A stretch of DNA of 64,000 bases from Lytechinus pictus (GCF_037042905.1 NC_087252.1:41974001-42038000); one strand, 5' to 3'; numbered from the stretch's first letter, positions 1 to 64,000 are shown. A program made the numbers and translations. The notes: generated by a model from the letters alone, not told the origin.

Positions 1-458
1 TGCCTACCATTGTTGTCTTCATCCGTTTCTTTCACAAAATATTTAAATAAAAAAGAGTTGCCAAAGCTGTTGTACACCCGACAAAGGAAATCATAAATGA
101 TTCATTTTTCATACATGTGTAAATGACCTCCATTATGATGAAATAAGTTGCGGCAATTAATAACTAATGCACTTAATCAGTTGTCAATCCAATTGTTTTA
201 GTTCTTGGTAATTTTTTGTTTAATAAACCTAATTTCATATAATAAAATACAAAAGAACAAGTGGGAATATGACATCATCAGCCCACCTAATGAATATTCA
301 TAAAGACATGCGTAGAACTGTTTCACCGGAATAATGCAAATCTTTAAAATTCAATAACTGTTATTTGTTATCCGATTTTGATCAAATTTTCAGCATTTTG
401 CTCTGTGAATTTTACTCTATTTATTGAGATATAAATATCTCCAGCCTGGACTATCCTT
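1..458. mobile_element. Right part of a TTAA-flanked non-autonomous DNA transposon (Kolobok-like MITE)
   Basis: Ends ccagcctggactatcctt-ttaa. Internal motifs (tgacatcatc, ttatccgattttgatcaaattttcagcatt) resemble the complete TTAA-flanked elements at 36217-36710 and 48228-48826. Confidence 0.5.
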
Positions 459-731
459 TTAAAAAAATAGATGAATACGTGGACAATTTTTAACCATTGC
501 AGGCGCGATCCACAGTCGGGCTTTGGGTGTGAATTGGCGCGAAAAAAAATGACAAGCAAAAAACAAAACAAATGAGATCGCAAACAGATCATTTCACGCA
601 GTCCAATCCTCCATAGGGATTCGTCAAATTCTATGCCAATAACTGACAAAGAAAAAAACTAGAATACGCATGTTCACCACCAGGAAAGGGGTGTTGGCAG
701 CCCCTCTACACCTATTTTGATATAAGGTTAC

Positions 732-836
732 CTGTTTCATAGCTGAAGTCCATCCACCGTGCCCAGACTGTAATCTCTTGACCATCTCCATATCATCATT
801 TACTCTGACAAGTTGACCAAGACAAAGTCGATGAAC
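732..836 (-). CDS. Gene A exon: second Mind bomb SH3-like (REP) repeat, VHRLCLGQLVRVNDDMEMVKRLQSGHGGWTSAMKQ
   Basis: Boundaries aattaag|GTT ... CAG|gtaacc; 105 nt, phase 0-0. The G-x-x-V-R-V ... VKRLQxGHGxW motif is typical of MIB1/MIB2 repeats. Confidence 0.88.
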
Positions 837-889
837 CTTAATTCAACAGGTAAGTCAAAGTTGAATGTGGATTAGTACCACTTCGAACT

Positions 890-998
890 ATTATGGTGAT
901 GATGATGATGACGATGATGATGGTGGTGGTGATGGTAATAGTAATGATGATGGTGGTGGTTATGGTGATAAAGATAACGATGATGATGGTGATGATGG
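890..998 (+). repeat. (GAT/GGT)n trinucleotide microsatellite
   Basis: Visible gatgatgat/ggtggtggt run. It explains the poly-Asp and poly-His ORFs in the track. Confidence 0.9.
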
Positions 999-1602
999 AC
1001 TCGTCGCTCCGGAGCTAAAGACAGTCTTCTGTTGCATCGCAAGAAACTTACGTCCAATTGCAATCCATCCCTCCATCAACTACAAATTTGCGTTGATATT
1101 AATCATAGGACTTACGTTTGATTTTTGGACTTACGCTTGATTTACAATTGATCGTAAGTTTCGATCAGTTGCCAAATGGAACCAAATGTTCAATGATTAA
1201 AGCCTACTGAACTACAGGAGGAAATAAGCAACAAATCGTCGATAGAGTGGTAAATTTCGACTGATGTCTGGGCAAAGAATATATACGATATAATTGGTTT
1301 AGCATATCATCATCGAACATGTCATTTATTCACGCTTATGATTTTTTTCAGACGTTTTACAATGAAATATGAGGGGATTCGTGGAATTTGTAATGCACCA
1401 CATATGGGAGCTGGTGCTTGCATAATGACGTCACAAATTAGTAGTTAAAAATGACTCGTATTCTTTAAATGATTTCTTCAAAACTATCACAACATTTTTC
1501 ATTTTTATTTTATTATCATTATTTTTTTTTTTTTTGGGGGGGGTATTAAAATCCATTAATCGTTATCAGGATGAACTTATTTCTGTAATTTGTGCTAATT
1601 AC

Positions 1603-1713
1603 CTTTCTTAGAGCTGCAGAATTCATGGTGAATGTTTCTTGGCTATCATGGAAAGTCACGGTGAAGTCGCCAGTATGGGTTATTCTGTTCACAAAGCCCT
1701 TCTTTCGATATGT
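1603..1713 (-). CDS. Gene A exon: C-terminal half of first Mind bomb SH3-like repeat, TYRKKGFVNRITHTGDFTVTFHDSQETFTMNSAALRK
   Basis: Boundaries ctgcaacag|ACA ... AAG|gtaatt; 111 nt, phase 0-0. Matches the MIB2-type pattern G-x-V-x-RIT-x-x-GD-x-x-V-x-F ... T-F-x-x-x-AL-x-K. Confidence 0.87.
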
Positions 1714-2538
1714 CTGTTGCAGGATAGACAAACTAACGTTTTGAATGTGACCTTACAATTTTTTGCAATTAAGTTCAAAGTTTTACTAAGTCAAGGTAAT
1801 TTCTCTGAGTTAGGACAAAAACAATCAATCATATTTTGATACAAATAATGTAACCATGATAATGCCGTTTGCGAGATGTCCACACGAAAGTGTCAGAGAT
1901 AACATTAAAATGTTACCCCTTTGGATTCATTTCCATTAAACATGTTAATGATTTATCTGGGTCCTAATGAGTTCTATTTGTAATTTCTTGTATTTCTTCA
2001 TTTATTAATCGTAAACAGTGCTGGACAGTCCTTTTGCTGGAGCAGTCACGTTTTATCTCTCGCCTAACTCGTATGTGGACTATTGTCTTCTCTTCTGTTT
2101 GTAAAGTATACATGTATGCTGATGTATATTGCTATTGAACCTGGGATGCTGAACATGTTAGAGGGTGCCATCTGATTGTCCATGTTATTTATCAATTTCA
2201 CTTTTTCTGTTTTTGTTTAGTCGTGTACATGCATTTTAGGATTAAGACGTCATAATATATTCGTTGTAACATGCAATACAAATGTATTTTTTCAACTTCA
2301 TAAGGCTTGCTTGTACTTAGATTGATTTTTTTTTCATTCATTAAAAAAAACAGCCGGAATGTGAATAACATATTCCAATTTTGTTTTTAGATGATTAATT
2401 ATTTTGAATGCTCAATATTGAACCTATTATTGTCACAGGGCTCCATGGGAGACCAACACATTGTTGAATGGGCTTCCCTGTTTTTTTAAACAAATAAATA
2501 AAAATGAAATAAATAAATCAATATCGATGTTATCTGAC

Positions 2539-2694
2539 CAGGCGCGGATTTAGCTTTTTCCGAGAGGGGGGTTTGACCAAGAAATATGAAATGCACAAAA
2601 AGGGGGTTGGCTCCAAAATGTAGGTCTTTATATTTTTTTTACCTGGCAACCAAGGGGGGGGGGGTTAACCCCCGAACCCGTAGATCCGTCACTG
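2539..2694. mobile_element. Small hAT-like MITE with 5-bp TSD
   Basis: TIRs caggcgcggatt / agatccgtcactg, flanked on both sides by ctgac. Confidence 0.65.
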
Positions 2695-2984
2695 CTGACA
2701 ATATACCTTGAGCAAATCGGCATCTACAATTCTCTTTTCCGCCGATGATAAAACGAAAATAAATGTTCTAGACAGGGAATTTGATAAATCGGTGGCAGCG
2801 GTGGGATGATTTCACTTAAATCATATAATCAGAATGTAAAGGATGGATGTTTGGCCTATGTTCATAGATAAACAGCAGTGACATAGGAGTCGGAGCATCC
2901 GAGAGACTGAATAACGATAAAAATCGGAATTGTACCATCACCACGTAAATTACAATTAAAGATGGACTAATTTCTTAAACTCAC

Positions 2985-3094
2985 GCTGGCGATCTCAGGC
3001 TTCCACAGGCCTCTGCGTTTGTGAAGTGTCTCCAATTCTGCAGGAGTCGCGGTTACCAGAACGTTGTCTCCTTCATTCAAAGCCTCCAGATCTC
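2985..3094 (-). CDS. Gene A exon: N-terminal half of first Mind bomb SH3-like repeat, (G)DLEALNEGDNVLVTATPAELETLHKRRGLWKPEIAS
   Basis: Boundaries ttgtttattttag|GAG ... AGC|gtgagt; 110 nt, phase 1-0, compatible with both neighbouring exons. GD-x-V ... L-x-x-L ... G-x-W-x-P pattern. Confidence 0.85.
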
Positions 3095-3328
3095 CTAAAA
3101 TAAACAAAGAGAAAAGCTCACTCTTTCTAACTCAGTACACTATTACACTGCAATTGATGTTTCACATACCGATATGGGAAATAGCAAAGATTGCGGAAAT
3201 GCTTTCCTTTCTATCGAGAAAGATGCTAATATGGAATGCCTTACCGAGAGTAATTCGAACTGGCGTCATGGAATTGCCACACCGCTGCTCTAAACAACCC
3301 TATTAATTCAAAATATCATCATTCTTAC

Positions 3329-3499
3329 CAAGATTCGGTAGATGCCCGTCATAAACCTGGCCGCCAGAGCCTGACAGTGTGCAGAAGATCTTAGTGATGT
3401 CTATCCAATCTGGTGAAGATGAAAACGCAACCGCTATTTGGACATTGACTCTTTCCTCAGATGTCTGTTCACGTTTAACCACTGTCCCGAGCACCTTAC
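3329..3499 (-). CDS. Gene A exon: end of divergent MIB/HERC2-like domain, (G)KVLGTVVKREQTSEERVNVQIAVAFSSSPDWIDITKIFCTLSGSGGQVYDGHLPNL(G)
   Basis: Boundaries gtcttattatag|GTA ... CTTG|gtaaga; 171 nt, phase 1-1. GGQVYDGHLPNLG matches the GG-x-x-Y-x-D-H-L-P-x-LG linker that precedes the repeats in Mind bomb proteins. Confidence 0.82.
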
Positions 3500-3664
3500 C
3501 TATAATAAGACAGAACATGCTGCATTTTACTCTACCTAAATATTTTCTTGATTATTCCTTGTTGATACAAATGCCATCTTTCTACAATCAACGCATAATG
3601 TATTTTCATGAAGTCAGAACCATCTGTTTAAAATACATTGCTGTCAGATTTTTCCATCTGTAAA

Positions 3665-3804
3665 CTCCGAACGAAACTTTGGCAAAGCAGAGAAAAATCA
3701 TCTTAGTTTAGGGAAATGAACATCATGGAATATTTAAAATGCTCTTTGCAACAAAAATTTACATCAGGTAATTTTCTGCTTAAGTTTATGTTGATTAAAA
3801 AAAC

Positions 3805-3838
<34 letters not shown>

Positions 3839-4342
3839 GTTGAAACGTCGGTATACACGAAGCCAACCGACTCGTTTACCTATCTCAATTTCAACTCGTT
3901 TCATCCTCGACACATAAAGGAGTCGATTGTATACAGCCAGCTCCTCAGATACAAACGCATCACGTCCGACCCTAAAACCTATAAAGCTGATGCCATTAAA
4001 CTTGGCAAACGTTTTATCGAACGTGATTACCCCGTTAACATGGTAAATAAGGCAATGAAAAGGGTCGAAGGAAAAAATAGAGAAGATCTACTTAATCTCC
4101 GAACGAAACTTTGGCAAAGCAGAGAAAAATCATCTTAGTTTAGGGAAATGAACATCATGGAATGTTTAAAATGCTCTTTGCAACAAAAATTTACATCAGG
4201 TAATTTTCTGCTTAAGTTTATGTTGATTAAAAAAAAAACCATATACATATATATATATATATGGGTTGAAACGTCGGTATACACGAAGCCAACCGACTCG
4301 TTTACCTATCTCAACTTCAACTCGTTTCATCCTCGACACATA
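3665..4342 (+). repeat. Tandem duplication (432-bp unit) of host flank + (TA)n + 5' end of the Penelope-like insertion
   Basis: ctccgaacgaaactttggcaaagcag... starts at 3665 and again at 4097 with near-identical sequence. Confidence 0.9.
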
Positions 4343-6260
4343 AGGCGGTGCTGCACCATCCCGAGTTTGCTCAATCTCGAGATTTTAGCCCGATCAGCCC
4401 TCTTCGCGATTAATCTCGAGATTCAAGAAACCCCGTCTGCACCATCCCACGAGGAGCTATATCTGCTCGAGCGAGGCAACAAGCCCGATATTCCGGGCAT
4501 GCGCACTTTCGGATCTTGGAGTTTCAACGGCCCGCGCTTTTGAATAACTTCCCGCGATATGCAAGCAATGAACTCCTTTCACTAGTACTTTCGCCGAATT
4601 CAACCGGTGTTATGCAACAATCCTTTCAGCTCAGCGAGTGAAGAAGTGATGTATTCTTCGTGAAATATGATGGCGGAGTAGGAGGCAACGACAGAGAGAG
4701 AGAGGGAGAAGGAGGAAAGAAATGCTATTTGCTCACATTTTGCGAAGGAATAAGACAACACTGCTGTCAGTGTTGTTATTGAATATGACCATCGTCGATG
4801 CGATGAGCGCCTCCCCCTTCGGTCTGGTCTCTCCCGGGGTCTCTCCCAAAATCCATTCACTGGTGGGGACACCATCGCATGTGTAAAGTTGACTTTCGCA
4901 CGTGTTTATGTTTTGACCAAGGCGGAAGTGGAACGCGAATTGCATTATGGACTGACGTCATGAATAAATTACCCCGAGTCCAATCTCGAGTGCGTCTGCA
5001 CCGACGAATTAGCGGGATAATTCGTAAAATAGCGCGCTATTTTGCAAATAAACCCGAGTTGACTTGGGATTGCAATCTCGAGATTAATCCTACGAACTAG
5101 CGCGATAATTGCGTCTGCACCGCCAACTATCTCGAGATTTTTCAGATCGGGATAATTTGCCGGATCAGAAATAGCGCGCTAATTTGAAACTTCGGGATGG
5201 TGCAGACGGCCCTATAAAGGAGTCGATTGTATACAGCCAGCTCCTCAGATACAAACGCATCACGTCCGACCCTAAAACCTATAAAGCTGATGCCATTAAA
5301 CTTTGCAAACGTTTTATCGAACGTGATTACCCCGTTAACATGGTAAAGAAGGCAATGAAAAGGGTCGAAGGAAAAAATAGAGAAGATCTACGTAATCCAA
5401 AAATGAAGATCAAGAATGAAGGTAGAATCCCCTTCGTTTCCACATTCCACCCACAAACTAAAAAGCTTGCCCAGACGGTTAAGAAAGAGTGGAGTGAAAT
5501 CACGGCTGACAAGCATCTCACTAAGGTCATGCCAAAGGCCCCGTTGCATGCACAGAGGCAGCCTCCCAGTCTTAAAAGGTTGATCGTGAAGAGTCGGCTA
5601 CCGGGACCCCCTCAACCAAAGGGTAACCAACCCTGTGGAAAAGCCCGTTGTCAAATATGTCCGCACATCATAACCGACAGCTCAGTACACCTCCCTACTG
5701 GTTATGCAATCAAACCTCCCAACCACAACTGTGATTCAAGCAATATTCTGTATTGCTTACTCTGTAGCAAATGCCCAGATGTAACATACATTGGAGAAAC
5801 CAGTACTAAATTTAGGACAAGATTCAATAATCACAGGTCTACTATCCGACAACACCGCGATGGTTTCCCGGTAGCTGAGCACTTCAACAGAGAAAATCAC
5901 TCTATCAGTGATCTCAAAATAGTTCTTTTCGGAGGAGGTTATAAATCCGCGGAAGAGAGGAAACTCGCGGAACTTCGAGCTATTATTAATAGCCGAAGTT
6001 TTCAATATGGCCTTAATAAGGATCTGTCTTGGCTGGAAAAATACAATTTTTACAAATAATTTCAGGATGTTTCTCATAGGTTTATCATTATTATTACTCT
6101 ACTCTCCTCCATACATATTAACAGTTGATTTCAAGATAGAGTGATTTGGGAGGTCATTGTCACCATATTTTATCGTAATTTATTTTCTTGATATAAGCCT
6201 TTATCCATTATACTCGGCAAACAAAATAATATGCGATTATGTCGTGGCTTTATTCAATAG
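3836..6260 (+). mobile_element. 5'-truncated Penelope-like retroelement (Neptune-type): RT thumb + Cys-rich linker + GIY-YIG endonuclease
   Basis: TSVYTKPTD...YL...SFHP..IK.SI.YSQ.LR thumb motif; PCGKARCQIC linker; ILYCLLCSKC...YIGET...RFNNH...VAEHF GIY-YIG in ORF 5184-6059. Inserted in (TA)n. The 3' boundary is approximate. Confidence 0.9.
4343..5213. mobile_element. Non-autonomous PIF/Harbinger-group DNA transposon inserted in the Penelope ORF
   Basis: TIRs ...ctgcaccatcccga / ttcgggatggtgcagacggccct. The empty site cacataaaggagtc is preserved in the duplicated copy at 3911-3924, implying a 2-3 bp TSD (AT/ATA). Subterminal ctcgag/gtctgcacc repeats. Confidence 0.75.
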
Positions 6261-6825
6261 AGATGAACACTTTTCCGAATCTGGTGTCACAATCACATAA
6301 TATAGTTAATATATATGCACAAAATATAGAAAATATGCAAATACAGTTCTATAAAGATTTGTTGAATTTTATTAGAAAGGAATGGAATGGTGAAGAACAC
6401 ATAGTAATTGGAGGAGATTTTAACTGCGTCTGAAACCCCAACATAGATAAAATGGGTGAAACAAAATCTAGTAAAAAAATGTTGTTGAACGGATCAAAGA
6501 TATTATGATTAATTTCAATTTGATAGATATCTGGCGAAGTACAGTGCCGGCCGCAGGAAACGTCACGCCCGAGCACGCAAACACCCAAGGGGGCTTTTGC
6601 GTCTAACCGAGGGTATTCAAGGGGAGCCCCCTAGGGTGTTTAGCCGCGCCCGCAGTTTCCTGCGTGCTATATAATATTGGCCGTGCCCGCACTTATCCTC
6701 GGGTACCCTAGGGTACGTACATTGCATTATGTTTACATGTGCATGTACTTTGGTTATGTTGTGATAGACCATTATATTTTTATACTAGCGTGATCAGAAT
6801 CTATTCTAGATTTTTTTTTTTTTAG

Positions 6826-7260
6826 ATGTTATGTGTTTTCTTTTCTTTCATTTTTTCATTTCTGTTTTCCCTTTTAATTCTTTTCCCTTATTCCCTCTTT
6901 CCTTTCTTCCTTCCTTCATGTTTTCTTCTGTCTTTGTTTCTTTCAAATAATGAAGGAATTCTTTTTCTTTCTCTTTTCCTCCATTTTTCTTACTTTTCTC
7001 TTTTCTCTCCTTATGTTTTTTCTTTCACACATTTATTCATCTTCCCTTCCTTTATATTAATTCTTTCTTTCTTTATTCATTTCAAGTAATGACGGAAACT
7101 GTTATCTGTCTTTTATTCTTTCTTTCATCCTTTTATTCAAACTTTTTTCCTTTTAATTTTTCCTTATTTTTTTCTTTCCTCTCAATTCATTTCTTGTTTC
7201 CTCATTTTTTTTCTCTTTTGTTTCTTGCGCTCACCCTCCCTTCCCCTTTCTTAATATATT
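6826..7260 (+). repeat. Polypyrimidine low-complexity tract
   Basis: Almost purely C/T; source of spurious Phe/Leu/Ser ORFs. Confidence 0.85.
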
Positions 7261-8552
7261 TTGTTAACAAGTCTAACATTGTGTAGCCTTTTTGTTGATT
7301 TTTTGGCCTGGCTCGGTCGATCCGATGTTACATAGTGCTTTGTCGATTGTCCCGTATTTAATTTTGTGAAATCTGGTCACCCTTGCTGGAACATCGAATT
7401 TATTGTTTTTCATTTACCGCAATGAATCTAATCAATTAATCTAATTTGATGCATTAGGTAAACTTATTTTCCTTACGCCTTACGTGGGAGGCATACATGT
7501 ATCATACAAACTTGTTTAAAAAAATAGGACACAATTGTGATTTAATGTCATGGAGATCAATTCTTTATCTTTTGTGATAATTTTTTTTTTCTCTCCAAAC
7601 GTACCCATTCCTCTCCCTTCAGCGTGAACTTTACACCTAATCCCATCTCCTTATTATGAACAGTGTAAGAACTAGAAAACATTTGAAATATTCTTCCTTG
7701 AGTTTTAACGGGGTGCACAGGGTGGAATCAGGAAAGAAGAAAGAAAGGCATATCAACAACAAAAAATAATTAAAATAGACAAAAGACATTAATAAGCAGA
7801 CATGATTTCTTTGTAAATCAAAATTGACAAGTTATTAACAGAGTGAATGTTAACAAACATTAATGACAAACTTAAAATAAAACAGAATTATGAATATCAA
7901 GGGCATTTGTGAATTCTCATTATGTTAAAACAAACATGCGGTCAATATTGGGATCGTCAATTCGTTGACATAGTTGATAAAACCCTAATAAAGGGAATGA
8001 AAGGTACGTGAAGACGAATACTAGTATGACCAAGATCATACAAAGTAGACGTGCAAAAAGCGAACACCAACAAAACTGGTTGTGCTCATCGATTTGTTAT
8101 TTGGTTCTTTTGTTATTGTCAACAGTCTGGTAGTCTTGCTCCCCGCCCACACCTTTGATCTCCTTTGATCACATCCGCTCCCCAATTTATGACAGGATGT
8201 TCGTAGAAATGGGGGGAGGGGGATTAATTTGTTGATGCGTTAACAACAATAAATGAGGATGTTCTTTTCATTTCGGTTCAAATCGGGTCTCTAAAACCCT
8301 CACCCTATAAAAAGTATAAATTTACCTAAATGGAACAGATTTATCTTTTTGCTAAAACATCTGATTACATTACCTGCACTCTATTGCGGTTTTTAAGTTA
8401 CATTGGTAGATATTCGAATTGGGAAGAGATGAAAGTGGTGGAAATAATAAATGAGAAGAAGGAAGAAATATACTTTGTTATATGAATTGGAAATGATAAA
8501 ACCAAGTCGCAACTTGGTATAATACAGAATTCAGTGTTATATGGCAGCTAAA

Positions 8553-8617
8553 AATAATAATACATGGCATTTGTAAAGCGCACTTTCCATCTTGATTGGA
8601 TGCTCAATGCGCTTCAG
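8553..8617 (-). mobile_element. L2/SINE-type 3' tail fragment
   Basis: Reverse complement reads gcgcattgagca...gcgctttacaaatgccatgtattattatt, the same tail type as 21108-21179 and 61300-61370. Confidence 0.55.
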
Positions 8618-9057
8618 AGCAAAGCAACCAAAGCTATTTACATAATGTTACTATTTAAAAAAATTCTAGCGCATTTAGCTTCAATGTTTAAACACATACC
8701 CTAGTAAAAGTATGTTTTCGAAAGCTACTATGAAGTAGTGTGTGGAATGGGTACTTAACGAGTTAATTATCACTTGCCGACAAAGCAAGAATGGAGCAGC
8801 TATACAAACCATTCTTTTCTTTTGTTAAGAGTTTTGGTGGGTGCTCACGCAAACGCTAACTATCAAACCTAACAATTCTTTTGGGGGAACAAAGGAGTCA
8901 GTCAAGCCAAGTTAAAGAATGAAAGCCCCGTCCCGGTTCACCTTTATATAGTCGAAAATCCTTTTAATCATCACGCGTGAGCATTACTGAGTAAAACAAG
9001 TTTTATAACTAAGTACTGCAGAACTATATGGTATCCATATTACCATGAAACAATAAG

Positions 9058-9905
9058 CCCCCTCTATTTTCTCTTTCTCCCCTTTCCCCTTCGTTTCTTC
9101 GCTCCCTTCTGCTTCTCTCACTTTTTCTATTTCCTTCTCATTTTCCCTCCATCCCTTCCTATTTGCCTTTTTCTTTCATTTTTCTTTCTTCTTTCTTGAA
9201 TGAGCGGATGTTAATTCGGGACAAGTTTTTAATTGATGCAACGAGAGCAGGAAATTGTGAGCATGGTGAGAGAAAATAATAACAAGATTGAGCGCAAGAA
9301 TGTTCAATACTTGTCATCAGCGTAAAAATGGGCATATGCGAGTTACTAATGTATTTTCTGACATGAAAATCTGGACAAATTCCCAAATTTTTCTTCCCAC
9401 TTTCTCTCTTTTCCTCTACTTTTTCTTAAGTCCCACTTCTATTGTCCCCTGTACTTCTTTCCTTTTCCTGCGCCCTTCCTTCTCTTCCCTTTTTCGCTTT
9501 TTTACTCCATTTTATTATGTCTCCCTTCTTCATTTTATTTAATTTCCCCCTCCTTATCATTCTCTCTTTCTCATTCTGTCCTTCCTTTTCTTCCTTTGTC
9601 TCTTCTTCTCCCCTTCGATTTTCAATCTATTTTCCTTTTCTCCTTCTCCCTCTTTTCTTTCTGCCTTACCTTCCCCTTTTTATCCCCTCTGTTTTCTTCT
9701 CCATTTTACCTTTTCCTTATTTCTTTTCTTTACCCCCTCTCCCTCTTTCTCCTCTTCGCCCCCCCCCCCCCCTCTATTTTCTCTTTCTCCCCTTTCCCCT
9801 TCTCTCACTGTTTCTATTTCTCTTATCTCTTTCCTTCTCGTCTTCAATCCATCCCTTCATTTTCGCCTTTTCTTTCATTTTTGCTTTCTTCTTCTCCCTT
9901 TTATC
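9058..9905 (+). repeat. Polypyrimidine low-complexity tract
   Basis: C/T-dominated sequence with a short mixed interruption at 9200-9385. Confidence 0.85.
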
Positions 9906-11989
9906 TGCATCTCGCAGATCCGCGCCTGAAAGGCATGTCAGGGTATATAAAAAAAGGATGACCATGTAGGGAAAGAATAGAGTAAATAGTTCTAGGACGA
10001 CCTCTGGAATGTAGGGTCAACATCGACTAATACCTGCTCCTTCGTCAGAAAATCATTTACGATCACGACTAACCATGTCAGTGAATGAAATAACGGACAC
10101 CACGGAAGAATATTCATATACATGTATAGGAAAGGACCCTTTACGCTGGTGCCAGTGTGTAATCGAACACAATAAGTAATTCGGTGAAAAGCCTAAAATC
10201 CCAGTTATCAACCCAAAACTTTGTAATTTTCATAACAGATTTTATCCACGATGAATTATCGAAAACTTATGCTTGATATGAGATAAAAATCACATGCAGT
10301 CTTGAACGAATGTGTCAAATCAGACCTCCTCTTTCGACCAAGAATGCACGGCCGAACATCCTAGGGAAACACCCTAGGATAGACGCGGGCACTATCCTCG
10401 GGCGCTCCCCTAGGGCACTCATGTCCTAGGGGAGCGGACGCGGGCGTCTTCCCTCGTCCACTCCCCTCAAATGTCCGCTACGGGCTACCGCGTTCGCCCT
10501 AGGGGGGCACTGTGACGTTTCCCGCGGCCGGCACTGTATGAATGTAAATAAATCCTGCATTACTTGTATTTGGAATAATAGACAAATAAAAATGGCTGGT
10601 GTGAGTTTTGTGAAGGAATTGTTCAATATTGGTATTTGGTTTATACAAGATTTATTTGATGAAAATTAATCCATCTTTTAAAGTGGCAACATATTGGATT
10701 TAAAAACTATCTTCTTTGGCGTTCAATTGTTTCTGCTATTCCACAGACAGTTAAAGCTCGTTGTTTCGAGAGGCGACATTTGTTAAAAAAGTAAGATATT
10801 TTTATAGTTTTTTGTAATTAAAAAATGTTTATATCAAAATTGTCAACCAAGATCATAAATATGATATTAAAAGAAAATAAATACCAAACCCCTACTTCTG
10901 AAATATATTGGAGATCAAGGTATGATATATAAATGAAGATGATTTTAATTTTATTTATGAGTTGCCTTTTAAAGTTATTCCAGATACAAGAACAAGAATA
11001 TTTCAATATGAAATAAATACAAGATGCCTACTAGTAAATGCAAAGTTAAAGAAAATGAAAGTTGTAGACAATGAGATGTGTTCTTTTTGTAAACAAGAAC
11101 AGGAAACAATGGAACACCTGTTGGTAGAATGTTCGCATGCTCGAGATTTTTGGATGAATTTCTAAGATGGGGGCATACTAAATTTAAAAAAAAGAGATTA
11201 TCCAAGTAAAGGATGAAGAGATTTTATTCGGAATTATAAACAAGCAAGATGTGTTTTTGAATCATTGCCTTATTGTAGCAAAGAAAACTTTATATCTGTG
11301 TAGATATATTAAAAACCTTCCTTGTTTTGACTTGTTTATCAGTAAATTAAAACAAGTGTACCAAACAGAAAAGTGTATTGCTTATAGGGACACTACTATG
11401 TAAAGATTAAAAAAATGGAATCTATTAGATTTTGGGTAATGTAGACGAACAGACCTGTATTGCTTTTCTATGTTTCTTTTCTTTTCCCTTTGTTGTTTTT
11501 GTATGTATTTTTTTTATCAAAATGTAACTTATCCATACTGTACACTGTTATTTTATATTGTTCTTAAACTTGTTTTGTAATATGTGTATGAAAATAAAAA
11601 AAAATGATTAAAAGAAAGTTAGTCTAATATCCATTTCATTTTCATTCATTTTCCACAAATAACACTTACTCCAATTAGACCAAATGGTATATGGACTAAA
11701 AAGGGGAGGCTAGAAGTCAAGGTTGCTAGCTAGTCTAGCTTGGCTCCAGGATTCCTTCGAGGATGGCAACCCTAGCTTGCACCCGTACGGCTGTGAAGTG
11801 CCAGCAGGAGCAAGTAGCTATGGCCCCTGGTTATATTTGGTTTGGGTCGATTGCCCATTCCATCTCATTCCTATTGTCACGTTACCAAATAATAAAGACT
11901 CGAAACGGACTGATCACATGTTGATAAATATTGGAACAAATGACCAAGATTATTGGATTGTTGTTTTAGCCATGTTATATCTTTTGATT

Positions 11990-14925
11990 ATATTACTCAT
12001 TTTGCGGAGACACGCATCTAAACCGAGGTCCACACAATAATTAATTTACTGTATGTTTCACAAACTGGGGATCTTTTGAGCTTTCCTTGCTTGGATCCAG
12101 ACCTCATATGTTCTATTTTTCGGAAACCTTCTTAAATAGCAAGATTGACGATGATTAGTTTACGGTGCCTAGTTACTCCTTTCACAGACGCGACCGTCCA
12201 GATGACTCTAGTTAGGGTGGGATTATAGTGTACTTCAGTGATCCCTTCACTGCTACGAGAATGCCTCAATATGAAGGACTACATCATGAATTAATCTGCC
12301 TGAAGATTAGTCTACTTGGTCACATGGTGTTCATGTTCTGTGTGTATAGACCACCACCTGCTGACGCAGCGTCTATGATGCCATATCAGGCTACATTGAC
12401 ACTGTCCAAGAGCTCCACCCCAGATCTGAAATAATTGTTTTGGGTGACCCTAATACTCACCATGAAGAGTAGCCTCTTGTCGAGGCCAAGGCGGCTGCTT
12501 CCCGAGCGAAGCGAGTGATTTCTTAATTCGCGAAGCGAATTAGCCTGGCGAGCGCAGCGAGCCAGAGCCTCCTGACATCTGAGCTGAAAAATAAATTCAT
12601 GAGGAACGTCTTCCTAATGAATATAAATGAGTCATATGATATTACCGGTCACCTAGTAAACTAATGAAACGTCAAAGCTGTTTCGTCCGGGGTTCGGAAT
12701 ACTATTAGTCCACTATTCTGCAGGGGATTTATTTAATTGCGGGACACTAAATGGAATATAACCATCAAAATTTTACAAGTAGTGGTACTGCTACTGCTAC
12801 TACTACTACTACTAGCCGTAACAGACCCATCACCGCCCCGAAACTTCCCGGGAGATCGGCCTAGTCAGACTCGAGTCATAAGCACAACTCGAATCCAGCA
12901 TTCCCTCACTGCACTGCGGAGATCGATAATCGACGCATATAGGAATCGCATGGAAGATTACATTATTTGCATATCCTGTGGGTAGATTTACAAAAACATC
13001 TTGTCCTTTCAGTGCACATTTGATTTCATCGAATCGCAAATCCTTAAATCGGTCAATATTCAGCATTTTAGAGGCATATTCAATGCTCTTTGATATTTCG
13101 TCGTTACTCTTTGCCAAGAATCCACGGGTCGCCATTTAAGATGAGCTCATGAATATTTAATATGACGTCATAGCAGCCCGCGCCCATATTGGATGATTTT
13201 CACCGACCAGTTTTTGGTCGGAATATTGGTAAAAACAATAAAAAACAAAAGAAAGTCGGTGTAATTCGGCTTAGATGTCAAGAGGCCCTGGCTCGCTGCG
13301 CTCTACTTCGCTATATCCCTCGCTTCGCTCGGGAAGCAGCCGCCAGGGCCTCGACAAGAAGCTACATGAAGAATGGCTAGGAAGCACAAAGACAGATGCC
13401 CATGGTGAATCTGCATACAACTTTGCCACACTCAACAACCTTTGTCAACTTGGAAAGGACCCAACCTGATTTGGACGGGATGGAAGCTGTTCCAAACTGA
13501 ACCATTCTTGACTACTTCTTCTGGCAACCACGTGGTATCAGTTGTTGAACCCTCGGATCTCCGGACCACTATATGGTTGCGGATGTAGCTAACTACAGAC
13601 TTCCAACTACACGCAAAGCTGGCAAGCGCAAAACCTGGCTGTGTGACAAGGCTGAGTAGGATGGTGTGCGCTCTTTCCTGTCTGAAGCTGACTGGTCCCC
13701 CCTTTCAAAGGCACACAATGCTGATAGTGTCGATATCGCCTGGAACAGTGTGAAAGAAAACATCGGTCAGGCTATGGACCTTTTCATACCATCCAGGACT
13801 ATCAAACATAAGTACTCAGAAAGGCCATGGATCAATGACAGATGTCATGACGCTGTTAAATAAAAACAGAAGGCTCACAAAACCGTAACAAATCCGTAAC
13901 CGTCACAAAACTGTAACAGAGATCGTTGGATCATATACATGGAATCTAAATCTGAATGCCAGCGTACTATACGCAGAGCTCGGCCTAAGTTCTCGCAGCG
14001 CCTAGAGCAAGAACTCAAGCATGCCAGCAGTAAGCAATGGTGGAAACTGGTCAAATCTGTAACTGATAGCAATAAGGCATCTGCTGTCCCTCCACTAAAA
14101 ATGGCAATGGCCAGATCTTCAATGAAGCTAAAGACAAAGCAGAGCTCCTAAACAGCACCTTTGCTGCAAATGCACATCTCGACGTTAAGGGTCAATTTTC
14201 TCTTAAGCTGAAGTTGAAAACTGATGAATCCATCTCTACCAACAGGCTAAGGTTGTCCTCAAGAACCTGCGCAATCTTGACACAACCAAGGCAACTGGCC
14301 CAAATGACTTAACAGCCACAGTACTTAAGAACTGTGCACCTGAACTTGCACCAGTTCTTTGAAAGCTATACCAGTTGTCCTTGAACATAAAAAACATACC
14401 TTCAGAGTGGAAAACTGCCCATTATGTAGCTGTGCCCGAGAAAGTGAACACATATGATGCATCGAACTACGACCCCATATAATTGCTTTCGATTATCTCG
14501 AAAGTAATGGAGAGCATAATTGGCGACCAAATTCGAAAATATCTTGAAAGTCACCAACTTCTGAACGATAGACAATATGGGTTCCGGGGAAAAGATATCC
14601 AACGTTGACATAATTTCATATATCACTCAGTGGTGGAACGACACCTTAGACTCTCAACAGGAAGTTAGGATCATAAAGATAGATATCAAGAAAGCCTTTG
14701 ATCGTGTTTGGCATCTCTGTCTTGTGTCCAAATTGTCATTCTCTGGCATTTGTAGCAACATATATGGATGAATTTCTTTTTTCTTAGCCAATAGGCAGCA
14801 AAATATTTTTCTAGATGGCTTCACTTCAACATCCAAGACCATCACTGCTGGTGTGCAATAGGGAAATGAGGTAGGGCCCCTACTCTTTCTTAAGTACATC
14901 AACGATCTGACTTCCCAAGTAGAAA
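11990..14925 (+). mobile_element. Decayed CR1-type LINE (APE endonuclease + RT, 3'-truncated)
   Basis: SETFL, RRDR, GGIIVY, CVYRPP, VLGD.N.HHEEWLGS, RPWIN, KATGP, NYxPI.LLSI.SKVME, DIKKAFDRVWH, GV..G..VGPLLF..YINDL; many stops and frameshifts. The 5' boundary is approximate. Confidence 0.85.
12470..13364 (-). mobile_element. Internally deleted AcademH-type DNA transposon retaining a RecQ-like helicase N-terminal remnant
   Basis: TIRs tagc(c/t)tcttgtcgaggcc...gcggctgcttcccgagcgaagcga with TAG..CTA ends; 9-bp TSD catgaaga(g/a). ORF 12830-13135(-) contains LKGQDVFVNLPTGY...IFHAIP, a RecQ motif I region. Confidence 0.8.
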
Positions 14926-16367
14926 TGTAGAGAATTTAGGTAGGGAATTATTCAGGTCTCCAGTTACTTCAAACACGATATGGCCCTTTTTCTATAAAAT
15001 AAGACCAATTTAATGAGAAATGGACAATTCTAAGAGCAAAATTTTAAAACGCCGTTCGGAAAGATCGTCTTTACAGCTCATTACGTATATGCATGAAACC
15101 ACGGATGGCTATGCATATACCGCTGTATAAAATACTTTCGGACCGTGCTGCGGACTGCCTGGCACTGTAATGTTGGATCTACCTCAGCTCGACTCACGAT
15201 AGCTTGCTCCATGCTTCCGATGCACGTCGTGTCCGACCGCGGCCGGGTTCCGCCTTGGGGCCATTGCATGCAGGCATGACCGCATTTGGGAATGATACGA
15301 TGTAAAATCGATGTGGCAGATGTGGCAAGTTCCGACTCGGAGTCCTCGTATAAGACCCAGTGGAAGTATGGGTCTATTCTAAGTTAGTTGAGCCACATGG
15401 CTGATTTGCCTGTTTGTTATGTTAAACCAGTAGTCCAGAACATTTTATTTTAGGCACTGGCCGGCTTAAAACGAAACTAGAATTTCAATTTCATTTTATT
15501 TTCCAAGTGTGTTTGTTCCATTGAAGACACTATTAGAAGAAAAAAAAATAGCATCGAAGTAAAAAAAAAAATCGCCAAAAATCTACAGCCCGAGTGATTT
15601 TGCATGCGACCCGAGTGATTTCGCACGCGAACGCGACCCGAGTGATAAGTACAAGCCCTCTCTTCCTCCCTGCTGTCTCCCATTTGCATATCTCTCTAAT
15701 AGTTGCTTTGTTCCCGATCTATCACCCGTATGACCTCTCTTTCTCTTATATTCTCCCTTTTTATTCAGTTGGACATTATTCATGTTATTCATCATCATTT
15801 ATTCATTTGTTCATTAACAAAGCTTGAAGTACAACATATATCATCCTGATGTATATTTCTATATAAAAGTACCAAATCCACAAGAATAACATTTGTAGAA
15901 ATATGTTTTTCATATTGATAATGGAAAGTACAATTTATATTTATAATTTATTTTAATCTTCTTCACTTGTGAATAACCCAAACAACACCACAACTTGGCT
16001 TTTGACATTGATACCACACCATAGCTGAAATTTAAAAGACTTAATGTAATAATTAACATGTAATAAAATGTATGATACACACACGAAACACCTAAAAATA
16101 AACTTTGTACAATATCACTTAAAAGAAAAACATGCAGGCTGCTGTATCTACTGCACATGTATCATCAAAAATTCCCAATCCCAATCCTAGTCTTCCACAA
16201 AACACACACTCACACAAAATAATTAAGTATTTTTCCCTGATGTCATTTCCTCAAATCCATGGCCAGTTATTAAACGTAATGGCAGTATAAACCTGATCGC
16301 GTGTCCAATTCGTATGATGACGATTTAAAAAAAAAATAAGGAGAGCATTATGTTAATATATATATGA

Positions 16368-16398
<31 letters not shown>

Positions 16399-16968
16399 GC
16401 CTTCGATAAGAAATTGCCTTAGCTTATTTAAAAGCCCGTTGAGACGAAAACTCCAAAATTTATCACAAAATCCAAGTATAGATCTCCTTGAATAAAGAAA
16501 ACAACTGTTTGAGTCTCAAAACTTGGGCAAAGAAGCAGATTAAGGTGGATTTTAAATCGAAACTAGTGCCTGGACGCTGAACATAGGAGCAGAGAATTGG
16601 CGCTAATTCAGATTACAAACTACAGGGCTGTTGATAGTGTAGTCTCATGCAAGGACCAAATATTATATATGTACATGTATATATCGTGATTAATAAATAA
16701 TTTCTCTATATTTATTTCTTTTTGGAGCAGTTGGCAATATTCCATGCATACATTTACACTATCAATGATAGATGTAAGACAATGTAAATTTTGCACGTTA
16801 TGTACAGTCTTTATAGAATCATTATTTCCTGAAGGGTTTTATCTGATTTATTTGTTTACAACTATCCGGCTATTCTGAGTAAGCCAATAAAAATAAACAT
16901 TTTACTTTAATAATGGACTCATGCATATTCTATATCCGAGAGCAAAGTTATTGGTTATCTAAAATTGC

Positions 16969-17542
16969 GCATACATTCGTAATGTTCGAAGCTTCGTTAT
17001 TCCGAAGGTTCGGTTATTCCGAAGGTTCGTTGTGACGAAGGTTCGTATTTCCGAAGTTTCGTAATTCCGAAGGTTCGTTAGTCCGAAAACGAAATAAGGC
17101 TCGTAATTCCGAAGGTTCGTTAGTCCGAAAACGAAGTAGGTTTCGTAATTCCGAAGGTTCGTTAATCCGAAAAAGAAATGAGGTTCGTTAGTCCGAAAAC
17201 TAAATGATTAACTAACCTTATTTCGTTATCGGACTGACGAACCTTCGGAACAACGAACCTTATTATGTTTTCGGATTAACGAACCTTCGGAACAACGAAC
17301 CTTATTTCGTTTTCGGATTAACGAACCTTCGGAACATCGAACCTCATTTCGTTTTCGGATTAACGAACCTTCGGAATAATGAACCTTCGGAATAACGCCA
17401 CAAATGTTCGGATTAACGAACCCTTTTACGTTTTCGGATTAACGAACATCGAGGTATAGGCAATTTGCGTGTTTCGGAATTACGAACCTTCGGAATAAAG
17501 AACCTTCGGAATTACGAACCTTCGGAATTACGAAGTGTAACC
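16969..17542. mobile_element. Foldback MITE built of ccgaaggttcg units (MULE-like, 9-10 bp TSD)
   Basis: The left half is tandem (t)ccgaaggttcg and the right half is its reverse complement cgaaccttcgga. Flanked by ctaaaattg(c/t) on both sides. Confidence 0.8.
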
Positions 17543-18589
17543 CTAAAATTGTGCAGTAGTTATCTGTATCAAGTATTGTATAATTAAATGCACAAGTTTG
17601 TCAGAGCTTGAGGCTATGCCAATTTCAATAGTATTCATAAGTGAGTTAATAAATGTTGAAAAGTTTACTTCGTTTAAAAGTGTAAGAATATGTTTCATTA
17701 CAACAAATGTAGACCTTTTATCTTGCTTGAACTGTATCGAAAATTGCTTTTTAGTTGTTGCTCATCTGAATTACAAATGATTTTTACGTATAATTTTGAT
17801 GTATATTGATGTACACGATGAATATTGTAGATATATTTTCATTTTATAAAAAAATAAAGATTCTGAAAGAAACCAAAATAATTACATGCAAGAAGATTTT
17901 GCCCCTCTACCAATTAGTACAGGCTTGTAAAAATTCACCAGAAACTGACTATTCTCTGTAACAATTTTTCATAACAAATTTATGATCATCAATGAGAAAT
18001 ATGACATGTCATGATAATAAGAAAGTCAAAAGGGTCCTAAGCTTTCGATCCCAGCAGAATCTTCGTTGGAGGCAAAATGACAAACATATAAAATGGAACA
18101 ACCATAATATAGACCACAGACAAGCTACAGCAACACTAGAAACAAGGAGACAAAAGGGGCATTAGTGAGTAGAGAAGACCTATCAGGTTAGTGAAGGGGA
18201 TGAAAGAAAAGGAGTAGGCAGACACAAAGGGAAGTTAGTGTAAGTAAGGCCAGTAAAAGACCTCAAGCAAAGGGGATAAAGATAATGAGGCAGGCAACAT
18301 CAAACAGGATCTGGAACAAAACAGTGATATAGGGTATGAGGAAGAGATGAATAACAAGAGAATTAGTGAGAGGTCGGTCAAAAAGGTTACAAAGAAATGC
18401 ATAATAAACTGGTGCATAGGAGTGGGGAAAAAAGGAAAAGAAAGGGGAACAACTGATAATGTGCAAAAAGACATATGATAAAGCATTAAACAAACTAAGA
18501 GAAGAAGGTAAGTGTTAATCTGTATCTATAAGTGATATGTATATAAATATATCCAAAAGAGAAATGTATATGATAATAATCATAGTTAC

Positions 18590-18668
18590 AATAATAATAC
18601 CAATGACAGTGATAATATAGGGTATTTGTATATCTCACCTATCCACCTTGTTAGGTGCCCAAGACGCA
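18590..18668 (-). mobile_element. 3' fragment of the tRNA-SINE family seen at 61092-61370
   Basis: Reverse complement gcacctaacaaggtggata...aaataccctatatt matches 61310-61355. Confidence 0.7.
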
Positions 18669-19499
18669 AAGACAACATGGTTTATAGTCGGAAACAAATT
18701 AAATGATCCAATATCATCATTTTAGGAATATTTCTTACATAAGGGTTTTAGAATGCAAGTAACTGAGAGAAATGAGTGAAAAACGAACCTTATACTGGGA
18801 AGCAGTAAATTCAGGCAAACTGTGAAAGAACACTTTGGGGCTCAGCAACAATCTGCCTTGATACGTCGAAATAATTTAATTCCGCAGTAAACGGAGTAAT
18901 GGTCTTTCCTCAGCTAAATTGCTATAGGCGTGTAATTATACATCTTACTCGTGGTTGCTTCACGCGTTTACAAAGAATGGGTGCCTGCCTTTTACCATTG
19001 GTGTGTGTGTGTGTGTGTCAATTTCATATTTGCCTCCGTAAACAGTTCAATTAATAAATCCTAGAAAAAACATTATCGTTCTTACACGTATCCGTTGGAC
19101 TATATTAAACATTTAAATGGCTATACCTACACTGGTTCAACTGCTCAAGAAAAGTAAAGCTCAGAGTCCACACAGTGTCATAGATATTAAATTTTATCAA
19201 ATAAGAAGATAACCGTATATAAGATATATTTCATTTTGGGAATGATATCATTGCCAATGTCCGTTCTAAGGCTTGTGTTATATCTTGAATACCTGTTACA
19301 TTAAATATAAAGAGAATATTCCAACCTGATTGATTAAACATACCCACAATAGATTAGTCTTAATGACATTGAATCGTCTTTCTTCAAATATGAGACCCAA
19401 AGTTTGTCCGGTAACCTTTGAATAAACGCATCCTTTTAAAGATGACACATATTTTTTCTCTAATTGTTTTGTAATGTAAATAAACAACCCCACCCCACT

Positions 19500-19532
<33 letters not shown>

Positions 19533-20809
19533 TATGTACACATGTATTATTCCATTTTCATCATTTTCTGGTATTACAATTCAAGCCAATAGCCAAGAGA
19601 GAGGTTCTGGTGGTTCCGCAGAACCCCGCCGTTTGCCAAGAGCAAAAAAGGAGGGAAGACAAAAGAGCACGAGAGGATGTAAGGAAGGAAAACAAAAATA
19701 TCAGAAAAGGAAGAAAAGAAAATGAAACCAGAGGTAAAAAGAATAATTCAATAAACTAGGTCACGACACAGCAAACGAATAAAAATCGTTCGCTTTTCGC
19801 GACCACATAGCATTGAGAGAAATAATAATCTGCTGAAGAGCATAAGATAGATCTTAAAAAATCATGTTTTTAAAGTCAATATTCACACATTATTCTGCTT
19901 GCGATTCGAGATTCATTATTTGTTTCAGAATCCTGTTCAATCTAACTGGCGCTTCGCGCTCGCATAATTTATATTTAACAACAATGTCCTCTCCGTAATT
20001 GCCCTGCGTGTTACTGTTAAACTCGTTCTTCGTGCTAACATTAATCTGTGTTGAGATACACAGCTTGTTCTTTATTTCAAAAAGAGCTGGAATTGTTTAG
20101 ATTTCTGATTGGAATATCAAAATTTACCACGATATCCATAATTTTTCCGATTTACAAAAATTGATTGCATTATCCCATTTTAGGTAGAAACCTAAAAAGA
20201 ATAAAATAAAAGAACATTTCGCGTTCACAGTAATCGTTTTTATTTGATGATTTGTTCTTTTATAAAGGACGTTTTTAAGCTTTGCGCTTGCATATTGTTA
20301 AATAAGATGCCCATCATGTTACAAATTATGAAAAGTGCTTAGAATGCCCCATTTTTATATCTTAATAGCCAGAATTTCACCTTGCGTTTCGCGCTCGTAT
20401 ACTTTGTTCTTTATTGAAAATGTGCAAAAAATCAACTTTTAGCACAAAATTCCAACAATGTTTACCTCTTGGCCCGCATGCAAGAATTATTCAGATGTCC
20501 ATCCTAATTAAAATATTTTGCGGTCTTCCTATTGGCGAAAGTTTCATCCGAAACTACAAAAGGACCTCTTTCCATTTTGATCTTTCATTTTCTTCATCTA
20601 ATCTTATTCAATTCCATTCAATCATGGGTTATTTCATATCAAAACAATACGTGTTACATAGCCAAAAGGCTAAAATTAACATGTTTACAATAAAATGTTT
20701 ATAAGTCATACATGGGTAAAAGCAACAATTACAATTTAGAAAGTTACATGTTAGGATTTTTGACATTATTTACGGAACTGCCCCCCAATACAACATATAC
20801 TTATTGCAC

Positions 20810-21179
20810 CAGTACCAACCAATACGTACCTTACGCTCTTCCAACTCTGTCCTTCTCCAAATACCTTCTTCCAAGAAATCCTGGGGGATCGTGCTTTTGC
20901 TCACGCAGCACCTACGCTATGGCATTCCCTTCCTTTGGTCTTGAGGAATTCCAATACTACTTCATCTTTTAAAACTAACTTAAAAACCTACTTGTTTAAA
21001 CACTGCATTCTGAAGACAGGCATTCATTTATCTATTTCAACTTGTATTTTTCTTGTTCTAGTTCACTTGTTTCTTACATTAAATTATAATTCTAGCTCCT
21101 CTTTTTCAAGCGCCTTGAGCATTTCAACAAAGTGGATAATGGCGCTATATAAATCTCATGTATTATTATTATTATTATG
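20810..21179 (+). mobile_element. L2 LINE 3' end
   Basis: Encodes WGDRAFAHAAPTLWHSLP...FKTNLKTYLF, then the tail aagcgccttgagc...gcgctatataaat...(tat)n. Confidence 0.8.
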
Positions 21180-21373
21180 TACATAGATAATAATTTTTAA
21201 AGAGCAAGGGTACACAAAAATCATTTAATATAATAAAACATAATTTAAAAAATGCAATAGGCCTATTAGAAAGTGATGAATATTAGACAATTAAAAATTC
21301 AAATACTAATTGGATTAAAATGGAAACTAAAACAACGACAAAAAATCGGGTAAAAATATGAGTTGATTTCAAG

Positions 21374-22026
21374 TGCTATGTAGTATGTATTTAACTTCCT
21401 GTTATCCTTTCAGTCATTCACCTTCACTTGTTTACAAACTCCCCCAATGTCATCTAAGAATTTTCAAACCCTCAATACCATTTAACTCCTAAACCTTGAC
21501 CCTAAAAATACCAACCCTCAGTGACGTCAGCTAACTTCGAGGAACATAAGTTCATAGAAGTATGACTCACACTTCCAGCCCCAGTCACTTGCACAGAGCA
21601 TCACCACACACCTCATACCAGAGAAAGTTTGATAGACAGTTACCTGTAGACCAATCAGATCACGTTTAGATCACTCCCATCTTAAATTGTTACACCCCCA
21701 AAACTAATGATATAAATAAGACTTCTTGATTCCTAGAAAGATATACAATACATATAATACTAGACCCAGATTCATCGAGATGGACTGACTGACTTCAAGA
21801 CTTAGACGTCCATCAAATATAATCTCACCTTCACAATCTCAATCTTATACTTCTAAATTATTTTGTATTCATCGTCTCGTGTTATATCCAAATCTTCATG
21901 CACTTCGAACTGTAAACTTTATTAACTGATGATTAAATACCCTGTGATTTTGAAATGTATAACATTCTCCAAAGTTTCTTCATTACGCTTCCCTTCTAAA
22001 TTATAATTACCGATCCCAACACGACA
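21374..22026 (+). mobile_element. Probable solo LTR (Gypsy-like, 4-bp TSD)
   Basis: TG...CA ends flanked by caag on both sides. Internal ccaat (21651), tataaa (21711) and attaaa signals in promoter-to-polyA order. Confidence 0.55.
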
Positions 22027-24296
22027 CAAGGCTATGAAAGTAAAATTTATTTCGAGTTATTCTTTTTCTCGCATGCTCTCTCACTCTCTCTATAATTATT
22101 ACATTCCTCTCTTCTCTTATTATCTTTCTCTCTCTCTCATTCACACTTTCCTCACCACTCATTATTTTATTGCAATGTGTGCTTGTGGGTGTATGGGTGT
22201 ATGCGCTTTTATTGTAATGGTAATGCTTTTTAAACTAAAGTTAATTCAATATATGTTTGTATTTCATTGTATTTATTTAATAATGAGCCACAAACACAAG
22301 CACAGGCTGCTTTTAAGACATCCTGGTTTTTTTTTTCTTTATTTTGTAATTTCTTGCTTTTGTTACTTTGCCAAATAAAATTGAATTGAATTGTCTACTC
22401 TTCATCATTCAGCTCGACCCATGAAAATCCCTGCTACGGGCCAGTAAATGATATCCACTCTATTATGATTAGCTTATTAACATGTTTGTAGGCCAAATGG
22501 TACCAAAATGGCCGAAAGCTTGCACAGATGAAGAGGAAACTCATCATCGAGAGCTATTAAACATCTATATAGTTATCATAATTCATCCGAGTGTATCATC
22601 TTTTCCTCGCACCATTGCCATAATCCGAGGTCAAATTTGTTCATCAAAGGGGTAAAAAAAAAATTGTTTCTAGATGTCATTTGTCTGTCGGAACATATTT
22701 GATTGAAAGTATTTCGACTATTACCCACTTTCTATTCATGTTTCATATGCTTTAAGGCAACCTTTACCAAAGCCCGTTTACAGCTAATGTAAAGGGTTCA
22801 ATAATGTGCGTTAAACTGGAGTACCATCTATTTATATTTTCATACAGAAAATGTAAATCGCCAGAGAACCTTTTCCCAAGTCGTTGATTCTTTGTGAAAA
22901 GTTGATATTTCAAGAAAGAAAGAAAGAACACAATAATTATACATTCGTTTTTTCCCCTTAAAATGTAGATTTTTTTAAAAATAAATTCTTTATCAGTTAA
23001 TTTGGAGAACATTTTCAGAATATCTCTAAGCTTTTTTTTCAAAGTACCAAGAAACGGCATAACTTTTGAAAAATAAATTTCAGACCTTCAAGCAGATTTA
23101 GTCAATGCAAACAAATTGTGAAATCAGCGAGACTAATATTTCAATATAATTCATATTAATAACATTTTTGAAAAATAAACATTGTGCAAGAAAGTGCACG
23201 TCCCACGGTGTGTTCGCAATATGTTCACAATATAGAGATGTCCAGGGTGTAGGACGACTATATTCACACTATTAAATTTGAACATTGTTCGGTGTCAATC
23301 ATATATTCACATAATCCGCTATGTAAACACGCTGTGTTGAATTATGTTCAGACTGGTACAGTGCCATATTATACAAACGTTTTCAAGTAAGATAAATATA
23401 TGTATATTATGAACGACCACAATTCATATTTATTTGTTTATTCAATTTTTGCCTCATACGCACCTATATCTACTCAGCATTGAAATATGCAATCACTCAT
23501 GTACTTATAAGACATTATTTCGTAAGATATGATAGAGAAACATTAATGAAGACATTTACAGCATTGATAATAAGTAAGATGGAAGATGAAAATGCAAAAT
23601 ACACCATGGGGAACGCTTATTATCAAGTTTTAAACAAGGTAGGTGATTTCAAGTAGTCCCCAGGGCTGTTTTGTTAAATGTTGGAGTTGAATCAGGCTGA
23701 GATGAGCTCTGAAGTAGACTTTGGACAGTTTCCAACACCATTCTTGAAATTACTCACTAAGATTGCAATAATAATTAAGGAAAAGAAATGAGAAAATTGA
23801 CTCAAAGTAGAATACAAAACACGTTTTAATTGTGTAACGTCAGGATATACAAAAAATTATGAGAGCTAAGTAATTTATTGATGATTTGGACCTTGGACAA
23901 GTGTCGCAACACGCAATAGACAAAATAAGGTCAAGTGTTTTCTGATAAATATTACTTGGTTTCCTCTTCTGATGAGGTATCGTATTCAAATATTTACATA
24001 TGATAGGATAGCAAGTTTGATTTTATTTCTTTGATTTGATTTCTTTATTTACCAACAATATTTACATGTTTACAGGTTATGAAGCAAATTGCATAACAGT
24101 CACACATGTATAAAAATACGATGGTAAATGGGACCAGAAAATAGCACTGGTGCTAATCGAGCCTGGCCCCACAATATTACAAAATGCACATTTAAGAAGA
24201 AAACAACAATTTAAATTGCAATATATCCCTTGTAAAGGATTATCATCAACATTTTATAAGTGTCTTAATTGTATTAATTATCTATTGTAGACTTAC

Positions 24297-24481
24297 ATGA
24301 TGATGGTGTGAATTTATGACAATAAATGACTTTTTAGAGAATTCCTAAACTTTTTCTTGATTTCTTCGATTTCCCAGTGCTATCATTTGAATAATATTTC
24401 AAAGACGAATACAGAGTATTTCTACCTGGCTCTTATCGTACTTTGATTGTATTCACCATGGTTATCAATTCTGCTGATTAC
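24297..24481 (-). pseudogene. Locus C pseudo-exon, probable second death-fold domain (C-terminal half)
   Basis: Boundaries ttgttttaccag|GTA ... CAT|gtaagt. Reads VISRIDNHGEYNQSTIRAR*KYSVFVFEILFK**HWEIEEIKKKFRNSLKSHLLS*, with helical death-domain-like spacing and several stops. Confidence 0.45.
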
Positions 24482-27400
24482 CTGGTAAAACAAATAAATA
24501 TTCTTTTAAACATACTGTCACACCCCCTAGTCATTTCCAAATTACCGCCCTAACATTTTATGTACAATCTCTGGAAATCCAAACAAAAGAGATTTCTACA
24601 TTAAATATCAACATAACCGAATGCAACATGTTTATGTGTTCTTTATTTGATGGAGCAGCTTGCAATAAAAAAAAATTTAATTTAATTTACGTATGGTGGT
24701 TTTATATCATTCTAAAACAAGATTATTTATAAATGTATTATTGATATCATTATTCTAAAACAACATGAGATAATTTGTAAATAACAAAGAGAAATGAACA
24801 TGATAATTTGTAAATAACAAAGAGAAATGAACATAAAAAATATGACAAATAATAAAGAATACAAAGCTGAAAATGGAATGTTGCTGTAAAAAAGCAGATC
24901 GAGTGAAGAAAATACTAAGTCTTATGTACAGGTCAATCTTAGAATGTAATCTGAAATATTCTTAATGGATAATCCATAATTGAACAAGTTTCTTCTTCAT
25001 GTAATAAGTTTCACTCACTTGTGTAACGTATACAAGCATGTATATTACATATTTACATATTTCAGACACAGCATCCGATGCACGCATAATAGAAATGATA
25101 CGAAACATCTAAAACAAAACAACCATCTTATTTTTTGTGAAAGACTGGTGTTATCTCATTTCAACCGCTGTAAGTTATAAAAAACTAGAACCCCTTTGTC
25201 ATTTTTGGATAGAACATTTAGTTCTATTAATGATGGTGGGGGGGGGGGGTCGCAGGCAATGATGAACAATCTCAACGTAGATACATGTGACTCTGTATAG
25301 GGCATTGCAATGGAGGCAAATTGACACTGAGGACCCCTCCGTAGACCAGCAACACCATTATTGATACTGCTGAGAAGGGCAATCCTCCTACTTGTATTTG
25401 TCAATTTTACATGTATCATTTAGTATGCATTGTTATTTGTTTTAACGGAAAAAACAATTCAATTAAAAAACTGGTGGATAAATCGATTTGAATAAAAAAA
25501 TACTGCATGCATGCTAAGATATATAAAACTTATTTCTCGTTTGTCTATTTTTAGGAGCCCACAATATACAAGCTTTGCTTTTCAGTGGGATCCTCCATTT
25601 TCATATATCATAAATCACAAATCTTTTACACATGATTAGTTTTTATGTAAACTTCCTTATAATATGTTTTTTCAAGTTGATTTAATGACATTGGTATATT
25701 TTGTATGATGTTGACTTGTTATGATTGTATTTATTTGATTTATATTTTCTTAAAAATGAAACAAATGAAATGAAAAAATGAAATTTTATGTCCTGAATAG
25801 GAAATGTACGATATTTGCTTTCAATTAATGCACAACATTTGGATGTAATAATGTAATCCCCAAAAAATCACCACTGGAATGAAATAAAATAATAATAGGC
25901 TTTCACTTTCTTACTTTAAAATAAAACATGTGTATTGTGTATATTTGTTTAATTTGTGTGTAATTTAATTCTAATTATTTGACATGCCTAATGACTTGTT
26001 AAAGGCCTACCCTGTCTTGTCCCTCTCTTTACTTTCACTTTTACCTGCACCACCTCGCCTTCTCTCTCTCTCTCCCTCTATTCTTTCTTTGCCACTTTAT
26101 TGTAGTTTTATAACGATTTGTTTTATTTTGGTCTCTCATACTTTGTGATATTTTATGTGGCATTGGTTTTAAGATTGTCTTCGGTCATCTCCATCAGCTT
26201 ACATACCTTTTATGTTTTACTATGTATTTTAACACTAAAACTAAGTTTCAGGGCTTGCCTCTCATACAAGCATATAGCTTTTCTTGGATTTCTGTGTTTT
26301 CGGTACTTTTTGGACAAAGGCAGTTCGATCTATTGAGCAAAGTTCAAATTTGTTCTGTTTCCTATTTTGTAATCAATTTTCATGATTGACATGCTTTGTG
26401 ATATATTTCACTATGTACAGAAAAATCAATTAATACAGTACAAAATATTTATTATGACAACTTTCAATGCCTCTCTGCATAGTACTTTTGATAACACCTC
26501 GTTTATATTAAACAAAACGCAATATTATTACTTTCATCAAAATTTAGTACATATCCAAATCAGATAATAATAAGAAATGTATTATATTTCATTATTCAAA
26601 TACAGCACATAAATCATAAATTAATGAGTTTCCAGGAATTTCGTTAACACAATCAAATACATATTAATAAACTTCAGATCAGATTATTTCAATAAACTGC
26701 ATTGACCCTATAATACAATACATAAAATGCAAATAAAAACCTTGCAATCAGCTGCATGAATTAAAATATGCACGCCTTTACACACACACGCACACACCCA
26801 CCCTCACATACTCCCATAAACACAACGAATCAATAACATTTGATCTTACACACACACAGACACATCCTCATCTGTGCATGTTCGCACACCCCTTCTCAGC
26901 TACAAACGTCATATTAAACTCATCCTCGTGTTTATCTTTCTCTCATTCTTTCTGTTTCTTTCCCTATGCTAGTAAGCAAATGAGCAAGATATTCCTGCAC
27001 AATCTCGTGAATTGTGAGACTTCAAATCTGAAAGAATTTAACCACTTTTTACTCTAATAATATTGATTATTCTTATACCATAGGAAAGGGTAAATGTTAC
27101 TCTTTTATATTGGTCGTTTCTTTTGAATAAAATAATTTGATAAGTGAATTTCAGGCCTTAATAGATGCCTCAAACGGAATTTTCTTCTTCTGTATGTGGC
27201 ACCTCTTAGATGGGTCAGCACCCAACTTTTTCCATCAAGATATGAGAGGAAATTTCTGGAATTTCTGAGAAGTATAAAATCCAGAGTTTTGATTGGCTGA
27301 ATAATGTTTTCAAAACAACAGGCGCGTGTAATTCGAAGAGATAACCACATCGTGAGTGTGATCTTGCAGATGCCCAGTGTGGAAACGTTGGAATTTGCGT

Positions 27401-27769
27401 GAGTGTGTGGTCTCTTTGACCAATCAGAGTGAAGTATTCTTGTTTTATTAGCTGCGAAATGTACTTGGCCTATGAAAAGCAGGCTGCTGACCCATCTAGA
27501 AAAAATCTTCTTATAAAACCAATATCATATCAACGCTTAGATCTTCAGCTTTATCTAAATCTACAGATCATTCTGGCTCAAACAGAAATTAAGTATAAAA
27601 GAACAACTTCGGTTGCATGCGAATAATGCAAACACCCTCTCATCATGAACATTACTAGGATAAAAGAAGCTACCTTTTGAGGACCTGCCAACTGACTTCC
27701 TCTATCTAATCCTTCTTTTTAACATAGTTCATATATCACAAAAATCATGAGTTCCATTAAATCATTAAC

Positions 27770-28056
27770 CAAATAATTAATCAGCGAGGTAGATTTGACC
27801 AGCCTCTTCTAGAGCAGTCTGCAAGGCTTCTAGCTCGGTATTCCTTGTTTGCTTCTTTCTCCAACTACGGAGCATTGAAAGAGTTCCCATTTACAACATT
27901 CCTGTCTCTTTCTTGTTCCCCTCAACATAACGGTCGATATCCTCTGGTCCAAAGCCAAGAGCCTTTCTCAAATTATGTATCTCTTGACGTGAGGCAACCT
28001 TTTCTGCAACGGTTTCTAGAATGTCATCAAAGTCCCCCTCTCGAGCTGGATTGATC
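27770..28056 (-). pseudogene. Locus C death-domain exon (sea-urchin NLR-type DEATH) with two premature stops
   Basis: Boundaries aatctag|GAT ... TTTG|gttaat; 287 nt. Reads INPAREGDFDDILETVAEKVASRQEIHNLRKALGFGPEDIDRYVEGNKKETGML*MGTLSMLRSWRKKQTRNTELEALQTALEEAGQIYLAD*LF, with the LGF...I.RY...GTL.ML..W...L..AL..AG...LAD signature. Confidence 0.82.
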
Positions 28057-28189
28057 CTAGATTATTGATTTGATAAATGATTACAGAGTGTAAAGCTTTT
28101 AACACTGCTGATTTCCACTTTTATTGCAATTCATTTCCCAAATTATCTCTATTCAGATTATTCTGCGTTTTTTTCGCTTCTTAACAATC

Positions 28190-28530
28190 AAGTCCATCCC
28201 TGAAAAATATCGATTTGAATCAACAGAGAAAAATAAATCAAGCATAACGCTAAAATTGTAACCAAAATCGGTTGTGAAATAAGAAATTTCGCTTATTTTT
28301 CACTAAACAGTTATTATGAAAAACTCAGTGATATGCAAATTTCAGAGCCGTTGATGTCCCTCCTTCGTTATTTTTTTTAATTATACAATATTTCAATTTT
28401 TACTGATTTATAAAGGACCGACTTGACTGAACCACAAAATGTTGAAACATGTTCAGGGAGGAATAACGTTTTGTTTTCACGTGATGATAAGGAGAAAACG
28501 GAATATTTCATACAATAAGATGCAAAAAGT
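28190..28530. mobile_element. Truncated copy of the Kolobok-like MITE at 48228-48826
   Basis: caagtccatccc...aaaatcggttgtgaaataagaaa...atatgcaaat parallels 48232-48400. Confidence 0.6.
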
Positions 28531-29663
28531 ACAAAATGTGTTGGTCTCAGGCTAGCTAATCTCGCAACAAGATGAGGCTGGGAAAAAGCTTATGAGCGTA
28601 CCAGTCTTTATTGGTGTTGCGTAAATGGTAAAACTGTAAAACACAACAAGAAAAAGAAAATTGTCTAAATTAAGTATGCAGACACATTATGGAATGTTCA
28701 AGAACAAATTAATGCACATGTTATGAATTAAATCAACTGCAGTATGATTGACATTAATATAAGTAATTACGGACAAAAGGGTTACAGCAGAATTTGGGGT
28801 ATAAAAACAAAAAGAAAGACGTCCTTGACAAACTTCAACCCTTGCAAGAGTATTTTTTGCCAATTAATTGAATCTTAAAACAGCTACCATCAAATATTCT
28901 GTAGAAACGTTACAGAGCAGAAAAAAAGAAAATTCAATCTTAGCGGTAACATAAATAATCTCATCTCAACAAGAAATTAGGCTCACATAACACAAAACAG
29001 GTTTTGTATTATGTCGAGCCTCCACTGTACATACTCATTTATACACATATATTAAAGTCTTTTAAAAGATCTCCTCTTGGCACGAACAGCTTATCATAAG
29101 TAAGATTAAAAATCTGTATAAACTTCCCTAAAAACCATAGACATTTTCCACTAAGGATTTAAAGGAGGGTAAATAACATCATACTTTAATGTGATGACGA
29201 TATCAGCTTACAGACTTGTGCACTTCCAAGCTCTCGATGACGCAAACAGAGATAAAATAATCCAAACATCTGTAATGCTTGGGTTCCATTCATACAACTG
29301 CAAAATAATTTGATATTTTATTTGAAAAAATACAAGATAGATTTCACTTCGAAAACGTTTGTCAAAAACCCCTTTTAAGTGTAGCTTAATTCAACAAGAT
29401 ACATGTACTATAATGAACAAAATTGCATTATGCCTACTGTCTGTACTGAGACTTAAATAGGAGGGGAAAAGAAAGCAGTGATAACATATCAAAGCATACA
29501 AATTTGACATTCTGACACAAATTTTCAAAAAATGTGATAATCTGTCAAGCTAATAGAAACTGCAATAATTGTTTACACAAGGCAAGACAAGTAAGACTTC
29601 ATATGGTATCCAGTAGGCTAGTAGTAAAAGATCATGACACAGTTCAAAGATAAATAAACCTGT

Positions 29664-29880
29664 AGGCCCGAATTCACAAAGGTGGCTTTGAAAACCCACG
29701 GTTGAGTCCATGGTTTATGTAAATTTCCTGTATAAATTACGCTTAATTTAGCGCGTATCCGGCGCGTGTATAAAAATGTCAAATTCCGATGCGCGCTTTT
29801 GTCACAGTGCGTCAAATTGACGCCTGTTACCATGGTTAGATACGCTATTTTATTCATGAGCCCACTGTTTTTATTCAAAA
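29664..29880. mobile_element. Harbinger-like MITE fragment (one end)
   Basis: Starts aggcccgaattcacaaaggtgg; GC/CpG-richer than the flanks. The matching end was not found. Confidence 0.4.
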
Positions 29881-30070
29881 GCGTATTTATTTGAGGAATG
29901 AACTACTTCACAGTTTTGAAATCGATAACTAAGCCATTGATAAAATTTGTCAACAAGTTTTGACATTATGCCCAAATGTCAGGCCTATTGTATTGGCCAA
30001 GATGTATTACAGAGTTTAGCTTGAGTTTAGTCTGATTGTACATTGTATTTTAAGAGATATATTGACTCAC

Positions 30071-30090
30071 CGCATGGGACCTGTGGTCAT
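30071..30090 (-). pseudogene. Candidate first coding exon of locus C (MTTGPM-R)
   Basis: ATG ACC ACA GGT CCC ATG CG|gtgagt; the phase-2 donor matches the phase-2 acceptor of the death-domain exon at 28056. Confidence 0.45.
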
Positions 30091-30172
30091 TTCTGATCCA
30101 CATCCATAGTTGTAAGAGGATTGAGAGTTTGGAGAGGATGGTCAATTGAAATGAGATATGTGGACAGTACAG

Positions 30173-30317
30173 GGGCCTGTTGCAGAAAGAGTTGCGTTTA
30201 AACGCAAGTCAAAAAATCAATCGCAAGTCAAAAATACGCGCTGTTGATTGGTTGAAAATCAAGTTGCGCTTGATTTTTAGAGTTGCAATTGATTGCAACT
30301 CTTTCTGCAACGGGCCC
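30173..30317. mobile_element. Palindromic MITE with CAG 3-bp TSD (PIF/Harbinger group)
   Basis: TIRs gggcc(t/c)gttgcagaaagagttgc, with cag on both sides. Confidence 0.75.
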
Positions 30318-30644
30318 CAGGTCCACTTCTCATATTCTATGGCAGATCATTGTATTCGGAAAGAGAATTATCAATTAGATATTGGAGTGTAGTGAGGAAT
30401 TACAAGTAACTCGTCATGTGTTCAACTTAATCTGAGGGGATTGTTTATTCCTTGAATCCCACATTGATACTTGTATCGTTGACTTATGAGAATTTTGTAA
30501 ATGTGCGCACATAACGACAAGTAGTTTAACGGATACTAAAGGACTGTATCATTGTTGTACTTGGAATTTAGTTCTGATTAAATATGAATTGTGGAGATCG
30601 TAAATGGCATGTGTTTGTTATCCTTATTCTGAATTATATGCGTA

Positions 30645-30806
30645 ACATGTGACATTTACCCTTCTCCAATGTACAAATGCTGAACGTCTAGAAAGAAGGC
30701 AGAAGGTCCCATTTTTTAAGGTCTTTGGTATGAGTCGATCGAGGATCGAACCCACGACCTCCCATTCATGAGGCGAACGCTCTACCACTCAGCCACCATG
30801 CCCGGT
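30645..30806 (-). mobile_element. tRNA-derived SINE fragment
   Basis: Minus strand: tggctgagtggtagagcg (A box) ... ggttcgatcc (B box), followed by cataccaaagacc...aaaatgg, resembling a Meta-type SINE core. There is no intact tRNA acceptor stem. Confidence 0.75.
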
Positions 30807-31179
30807 TTCGACCTTTCTGGCTGGCAACATACCTTTGATGATTCTGATTGGCTACACCAGGGATCACGTGTGTCTTTCCATAACTCCTCTCCCGCGCATG
30901 ATCACACGACTTCAAGAGACTCGTGAAAAAGATAATAATTTAATCACGTCTTGACTTCTTATCGGTGGGAGTTTCCAAAAATTTGACTTTAATAGTTACA
31001 CATGTGTATTTTAGATTTAAAAGATTGCCCTTTTTGGGAAAAAATCCACGTGAAGAACGTAATTACATAGAGCAGTTTGTCATGCCCAAGTCAACACTAC
31101 ACCCCAGATATCTTTTTCGATTGCAATCTGCACTATGAATCATTATTTTATCATTACTTGACAAAGCAATATACCTAAA

Positions 31180-31570
31180 CAAGGGCGCCGGAAGCGGGGG
31201 GGGGGGGCACTTGCCCCCCCCCCCCCAAAAAAAAAAAAAAAAAAAAAAAAAAAACGAGATTTTGTGCCCCCCTTAAAGTAGAAAAATTATAAATTATTTA
31301 AGGAGAAACGTACACGATGAAGGCCCTTTCCTGCCTAAAAATTGTCATTTCCATTGTCAAAAATGAAAAAAATTCGCCCCTGACGGGGCAATTACATATC
31401 ATAGTAAGCTTAAAACGTATCTCCGATCGACAATGAGCCAGCGAAGGTTGAATTCTCTTCTGATCTTATCCTTGTATAAGGACACGGCAGACAAAGCTGA
31501 CATGTGTGAACTATAGTCAATGAGTTCATTAGCGGAGATAGCAAGAGAAAGAACACATTTGCTCATCTTA
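31180..31570 (+). mobile_element. Internally deleted hAT transposon: left end + transposase C-terminal dimerisation remnant
   Basis: G/C-run terminus at 31180. From 31403 it reads SKLKTYLRSTMSQRRLNSLLILSLYKD...VNEFI, the hATC (ZMYM/Tip100-like) LRSTM.Q.RL..L motif. Confidence 0.7.
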
Positions 31571-32091
31571 AAAAGGACTAATAGTTGAGCACAGTCATGA
31601 CAGTGAACATTGTAAATTATCATGACATTCAAAGTTTGTCCGATATTTTGTATTTTTATATAAATGGCCTTTTCATTTTCTTTCATTTTTTTCGTTTTAT
31701 ATATCATCTGGATGGAATCTTTTGCATCTTGGAGGACGTTGAGGGGAAGCAAGTGGTTTTGACAAACGATTTGTGCATTACACATTTTAGAAGAGTGATT
31801 GTATTTGAGTACAGAGTAGAGTGAGCTCACCCATATAGATTCTTATGTTTTGATAATTACGAAATGAAAACAAGATATCAGTATGATACAATAATTTTAT
31901 GTTGCAAGCCTGGACAAATAATATTGTAGCGTATAGCTTAATATTAGCCGTAGACTAATAATGATATTTTCATTATTTTGCCCTTCCTGGTATGTAGTCG
32001 AGTACAAATAGATGTGTTACACTTCTACAAATTCTTGAGAAACACACTGGAATATAATTAGATGATGTTTGAGGGCTTGCATGGTGGTGTG

Positions 32092-32538
32092 TAGCGGATG
32101 TTGTTTACGGTATACACCAAGTGGAGTCTAAATGGATAGAGGAAGAAGTAAAATTGATAGGCGAGAAATTGGAAGATTGAGAGTAGGTCCATACAGTAAT
32201 ATTTCTTGAAAATGTGTGTAGTTCTGAAAATGAATGTAAAACAGAAAAGGTTAAAGAGGTAAAGAGGCTTGAGTAGTTGGATTATTGGATAAAATTAATG
32301 AGAAGATGCTAGCTTGAGTCGGCGAATTGAGTGCAGAGCAGGAGTAGTCATCTATCAACTACTCAAGCCTCTTCAACTATTCAACCTTTTCTGGTTTACT
32401 GTCTTTTCAGGACTACGCTCATTTAAACAAAAAATTACTCGACTATCAACTGTCCACTTCCTCCCCTATCAATTTCACTTCTTCCTCTATCCACTTTTTC
32501 GAAAACTCCACATAGTTTACCGTCAACCACATCCGCTA
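32092..32538. mobile_element. Palindromic MITE with about 190-bp inverted arms, TAG..CTA ends
   Basis: tagcggatg...tggatagaggaagaagt...agaggcttgagtagttg is mirrored by caactactcaagcctct...acttcttcctctatcca...catccgcta. Confidence 0.7.
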
Positions 32539-33399
32539 TTGGAATGTAATTGTTTTATAAATGATATTACATAATGAACATTATGAACTGCGGTAGTTTG
32601 TTAATCAGTTTATGATTATTTACAAATGGATATTTTCTGAAACTTGATATTCATCATTTCCTAGTTATGGTCACATTTCCCCCAGAAAATATGTACAGAA
32701 AAAAAAAAGATTTTGAAGGAGTCATCCAAAAGTGCTTCCCAGCCATAAAAAAACATGCAAAAGGAAACACATAAATCGAGTAATGTTTTAAACATTAATG
32801 ATTTTCAGAAAAGTTTTAAATTGTTAGACAATTAAGCTTGTCATATTTCTCTTTCCTCCAGTTACAAAATATGAAACGTATTGCCAATGCATGGATAATC
32901 AGGGACTATCTCCAATGCTATGATTTGCATAGAATGGGGATTTAAGTGCTTATCGACGTCTGCCACGTCAGAACAGTATGACATTTTGAATTTGAAAAGA
33001 CATTGATTATAATTTGTTTTGTTTCTGTTGTTACGCTTATTCTGCTTAATACACTCCTTGTTCTGACAGGAATTACTTGAAACGTATGATGATTGTGCTC
33101 TCTCGCGTCGTCCGTGTATGTAAATGTACATAAATAAATGTTTCTGAAAGGATATTACGTGGAAAATGTAATTTCTGGTATTTTGAGTCAATATAAGCGT
33201 AATACGTAATTTAATTGATCAGACATGAAAACCACATTCCGAAGCGATCGTTTTGTGCGTAGATTTCATAGGTTCTCATAAATAATGAGTATAGTCTTTC
33301 GTAGTGAATTCTATGTTTAATTCTCAAAATTGCATATTGAGCATACACAAGGACTATATGTATATCTGTTGTTTTTTTCATGTGTGAAATAAAAACCAA

Positions 33400-35660
33400 C
33401 TATTAATAATTTTTCGTTTGATATGATTTTTTCTTTAAACATTAAATTAATCAAATCCACAATACGTTTCCAGAAAAGCTTTACGCTTGGGCATTCTAAA
33501 ACAACATGAACAAAAGATTATGTTGTTTTACAGAAAATACAAAAGTTGTCTGTTACAATTTTCCATCTCCACAAGTTGTATCTTAACGGTAAAATCCTAT
33601 GAAGAGTTTTGAAGTTGAGTTGCTTTATCTTATTGTTTTTCAATGTCTTAAACTTAAATTTCAATGTGTCTTTCCAGTCAAAATCAATTGCAAGGTTCAA
33701 TTTACCTTCCAAGGATGTTAAAGCAGCCGGTTCTCTTTTCTTAAATTCACACAATAAACTATAGAAATTGCGAGACTTCATTGGTCGTAGTCTAATAAAA
33801 TCAAGCGTTCTAATTTCGAATACGTCGCTTCCGTATTGTGAGTTTGTTTCATCATTATCTGCATAACTTATGTCTAGAATTCTTTCGATCCAAATTTTTG
33901 GTAACGCATTTTTCAGTTTCGAATATTAATTAACAATTAATTTGAGCCAAGCACTCGACAAATATGTTCTCTTGGCCGAAATCGTCCATTTTCTACAATG
34001 TCATTAATCGTTATAATGTCTTTTTCAAACCATTTAAAAAAAATAAAGGTTTTCTATCATGTGTGATATTACTATTGTACCACAAAACTTGATTTTCAAC
34101 ATTTACAATGTCTGGAAACTGAATATATTTAAGTTCACTCCAAGTTATGAGACAGTCTATATAAAAGTCGGGTACCTTTTGTTTTACGCGCAACTTTAAC
34201 ATATCTTTACTGAAACAATTTGTTTTCCAAAAAAAAAAAAGGCCATATTTTTTAAATCCAATATCTAAACATAAACTTCCACGGTACATCATTATCCTTT
34301 TCAAAGAATCTACTCAACCATGATAAATGTAAGGATTGGAATTTAGATTTCAGATCTATCATTCGCAGTCCTCCCCTTATAATATCATTAATCAAGACTG
34401 CTCTCTTGGCTTTTTCCTCGTTTTGAATTCCATAAAAAATTATACATCAGTTTATTGAGATCAACAACTAGTTTCTGGGGATGGGTAATACAGAGGCAAC
34501 GTAAACAAATTGAGAAATTACTAATGATTTAAGAATCAAAACTTTACCATAGTAAGTTAAATTTCTCATTTTCCAAAAATCTAAAATTCATTTAACTTTT
34601 TGAAGTTTCATAAACCAGTTCAGTCGTTCAGACTCTTTTTTATCACTTGTTAGATACATTCCTAAGTACTTGACAGGTTCAAGATTCCATTTAATACCTT
34701 CAATGAATGCATGTTGTTGTTGCATAGTGACAGCATTTGTTTTCATCACATTTAGGCTTGGCCCAGCAAAGAAACCAACAAGTTTTACTTCTTCAAGACA
34801 TAAGTTGGCAGATTGAATGTTGTTTAAAAAGAGAACAGTGTCATCTGCAAGTTGAGATATCTTAAATTCTTTTGAAATACCAGTTCAGTAGATACTACAG
34901 TGATACCACTGATATCAATATTCTGCTTTATTTTTAATGCCATAATTTCAACAACAAGAATAAACAATAGAGCGGACAGAGGGCAACCCTGTCTAATTCC
35001 TCTTTCTATTTCAATTTTTTTTCGAAATCCAACCATTATTCATGACACTCCCTCCAACATTTGCGTAAAGGACCTTAACCCATGTAATACAAGATTCTTT
35101 AAATTTAAGTTTGTATAATATTTGAAATAGAAACTGATGGGTAACCATATCGAAAGCTTTTCGAAAATCAAGAAAAATAAAAATGCCTGGGTGATTATTA
35201 TATTCACAATATTTTATAATATCTTTAACCAAACGTAGATTTTGCATAGCAGAGCGCTGTTTTAAATAACCTGATTGATCAAAAGAAATCAATATCTATA
35301 ACACCTCTTCATCTTGTACACAATACTTTTGCTGCAATCTTATAATCAGTGTTGAGCAATGATTTAGGTCTCCAATTATCTGGATATTGTTTATCACCTT
35401 TCTTGTACAGCAAAGTTAATATAGCTAATTTCTGAATTTCTGATAACTGTTTTTGAATAAAACCTTCATTCACACTATCTATTATAAGGGATTTAACATC
35501 GTCCCAAAAATACTTTAAAAATTCAACAGATAAACCGTCACTACCTGGCGACTTATTGTTTTTCATAGAAAGTAAAGCATTACGACATTCTTCCTCAGTA
35601 AGTATACCTTCGCATGACAATGCTTCTTGTTCTGTTAACGTTGGTAATATAGTTGAACGA
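33400..35660 (-). mobile_element. Decayed 5'-truncated L1/Tx1 LINE (RT + C-terminal zinc knuckle)
   Basis: KSPGSDGL..EF, NWRP.SLLNTDYKI, LDFRKAFD, RGIRQGCPLSALLF, QLADD, LWYNSNI, KTLHRIL...CIFC, split across several broken ORFs. Confidence 0.9.
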
Positions 35661-36216
35661 CCGTCTTGACATCAGAGCATTTAGTGTTTGCTAAGTCAGG
35701 CAATCAAGGTGATCGCTGGATCGCTCTTGAGGTAAGTAATCTTGAACACATTGGAATATAATTTCAGATGCTTTAACATTGTGATGGGGGTCTCTAACAT
35801 TCATGAAACACAGCGCTCCCATTGCTTGGCTTGACATAATGCTGTTCTCCCCCTCTTGTCACTAAATCACAAAACGTGGCTATAGTACAATATCATAAAG
35901 AACAGCATGCAATGAACACAGGAATCTATAAATTATTTTTTTATTTCCATACGTACTGTATATTCCCAATTTATTATCAAGATACATTTAACAAGTTCTT
36001 TTGAAATTTACACTATCAATCTATAGAAAGTACACATGGTGCAAGCAATAACAACACCATTGCATGCTAAAGATTTTCATTATTTCAGTGAGATATTTAC
36101 ATGAGCAAATTGATGATGTCATATCGTCTCCGTTTTTTGTATTGTATTATATAAAATAATGGTCATTCAAATTTTTCCTCCAATGGTAGAAAACATTGGA
36201 TGGACAACATATTGTA

Positions 36217-36710
36217 AGGGGAAGTTCACCCTGAAAATTGTTATAAAAACAGCACAAAAAATGTAATAGATATTGGCGAAGGTTTTGAGAAAAATCCATT
36301 AAAGATTTAGTTATTTCAGTTTGAAGTTTTGGATGTGTGACGTCATAAACGAGCAGCCGCCCCATACGTTATAAAATGCAAAAAATTCAAGTTATAAATT
36401 GTTCGTAATGACTAAGTTATATTTCCTTTTCAGGAACGGGTGTAAAATGATTTGCTTATAAGTGATAATTATACTCAATTCACAGTAATGACCACTTTCA
36501 ATTTTCTGAGAAAATGACATTTCATTGATATTTTTGACCGTACGATATGTTGGAGATCTTCTTGAATATGACGTCACATATCAAATGATTAAAATTGTAA
36601 TAATTGTTTTTATTATTTGATGGTTATTTTTCTCAAACCTTGGGCAATATGTTTTATTATCATTCGTGCTATTTTCACTATCAACTTTCTGTCAGGGTGA
36701 ACTTTCCCTT
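36217..36710. mobile_element. Kolobok-like MITE
   Basis: TIRs aggggaagttcaccctga / tcagggtgaactttccct; ttaa on the right, degenerate on the left. Confidence 0.7.
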
Positions 36711-38184
36711 TTAATGTATTTAATGGTCATAGCTGCAACCCATCTTATACAACTGTACAAGGGAAACATATCATAACGTACATATAGAATGTATGTATAC
36801 AAATGTGTAAAATTAGATATTTCTTGTAACAACATTAGAAATAAGGAATTTAGGACATTTCAACATGACGATATGGATACAACTGCTTTCACAAGATATT
36901 CTTAACGTTATTACTCCATAAGTTTGTTATTTGTTATTTAATAAAGTTTTCTGCATTTTGAAGTTTACTCTATTTAGATTTAATTATTTTCACCCCGAGT
37001 GTCCCTTTAGTCTCAGTGCCATAAGCATAGTAAAAGATACAACTACAACTGCTTAAAAGAAGGCTTATTCTAAGCAAGCGAAATTAATTTTTAAGTTCAT
37101 AAAAAGAGATATGTAAACGGAACCCTAAACCTAACAAAATGATTTATTTAGATAAGGTTCTCAAATCAATTTAAACGTACTTATAGACAAAATTGAAATC
37201 GCTTGATTTGTTATTAATTTATACATGGCTAGTTTTGATATGGTCATTTAGCCTTATCATCAACATAGTATCGGTTGAATGAACGTCATTATGTAGGATC
37301 AATGGATAAACGACAATATGACACGTACAGGCAGAAGTATAAACTAATGTTAGCTTGTCTGATAAAAACCGCGAGTCTTTTATCAACATATCAATATACC
37401 GATATAATATGTTCAAAGGGGACTATGAATACTCAGATTGATTTAATTTTGATTGCCGAATGTCAATTTGTTTTATAACATGCACTTCCCATGCTTCGTA
37501 TCCTAGGTACGCCACTGTTCGTACACCAATGAAAAATGATACCAATTGACAAGAAAGAACACACAGTATATTTGAATACCTAAACACGGCTACATCGTTA
37601 ATGAGTAAACCGGATAATTATGATAAAGTACGGCACCACATCCCCCAAAAGAGTCTGTATTTCGTTATTTTTTTATCAAGTCAATTTTTATTATGATGTG
37701 GATGGTATGTAATAAAGGCATGATCCAGTGGATGTATTTTGCTATGGAATGTTTTGATCACGCACATTTTTTCTCCGTCTTCTTCTTTGTCGTGCTGATA
37801 TGAAAAGGTTCTTCAAGCGTGGAATGAGCATGACCATGTCGATATATAATCTTTGTTTATGGCTTTCTTATATGGTACCACTAAATTTCAAAGAATATGA
37901 AATGACTTTGGCATTGAAAAAATGATAACCGAGGGAGTGCGATAGCTATATACAAAAGAAACATCAAAATATTTACAAGAAAGAAGGTCATGGAAATGGT
38001 AAGACTAACAATTCACTGATACATCGATGTAATTCACATTGTTAAACTTTTGGCAAAACATTCAGATGTTAGATGAGATTTAAATTGAATTGAATGTAAT
38101 GATTAAGGTAATAACGGCAATGTTGATAAATCAGTGGGTATAAATTGAAAATCTATGCACATAAGGGAACCACAAGGGCACATT

Positions 38185-40640
38185 TTGCAAGTGCTGAATG
38201 AAACAAACAGAAAATAACTTTGAAATTGTAATCTAATAAACTGAGAATGTTGGTTGTACCATGGTCGACGTTTAACATATCAGTAAAATGTTCATGAACA
38301 ATAAATATCAACAATCAAAAGGAAAGCAATGGAAGGCAAACAATAAAATGAAGCATATGGAACTATAAACAGCGAACAAAATATGCAAAGAACTTTTCGA
38401 TATATTGTCATTATTATACTGTTAATATGAGTGTCTTTTTCACACTCCCTTACCTAGTGAAGTGGTAACGCTTGGTTCGATTCTTGGGAATTACACCTAC
38501 GTATCTATTTAACCCTTTGCGTGCTGATGTTGCAATCTTGCACATTCGTACAATTAAATTCATGTATCGTAATAATTAAATTTCTCCCCTACATTCAAAT
38601 TAGATAAGCTAATAAAAGGCAATAGTTCTTGGACAACATCTGTACAATAATAAGTAACAATGATGCAATATGGAAACCTTGAATCAAAGAAAATAACATG
38701 GAAACATTTGTCATTATTATCCCCCCCCCCCCAATCAATTCAGCTTGCAAAGAGTTAAAAGAATATACCTATCGTTTAGGTAGAATACATGCAAATATAA
38801 TAATCGTGAATAAAATAGAGTAGAGGCAAATACAAATCACACATATATTTATCCGATATACTTTCAGTTCATTAGATTGTACTTGAAAGTGTACACATGT
38901 CTACTGAACATGCTGAAAGAAAATAATTATCATTCAACATTTTAGACGTACATGTAAACCTTATTAGTATAACCTGTGCGTAATTATTTTTACAATAATG
39001 TGCAATACAGAAAACAAAACAGATAACTGTTGCTGTAATTCATTTAACAATGTTAAAGGTTGTTTACATTTGATGACATGACTAATATGCTTTATACTGC
39101 ATAAGTCATAATGACTAATAAAACAAGACATCTTCCAACCTAACCAGTCCAAATTCTCTCAGATTGATAATTGGTGGAAAGAGTTACATTGAATTCCGTA
39201 ACTACAACATACTATTTACCATTATGTGGGATTCACTTATCATTTCATCTAGCACACTATTTGTTCGAAATTACAATATCTTTTTTGCAATATTATACAT
39301 CATACAATAAATGTTTCCGCGGTAACCGACAATTAAACCACACTTTCCATAACGCATAATTCAGCTTTAAACCTCCTCAAAGTATTATTTAAGATTAAAA
39401 TAAGCAAAACAGTACATTCTTATGTTCACTCTAAGCTAAAATATTTGCAAAGAAACTAAGAGAAAAAAATAATTTAGACGAGCAAATCTATATTTACAAA
39501 CAAAATCATAATAAGATTACCTCGACTTCGATTCTCGACTATTCTTAAAAGGGGTACCTTTCGTTAGTGCTGATGAAACAAACAAAATGGTAATCTAAAC
39601 TAAGAAAAGTGATTGTCGCAAGGTCGACGTTTATAATATCGGTATACTCATTAGCTGTAAAAATGAATACAAACAGTAAAACGAGGCATACGAAATTATA
39701 AACAGTGACTAAATATATTCAAATAGCATTCCGAAATATTGTCATGAATATAGGGTTCAAATGAATATATTTGTTACATTCCCTTACACATTGAAGAGGT
39801 GTTGCTAGTTTAGAAACTTGGAATTTACCCCAAGTATCTACTTAACATTTAAAGTGTTATCTTTTAGGTAGTATACATGCAAATATAACAATCGTGAATA
39901 AAATAGAGTGCAGGCAATTACAAATCACTAATGTAATTATCCGAGATACTTTCAGTTCATTGGACTGGATTTCAATTTATGCACATGTATATTGGCAGAT
40001 AACAATCTCCATTCAACATTTTTGACGTACATGTAAACTTTATTGTTGCAATCTGTGCATATTTCGTATGTTTTGGATGGGCAAAACTAATGTTACAGGG
40101 CCTTTGAATTTAATAACATGACTCAAGCAAAACAGACTGATACAACAGGACATCATTCAAAGTATTACGTTCAAATTCTGAAAAGTTAAACAGCTCTCTC
40201 AGATTCATAATACTTATTGGTGGAAAGAGTTGCAATAATTTTATACACCATAAAGGTTACCAGTATGTAATATCTACTTATCATTTCATCATGCACATTA
40301 TCTGTTCTTAATGGCAGTATTTGTTTTGCAATTATACAATTATATAATAAACTTTTCATTGGTAACCGACAACAAGTAACCTACACTTACCATTGCTTAC
40401 TATAACGCAAACCTACAGCTTCAAACTTTCTCAAACGAGTATCTAAGTCTTAACATAATAAAGCTACATATTTATGTTTATTCTAATCTAAATATATATA
40501 AGAAACGGCTAAGGAAAACGGAACAAATATTATTTAGAAGATCAAATCTTGAATCGCAACTAAAATTAGAATGAGATCACATATATATAATCAATTTCTA
40601 ATTGTTGATTCTCGGCTAGTCTTTGTATATATGAAATATA
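38185..40640. repeat. Old diverged tandem duplication (two units of about 1.1-1.4 kb) in the putative 3' UTR of gene B
   Basis: Colinear matching blocks: gtgctga(a)tgaaacaaaca (38191/39567), ggtcgacgttta (38263/39622), atacatgcaaatataa..atcgtgaataaaatagagt (38785/39873), gacgtacatgtaaac (38945/40024), ttggtggaaagagtt (39171/40217), ggtaaccgacaa (39321/40361). Confidence 0.8.
38513..38754. mobile_element. piggyBac-like MITE (TTAA TSD)
   Basis: ttaa-ccctttgcgtgctga ... tcagcttgcaaagag-ttaa. Absent from the paralogous unit (gtatctacttaa near 39834-39845). Confidence 0.75.
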
Positions 40641-41440
40641 CACACAACTAATGTTACATTGATACAAAAATTATCCTATAAATATCAATTGACCTTTGCA
40701 TTAATAGATTGATAACCAAGAGAAAGTGGTAGCTATATACAAAAGTAACATCTGATGATCATATTTCAAAATTTCTGCAATTTTGACGCAAGAACCTTTT
40801 TCGAATCCCATGCCAAAACAGTTTGTGTTCGCTCAAGCATGAACGAAACCTATTTTCGAAAATTGCATTTAAAATATACGACTTCAGAACATCTACGAAC
40901 ACCAGACAATAAACATAATTTGAAACAAAATGTTAAACTTAAAATAACCAAGAGAGTGTGAAGAATATAAACAAAGGCAACATCAAATATTTAACAAGAT
41001 ATACGGGATGTAAGCTAAAAACTTTTTTTAGTTTGTTCAGTATGTTTGCCGATAAACCGCTGCCATTCACATTATTTCGATTTTCAGCAAAATCTTACAC
41101 ATGTAATAAATTCAAATGTATATTATCAAATTCATTGATGAAAACGCCTACGTACAGCTAAAACAAGTATATTACATGAAACTGCAAAGGAAGCAAGAAA
41201 AGACAAGTACCTATGTTTACTCTAAGGTAAGATGTATCAGATTGACAAGGGTTTACGACAAAGCTTAGAAAACGGTCTAGAAATATCCCTCAAAGAAAAG
41301 ATTTGCAAGTCTGATGATAAAAAGGAAATCAATCATAATTGTATCACACGCGGCTAGTACATAACAAAATGATGTTTAGTTTTCAGAGGCCATTCAATGC
41401 ATTCTTTGTATTTTAGTTTGCATATATATATATATATATA

Positions 41441-43103
41441 CACTGTTGGTCATAAAGGTGGAATATTATTTTTTCACCAAATTTTCACAGCGTAATTATT
41501 ATAATATGATTTGAATATGGCATTTATGGTGCATGATAACCACTTTACTTTCTCATTCTGCCTTTTACACACGTTTGACAGTGATATTTTACAAGTTTAT
41601 GCCCTAAGCGATGGATGTCATGAGCATAGAACAACAATGACGACAATATACAGTAAATCAAAGGATCATGAGATATTTATTTTCAATCTCTCACAGTTTT
41701 CCAGATCACTTCTTTTTTGTGATTTCATGGACAAATTTGCATCAAACTTGAGTCATTGTTCTTACTCAGTCACTAGTATCGGGTATGTCTACCCCTGGCA
41801 CGAACCAGCGCATGCAGACGTCGTGGCATGCTGTCCACTAGCTTGTTGATGACGTCAACAGGCATAGCGTCCCATTCTTCCCTCAGAGCATCTGCCAACT
41901 CCTGCAGATTTTGAGAAATGACCTCTCTGTCGTTGATAGCTCGACCTGGGCATCCCATGCATGCTCTATGGGGTTCATATCAGGCGAACAAGCTGGCCAT
42001 GGCAACTGTACGACGCCCTCTGCCTCCTGGAATTCCGTTACTGCAGCGGCCCTGTGCGGTCTAGCGTTGTCACCCTGCAGTCAGATATTGTGCCCATACA
42101 CTCGTCTTGCATATGGAAGACAGTGGAACTCCAAGATATCCCTCTAGGCGGCGGCGTTGACGTTTCCGTCCGGAACCACCTGTGGCGTTTTCCCTCCATA
42201 ATGGATGCCGGCCCATATCATCACTTAGCCACCTCCGCCTTGAGTCGTCTCGTGGATACATTCATCGCGAAGGTTTTCCCCGGCTAATCGACGAACTCGT
42301 TGTCTCCCAACCTTTCGGTCAAGGATGAACCGGCTCTCGTCCGTGAAGACCACATGTTGCCAATGTCCTGGATGAAGCCTTCTGTGCTCCCTAGCCCAAA
42401 GAAGACGAGCTACTCTGTGGCGAACAGACAGGCGTGGATATTTGGTCAACCGTCGTGCTCGGTAACCATGTTGGAGCAATCTGCGATCAACGGTTGACCG
42501 GGAAACGTTGATCCCATGATATCTCCTCCACAAGCGACGAAGACGGCTCTAGGGCAATTTCCGGTTTCTGCGGCTGAAATTCAACAGTTGGCGATCATCT
42601 CTTCTTGTGGTCAATCTGGGACGTCCTGGAGATTTTCGTGGCCGCACATTCCCCGCCTCACGTTGACGTTTCATGATCTTAGAGACTGCACTCTGTGATA
42701 TCCCTAGGACTTCTGCGATATCAGTCTGCTTGTAGCCCTCCTGTTGCAGGGCTACCACTCTCTCGCGTGTTGCTGTTGCCGTTGGACCAGGCATAGTCCA
42801 GGAAACGTCTCTACCGATTTTTATTTCAAACGGTACAAGGAACTCGAAAAAAATTCAACCTTCTTATACACAGTGCTAAATCAGGGAAAGTGACAGAACA
42901 TCATATGCATAGGCTTTTATAGTCTACAACAAAATAATTTATTACGTAATACAAATTTATCATGTTATAATGTCACCTGTGTAATGGGGAAACATTATGT
43001 AATCACTCAAATACCATTTTGTCTACGCGTAGCCTTTCAACTACCAACAAAACTGTCGATTTTTATAAAAAAATATTTTATTCCACCTTTATGACCAACA
43101 TTG
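41441..43103 (-). mobile_element. Full-length decayed Tc1 transposon (DD34E)
   Basis: TIRs ca(c/a)tgttggtcataaa(a)ggtggaata in a (TA)n site. The transposase (42794-41773) has an HTH, GRPR, VVFTDESRF, QGDNARPH and WPACSPDMNPIEHAW (34 residues between D and E), with several frameshifts. Confidence 0.95.
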
Positions 43104-43513
43104 TATATATGTATGGCCGGCATACATGTAATACATTTCTAATCACTTGAATGAATGAATGTATCAGCAAAACGAATTTGACCTGCATTCTTCATCATGT
43201 TCCAGAGCAGTCTTCAGACATTTTCTGTCTGTACCGAGTTATTTTCGAGTTAGGGGTTATGATTTATTGTATTACAAGTTTGCAAAATTGTTCTTATTCG
43301 GTGGTTGGTATTATGTTCGCAAGAAACGCAATGTTGTACGAGTGACTGCGGAAGTGTCCTGGGGGTTGCTTGTGACAGTCGTCAATATCAAAGCATTTGA
43401 AGACTTCCACATCAATTAATTGTTTACGTGTTATGATAAGTCACTGTCCTTTGATGTCTTCAGATGTTTCAATTTCCCAGTCTCGTCGGGCCTTTATGGG
43501 ATCAAGATGTTGT

Positions 43514-43538
43514 CTAATCCGCTAAGACTTCTGCAGAC
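43514..43538 (-). CDS. Gene B terminal coding exon ((R)SAEVLAD*), followed by a long putative 3' UTR
   Basis: tttgttcccgtactaag|G TCT GCA GAA GTC TTA GCG GAT TAG; phase 2 matches the donor at 44794. Confidence 0.55.
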
Positions 43539-43769
43539 CTTAGTACGGGAACAAATATAAACCAAATTTAATTTTGTAGTCAAACCGATCGTTATTCATT
43601 ACGTTATTTCCCAGCTGGAAAAACACACTGTGTCACACAATGTTATCACAGTTTGTTCACGTAGTGGACTATTATTCACTAGTCTGCTGTGCAAAACCTT
43701 CACTCGAGTTAAAAATCATGGATCCGCCCCTGATAATACCGTAGTTCTATACTCTTATGAACAAAGAGT

Positions 43770-44221
43770 GACTAGATTTGATGTGTAAAAAGGACACAGA
43801 TGCCCCCGCTTAACGCGATCAGAAATTTATTCAGTATGATTGAAATTAATCGTGCGGAAACCTACTAGCATGTATAATGAGTTGAGACCATTGACCTGCG
43901 GAGTCCGAATTGGAACATAACCTGTATTTTGGTATCATCTATCTACACACCAAACATTTTTAAATCTGTTAAATATTTCATAAGTCATCATGCGGAAACC
44001 AATTTGCAAATTCAATGAGCTGTGACCTTTGACCTACTGACTCAGAATTCGAACTTAGCCTGTATTTTGGTGTCATCTACCTACACACCCCCAAAAATTA
44101 AAATCCATTCAATTATTTGCGAGTTATTGCGCGGAAAACAAGCGGGGACGGACGGAAGCACGGACGGACAGGGGCATTGCTTGATGCCCCCTCCGAACTT
44201 CGTCTGCTGGGGCATAAAAAT
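43770..44221 (-). mobile_element. Helentron/HINE-like non-autonomous rolling-circle element
   Basis: Minus strand starts tttttatgcccc...ggggcat (hairpin) and ends ctagt. It has a (ggac)n microsatellite, tgacctttgacct motifs and internal direct repeats. Confidence 0.55.
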
Positions 44222-44793
44222 ATCCTAAGATAAAAAAAAACACATATTAATAGAGGACAACCCGTCTGAGTTGCTTAGTTAACCGCCTAAAATAGCTATG
44301 CGCCTGGCTTGGAGGATGTTTAGCAGTTGAGGTACTTATCTGAATCCCTCTGCCAGTGACATAATTGCTTAATTTAAAATGCGATGGGGGGGGGGAACAA
44401 AAGGGAAAAAAAATTATGTGATGATAATTAAGTCTTTCTGCTAATTTCTTATTCCGACACGTTGATAATTAAAGTATTTCTTTTTTAAAGACGCACTAAA
44501 TACATTGCCCTGTCAAGATGGATCACACTGTTAATTACATAAACATTTTCTTAGCTAACTCCATGCACAAAAAAAATTAATCTTTATACAAAAAGAAAAG
44601 CCTGGATTTATAATTAATCAAGACTACCCTTTTTTCAAATTAAGAAAAGGGAAAAAATACTGATATACAGTAAAATATTTACAGTATAAGGGAACCCACG
44701 ATTTTCAATTCCTCTTCATATGTTTTATTAAGATAAATGTATAATATTCGAATGGGGGAGGGGGGTATTCCATCTGTAAATCTTACAGCTTAC

Positions 44794-45087
44794 CTTTTTT
44801 TTATAATGTCTACGAGGAGCTGCTTTTTCTTCACAGTAAATATATCAATGAGTTTCTGAGCATCTTGCCCATTCTCCAAGACAAACCTGCCAAGAATCAT
44901 CATGTATCTCCTCGGCGGATCCATAGTCTGTATTGACACTTGTTCTGCAGCAGTTGCGGCGGCATTACTGAATCCCAGATCGTTAGCAAATTCACTTGGT
45001 GGATAAATCGCGCAATCAATTACATTGGAAACTTCACGCAAAATTGTATCAGTCAGTACATGCCCTGGCCTATCTACCTGAGAGGAA
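44794..45087 (-). CDS. Gene B exon: C-terminal death-domain-like region
   Basis: Boundaries ttttcctttaccag|TTC ... AAAG|gtaagc; 294 nt open, phase 2-2. Reads SSQVDRPGHVLTDTILREVSNVIDCAIYPPSEFANDLGFSNAAATAAEQVSIQTMDPPRRYMMILGRFVLENGQDAQKLIDIFTVKKKQLLVDIIKK, with LTD..L, A..LGFS and helical spacing. Confidence 0.72.
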
Positions 45088-45257
45088 CTGGTAAAGGAAA
45101 ATTGATTTTTTTTTTTGTGGTTAAGGTCAAAAACCTTTTTTTTTCTAAAACATAAGTAAACATTAATATTTTTGGAAAGAAAAGTTCGTTCCTTTGTATA
45201 CTATGGTACGCCAGAAGGTAATCAAATATTTTTATATTCGACACCAACTAAAAAACT

Positions 45258-45775
45258 ATTTGACGCGGCAAAATTCTATTTGACACAAAATATATTTGAC
45301 AAAAAAAAAAAATATATATATATATATATATTCGATAAAAAATATATTTGACAAAAATATATTCGACAAAACATGTGTTCGCCAAAACATATATTTGACA
45401 AAATTATATTTGAAAAAAAATATATTTGACAATAATATATTTGACACAAAATATATTTGACAAAAACATATTCGACAAAACATATATTCGACAAAACATA
45501 TATTTGACCAAAATATATTTGATAAAAAATATATTTGACAAAATTATATTTGACACAAAATATATTCGACAAAAAATATATTCGACAAAAAATATACATG
45601 ACAAAAATATATTCAACAAAACATATATTCGACAAAACATATATTTGATAAAAAATAGATTTGACAAAAAAATATTTCACAAAATTATATTCGACACAAT
45701 TTTATTTGACACAATTTCATTTGACACAATTTCATTTGACAAAAATTAATTCATTCGACACAATTTCATTTGACC
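45258..45775 (+). repeat. Degenerate 15-16 bp minisatellite (aaaatatatttgac / tattcgac)
   Basis: Directly visible tandem units; the inverted counterpart is at 57712-58235. Confidence 0.9.
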
Positions 45776-46399
45776 TACACATTTGGCGTACCATACGTGC
45801 GATGTCAAAAATATATTCATCAAAATTTCATTCAAAAAATAAAAAATAAAAAAATCGACAATGTTTCATTTGATAATTTTATATTTGAAAAAATTTAATT
45901 CGAAAAAATAGTATTCAAAGCGAAAAACATTTTATTCGACTAAAATTAATTCGATGAAATATAAATTAGTTCGGCAAAATTTCACTTTATTACAAAACTT
46001 TGTTCGACAAATCCCCATGCAGCTGGGCCACCGATCGCGATACCGGCCGATAGTACTAGTGCAGCCCGGGCTAGCGTACGCCGTAGGGACTGGGACGTCG
46101 GACGGGACGCGTCAGGCAGCTAGCAGCAGGCCAGTAGGGAGCTGGAGCCGCCGCGCCGGAAGCACCGGCAGGAATTTGGTTGGATGTTCGACGTTCAAGC
46201 TGTGAAGTTGGTTTGATATTCAGGTTCGATATTCAAACGCGTGTGAAGTTAGACCAATATTCGATATTCGAAAAAATTAATGGTTTTGAAAGCTAACTAG
46301 GGGATTTGACAGGTGCAGCACGTCTCGGGCAACCATACAAACACTGGCTTGCCCTAGTACGAGGACGTTTAGGGGACAAACGTTAGTAAAAAAGGGCAT

Positions 46400-47145
46400 G
46401 ATTTTTTTTAGGGCCCCCGTAGATATCCCTACGGCCTAGCCAAGGTAGCCACGCATCACTTGTAGAACTCGACTCGGGCAACCAGATAAGCATTATCCTG
46501 ACCCGGCCCATGCACATTTAGGGGGCTCAAATTAACAAAATTAAAGGGAATAAAGGGCTATTTAGAACAATTTTTAATTTAAAAAAAGTATTTTTTCAAG
46601 GGGCCCCAAGGGATATCCCGACAGTCTAGCCAGGGTAACCACGTATCCTAAATTGTAGAACTCGACTCGGGAAACCGGATAAAGACTAGCTTGAACCAGC
46701 GCATGCACATTCAGGGGGCTCAAATTAACAAAATTAAAGGAATAAATTGCTATTTAGAGAATTTTTTTAATTAAAAAAGTATTTTTTTTCAGTGGGCCAT
46801 ATCCCGACGGCATAGCCAGGGTAATCACGTATCCTCACTTGTAGAACTCGACTCGTGCAACCAGATAAGTACTAGCTTGACGCGGCGCATGCACATTTAG
46901 GGGACTCAAATTAACAAAATTAAAGGAATAAAGGGCTATTTAGAGCATTTTTTTTAATTAAATTTTTTTTTTTTTTTTCAAGAGGCCCCCATGCATATTC
47001 CGACGCCCTAGCCAGGGTAACCAAGTATCATTACTTGTAGAATTTGAATCTGGCAAGCAGATAAACATTAGCTTGACCCGGCGTATGCACATTTTAGGGG
47101 GCTCAAAATAACAAAATTAACGGAATAAAGGGCTATTTCAAGCAT
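46400..47145 (+). repeat. About 180-bp tandem repeat, four units (three inverted units at 50045-50560)
   Basis: Recurring ttgtagaactcgactcg, gcatgcacattta/cgggg and ctcaaattaacaaaattaa. Confidence 0.88.
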
Positions 47146-48227
47146 GGGGAACCACGGTCCTGACTTTTCCCCCCATTCCTTGGTGCCGACAGTGGGTAGA
47201 GTAAAAAAGAGAGAGAGAATACAAAATAGAAGAGAGAGAAACGAAAAGGAGAGATATGAAAGAAAAGGAGGGGAACGGGAGAGAAAGAGAAGGGAGAGCG
47301 GAGAGGTCATATCATTGTATGAACATGATGTTTTTATGATTGTGCCTCGAGCATTAGCATGATTAGGGCGAAGCTCAATGCGTGATAAGAACAAAAAGAG
47401 CGGGCACACCATGGCCCATGCCGCAAAAATTTGCATAATAATAAGTCTCGAGCGAGCGAGAAAAAAAATGGTATGCAAAAAATGACATTATATCTTTCAT
47501 CTTTCTTTCCTTTTCCTTTTGTTATTTTTTTTCTCGGTTGTAGAACTTTTTTGGGGGTGGGCAGTGCTATGCAGATCGGGTCCGTGGTAATGACGGCACC
47601 AGGGTTTTTACCCTAGGAGGAGGCCAAATAACATTTTGGGGCCGGGGGGGTGACACACAATAAAAAAAAACAGAGCGAGAAGCGCGAGTTAATTTTATTT
47701 CAAACGTAGTCCCTAATGACTTGAAAAGGGACTAGGACTAGCTGTTTGCATTAATTTGTCCATGAAGATGATATCTCACCAAATAAATAATGCGAGCCCG
47801 AAGAGCGAGCCGAAAGGTATCCGGGGATGATACCTGGACGTAACCTAATCACTTTTCGTAATCATGAACTAAATGGGTATCTAATTCGCTAACAATATTT
47901 CACTTACGAAAATTATTATTACGCAGGATATGTATCTTGCTTAAAGGAATTATGAAAACTCTAAAAACATTGGATTTTTAAGCCCCATGTGAACAGATAA
48001 TTTACTTATCTCAATGTTGCGAGCTAAATGCTAACGGTGAATGGATGAGAAAATTTTCAAAATTTAAAGAACAAAACACAGTTTCGAGAATTTGATTTGA
48101 TTTTATTTTATTTCTGCACTCAGGATATATATGCAACATAAAATCTAGGTGATACAATTAAGTTTTACAAAAAAATTAAGCAGTAGTCATAGTAGAGCAA
48201 TAAAAGCAATGACAAAATAAATATTAA

Positions 48228-48826
48228 AGGACAAGTCCACCCCAACAAAAAGTTGATCTGAAAAAAGGGAGAAAAATCCAAAAAGCGAAACACAGAAAAT
48301 TTCATCAAAATTTGATGCAAAATAAGAAAGTTATGACATTTTTAAGTTTCGCTTGATTTCACAAAACAGTTATGTGACATCCTGGTCGGTATGCAAATTG
48401 GCAGATTGATGACGTCACCCACTCACTGTTTCTTTTGTATTTTATTATATGAAATATGAAATATTCTAATTTTCTCCTCCTTGTCAAGTGAAACAAAGTT
48501 TTATTTCTCCCTGAACTTGTGAAATTACCATTATTTTAATAGTTTATGGTTAGGTTAACTTGGTCCTTATTGTCAAATCTGTAAAAATTGAAATATTGTA
48601 TTATTCAAACAATTTAAAAAAAAATAGTGAGTGATGGACATCATCGACTCTCTCATTTGCATATCGCTGAGTAGTGCATTTAACCGTTTTGTGAAAAATA
48701 AACGAAATTCAAAAATGTCATAACTTTCTTATTTTACATCCGATTTCGATGAAATTTGCAGCGTTATGTTTGTTTGCTTTTTCTCTGTTGATTCAAATCA
48801 ACAATTTTCTGGGGTGGACTTTACCT
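48228..48826. mobile_element. Kolobok-like MITE (TTAA TSD, AG..CT ends)
   Basis: ttaa-aggacaagtccacccca ... tggggtggactttacct-ttaa, with long imperfect internal inverted symmetry. Confidence 0.8.
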
Positions 48827-49100
48827 TTAAACAAGAAGCAATATTCAATGAAAAGAAAATAACAGTTTAAACGAATGCAGGAGACCGCCATCGTGAGCGG
48901 TTAAGCTTGAAAATGATGGCGGCCTCGTAAAATGGTACATCAGTTTCTTTATTCATTGCTCAAGTGGGTGCAATGCAGGTGCAGGTGCTGGTGGAGTAAA
49001 GGGCAGTTGAATAATTAATCTGAAGAGGGGGATGCATATGATCCGATGGTTTTTAATAGTGGCTTTAAATGAGTATATTGTTGAACATGACTTAGCGTTG

Positions 49101-49179
49101 TCTGGAAAGTTGTTCCAAATATCCAGAATCTGGAAAGTTGTTCCAAATATCCAGAATCTGGAAAGTTGTTCCAAATATC
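49101..49179 (+). repeat. 28-bp tandem repeat x3
   Basis: tctggaaagttgttccaaatatccagaa repeated, third copy partial. Confidence 0.85.
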
Positions 49180-52100
49180 AGAGTTATGACAACGTTTATT
49201 ATACATTTTTTTCTTCAAAATTTCGGGGGGGGGGCAACTCATTGGGGCCTCCTCCTTTGGTGCCGCCACTGGTCTGGGGTGGAGCCCCCGGAAATTCGTG
49301 ATATTTTCAAACATTGCAGATACATTGCAGATGGCCATTTTTTAATCAAATCGCGGGTAAATACACCACATATTATATTAAGTTCAACGCAGTTGCGGAT
49401 AATAAACGAAATATGTTGAGGCAGCACAACATAGCAAATGTGGAAAAAAAAATAAAAGTCGCCAGCGAGCGAAGCGATTCAGAAAATTTTGGCCTTTTAA
49501 AATGATTTTGAAATTAAATTATAATTATGTTATAGTCGCTTTGGAAATTTAGCCGATCAATCAATAAATCAATAGCTTTGAAATTAGTCACGCGATATTG
49601 TCTAAAAGAGACATTTTAGTTCATGTAACGTTCATTTTGTAGGGGTATAACTTCTTGTTAATTAATTGAATTGAAGGCTACACATGCAAAAGAAAATGTC
49701 TCCTAAGAAACATTCGAAGATTAGAAGAGCTTTATACTCATATTTTATGTTTTGACGATACGTTTTCTATCGATATACGCCCCCATCTTTTTTTCCAAGA
49801 AATGACGATCTACAACAGACGGCTAAAGATATTCATTCGACCCAACCCATTCTCATTTTTTTTTTTTTTGTAAGCTGATTAGACTGATTCTAGAAACAAA
49901 GAACGGGCAACTACTGAACATATTCTGTGCGAATAAAAGAAAAATACATGTATCACTAAGCTTTCGGAACTATTTCAGTGGCGGAGGAATTAGACTGAGT
50001 ATAATAGATCAATAGGATCTGCTCATGAGATGTTTAGCGAGTTGCCTCCTAAATGTGCATGCGCCGGGTCAAGCTAATGTTTATCTGGTTGCCCGAGTCG
50101 AGTTCTATACAAGTTAGGATACGTGGTTACCTCGGCTATGCCGTCGGGACATCCCTGGGGGCCCCTTGGAAAGAAATGCTTTTTTTTTAATAAAAAAATG
50201 CTTGAAATAGCAATTTATTCCTTTAATTTTTTTAATTTGATCCCCCTGAATGTGCATGCACCTGTTCAAGCTAGTGTTTATCCGGTTTCCCGAGTCGAGT
50301 TCTACAATTTAGGATACGTGGTTACCTTGGCTAGACCGTCGGGATATCCCTGGGGGCCCCTTGAAAAAAAAGTACTTTTTTTTATTCAAAAAATGCTCTA
50401 AATAGCCCTTTATTCCCTTTAATTTTGTTAATTTGAGCCCCCTAAATGTGCATGCGCCGGGTCAAGCTAGTGCTTATTTAGTTGCCCGAGTCGAGTTCTA
50501 CAAGTAAGGATACGTGGTTACCTTTACTAGGCCGTAGGGATATCCCCGGGGGCCCTCGAAAAAAAAATAATGCCCTTTTTTACTGACGTTTGTCCCCTAA
50601 ACGTCCTCGTACTAGGGCAAGCCATTGTTTGTATGGTTGCCCGAGACGTGCTGCACCTGTTAAATCCCCTAGTTAGCTTTCAAAATCATTGATTTTTTAA
50701 TATCGAATATCGGATATTGGTCTAACTTCACACGCGTTTGAATATCGAACCCGAATATCAAACCAACTTCACAGTTTGAATATCGAACATCCAACCAACT
50801 TCCTGCCGGTGCTTCCGGCGCGGCGGCTCCAGCTCCCTACTGGCCTGCTGCTAGCTGCCTGACGCGTCCCGTCCGACGTCCCGGTCCCTACGGCGTACGC
50901 TAGCCCGGGCTGCACTAGTACTATCGGCTGGTATTGCGATCGGTGGCCCAGCTGCATGAGGATTTGTCGAACAAAATTTTGTAGTATAATGAAATTTTGC
51001 CGAATGAATTGATATTTCATCGAATTAATTTTAGTCGAATAAAATGTTTTTTGCTCTGAATACTATTTTTTCGAATTTAATTTTGTCAAATATAAAATTA
51101 TCAAATGAAACGTTGTCGAAAAAAAATTTGTCGAATGTGTCGAATGAATTTTGGTCGAATTAATTTTTTTTTGTGTGGAATGAAATTTTGACGAATATAT
51201 TTTTGACATCGCACGTATGGTACGCCAAATGTGTAGGTCAAATGAAATTGTGTCGAATTTGTCAAATGAAATTTTGTCGAATGAATTTTTGTCAAATAAG
51301 AAAAAAAGTTGTGTGAAACTGTTAATACCGAATTGAGTAATGTCTGTAAATGGTTCAGTGCAAATAAACTCACAATCAATTACAAAAAATGCAATTACAC
51401 TATATTCCGTAACTCTACAAGGCATATAGATTTTAATCATGTAGAAGTTAGGCTTAATAACCAAATTATTCCCAGAGTTGAAAATACAAAATTTCTTGGT
51501 GTTATCATTGACAGTAATTTAACTTGGTCACATCACATACATGAAATTGAAAACAAGGTAGCGAATAATATCGGAATTATATATCGCCTAAGCTTTTATC
51601 TTCCAAAACCGGTCCTACATACATTGTATTGCTCTCAAATTCTGCCATATTTTTATTATTGTAATTTGGTCTGGGCTAACACATACCAAACCCATCTTAA
51701 AAAAATATGTTCTCTTCAAAATAAAATTGTGCGTATAATTTCTTAGGACGACATCATACCACCAACAGACACGAGACACGAAATCTTTATTTCATTCCCA
51801 GAAACTACTGAAATTAAACGACATCAATAAACCTCAGCAATGTAATTTTATGTACAGGTGTTTAAATTCTCAAACTCCAGAAAATTTTCGCAATTTCTTT
51901 ACGCATGTATCAAATATACATCATTTTGATACCCGAACAAATAACCAAATATATATTCCTAAACACAGAAAGATTATCTTTCAACAAAACATCCGTTATT
52001 CTGACCCGAAAATATGGAATGATCTTCCGGACTACATAAAAAAATCCTTGTCAGCAACTAGCTTAAAATTTAAGATTAAAAAAATGATTTTATCATCCTA

Positions 52101-52585
52101 TGCTTGAATATCCTCATACCTTATATTCCTTTTGGTCTTAAGTTAACATGAATAATGTGCAACTGTTGCGGCATTATTATTTTTTTTTATCTCTCCCTCT
52201 CTCCATCATACATTGTTGTACGCTATATTTGCTCGGTACTCGGTAACTCATGCCCGCCTTCCTGCTCACTTCTCCCTCTCTCGTTTTCTTCCCTTCTTCT
52301 CTTCTCTTTTCCTAGCCCTTCTTATCTTTGTATTGTATTTTGTGTATTGTATATATTTTTCCACAGGCGTATCCTGTCACAAGCATGTGCTTTCTAGGGA
52401 CCTACGCCTTCCTCTGTACACATAAGTTATATATATTTATATTCTTCATGGAAATTGATTTGATGTGAATTCATGTTAACAAATTTTATTGAAAGGTTTA
52501 CGGTAAACACCATGTATGTAGTCCTGAAAAGGACTGTTTGTTATTCTTTCTTGAATATATGTTAGCTCTGAAAAGAACTGTTATC

Positions 52586-52619
52586 GACGTTTCGACCAGC
52601 GTGTTCTGTTCGTCATCAG
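52586..52619 (-). ncRNA. Minimal hammerhead ribozyme motif in Penelope pseudo-LTR
   Basis: CTGATGA-c-gaacag-aacacg-ctggtc-GAAA-cgtc: core boxes present, one stem II mismatch, weak stem I. Confidence 0.6.
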
Positions 52620-54006
52620 GAATGAAGATCCTCTTGAAAGACTTAAGTTTTATAACCAAGTTGGTTATAAGGAAGTAATTAAGGTTGAGCCAATAGGAAA
52701 GCAGGAACGGAGAGGTAATTAAAGATGAACCAATAGGAAAGCAGGAGGACAGTGATTGGTCAGCAGTTGATTGGTAACTAATTGGTGTTAATCCCGGATA
52801 AATCCTCTGTGGTTACGTAAGACTTCTATTGTGTGGGACTTGAAACAGAGTAGGCATCTATTGATTGGTAGTCTTGTTTAGCAGTGGGTTCCAAATATTG
52901 TTGATGAGTAGGCCGCTGTCTTGTGGTACTGTGTCGTGTTGGGTGATCTCTATGGCCTCTCGAACCCGTCTGGTATGCCAGTGCTTGATTGATGTTAGTA
53001 ACTTGGCGTCCTCCCATAGAATCTTGTGTTGGAGTTGGTTAGCATGTTTGGCTATCGCAGATTTCTCCCATTCCTCCTTGTTGTAGCTGTTCTGATGTTC
53101 CTTGAGTCTGGTAGTCAGATTGCGTCCAGTTTCACCAATGTATACCTTTCCACAAGAGCATGATATCCTGTATACTCCAGGGCGTGACGCTGAGGGCTTG
53201 ACGTCCTTGTGAGTATAGAGGGCAGCATGTAACTTGTTGGAAGACCGGTGTCTCACTTCAATTTTGGCTGCTCGGAATATGCGTTGCAGTTTGTGGGAAG
53301 TAGGACCTAGATAAGGCAAGATAACCGTAGCTTTGGTGGGCTCCTTCGGACGAGATGAGGTTGGTTTTGTCTTGATCCTGTGTGGAGGATAACCGTTTAT
53401 AGTCAGGAGTGTCGACTTGATGTGATCCAGTTCCCGTTGCAGGTGGTTGTCATCGCTGATACAGTGTGCCCTCTTGACCAATGTTCTTTGAACAGACTGT
53501 AAGATAGACGGGTGGTGGAACGATTTGAAGTGAAGATACCTATCAGTATGGGTTGGTTTGCGGTATACTTGGTGCGAGAGGTGGTTGTTGGGTTCACGTG
53601 TAACGAGAACATCCAGGAAAGGTATGGAGTTATTCTTCTCCTTCTCCATCGTGAAGGTGATTTTGGGATGTTGAGAGTTGAGATGAATGAGAAAATCTTC
53701 AGTACCACAAGACAGCGGCCTACTCATCAATAATATTTGGAACCCACTGCTAAACAAGACTAAATCAATATATGCCTAATCTGTTTCAAGTCCCACACAA
53801 TAGAAGTCTTACGTAACCACAGAGGATTAATCCGGGATTAACACCAATTAGTTACCAATCAACTACTGACCAATCACTGTCTTCCTGCTTTCCTATTGGT
53901 TCATCTTTAATTACATCTCCGTTCCTGCTTTCCTATTGGCTCAACCTTAATTACTCCTATAACCAACTTGGTTATAAACTTAAGTCTTTCAAGAGGATCT
54001 TCATTC

Positions 54007-54040
54007 CTGATGACGACCAGAACACGCTGGCCGAAACGTC
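54007..54040 (+). ncRNA. Minimal hammerhead ribozyme motif in the inverted pseudo-LTR copy
   Basis: CTGATGA-c-gaccag-aacacg-ctggcc-GAAA-cgtc; the stem II mismatch is at a different position than in the other copy. Confidence 0.6.
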
Positions 54041-54115
54041 GATAACAGTTCTTTTCAGAGCTAACATATATTCAAGAAAGAATAACAAACAGTCCTTTTC
54101 AGGACTACATACATG

Positions 54116-57100
54116 GGCCCGTATTCTGATAGCAGGTTTAACTTAACCCTAGTCTAAAGTTAACCCTGGTTTAACTAAACCTCCTCTAAACCTCACCTCT
54201 GGTCTAAGTGTAGTTTAATTATTTTGGTATTCTGATAGCCAGGTTTAACTAAACCTGGGTTAAACCCGGGTTTAAATTCTTTTTGGAAATAATCATCCTC
54301 TTTTAACCAAGACTAGCACCTTTTTGGTAAATTACTGCTGCAGGGATGACTGCAACAAAGTTGAAAAAATGTCACTAAAGTTGTTTTTTCTTAAAAATTT
54401 GGATTTTATGGAAACTAATTACAACTATTGTAGTGAAAGAAAAGCATTCATCACCCATATATGGTAAGAAATTTTCATTCAGATTATCTTTATATTTTTT
54501 AATTACTAAAACATTTCAATCCCAAACCGAGTGACCTGCATAGTTTTTTGTGTATCAGTCCCATTGATTGCTTTTCATGTTTGTCAAAATCTAAATTGAA
54601 TAGATTCACCTCACCCACTCTAGTCCTAGATCTAAAACAATAAGTTAAGAGGTCGACATCTTTATTCTAACTTCATGTAAGGGAAAATTTTTGTGACTTT
54701 TGAGAGTAGCCTTGGGTCTAACATTAGGCCTAGGCTATAGTTACATCTAGCTTTTAGGCCCAATTGTTTGGAGGAGAATTGAACATTGTTTTGACCTTTT
54801 TTTACTTTCCTGAAGCAAACCGTAGTCTAGTGGAGCAACTGAGACTGAAGCTACATATTTATAGTATTGGTCTAGGCCTAGAACATCATTCAGGACTTAG
54901 GCTGGCTTAGCCTTGGGACAGGGATAGATATAGATCTATATTCTAACCTTACTCTTAGTTAGAATCTAGTAGAATAGATCTGATTTGTCTTAGACAAAAA
55001 GCTTCAGTCTCTGTATTGTTCCGCTGAGTCTGATGAGTATGATAGTCTACGTTGCCGTTGGCCTCTCTCACCAAGGCAATGTGATATGACAGTAAAATGT
55101 CAGAATTTTTTCAATAAATCCCCAGAAACGACGGTTATTCCTGTCTACAGTGTTAGATCTGACTATCGCTATGCATTGCTTGCCAAGTAACTAGGCCTGG
55201 CTAAATTTAGACATCTCTCTACTCCTGTTTTGGGTCCATATCTGTTTCTTTGAAGAGTTTTTATTTTATTTAAATATTTTTGGGGATTTGTTTAGGTTTC
55301 CAGGTCCAGGACTAAAAAACAGGCCTAAACCTGTTTACAGCTTAGTCTTGACTAGACTAGGCCAGACCTAGATTTATGTAAGAATTTAGATCAAGGCCTA
55401 ACGTTAGTCTGTGCTATCTAGTCTACTGACTTACTGTATGATCTAGAATCTCTAACGCTGGCCTAGTTCTAGACTAAATAACTTAGACTAAAAGTTAGAC
55501 CCTATCTAGATCTAGAACTAGATCTGTATCAATCTAGGTCTACATGTAATAGGTCTAGATCTAGAGATTTGTAGACTCTCAATGTAAATTCTAAATCGAA
55601 AAATAGTAAATGTAGGCTAGTCTACAGTAGATCTACTCATCTAACATTAGGCCTGAAAAAAGAAGTAGGCTAGAGATCTAACGTTGGATTATTACTAGAT
55701 CTAAAGAATCTAGATCTAGGCCTAGATCTAAAGCTAGGGACTGTAGTTCGAGATCTAGAGGTCTAGCACCCCCCTTAAACCTAGAACTAAGGCAAGCCTA
55801 CAGCTACATGTAGTTCTCTATGTAGCCAAACAACAGCTAGCATTGACTATTGTCTTAATCTTATTTTGGTGTGTGTACTTACCATACAACACATATTTTG
55901 ATGAATGAGAAAATGTGTCTTGCAGATTATTTTACCTCAAAACCTATGTGTTCTAAATTTCATGAGCATAGGCCTATGTCATAAAATGAAGAAGTTCAAT
56001 CCACGAGATGTGTTTACACATTTATTGATTTAATATGATGTTACCATGGCAACAAAATTTCCAACACACACAAATATATGTCTTGCAGATAGATCTATAC
56101 CTCAAAACCAATGTGTGAGCCAACTTTTATAAGAATTGGTTGAAAAATGAAAACTAATGAAGGAGTTCAAACCGCAAGATTTTCACCTAATTTCATTATG
56201 TAATATGTTGTTACCATGGCAACACGATTTCTGATACACACAAATATATGTCTTGCAGATCTATACCTCAAAACCAATGTGTGAGCCAACTTTTATAAGA
56301 ATTGGTTGAAAAAGGAAAACTAATGAAGGAGTTCGAACTACAAAATGTTCACCTTATTTTCGTTATATAATATGTTGTTACCATGGCAACACGATTTCTG
56401 ATACAGGCAAAAATATGTCTTAGACATCTTCACCTCAACATTAATGTATGTGCCAAATTTTTAAGAGAATTTACCAGTTGGAAACTGATAAAGTAGTTCA
56501 AATCACAAGATTTTCATCTAATTTTTGATATTTGATTTGTTACCATGGCAACATGATTTTTTTTTATAAAGACATAAAATATTTTTTGCACATCTTCACA
56601 TCAAGACTAATGTTTGTACCACATTTCATGAGAATTGGTTAAAACTTAGGAAGTAGTTGGAATTGCAAGATTTGTACATAGTTTTTGCCATAATATACCG
56701 TTTCCATGGCAACACAATTTCCGACACATGCAAAAATGTGTCTTGCAAATCTTCACCTCAAGACTTATGTCTGTGCCAAATATCATGAGAAATGGTTTGA
56801 AAATTATAAAGTAATTAAAACCACAAGTTTTTAACCTAATTTTCGATATTTGATATGTTACCATGGCAACGCGATTTTTATATACTTTAGGCATAGAATA
56901 TGTTTTGCACATCTTCACATTAAGACTAATGTATGTACCAAATTTCACGAGAATTGGTTAAAAACTGAGGAAGTAGTTGGAACAGCAAGATTAATGCTTA
57001 GTTTTTGCCATACTATACCGTTACCATGGCAACACAATTTCCGACACATGCAAAAATGAATCTTGCACATCTTTACCTCAAAACCAATGTGTTAGCCAAC

Positions 57101-57606
57101 TTTCTTGAGAGTTGGTAGAAAACTGATTAAGTATTTTGAACGGCAAAAATTTTGAACCATAATATACTGTTACCATGGCAACACAATTTCCGAAAAAGGG
57201 GGAAAAAATTCTTACACCTCCTTACCTTGAGACCAAAGTGTGTTCCAAATTTCATGAGAATCGATTAAAAACTGAGGAAGTAGCTCGAAATGCAATATAG
57301 GCATAAATTCTAAAAAATTGTTGGCCATGATTTGTTGGATTTAAACCAGGCTTAAACTACCCCCTGTGCGAGTTTAACTTTTTGAGGATTTATTACCACA
57401 CTTAGACCAGGGTAAACTTAAACCTTGCTATCGGAATACAAAACTTAAACCTAGGTTTAAATATGGCAGTTTATTACCACACTTAGACTAGGGTTAAGTT
57501 AAACCACGCTATCAGAATACGAAACTTAAACCTAGGTTTAAATATGGCAGTTTATTACCACACTTAGACTAGGGTTAAGTTAAACCACGCTATCAGAATA
57601 CGGGCC
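54116..57606. mobile_element. 3.5-kb non-autonomous PIF/Harbinger-like element (3-bp TSD ATG)
   Basis: TIRs ggcccgtattctgatagc / gctatcagaatacgggcc, with atg on both sides. The empty site is preserved in the other pseudo-LTR copy (about 52505-52525). A 78-bp subterminal tandem duplication lies at the right end. Confidence 0.88.
55890..57320 (+). repeat. About 150-170 bp tandem repeat, each unit carrying the palindrome gtt(a/t)ccatggcaac
   Basis: Eight copies near 56040, 56210, 56377, 56539, 56700, 56857, 57020 and 57169. Confidence 0.88.
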
Positions 57607-58564
57607 ATGGTGTTTACCGTAAACCTTTCAATATTCTCTCCACCATGGAAACCTTCAAAGATCATCTTAACAAATTATGTAAAATGGAGGAAAATAAATG
57701 TTTATTTGAAAAAAAATGAAATTGTGTCGAATGAAATCGTGTCAAATGAAATTGTGTCAAATAGAATTGTGTCGAATATAATTTTGTCAAATATTTTTTG
57801 TCAAATCTATTTTTCATCAAATATAATTTTGTCAAATATATGTTATGTCGAATAAATGTTTTGTTGAATATATTTTTGTCAAATATAATTTTGTCAAATA
57901 TATTTTTTATCAAATATATTTTTGTCAAATGTATGTTTTGTTGAATATATGTTTTGTCGAACATATGTTTTGTCGAATATATTTTTGTCAAATATATTTT
58001 TCGTCGAATATATTTTTGTCAAATATATTTTGTGTCAAATATATTATTGTCAAATATATTTTTTATAAAATATATCTTTTGTCGAATACATGTTTTGTCG
58101 ATTATATTTTTGTCAAATATATTTTTCATCGAATATATTTTTTTTTCAAATATATTTTTGTCAAATATATTTTTTGTCGAATATTTTTTTGTCAAATATA
58201 TTTTGTGTCAAATAGAATTTTGCCGCGTCAAATAGTTTTTTAGTTGGTGTCGAATTTAAATACTTGATTCCCTTCTGGCGTGCCATAGTATACAGATTTA
58301 ATTTTTAAAAAAACATAAAACAAACTAAATCAACATAGTCCATACTTGTTCTCTATCCAATTTTGAAACCTAAGTTTGAAAATAAACCAATCAATTCTCA
58401 ACAGTATATGAATGGGATGTAGTATTTTTCCTGACAAAAAATATCATTACAATAATAGCTTAATATACAAAAGGAAAGTTTCCATCCTTTCAAAATTAAT
58501 TGCAACAATTTACTATTGTTAAACGTGACAAATGCATGTACCATAATTTCCGTTTAAATTGCGA

Positions 58565-58606
<42 letters not shown>

Positions 58607-59042
58607 TAATATATATATATATATATATATGTATACATATTTGTTATTTTTTTATAAAATGACCCAAATATGCCACTTTACGAACACCGTTTGAATTTAT
58701 GAAGATGATAAGTATGCCTACATAACCAAACAAATTATGTTAGAACAAATAAGCTCATAAGGAGGAATGACATCTAAAAGTCAGGGGAAAGTTTCATGGT
58801 AGTTCTCAGCGCTGACCACTTATGTTTCGCCTACAGTTACCATAGTAACAGAGGCTTTAGCTTATTTGCGAACCAAAACCAAGAAATCACTGAAAATTCA
58901 GTCAGTGCTGACACCTTTCATGAAAAAACTCTCCAAATCATTTTTTTCTGATAGACAACCTAATTCATTATCATGGCGAATTAAACTGTTTAGTCATTTG
59001 TAATGCTTAAAAATGAAATATTAATCTGAATTGTCAGCTAAC

Positions 59043-59160
59043 CATTTTGGCGACCCGGATGATGAATCAACTAGGGGTTGAGCGCCTACAGCAAGAGCAG
59101 TGTCCCCTTGATGCTCTTGAGATGAATGTTTGGTTGAATTCGGTGAAGTATCAGACGTTT
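59043..59160 (-). CDS. Gene B exon: Ser/Thr-rich linker upstream of the death-like domain
   Basis: Boundaries tttgtttttgatag|AAA ... AAATG|gttagc; 118 nt open, phase 1-2, joins in frame to 45087. Reads TSDTSPNSTKHSSQEHQGDTALAVGAQPLVDSSSGSPK(C). Confidence 0.65.
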
Positions 59161-59360
59161 CTATCAAAAACAAATAAATCGATTCGTCAGGAAAGTGACA
59201 AGTTATTAGCGATTATATTGAATTCATGTGCATAACATTTTTTTGTGGTAGAATTTTAAGGTTTCGGCAATAAAAAGTCTTGCCCCCCCCCTCCCTTATA
59301 CTTGACCACCCATCGTCCTGTAACTTACATGTATCCCATTATATTATTTGTACCCATTTT

Positions 59361-60063
59361 ACCATGGTATAGGCACAAAAATCATATTCCCGGATATTGA
59401 ACAAACTATGTACGAATTTTTTTAAGTAGCAACAGCATTTTTTTACTCCATTTTTGGAAGCCATCTTGGATTTTGTTAACATACCGGACCAGTGACTGTC
59501 CCTGTAACTTGTCCCAATGTATTGTTTGACAATTGGAGCCATGGTCTAGACGCCAAAATTATGTCCATCAGGTGAATATGATATGAGCTATGTCCATTTT
59601 AAGTATTAAAAGGAATTTTAAACTCAATTTTTGGGAAGCCATCTTGAATTTTTGGACACACAAGACTACTGGCTGTTCATGTAACTTGTCTCGATGTACT
59701 ACTTCACCATTAAGAGCATTGAATAGAAACCAAATTAAAGCCACTCAAGTAAGTAATACTGTAGATGAATTGTGGATTTTTTTTTTAGCCTACGGCAGCC
59801 ATTTTGTGCGCCATCTTGGGTTTTCCTGGTACCCTGGAGTGGTAATATTCACTCTAACTTGTATCAAAGAATTCATTTACCCACTGGACCATGGAATTTA
59901 AACCGAAGTAGGTTTCTACGGCTGATAATGAGTGAGTTATATCCATTTTCAGTGAATGGCGGCCATCTTGAAGTACTTTCCCATTTGCGGATTTTGGTAG
60001 CATTACGAAAATACCCCATTTGATTCTTCACCGCAGTTGGGATCGCAAACTGCGGTAATAGAC
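59361..60063. mobile_element. Non-autonomous DNA element with gccatcttg repeats
   Basis: Recurrent gccatcttg/gccattttg motif, terminal hairpin accgcagtt...aactgcggt, flanked by cccatttt on both sides. Confidence 0.55.
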
Positions 60064-60182
60064 CCCATTTTTCATTTGAAACTCTCATTTCTCATTTGAA
60101 CATTTCCAAGCCCCGATAAACCCATCTTGGCCAGGTAATCCCCGTTGTCTCAATTTCACCAAGAATTTAATTCTTTACCTCC

Positions 60183-60606
60183 TTCTATAAAATTATCTCC
60201 CAATTATAATACATTCAATAGGACACTTAATGACCAAATCCTGAAAACTATTTCCCTTTAAACCAAAGTTCAAACATATAACTTTGGGCACTTTTGGGTG
60301 GGTGGTGGGAGGGGTTAGGTACTCGATTTTTACTGTAGGGTGGGATGGGGTGGGGTCGCTGTTCTTTCTCCCTTTAGCTGATATTGCCTTTATGTTACAC
60401 AAATTTGTTAATGAATTTATTTTTGTAATATGAATTTCATGTTTATTTAATATATCTGGACCCCTCGGCAGAACAGTTGTGCTGTAATGGCTCAGCTGAG
60501 TAGGGCGATCCATCCAATGTTATTTTTATCATGTATTATATTTTGTTGTAATTTTATATGTATTGTTTTTATATTGGTAAATAAATTCAAATCAAATCAA
60601 ATCAAA
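60183..60606 (+). mobile_element. Short LINE 3' fragment with (tcaaa)n tail
   Basis: Ends aataaattcaaatcaaatcaaatcaaa; flanked by acctcc on both sides. Confidence 0.55.
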
Positions 60607-60693
60607 ACCTCCACAGGCCAGTAAAGCCAAGGACGAAATGATAAACAACAGCTGTGCTATTACGTAAGACTTATCTGCCTATAGAAGGAACTT

Positions 60694-63306
60694 CAATTTC
60701 AATTTATTTACCATCTTGAAAAAAATAAGTGTACATAAAAATATGACATAAAATACAGATACATAGTTTAAAAATGGAGGGATACCCTTAATAAGCACAG
60801 TGCTTGTAAGCAGGGTCCCAACATAAACATTTGGGGTAAACATTATAATACAGATTATACATTATAACATAATACAAATTATACATTAAAAATACATATG
60901 TAACAATAAAACACACACACATATGCATACACATAAATTAGAGAGGGAGAAACAGAAAGAGAGGGGAGACAGTGAAGGTGGAAGAGGTAGGAAGGAAAGA
61001 GTCATGATAAAAACCATTCACAATCAAAGAAAAGAGAATGAGAATTTAACATCAAATAGATAATACATTGCAACTCAGCATGAATTCCTTAAAGCGTTGT
61101 GGCCAAGTGGATTAGTCTTCGGACTTTGAAACAGAGGGTCGTGGGTTCGAATCCCAGCCATGGCGTGATTTCCTTCAGCAAGAAACTGATCCTCAATGTG
61201 CTGCACTCAACCCAGGTGAGGTAAATGGGTACCGGTAGGAAATAATTCCTTGAAAAGCTGTGTGCGCTATGAACGCCTAGCTTAGCCGGGTAATATAGGA
61301 GCGCCTTGAGCACCTAACAAGGTGGATATGTGCGCAATATAAATACCCTATATTATTATTATTATTATTATTAAAGAGAGTTTGAATTTGGAAAGTGTTG
61401 AACTTTGTTGAGTAGTGTGGTCAAGGCTATTCCACAATTTGATATATTGAACACGGAATGAATTTAAGACCATGGAAGAGGAGACCTTGGGTTGATAAAA
61501 TAATTTACAGTGACGCGTGTTATAATCATATACTGTTGAGTTAAGAGTAAACATATTATCAAATATCTTTGGCAAAATTCCAGATTTGCATTTATACATG
61601 AAAATAAGGGAATCCATAGAAATGAGATCAGATAAAGGTAAAATATTCATTTTGATGAACAATGGCATACTTGGACAGTTATATGGAGATGATGAAATGA
61701 GTCTTATTGATTTTTTCTGGAGTATTGATAATTTAGATAGATGACTTTTGAAAGTATGACCCCAAACTGAGTTGCAGTATGTTAAGTGAGGCAAGATTAG
61801 GCTATAATACAAAGTAATAAGTATGTTTTTAGGCAATATTAATTTTAGCTTTGAAATGATTCCTATAGACCTCGAAACTTTATTACACACTTTGTTAATA
61901 TGTGGTTTCCAAGAGAGGTATTCATTAACTGTAATACCTAAACATTTAATATATTCAACACGTGATATATCATGACCACCAATAGTAAGATTTGAGACGT
62001 CACTTGGAACCCTCCTGTTCCTTGTTCTGAAAATAATAAATTTAGTTTTATCAAAATTCAAAGAAAGTTTATTACAACAGAACCAATCATACAATTTGTT
62101 AACTTCTTTATTGGTAATATATATTAAATCATAAATATTCTTGTGAGAATTTATAATACAAGTGTCATCAGCAAATAATGAATAATGGAATAATTTTGAA
62201 GAATTTGTAATATCATTTATGTATACGAGGAACAGGAGGGTCCCGAGAATAGAGCCTTGCGGAATTCCATATTTAATAAGTTTACGCTGTGATTGGACAC
62301 CATTGACCATGACAAACTGATATCTGTTATGCAAATAATGTTTGAACCAATCTAACGCTAACCCTCTGACACCATAAGCATTCAGTTTACGTAAGAGTAT
62401 GTCATGGTTAATGGTGTCAAAAGCTTTTGACAGATCCATGAATAAACCAAGACAGTAATTGCCATCATCAATTTTTTGTGATATAAAATTTGCAATGTTT
62501 AAAACACCCATGGAAGTTGAAAAATTTTCACGAAATCCAAATTGCTCTGGTATGAGGATATCATTTGCTTGAAGGTGGGAATATAATCTTTTGTGAATAA
62601 TTTTTCTAAAATTTTCGAAAAAAATGGTAATAGTGATATGGGTCTATAATTATCCACTATTTGACAATTATCTTTTTTGTAAACAGGTATTATTTTGGAT
62701 ATTTTTAATTTGTCAGGAACAATCCCTTGTGATAAGGATTTATTAAATATTGCACAAAGTTGTTCAACAAATAAATGAATTGAGTCCTTAAGAACTCTGG
62801 GGGTCAAGTCATCAAACCCATTAGCTTTTGATGATTTCATAGAAGAGACAATTTTTAGAATTTCATAAATAGATGTAGGTTTTAGGAATAATGAAGAGTA
62901 GCTCTTATCAACAGGCAAGAAGTCATGAAATATGTGAGAAGAGGTAGGTATATTATGTGAAATTCTTTCAGCAATATTGACAAAGTAATGGTTAAAGGAA
63001 TCTGCGATCACACGAGGTGAGGACATATGAACATTATCATTATACATTTTAAGTGGTATATTTTGTCGCCTCTTCCCCAATAATCTATTGATATTATTCC
63101 AAGTTTTTTTCATGTCACCTTTGATTTTATAAAACATGTTATGAAAATATCTTTTTTTAGACGATCTGATAATAGAAGTAAGTATATTTTTGTATGTGAC
63201 ATATTTTTTTTTACTAACAGATTTCTTCAAATATTTATGATATAATTTCTGTTTGACGTTAATTGATTTAAGTATACCAGGTGTGACCCATGGTCTTTTG
63301 CCCTTC
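60694..63306 (-). mobile_element. 5'-truncated L2-group (Crack/Daphne-like) LINE
   Basis: RPWVT, NYRPISLLP.FSKILEK, FMDLSKAFDT, GIPQGSILG.LLFLVYINDI, LFADDT across ORFs 62499-63308 and 61348-62511 (one frameshift). Tail aataaattgaaattg; aactt on both sides. Confidence 0.92.
61092..61370 (+). mobile_element. Full-length tRNA-derived SINE with L2-like tail, inserted antisense in the LINE
   Basis: tggccaagtgg (A box), gggttcgaatccc (B box), central core, gcgccttgagcacc...tataaat...(tat)n tail. Confidence 0.9.
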
Positions 63307-63614
63307 AACTTATAGTTGTGCCTCTGAACAACTTCGGAATGAAATTATTGTCTTCGATATTTAATCACGTTTTCAAAGGCATATTGTATTCAGACATCCA
63401 ATATTAGTCCTTTTTCAATTTCGAACGAAGAAAATCGACCTCGAAATAAGGAAAATAAGCGAATAAAAATTAGGGTATGCTTTGCATGCAGGGACTGCCC
63501 TCAGCGGTGCGATGCATCCCATAGTTTCTGTCCGTCCAGCAAGAAAATATGGGATGCATGCCGTTCACTCGCGCATTGATACAGTCCTAACGTTCGAAAA
63601 AAAAAACCAGCCAG

Positions 63615-63690
63615 ACAGAAAGAGAGAAGGAAAGAAAGAAAGAAAGAAAGAAAGAAAGGAAGGAAGAAAGAAAGGAAGAAAGAAGAAAAA
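63615..63690 (+). repeat. (GAAA/GGAA)n microsatellite
   Basis: Directly visible. Confidence 0.85.
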
Positions 63691-64000
63691 TGTTGCACTT
63701 CACCGCGTGTATATAAGGAACTCCATAGCAGGCTCTTAAAGACACGTTGCAATCCATCGTGTGTGGCCCCCTGCTGTGTGTGCTGGACTGTCGTGTTATC
63801 TTCCGACCGAAACAGGTGTTATGATACTTAGGGCTTATAGTACTTGGAGAAGAGAATTGGTGAAAAAGAAACGGGGGTATAGTCTTCTCAAACGGAGGTT
63901 TTTCGTCATGGATTTTTAGTATGTTATTACTGAGGTCAAATACTGCCAGAAACAGTCGAAAAACCATTGCAATTAGTTCCAGGTCAAACCATATATTGAC

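What the first reader, a model, noticed from the sequence alone, without database searches (positions are those of the whole stretch)
732..3499. Hidden spliced gene encoding a divergent Mind bomb-like substrate-recognition module
Seen: four small minus-strand exons with canonical GT/AG ends, consecutive phases 1-1, 1-0, 0-0, 0-0 and no stops; the ORF track misses most of this. Established: Mind bomb E3 ligases bind Notch-ligand tails through MIB/HERC2 domains followed by two SH3-like repeats. Inference: the second repeat is canonical (VKRLQSGHGGW), but the first (LETLHKRRGLWKPEI) and the MIB/HERC2 part (no YR.G..G..DL) are strongly diverged. This looks like a lineage-specific paralogue with altered binding rather than the mib1/mib2 orthologue.
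Basis: partly seen in the sequence, partly recalled or inferred. Interest (0 to 1): 0.7.

Follow-up and report, generated by a model that had tools for sequence, protein, structure and literature searches.

The report
Partial copy of sea-urchin MIB2-like gene
The four exons are real, but they belong to an 8.5-kb, transposon-flanked partial copy of already annotated Lytechinus pictus "MIB2-like" genes on another chromosome; it lacks both ends of the gene and is most likely a non-functional gene fragment.

Summary
Four minus-strand exons (3499-3329, 3094-2985, 1713-1603, 836-732) have AG/GT borders and join into an open 165-codon frame. Two more exons lie left of the window, giving 253 codons.

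When the exons are joined, both Mind bomb repeats pass Pfam SH3_15 (29.4 and 59.3 bits).

The locus is not a complete hidden gene. It is an 8.5-kb block, from window 3833 to 4.7 kb left of the window. The block copies internal exons of three tandem genes on contig C18, annotated in Lytechinus pictus as "E3 ubiquitin-protein ligase MIB2-like" (913-915 aa). The fragment equals residues 174-426 and is 99% identical to copy B.

The first MIB/HERC2 exon, the ZZ exon, the exon starting the second MIB domain, all ankyrin exons and the C-terminus are absent from C8. Both breakpoints lie at interspersed repeats.

Transcript contigs show all three predicted junctions. However, they carry paralogue letters and continue into an exon that C8 lacks. 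Three raw RNA runs gave no reads.

The parent family is an echinoid-only, RING-less clade, separate from true MIB1 and MIB2. Interest is low.

The parts
3329..3499 (-). Exon e1: the C-terminal two thirds of the degenerate second MIB/HERC2-like domain (KVLGTVV...HLPNLG), equal to residues 174-230 of parent P0155.
   Evidence: AG/GT borders and open frame. 1.2-1.8% different from copies A, B and C. No Pfam hit on its own. Aligned to the parent.
2985..3094 (-). Exon e2: first half of Mind bomb repeat 1 (REP1). It carries the three C8-private base changes at 3080, 3045 and 3010.
   Evidence: Joined with e3 it scores 29.4 bits for SH3_15, E 1e-6, profile positions 2-67.
1603..1713 (-). Exon e3: second half of REP1.
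   Evidence: SH3_15 E 0.006 alone. Transcript joint 1713/2985 in an X1 contig.
732..836 (-). Exon e4: first half of REP2 (VKRLQSGHGGW). It continues in e5 (L006:6599-6758) and e6 (L006:5888-5991), both left of the window.
   Evidence: SH3_15 E 3.7e-9 alone. Joined e4+e5 scores 59.3 bits. It aligns to human MIB1 REP in 4XI6 and 4TSE. e5 and e6 borders are.
1..3833 (-). The part of the 8.5-kb duplicated block that lies in the window. The block runs from window 3833 to L006:5318. It is collinear with C18 copies A, B and C, introns included.
   Evidence: By blastn, 3833-997 is 83-90% identical to A, B and C, and 997 to L006:5318 is 98% identical to copy B.
3834..6100 (+). Repeat-filled flank at the 5' breakpoint. 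It holds tandem Penelope-like fragments and a GIY-YIG ORF (5184-6059), with another interspersed repeat nested at about 4343-5214.
   Evidence: Dozens of copies at 91-99% identity across the genome. The parents carry only a short piece of the same repeat in the e0-e1 intron.
87..466 (.). SINE-like interspersed repeat inside intron 4 of the fragment.
   Evidence: More than 40 copies at 91-94% identity on many contigs.

Best explanation
The locus is a non-processed, partial duplicate (a gene fragment) of the tandem Lytechinus pictus MIB2-like genes on contig C18. An 8.5-kb genomic block with six internal exons (e1-e6, 253 codons, introns kept) lies in a transposon-rich stretch about 0.4 Mb from the end of contig C8. 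Shown: the block starts about 175 bp downstream of the parental exon e0, so the second MIB-like domain loses its first two strands, and it ends about 570 bp after e6. It therefore has no start exon, no first MIB/HERC2 domain, no ZZ finger, no ankyrin repeats and no C-terminus. Both ends abut interspersed repeats. Inferred: repeat-mediated ectopic recombination or template switching moved the block. Its 3' two thirds are 98-100% identical to copy B, so that part was copied or converted recently. The older-looking 5' third was probably inherited from a diverged functional donor copy or allele. It is most likely not translated into a working protein. The frame is intact because the copy is young and its exons come from constrained genes. 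The parents would act as Mind bomb-like adaptors (MIB/ZZ plus two REP SH3-like repeats plus ankyrin) without a functional RING.
For: The exons and frame are. Collinearity with C18 copies A, B and C, introns included, runs only from window 3833 to L006:5318. By tblastn with the parental exons, only e1-e6 are present within -20 kb to +64 kb and in a further 10 kb; there are no MIB_HERC2, ZZ or ANK exons. A genome-wide search with the 913-aa parent finds only e1, e2 and e5 on C8, and no MIB_HERC2 hit falls on C8. Exon e0 is present in A, B and C but not in C8. The fragment equals residues 174-426 of XP_063969456.1 (P0155) at 99% identity and is its sister in the tree. Both flanks are multi-copy repeats, and the left repeat ends exactly at the breakpoint. 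No database protein carries the C8-private residues. X1 transcript contigs read the paralogue letters at 3045, 3374 and 806 at full depth and join e1 to e0, which C8 lacks. Three raw RNA runs gave 0, 0 and 2 reads. In the fold model the strands encoded by e0 (model residues 13-27) precede the fragment's start at model residue 39.
Against: All 12 splice sites and all 253 codons are intact. In the older part, C8-private changes are rarer in exons (4 in 497) than in introns (102 in 2336). That could mean constraint at C8. It is equally explained by a recent copy from a functional diverged donor, and X1 transcripts that include e0 do carry some 'C8-private' letters (3080, 3010, 759). A 58-nt X1 contig matches e4 exactly, including position 759. 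An in-frame ATG (3518) precedes e1, although the parents share it. Expression was tested in only four runs. No DNA reads were laid, so the placement on C8 is taken from the assembly. There are no N gaps within 84 kb.
Confidence: 0.62

Rival explanations
1. The fragment is a functional truncated or chimeric gene. It would be transcribed from a promoter in the flanking repeats or from an unseen upstream exon, and would yield a REP-only protein of about 260-280 aa. Such a protein could compete with full-length MIB2-like proteins for their ligands.
For: The frame and splice sites are intact. Private exon changes are fewer than private intron changes. An in-frame ATG lies at 3518. Short X1 contigs match e3 and part of e4 exactly.
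Against: No C8-specific haplotype appears in the transcript contigs; the C8 letters at 3045, 3374 and 806 are unseen. The contig that matches e3 continues to e0, which C8 lacks. No protein model carries the C8-private residues. The first domain lacks two strands. The parents share the ATG, so it is not an adaptation.
Confidence: 0.14
2. The block is an assembly artefact. In this reading, a piece of an alternative haplotype or an uncollapsed copy of the C18 array was joined into a repeat-rich part of contig C8, so the exons really belong to a full-length C18 gene.
For: Both ends of the block lie in high-copy repeats, where chimeric joins arise. The 3' part is 98-100% identical to copy B. Transcripts of another individual combine 'C8-private' letters with exon e0.
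Against: There are no N gaps in 84 kb around the block. The 5' third is 8-9% diverged from all three C18 copies in its introns. That is more than the 0.8% seen in the 3' part, so it is not simply an allele of copy B.
Confidence: 0.15
3. One reading: a complete, unannotated lineage-specific Mind bomb paralogue whose remaining exons (ankyrin/RING or ROC-COR-death) lie left of the window.
For: The domain content of the four exons is as described, and the family is lineage-specific.
Against: The 20 kb to the left, plus a further 10 kb, contain only e5, e6 and transposon ORFs. No other match to the 913-aa parent exists on C8. Homology to the parents stops at L006:5318.
Confidence: 0.03

Closest known systems
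Lytechinus pictus 'E3 ubiquitin-protein ligase MIB2-like' XP_063969456.1 (P0155, copy B on C18), with paralogues XP_063968865.1 and XP_063969358.1
   Same: The six exons have the same borders and phases. The fragment is 99% identical in protein over residues 174-426, and the introns are collinear.
   Different: The C8 copy lacks residues 1-173 (MIB/HERC2, ZZ and the start of the second MIB domain) and residues 427-913 (ankyrin repeats, coiled coil and half-RING tail). It sits on another chromosome between transposons.
Human MIB1 MZM-REP module (PDB 4XI6, 4XI7, 4TSE)
   Same: The fragment has tandem REP (SH3_15) repeats after a MIB-type barrel. The sequence match has E 7e-20. The model of the parental segment finds 4XI6 first (Foldseek E 4e-14, 27% identity over 240 columns).
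   Different: In the echinoid clade the second MIB domain has lost the QDGG loop and the YRxGxxGxxDL stretch. The linker to REP1 is about 17 residues shorter, and REP1 is weak (29 bits). Binding of Notch-ligand tails is not tested.
Canonical MIB2 and MIB1 orthologues (e.g. Diadema setosum MIB2-like with RING, P0163; Apostichopus P0166; fish MIB2; insect MIB1)
   Same: The overall parental architecture is the same: MIB/HERC2, ZZ, REP x2, ANK.
   Different: They form a separate, well-supported clade. The canonical proteins have two Pfam MIB_HERC2 hits and zf-C3HC4_3 RINGs. The echinoid clade has one MIB_HERC2 hit and no RING hit, and keeps only 4 of the 8 zinc ligands of the last RING.
Duplicated (non-processed) pseudogenes and gene fragments made by segmental duplication
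   Same: The copy covers only part of the parent, keeps its introns, has repeats at both breakpoints, and has no start or stop of its own.
   Different: It has no disabling mutation yet, and its identity to the parents is a mosaic (about 91% and 98-100%), which suggests later gene conversion or a mosaic donor.

Membership tests
Mind bomb family (MIB1/MIB2 architecture) | N-terminal MIB/HERC2 domain 1 | tested here: not met
   The exon is absent from C8. It is present in the C18 parents at 72 bits.
Mind bomb family (MIB1/MIB2 architecture) | ZZ zinc finger | tested here: not met
   No ZZ exon is found on C8. The parents have one (PF00569, E 6.5e-8).
Mind bomb family (MIB1/MIB2 architecture) | Second MIB/HERC2 domain | tested here: not met
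   C8 encodes only the part after profile position 17 or so, because e0 is missing. Pfam finds nothing in e1 or in the whole parental domain. Only alignment and fold similarity remain.
Mind bomb family (MIB1/MIB2 architecture) | Two REP (SH3_15) repeats | tested here: met
   REP1 scores 29.4 bits and REP2 59.3 bits, against a cut-off of 24. The match to MIB1 structures has E 7e-20.
Mind bomb family (MIB1/MIB2 architecture) | Ankyrin repeat block | tested here: not met
   Only the first helix (e6) is present on C8, with no ANK exon nearby. The parents have the ANK block.
Mind bomb family (MIB1/MIB2 architecture) | C-terminal RING finger(s) that give E3 activity | tested here: not met
   The RING is absent from C8. 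The parents also give no zf-C3HC4_3 hit and keep only CGH and CPxC of the last RING.
True MIB2 (or MIB1) orthologue | Groups with canonical MIB2 or MIB1 in a tree | tested here: not met
   It is nested in an echinoid-only clade (SH-aLRT 100) as sister to P0155. Canonical echinoderm MIB2 groups with fish MIB2 (quick search, long stem branch).
Non-processed partial duplicate (gene fragment or pseudogene) | Collinear with only part of a parent gene, introns kept, without the parent's first and last exons | tested here: met
Non-processed partial duplicate (gene fragment or pseudogene) | No transcript or product of its own | tested here: inconclusive
   No C8 haplotype is seen in X1 contigs and three raw RNA runs gave no reads. 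No protein carries the private residues. Only four runs were examined.
Processed (retrotransposed) pseudogene | Loss of introns, poly(A) tail | tested here: not met
   All five introns are retained and align to the parental introns.

The most novel reading that the evidence does not exclude
The fragment is a newly born gene. In this reading it is transcribed from flanking transposon sequence and makes a REP-only decoy. The decoy would compete for the ligands of an echinoid-specific, RING-less Mind bomb-like adaptor family, giving an example of transposon-mediated exon-block dispersal that creates a dominant-negative regulator.
Probability: 0.06. Interest if true: 0.45.

Novelty: new member of a known kind. 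Interest (0 to 1): 0.15.

Why it matters
This mainly guards against over-reading. An intact, well-spliced set of exons that gene callers miss can be a young partial duplicate rather than a hidden gene. For annotation, the locus should be flagged as a fragment of the C18 MIB2-like genes.

The parent family is of modest interest. It is an echinoid-only Mind bomb offshoot, amplified in tandem. It has lost a working RING and degraded its second MIB domain while keeping the REP repeats. It may be an adaptor rather than a ligase, and it appears to be uncharacterised.

Tried and rejected
- **Pfam on single exons.** Only e4 was clear, so joined repeats were needed.
- **Upstream and downstream exons on C8.** Three searches found none: tblastn with the parental exons, Pfam MIB_HERC2 genome-wide and the 913-aa parent genome-wide.
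- **A C8-derived protein model.** The members of the P0155 cluster and a region-restricted search with P0272 for proteins of 236-751 aa gave only S. purpuratus relatives. No protein carries the C8-private residues.
- **Raw RNA-seq.** Runs X20-X22 gave 0, 0 and 2 reads. The tool marks this as no test, because it is not shown that the organism is in those runs.
- **Copy assignment of X1 contigs.** They mix letters of several copies, through alleles, gene conversion or chimeric unitigs, so no contig can be tied to C8.
- **Exon versus intron divergence as a test of constraint.** The result is suggestive (4/497 against 102/2336), but it is confounded by a possible recent origin from a functional donor.
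- **Literature search 'MIB2' plus 'sea urchin'.** Nothing was found on this clade. One hit was a metal-site server of the same name, another a heat-stress expression list.
- **Processed pseudogene.** Rejected, because the introns are kept.
- **ROC-COR-death continuation.** Rejected, because no such exons lie to the left.

Full report
**1. Observation**

Reading the minus strand of window 1-4200 and joining the four stated exons confirms the description.
- e1 is 3499-3329, e2 3094-2985, e3 1713-1603 and e4 836-732.
- Each exon is preceded by AG and followed by GT.
- The phases are 1-1, 1-0, 0-0 and 0-0, and the joined frame of 165 codons has no stop.

Left of the window (locus L006) the frame continues through two more exons with canonical borders: e5 at L006:6599-6758 and e6 at L006:5888-5991. 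The total is 253 codons, ending ...ILARHPEW.

**2. Domain content**

Exon by exon, Pfam sees SH3_15 in e4 (E 3.7e-9), weakly in e3 (E 0.006), and nothing in e1.

Joined, both repeats pass the curated cut-off of 24 bits.
- REP1 (e2+e3) scores 29.4 bits over profile positions 2-67.
- REP2 (e4+e5) scores 59.3 bits.

The two repeats match human MIB1 structures 4XI6 and 4TSE at E 7e-20.

**3. Genome context and the parent genes**

The window is G000:C8:41974001-42038000, about 0.4 Mb from the end of a 42.38-Mb contig.

DNA similarity shows three tandem relatives on contig C18, here called copies A, B and C. They match exons and introns alike.

Each C18 gene also has the following exons:
- a first exon with a clear MIB_HERC2 domain (72 bits);
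- a ZZ exon;
- a small exon e0 that encodes the start of the second MIB-type domain (GAKVVRHPQWLKRQGS);
- downstream, many ankyrin exons and a C-terminal tail.

The length of C18 (26,260,804) equals the longest contig recorded for XP_063969456.1, "E3 ubiquitin-protein ligase MIB2-like [Lytechinus pictus]". The genome is therefore L. pictus, and the parents are annotated genes of 913-915 aa. P0155 is copy B, P0266 is copy A and P0268 is copy C.

**4. The C8 locus is only a piece**

Collinearity with the parents runs from window 3833 to L006:5318, about 8.5 kb, and stops at both ends.
- tblastn with every parental exon finds e1-e6 and nothing else in 84 kb around the locus plus a further 10 kb.
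- The 913-aa parent searched against the whole genome hits C8 only at e1, e2 and e5.
- No MIB_HERC2 hit falls on C8.
- Exon e0 lies about 175-200 bp upstream of the point where homology begins, and it is absent from C8.

The fragment equals residues 174-426 of P0155 with three amino-acid differences.

A model of the parental segment 136-430 has mean pLDDT 76.5. It places two strands (model residues 13-27, encoded by e0) before the point where the C8 fragment starts, at model residue 39. The C8-encoded first domain is therefore incomplete. The model's best structural matches are MIB1 MZM-REP entries.

**5. Breakpoints**

The right flank, from window 3834 onward, consists of Penelope-like fragments, a GIY-YIG ORF and a nested repeat. 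All are present in dozens of copies at 91-99% identity. The parents carry only a short piece of the same repeat in the e0-e1 intron.

The left flank is another multi-copy element. Its terminal 231 bp are 99-100% identical to other copies, and it ends exactly at the breakpoint. Further left lie LINE-type ORFs.

No N gap occurs in the 84 kb examined. Repeat-mediated ectopic recombination or template switching is the inferred mechanism.

**6. Age and constraint**

The block is a mosaic.
- From window 997 leftward it differs from copy B by about 0.8%, and e6 is identical.
- From 3833 to 997 its introns differ from A, B and C by 5-11%, while its exons differ by 1-4.5%.

C8-private changes number 4 in 497 exon bases against 102 in 2336 intron bases.

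Taken alone, this would suggest constraint. It is equally expected if the block was copied recently from a diverged but functional donor copy or allele. Transcript contigs of another individual support that reading: they carry some "C8-private" letters in molecules that also contain e0.

**7. RNA**

Run X1 (Logan contigs) shows all three predicted junctions: 1713/2985, about 3092/3328 and 834/1601, all CT..AC on the plus strand. The family's exon structure is therefore right.

None of the transcript evidence can be assigned to C8.
- The 791-nt contig reads the paralogue letters at 3045 and 3374.
- It has nine differences in e1.
- It continues upstream into e0-like sequence that C8 lacks.
- At position 806 all contigs read the letter of copies A and B.

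Three raw RNA-seq runs, with about 12.9 million reads sampled from each, gave 0, 0 and 2 reads. This is not a valid negative, because it is not shown that the organism is in those runs.

No database protein has the C8-private residues (DLEAL, KRRGLW).

**8. Family placement**

In a tree of 26 proteins the fragment is sister to P0155. It lies inside an echinoid-only clade (Lytechinus, Strongylocentrotus, Diadema; SH-aLRT 100). Canonical echinoderm MIB2 groups with fish and insect MIB2, and MIB1 forms its own clade (quick search, long stem).

The echinoid clade departs from canonical Mind bomb proteins in several ways.
- It has one Pfam MIB_HERC2 hit, whereas the canonical proteins have two.
- Its second MIB domain lacks the QDGG loop and has the YRxGxxGxxDL stretch deleted.
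- The linker to REP1 is shorter.
- It gives no RING hit.
- Its tail keeps only CGH and CPxC of the last RING.

**9. Verdict**

The most likely reading, at about 0.62, is a young, transposon-flanked partial duplicate with no product of its own.

The rivals are:
- a truncated or chimeric expressed gene (about 0.14);
- a misplaced haplotype piece (about 0.15);

Literature searches gave nothing on this clade.

Noticed in passing
G000:C18:21837601-21946654 (loci L007-L015), proteins P0155, P0266, P0268: The parent MIB2-like genes form a tandem array of three near-identical copies about 40 kb apart, with two more distant relatives further along C18. Pfam finds no RING in them. The C-terminus keeps only CGH and CPNC of the last Mind bomb RING, and this is conserved in S. 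purpuratus and L. variegatus. The family may be a pseudo-ligase or adaptor.
   Followed up: partly
protein P0272 (XP_054774017.1, older L. pictus annotation): This 429-aa model has the full N-terminus and then ends three residues after e6, at the same point where the C8 block ends. It may reflect a truncated copy or a chimeric join in an earlier assembly.
   Followed up: no
window 870-1020: A (CAT)n-type microsatellite in intron 3 gives long His- or Asp-rich open frames on both strands. The copies differ in its length, and one X1 contig skips it.
   Followed up: no
window 87-466: A SINE-like element of about 380 bp is present in more than 40 scored copies at 91-94% identity. A partial inverted copy often lies next to it.
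   Followed up: no
window 3716-6059: Two tandem Penelope-like fragments are followed by a 291-aa ORF with a GIY-YIG-type motif, interrupted by a younger repeat (up to 99% identical to a copy on C3).
   Followed up: partly
L004/L006, window coordinates -13347 to -7269: A large non-LTR retrotransposon ORF (1269 aa, endonuclease and reverse transcriptase) is followed by a 579-aa ORF and a 295-aa ORF with PHD-like cysteine patterns.
   Followed up: no
G000:C14 (several loci) and protein P0278: The genome holds at least 14 MIB_HERC2-bearing loci. One MIB2-like protein, conserved in L. variegatus, has a protein kinase domain.
   Followed up: no
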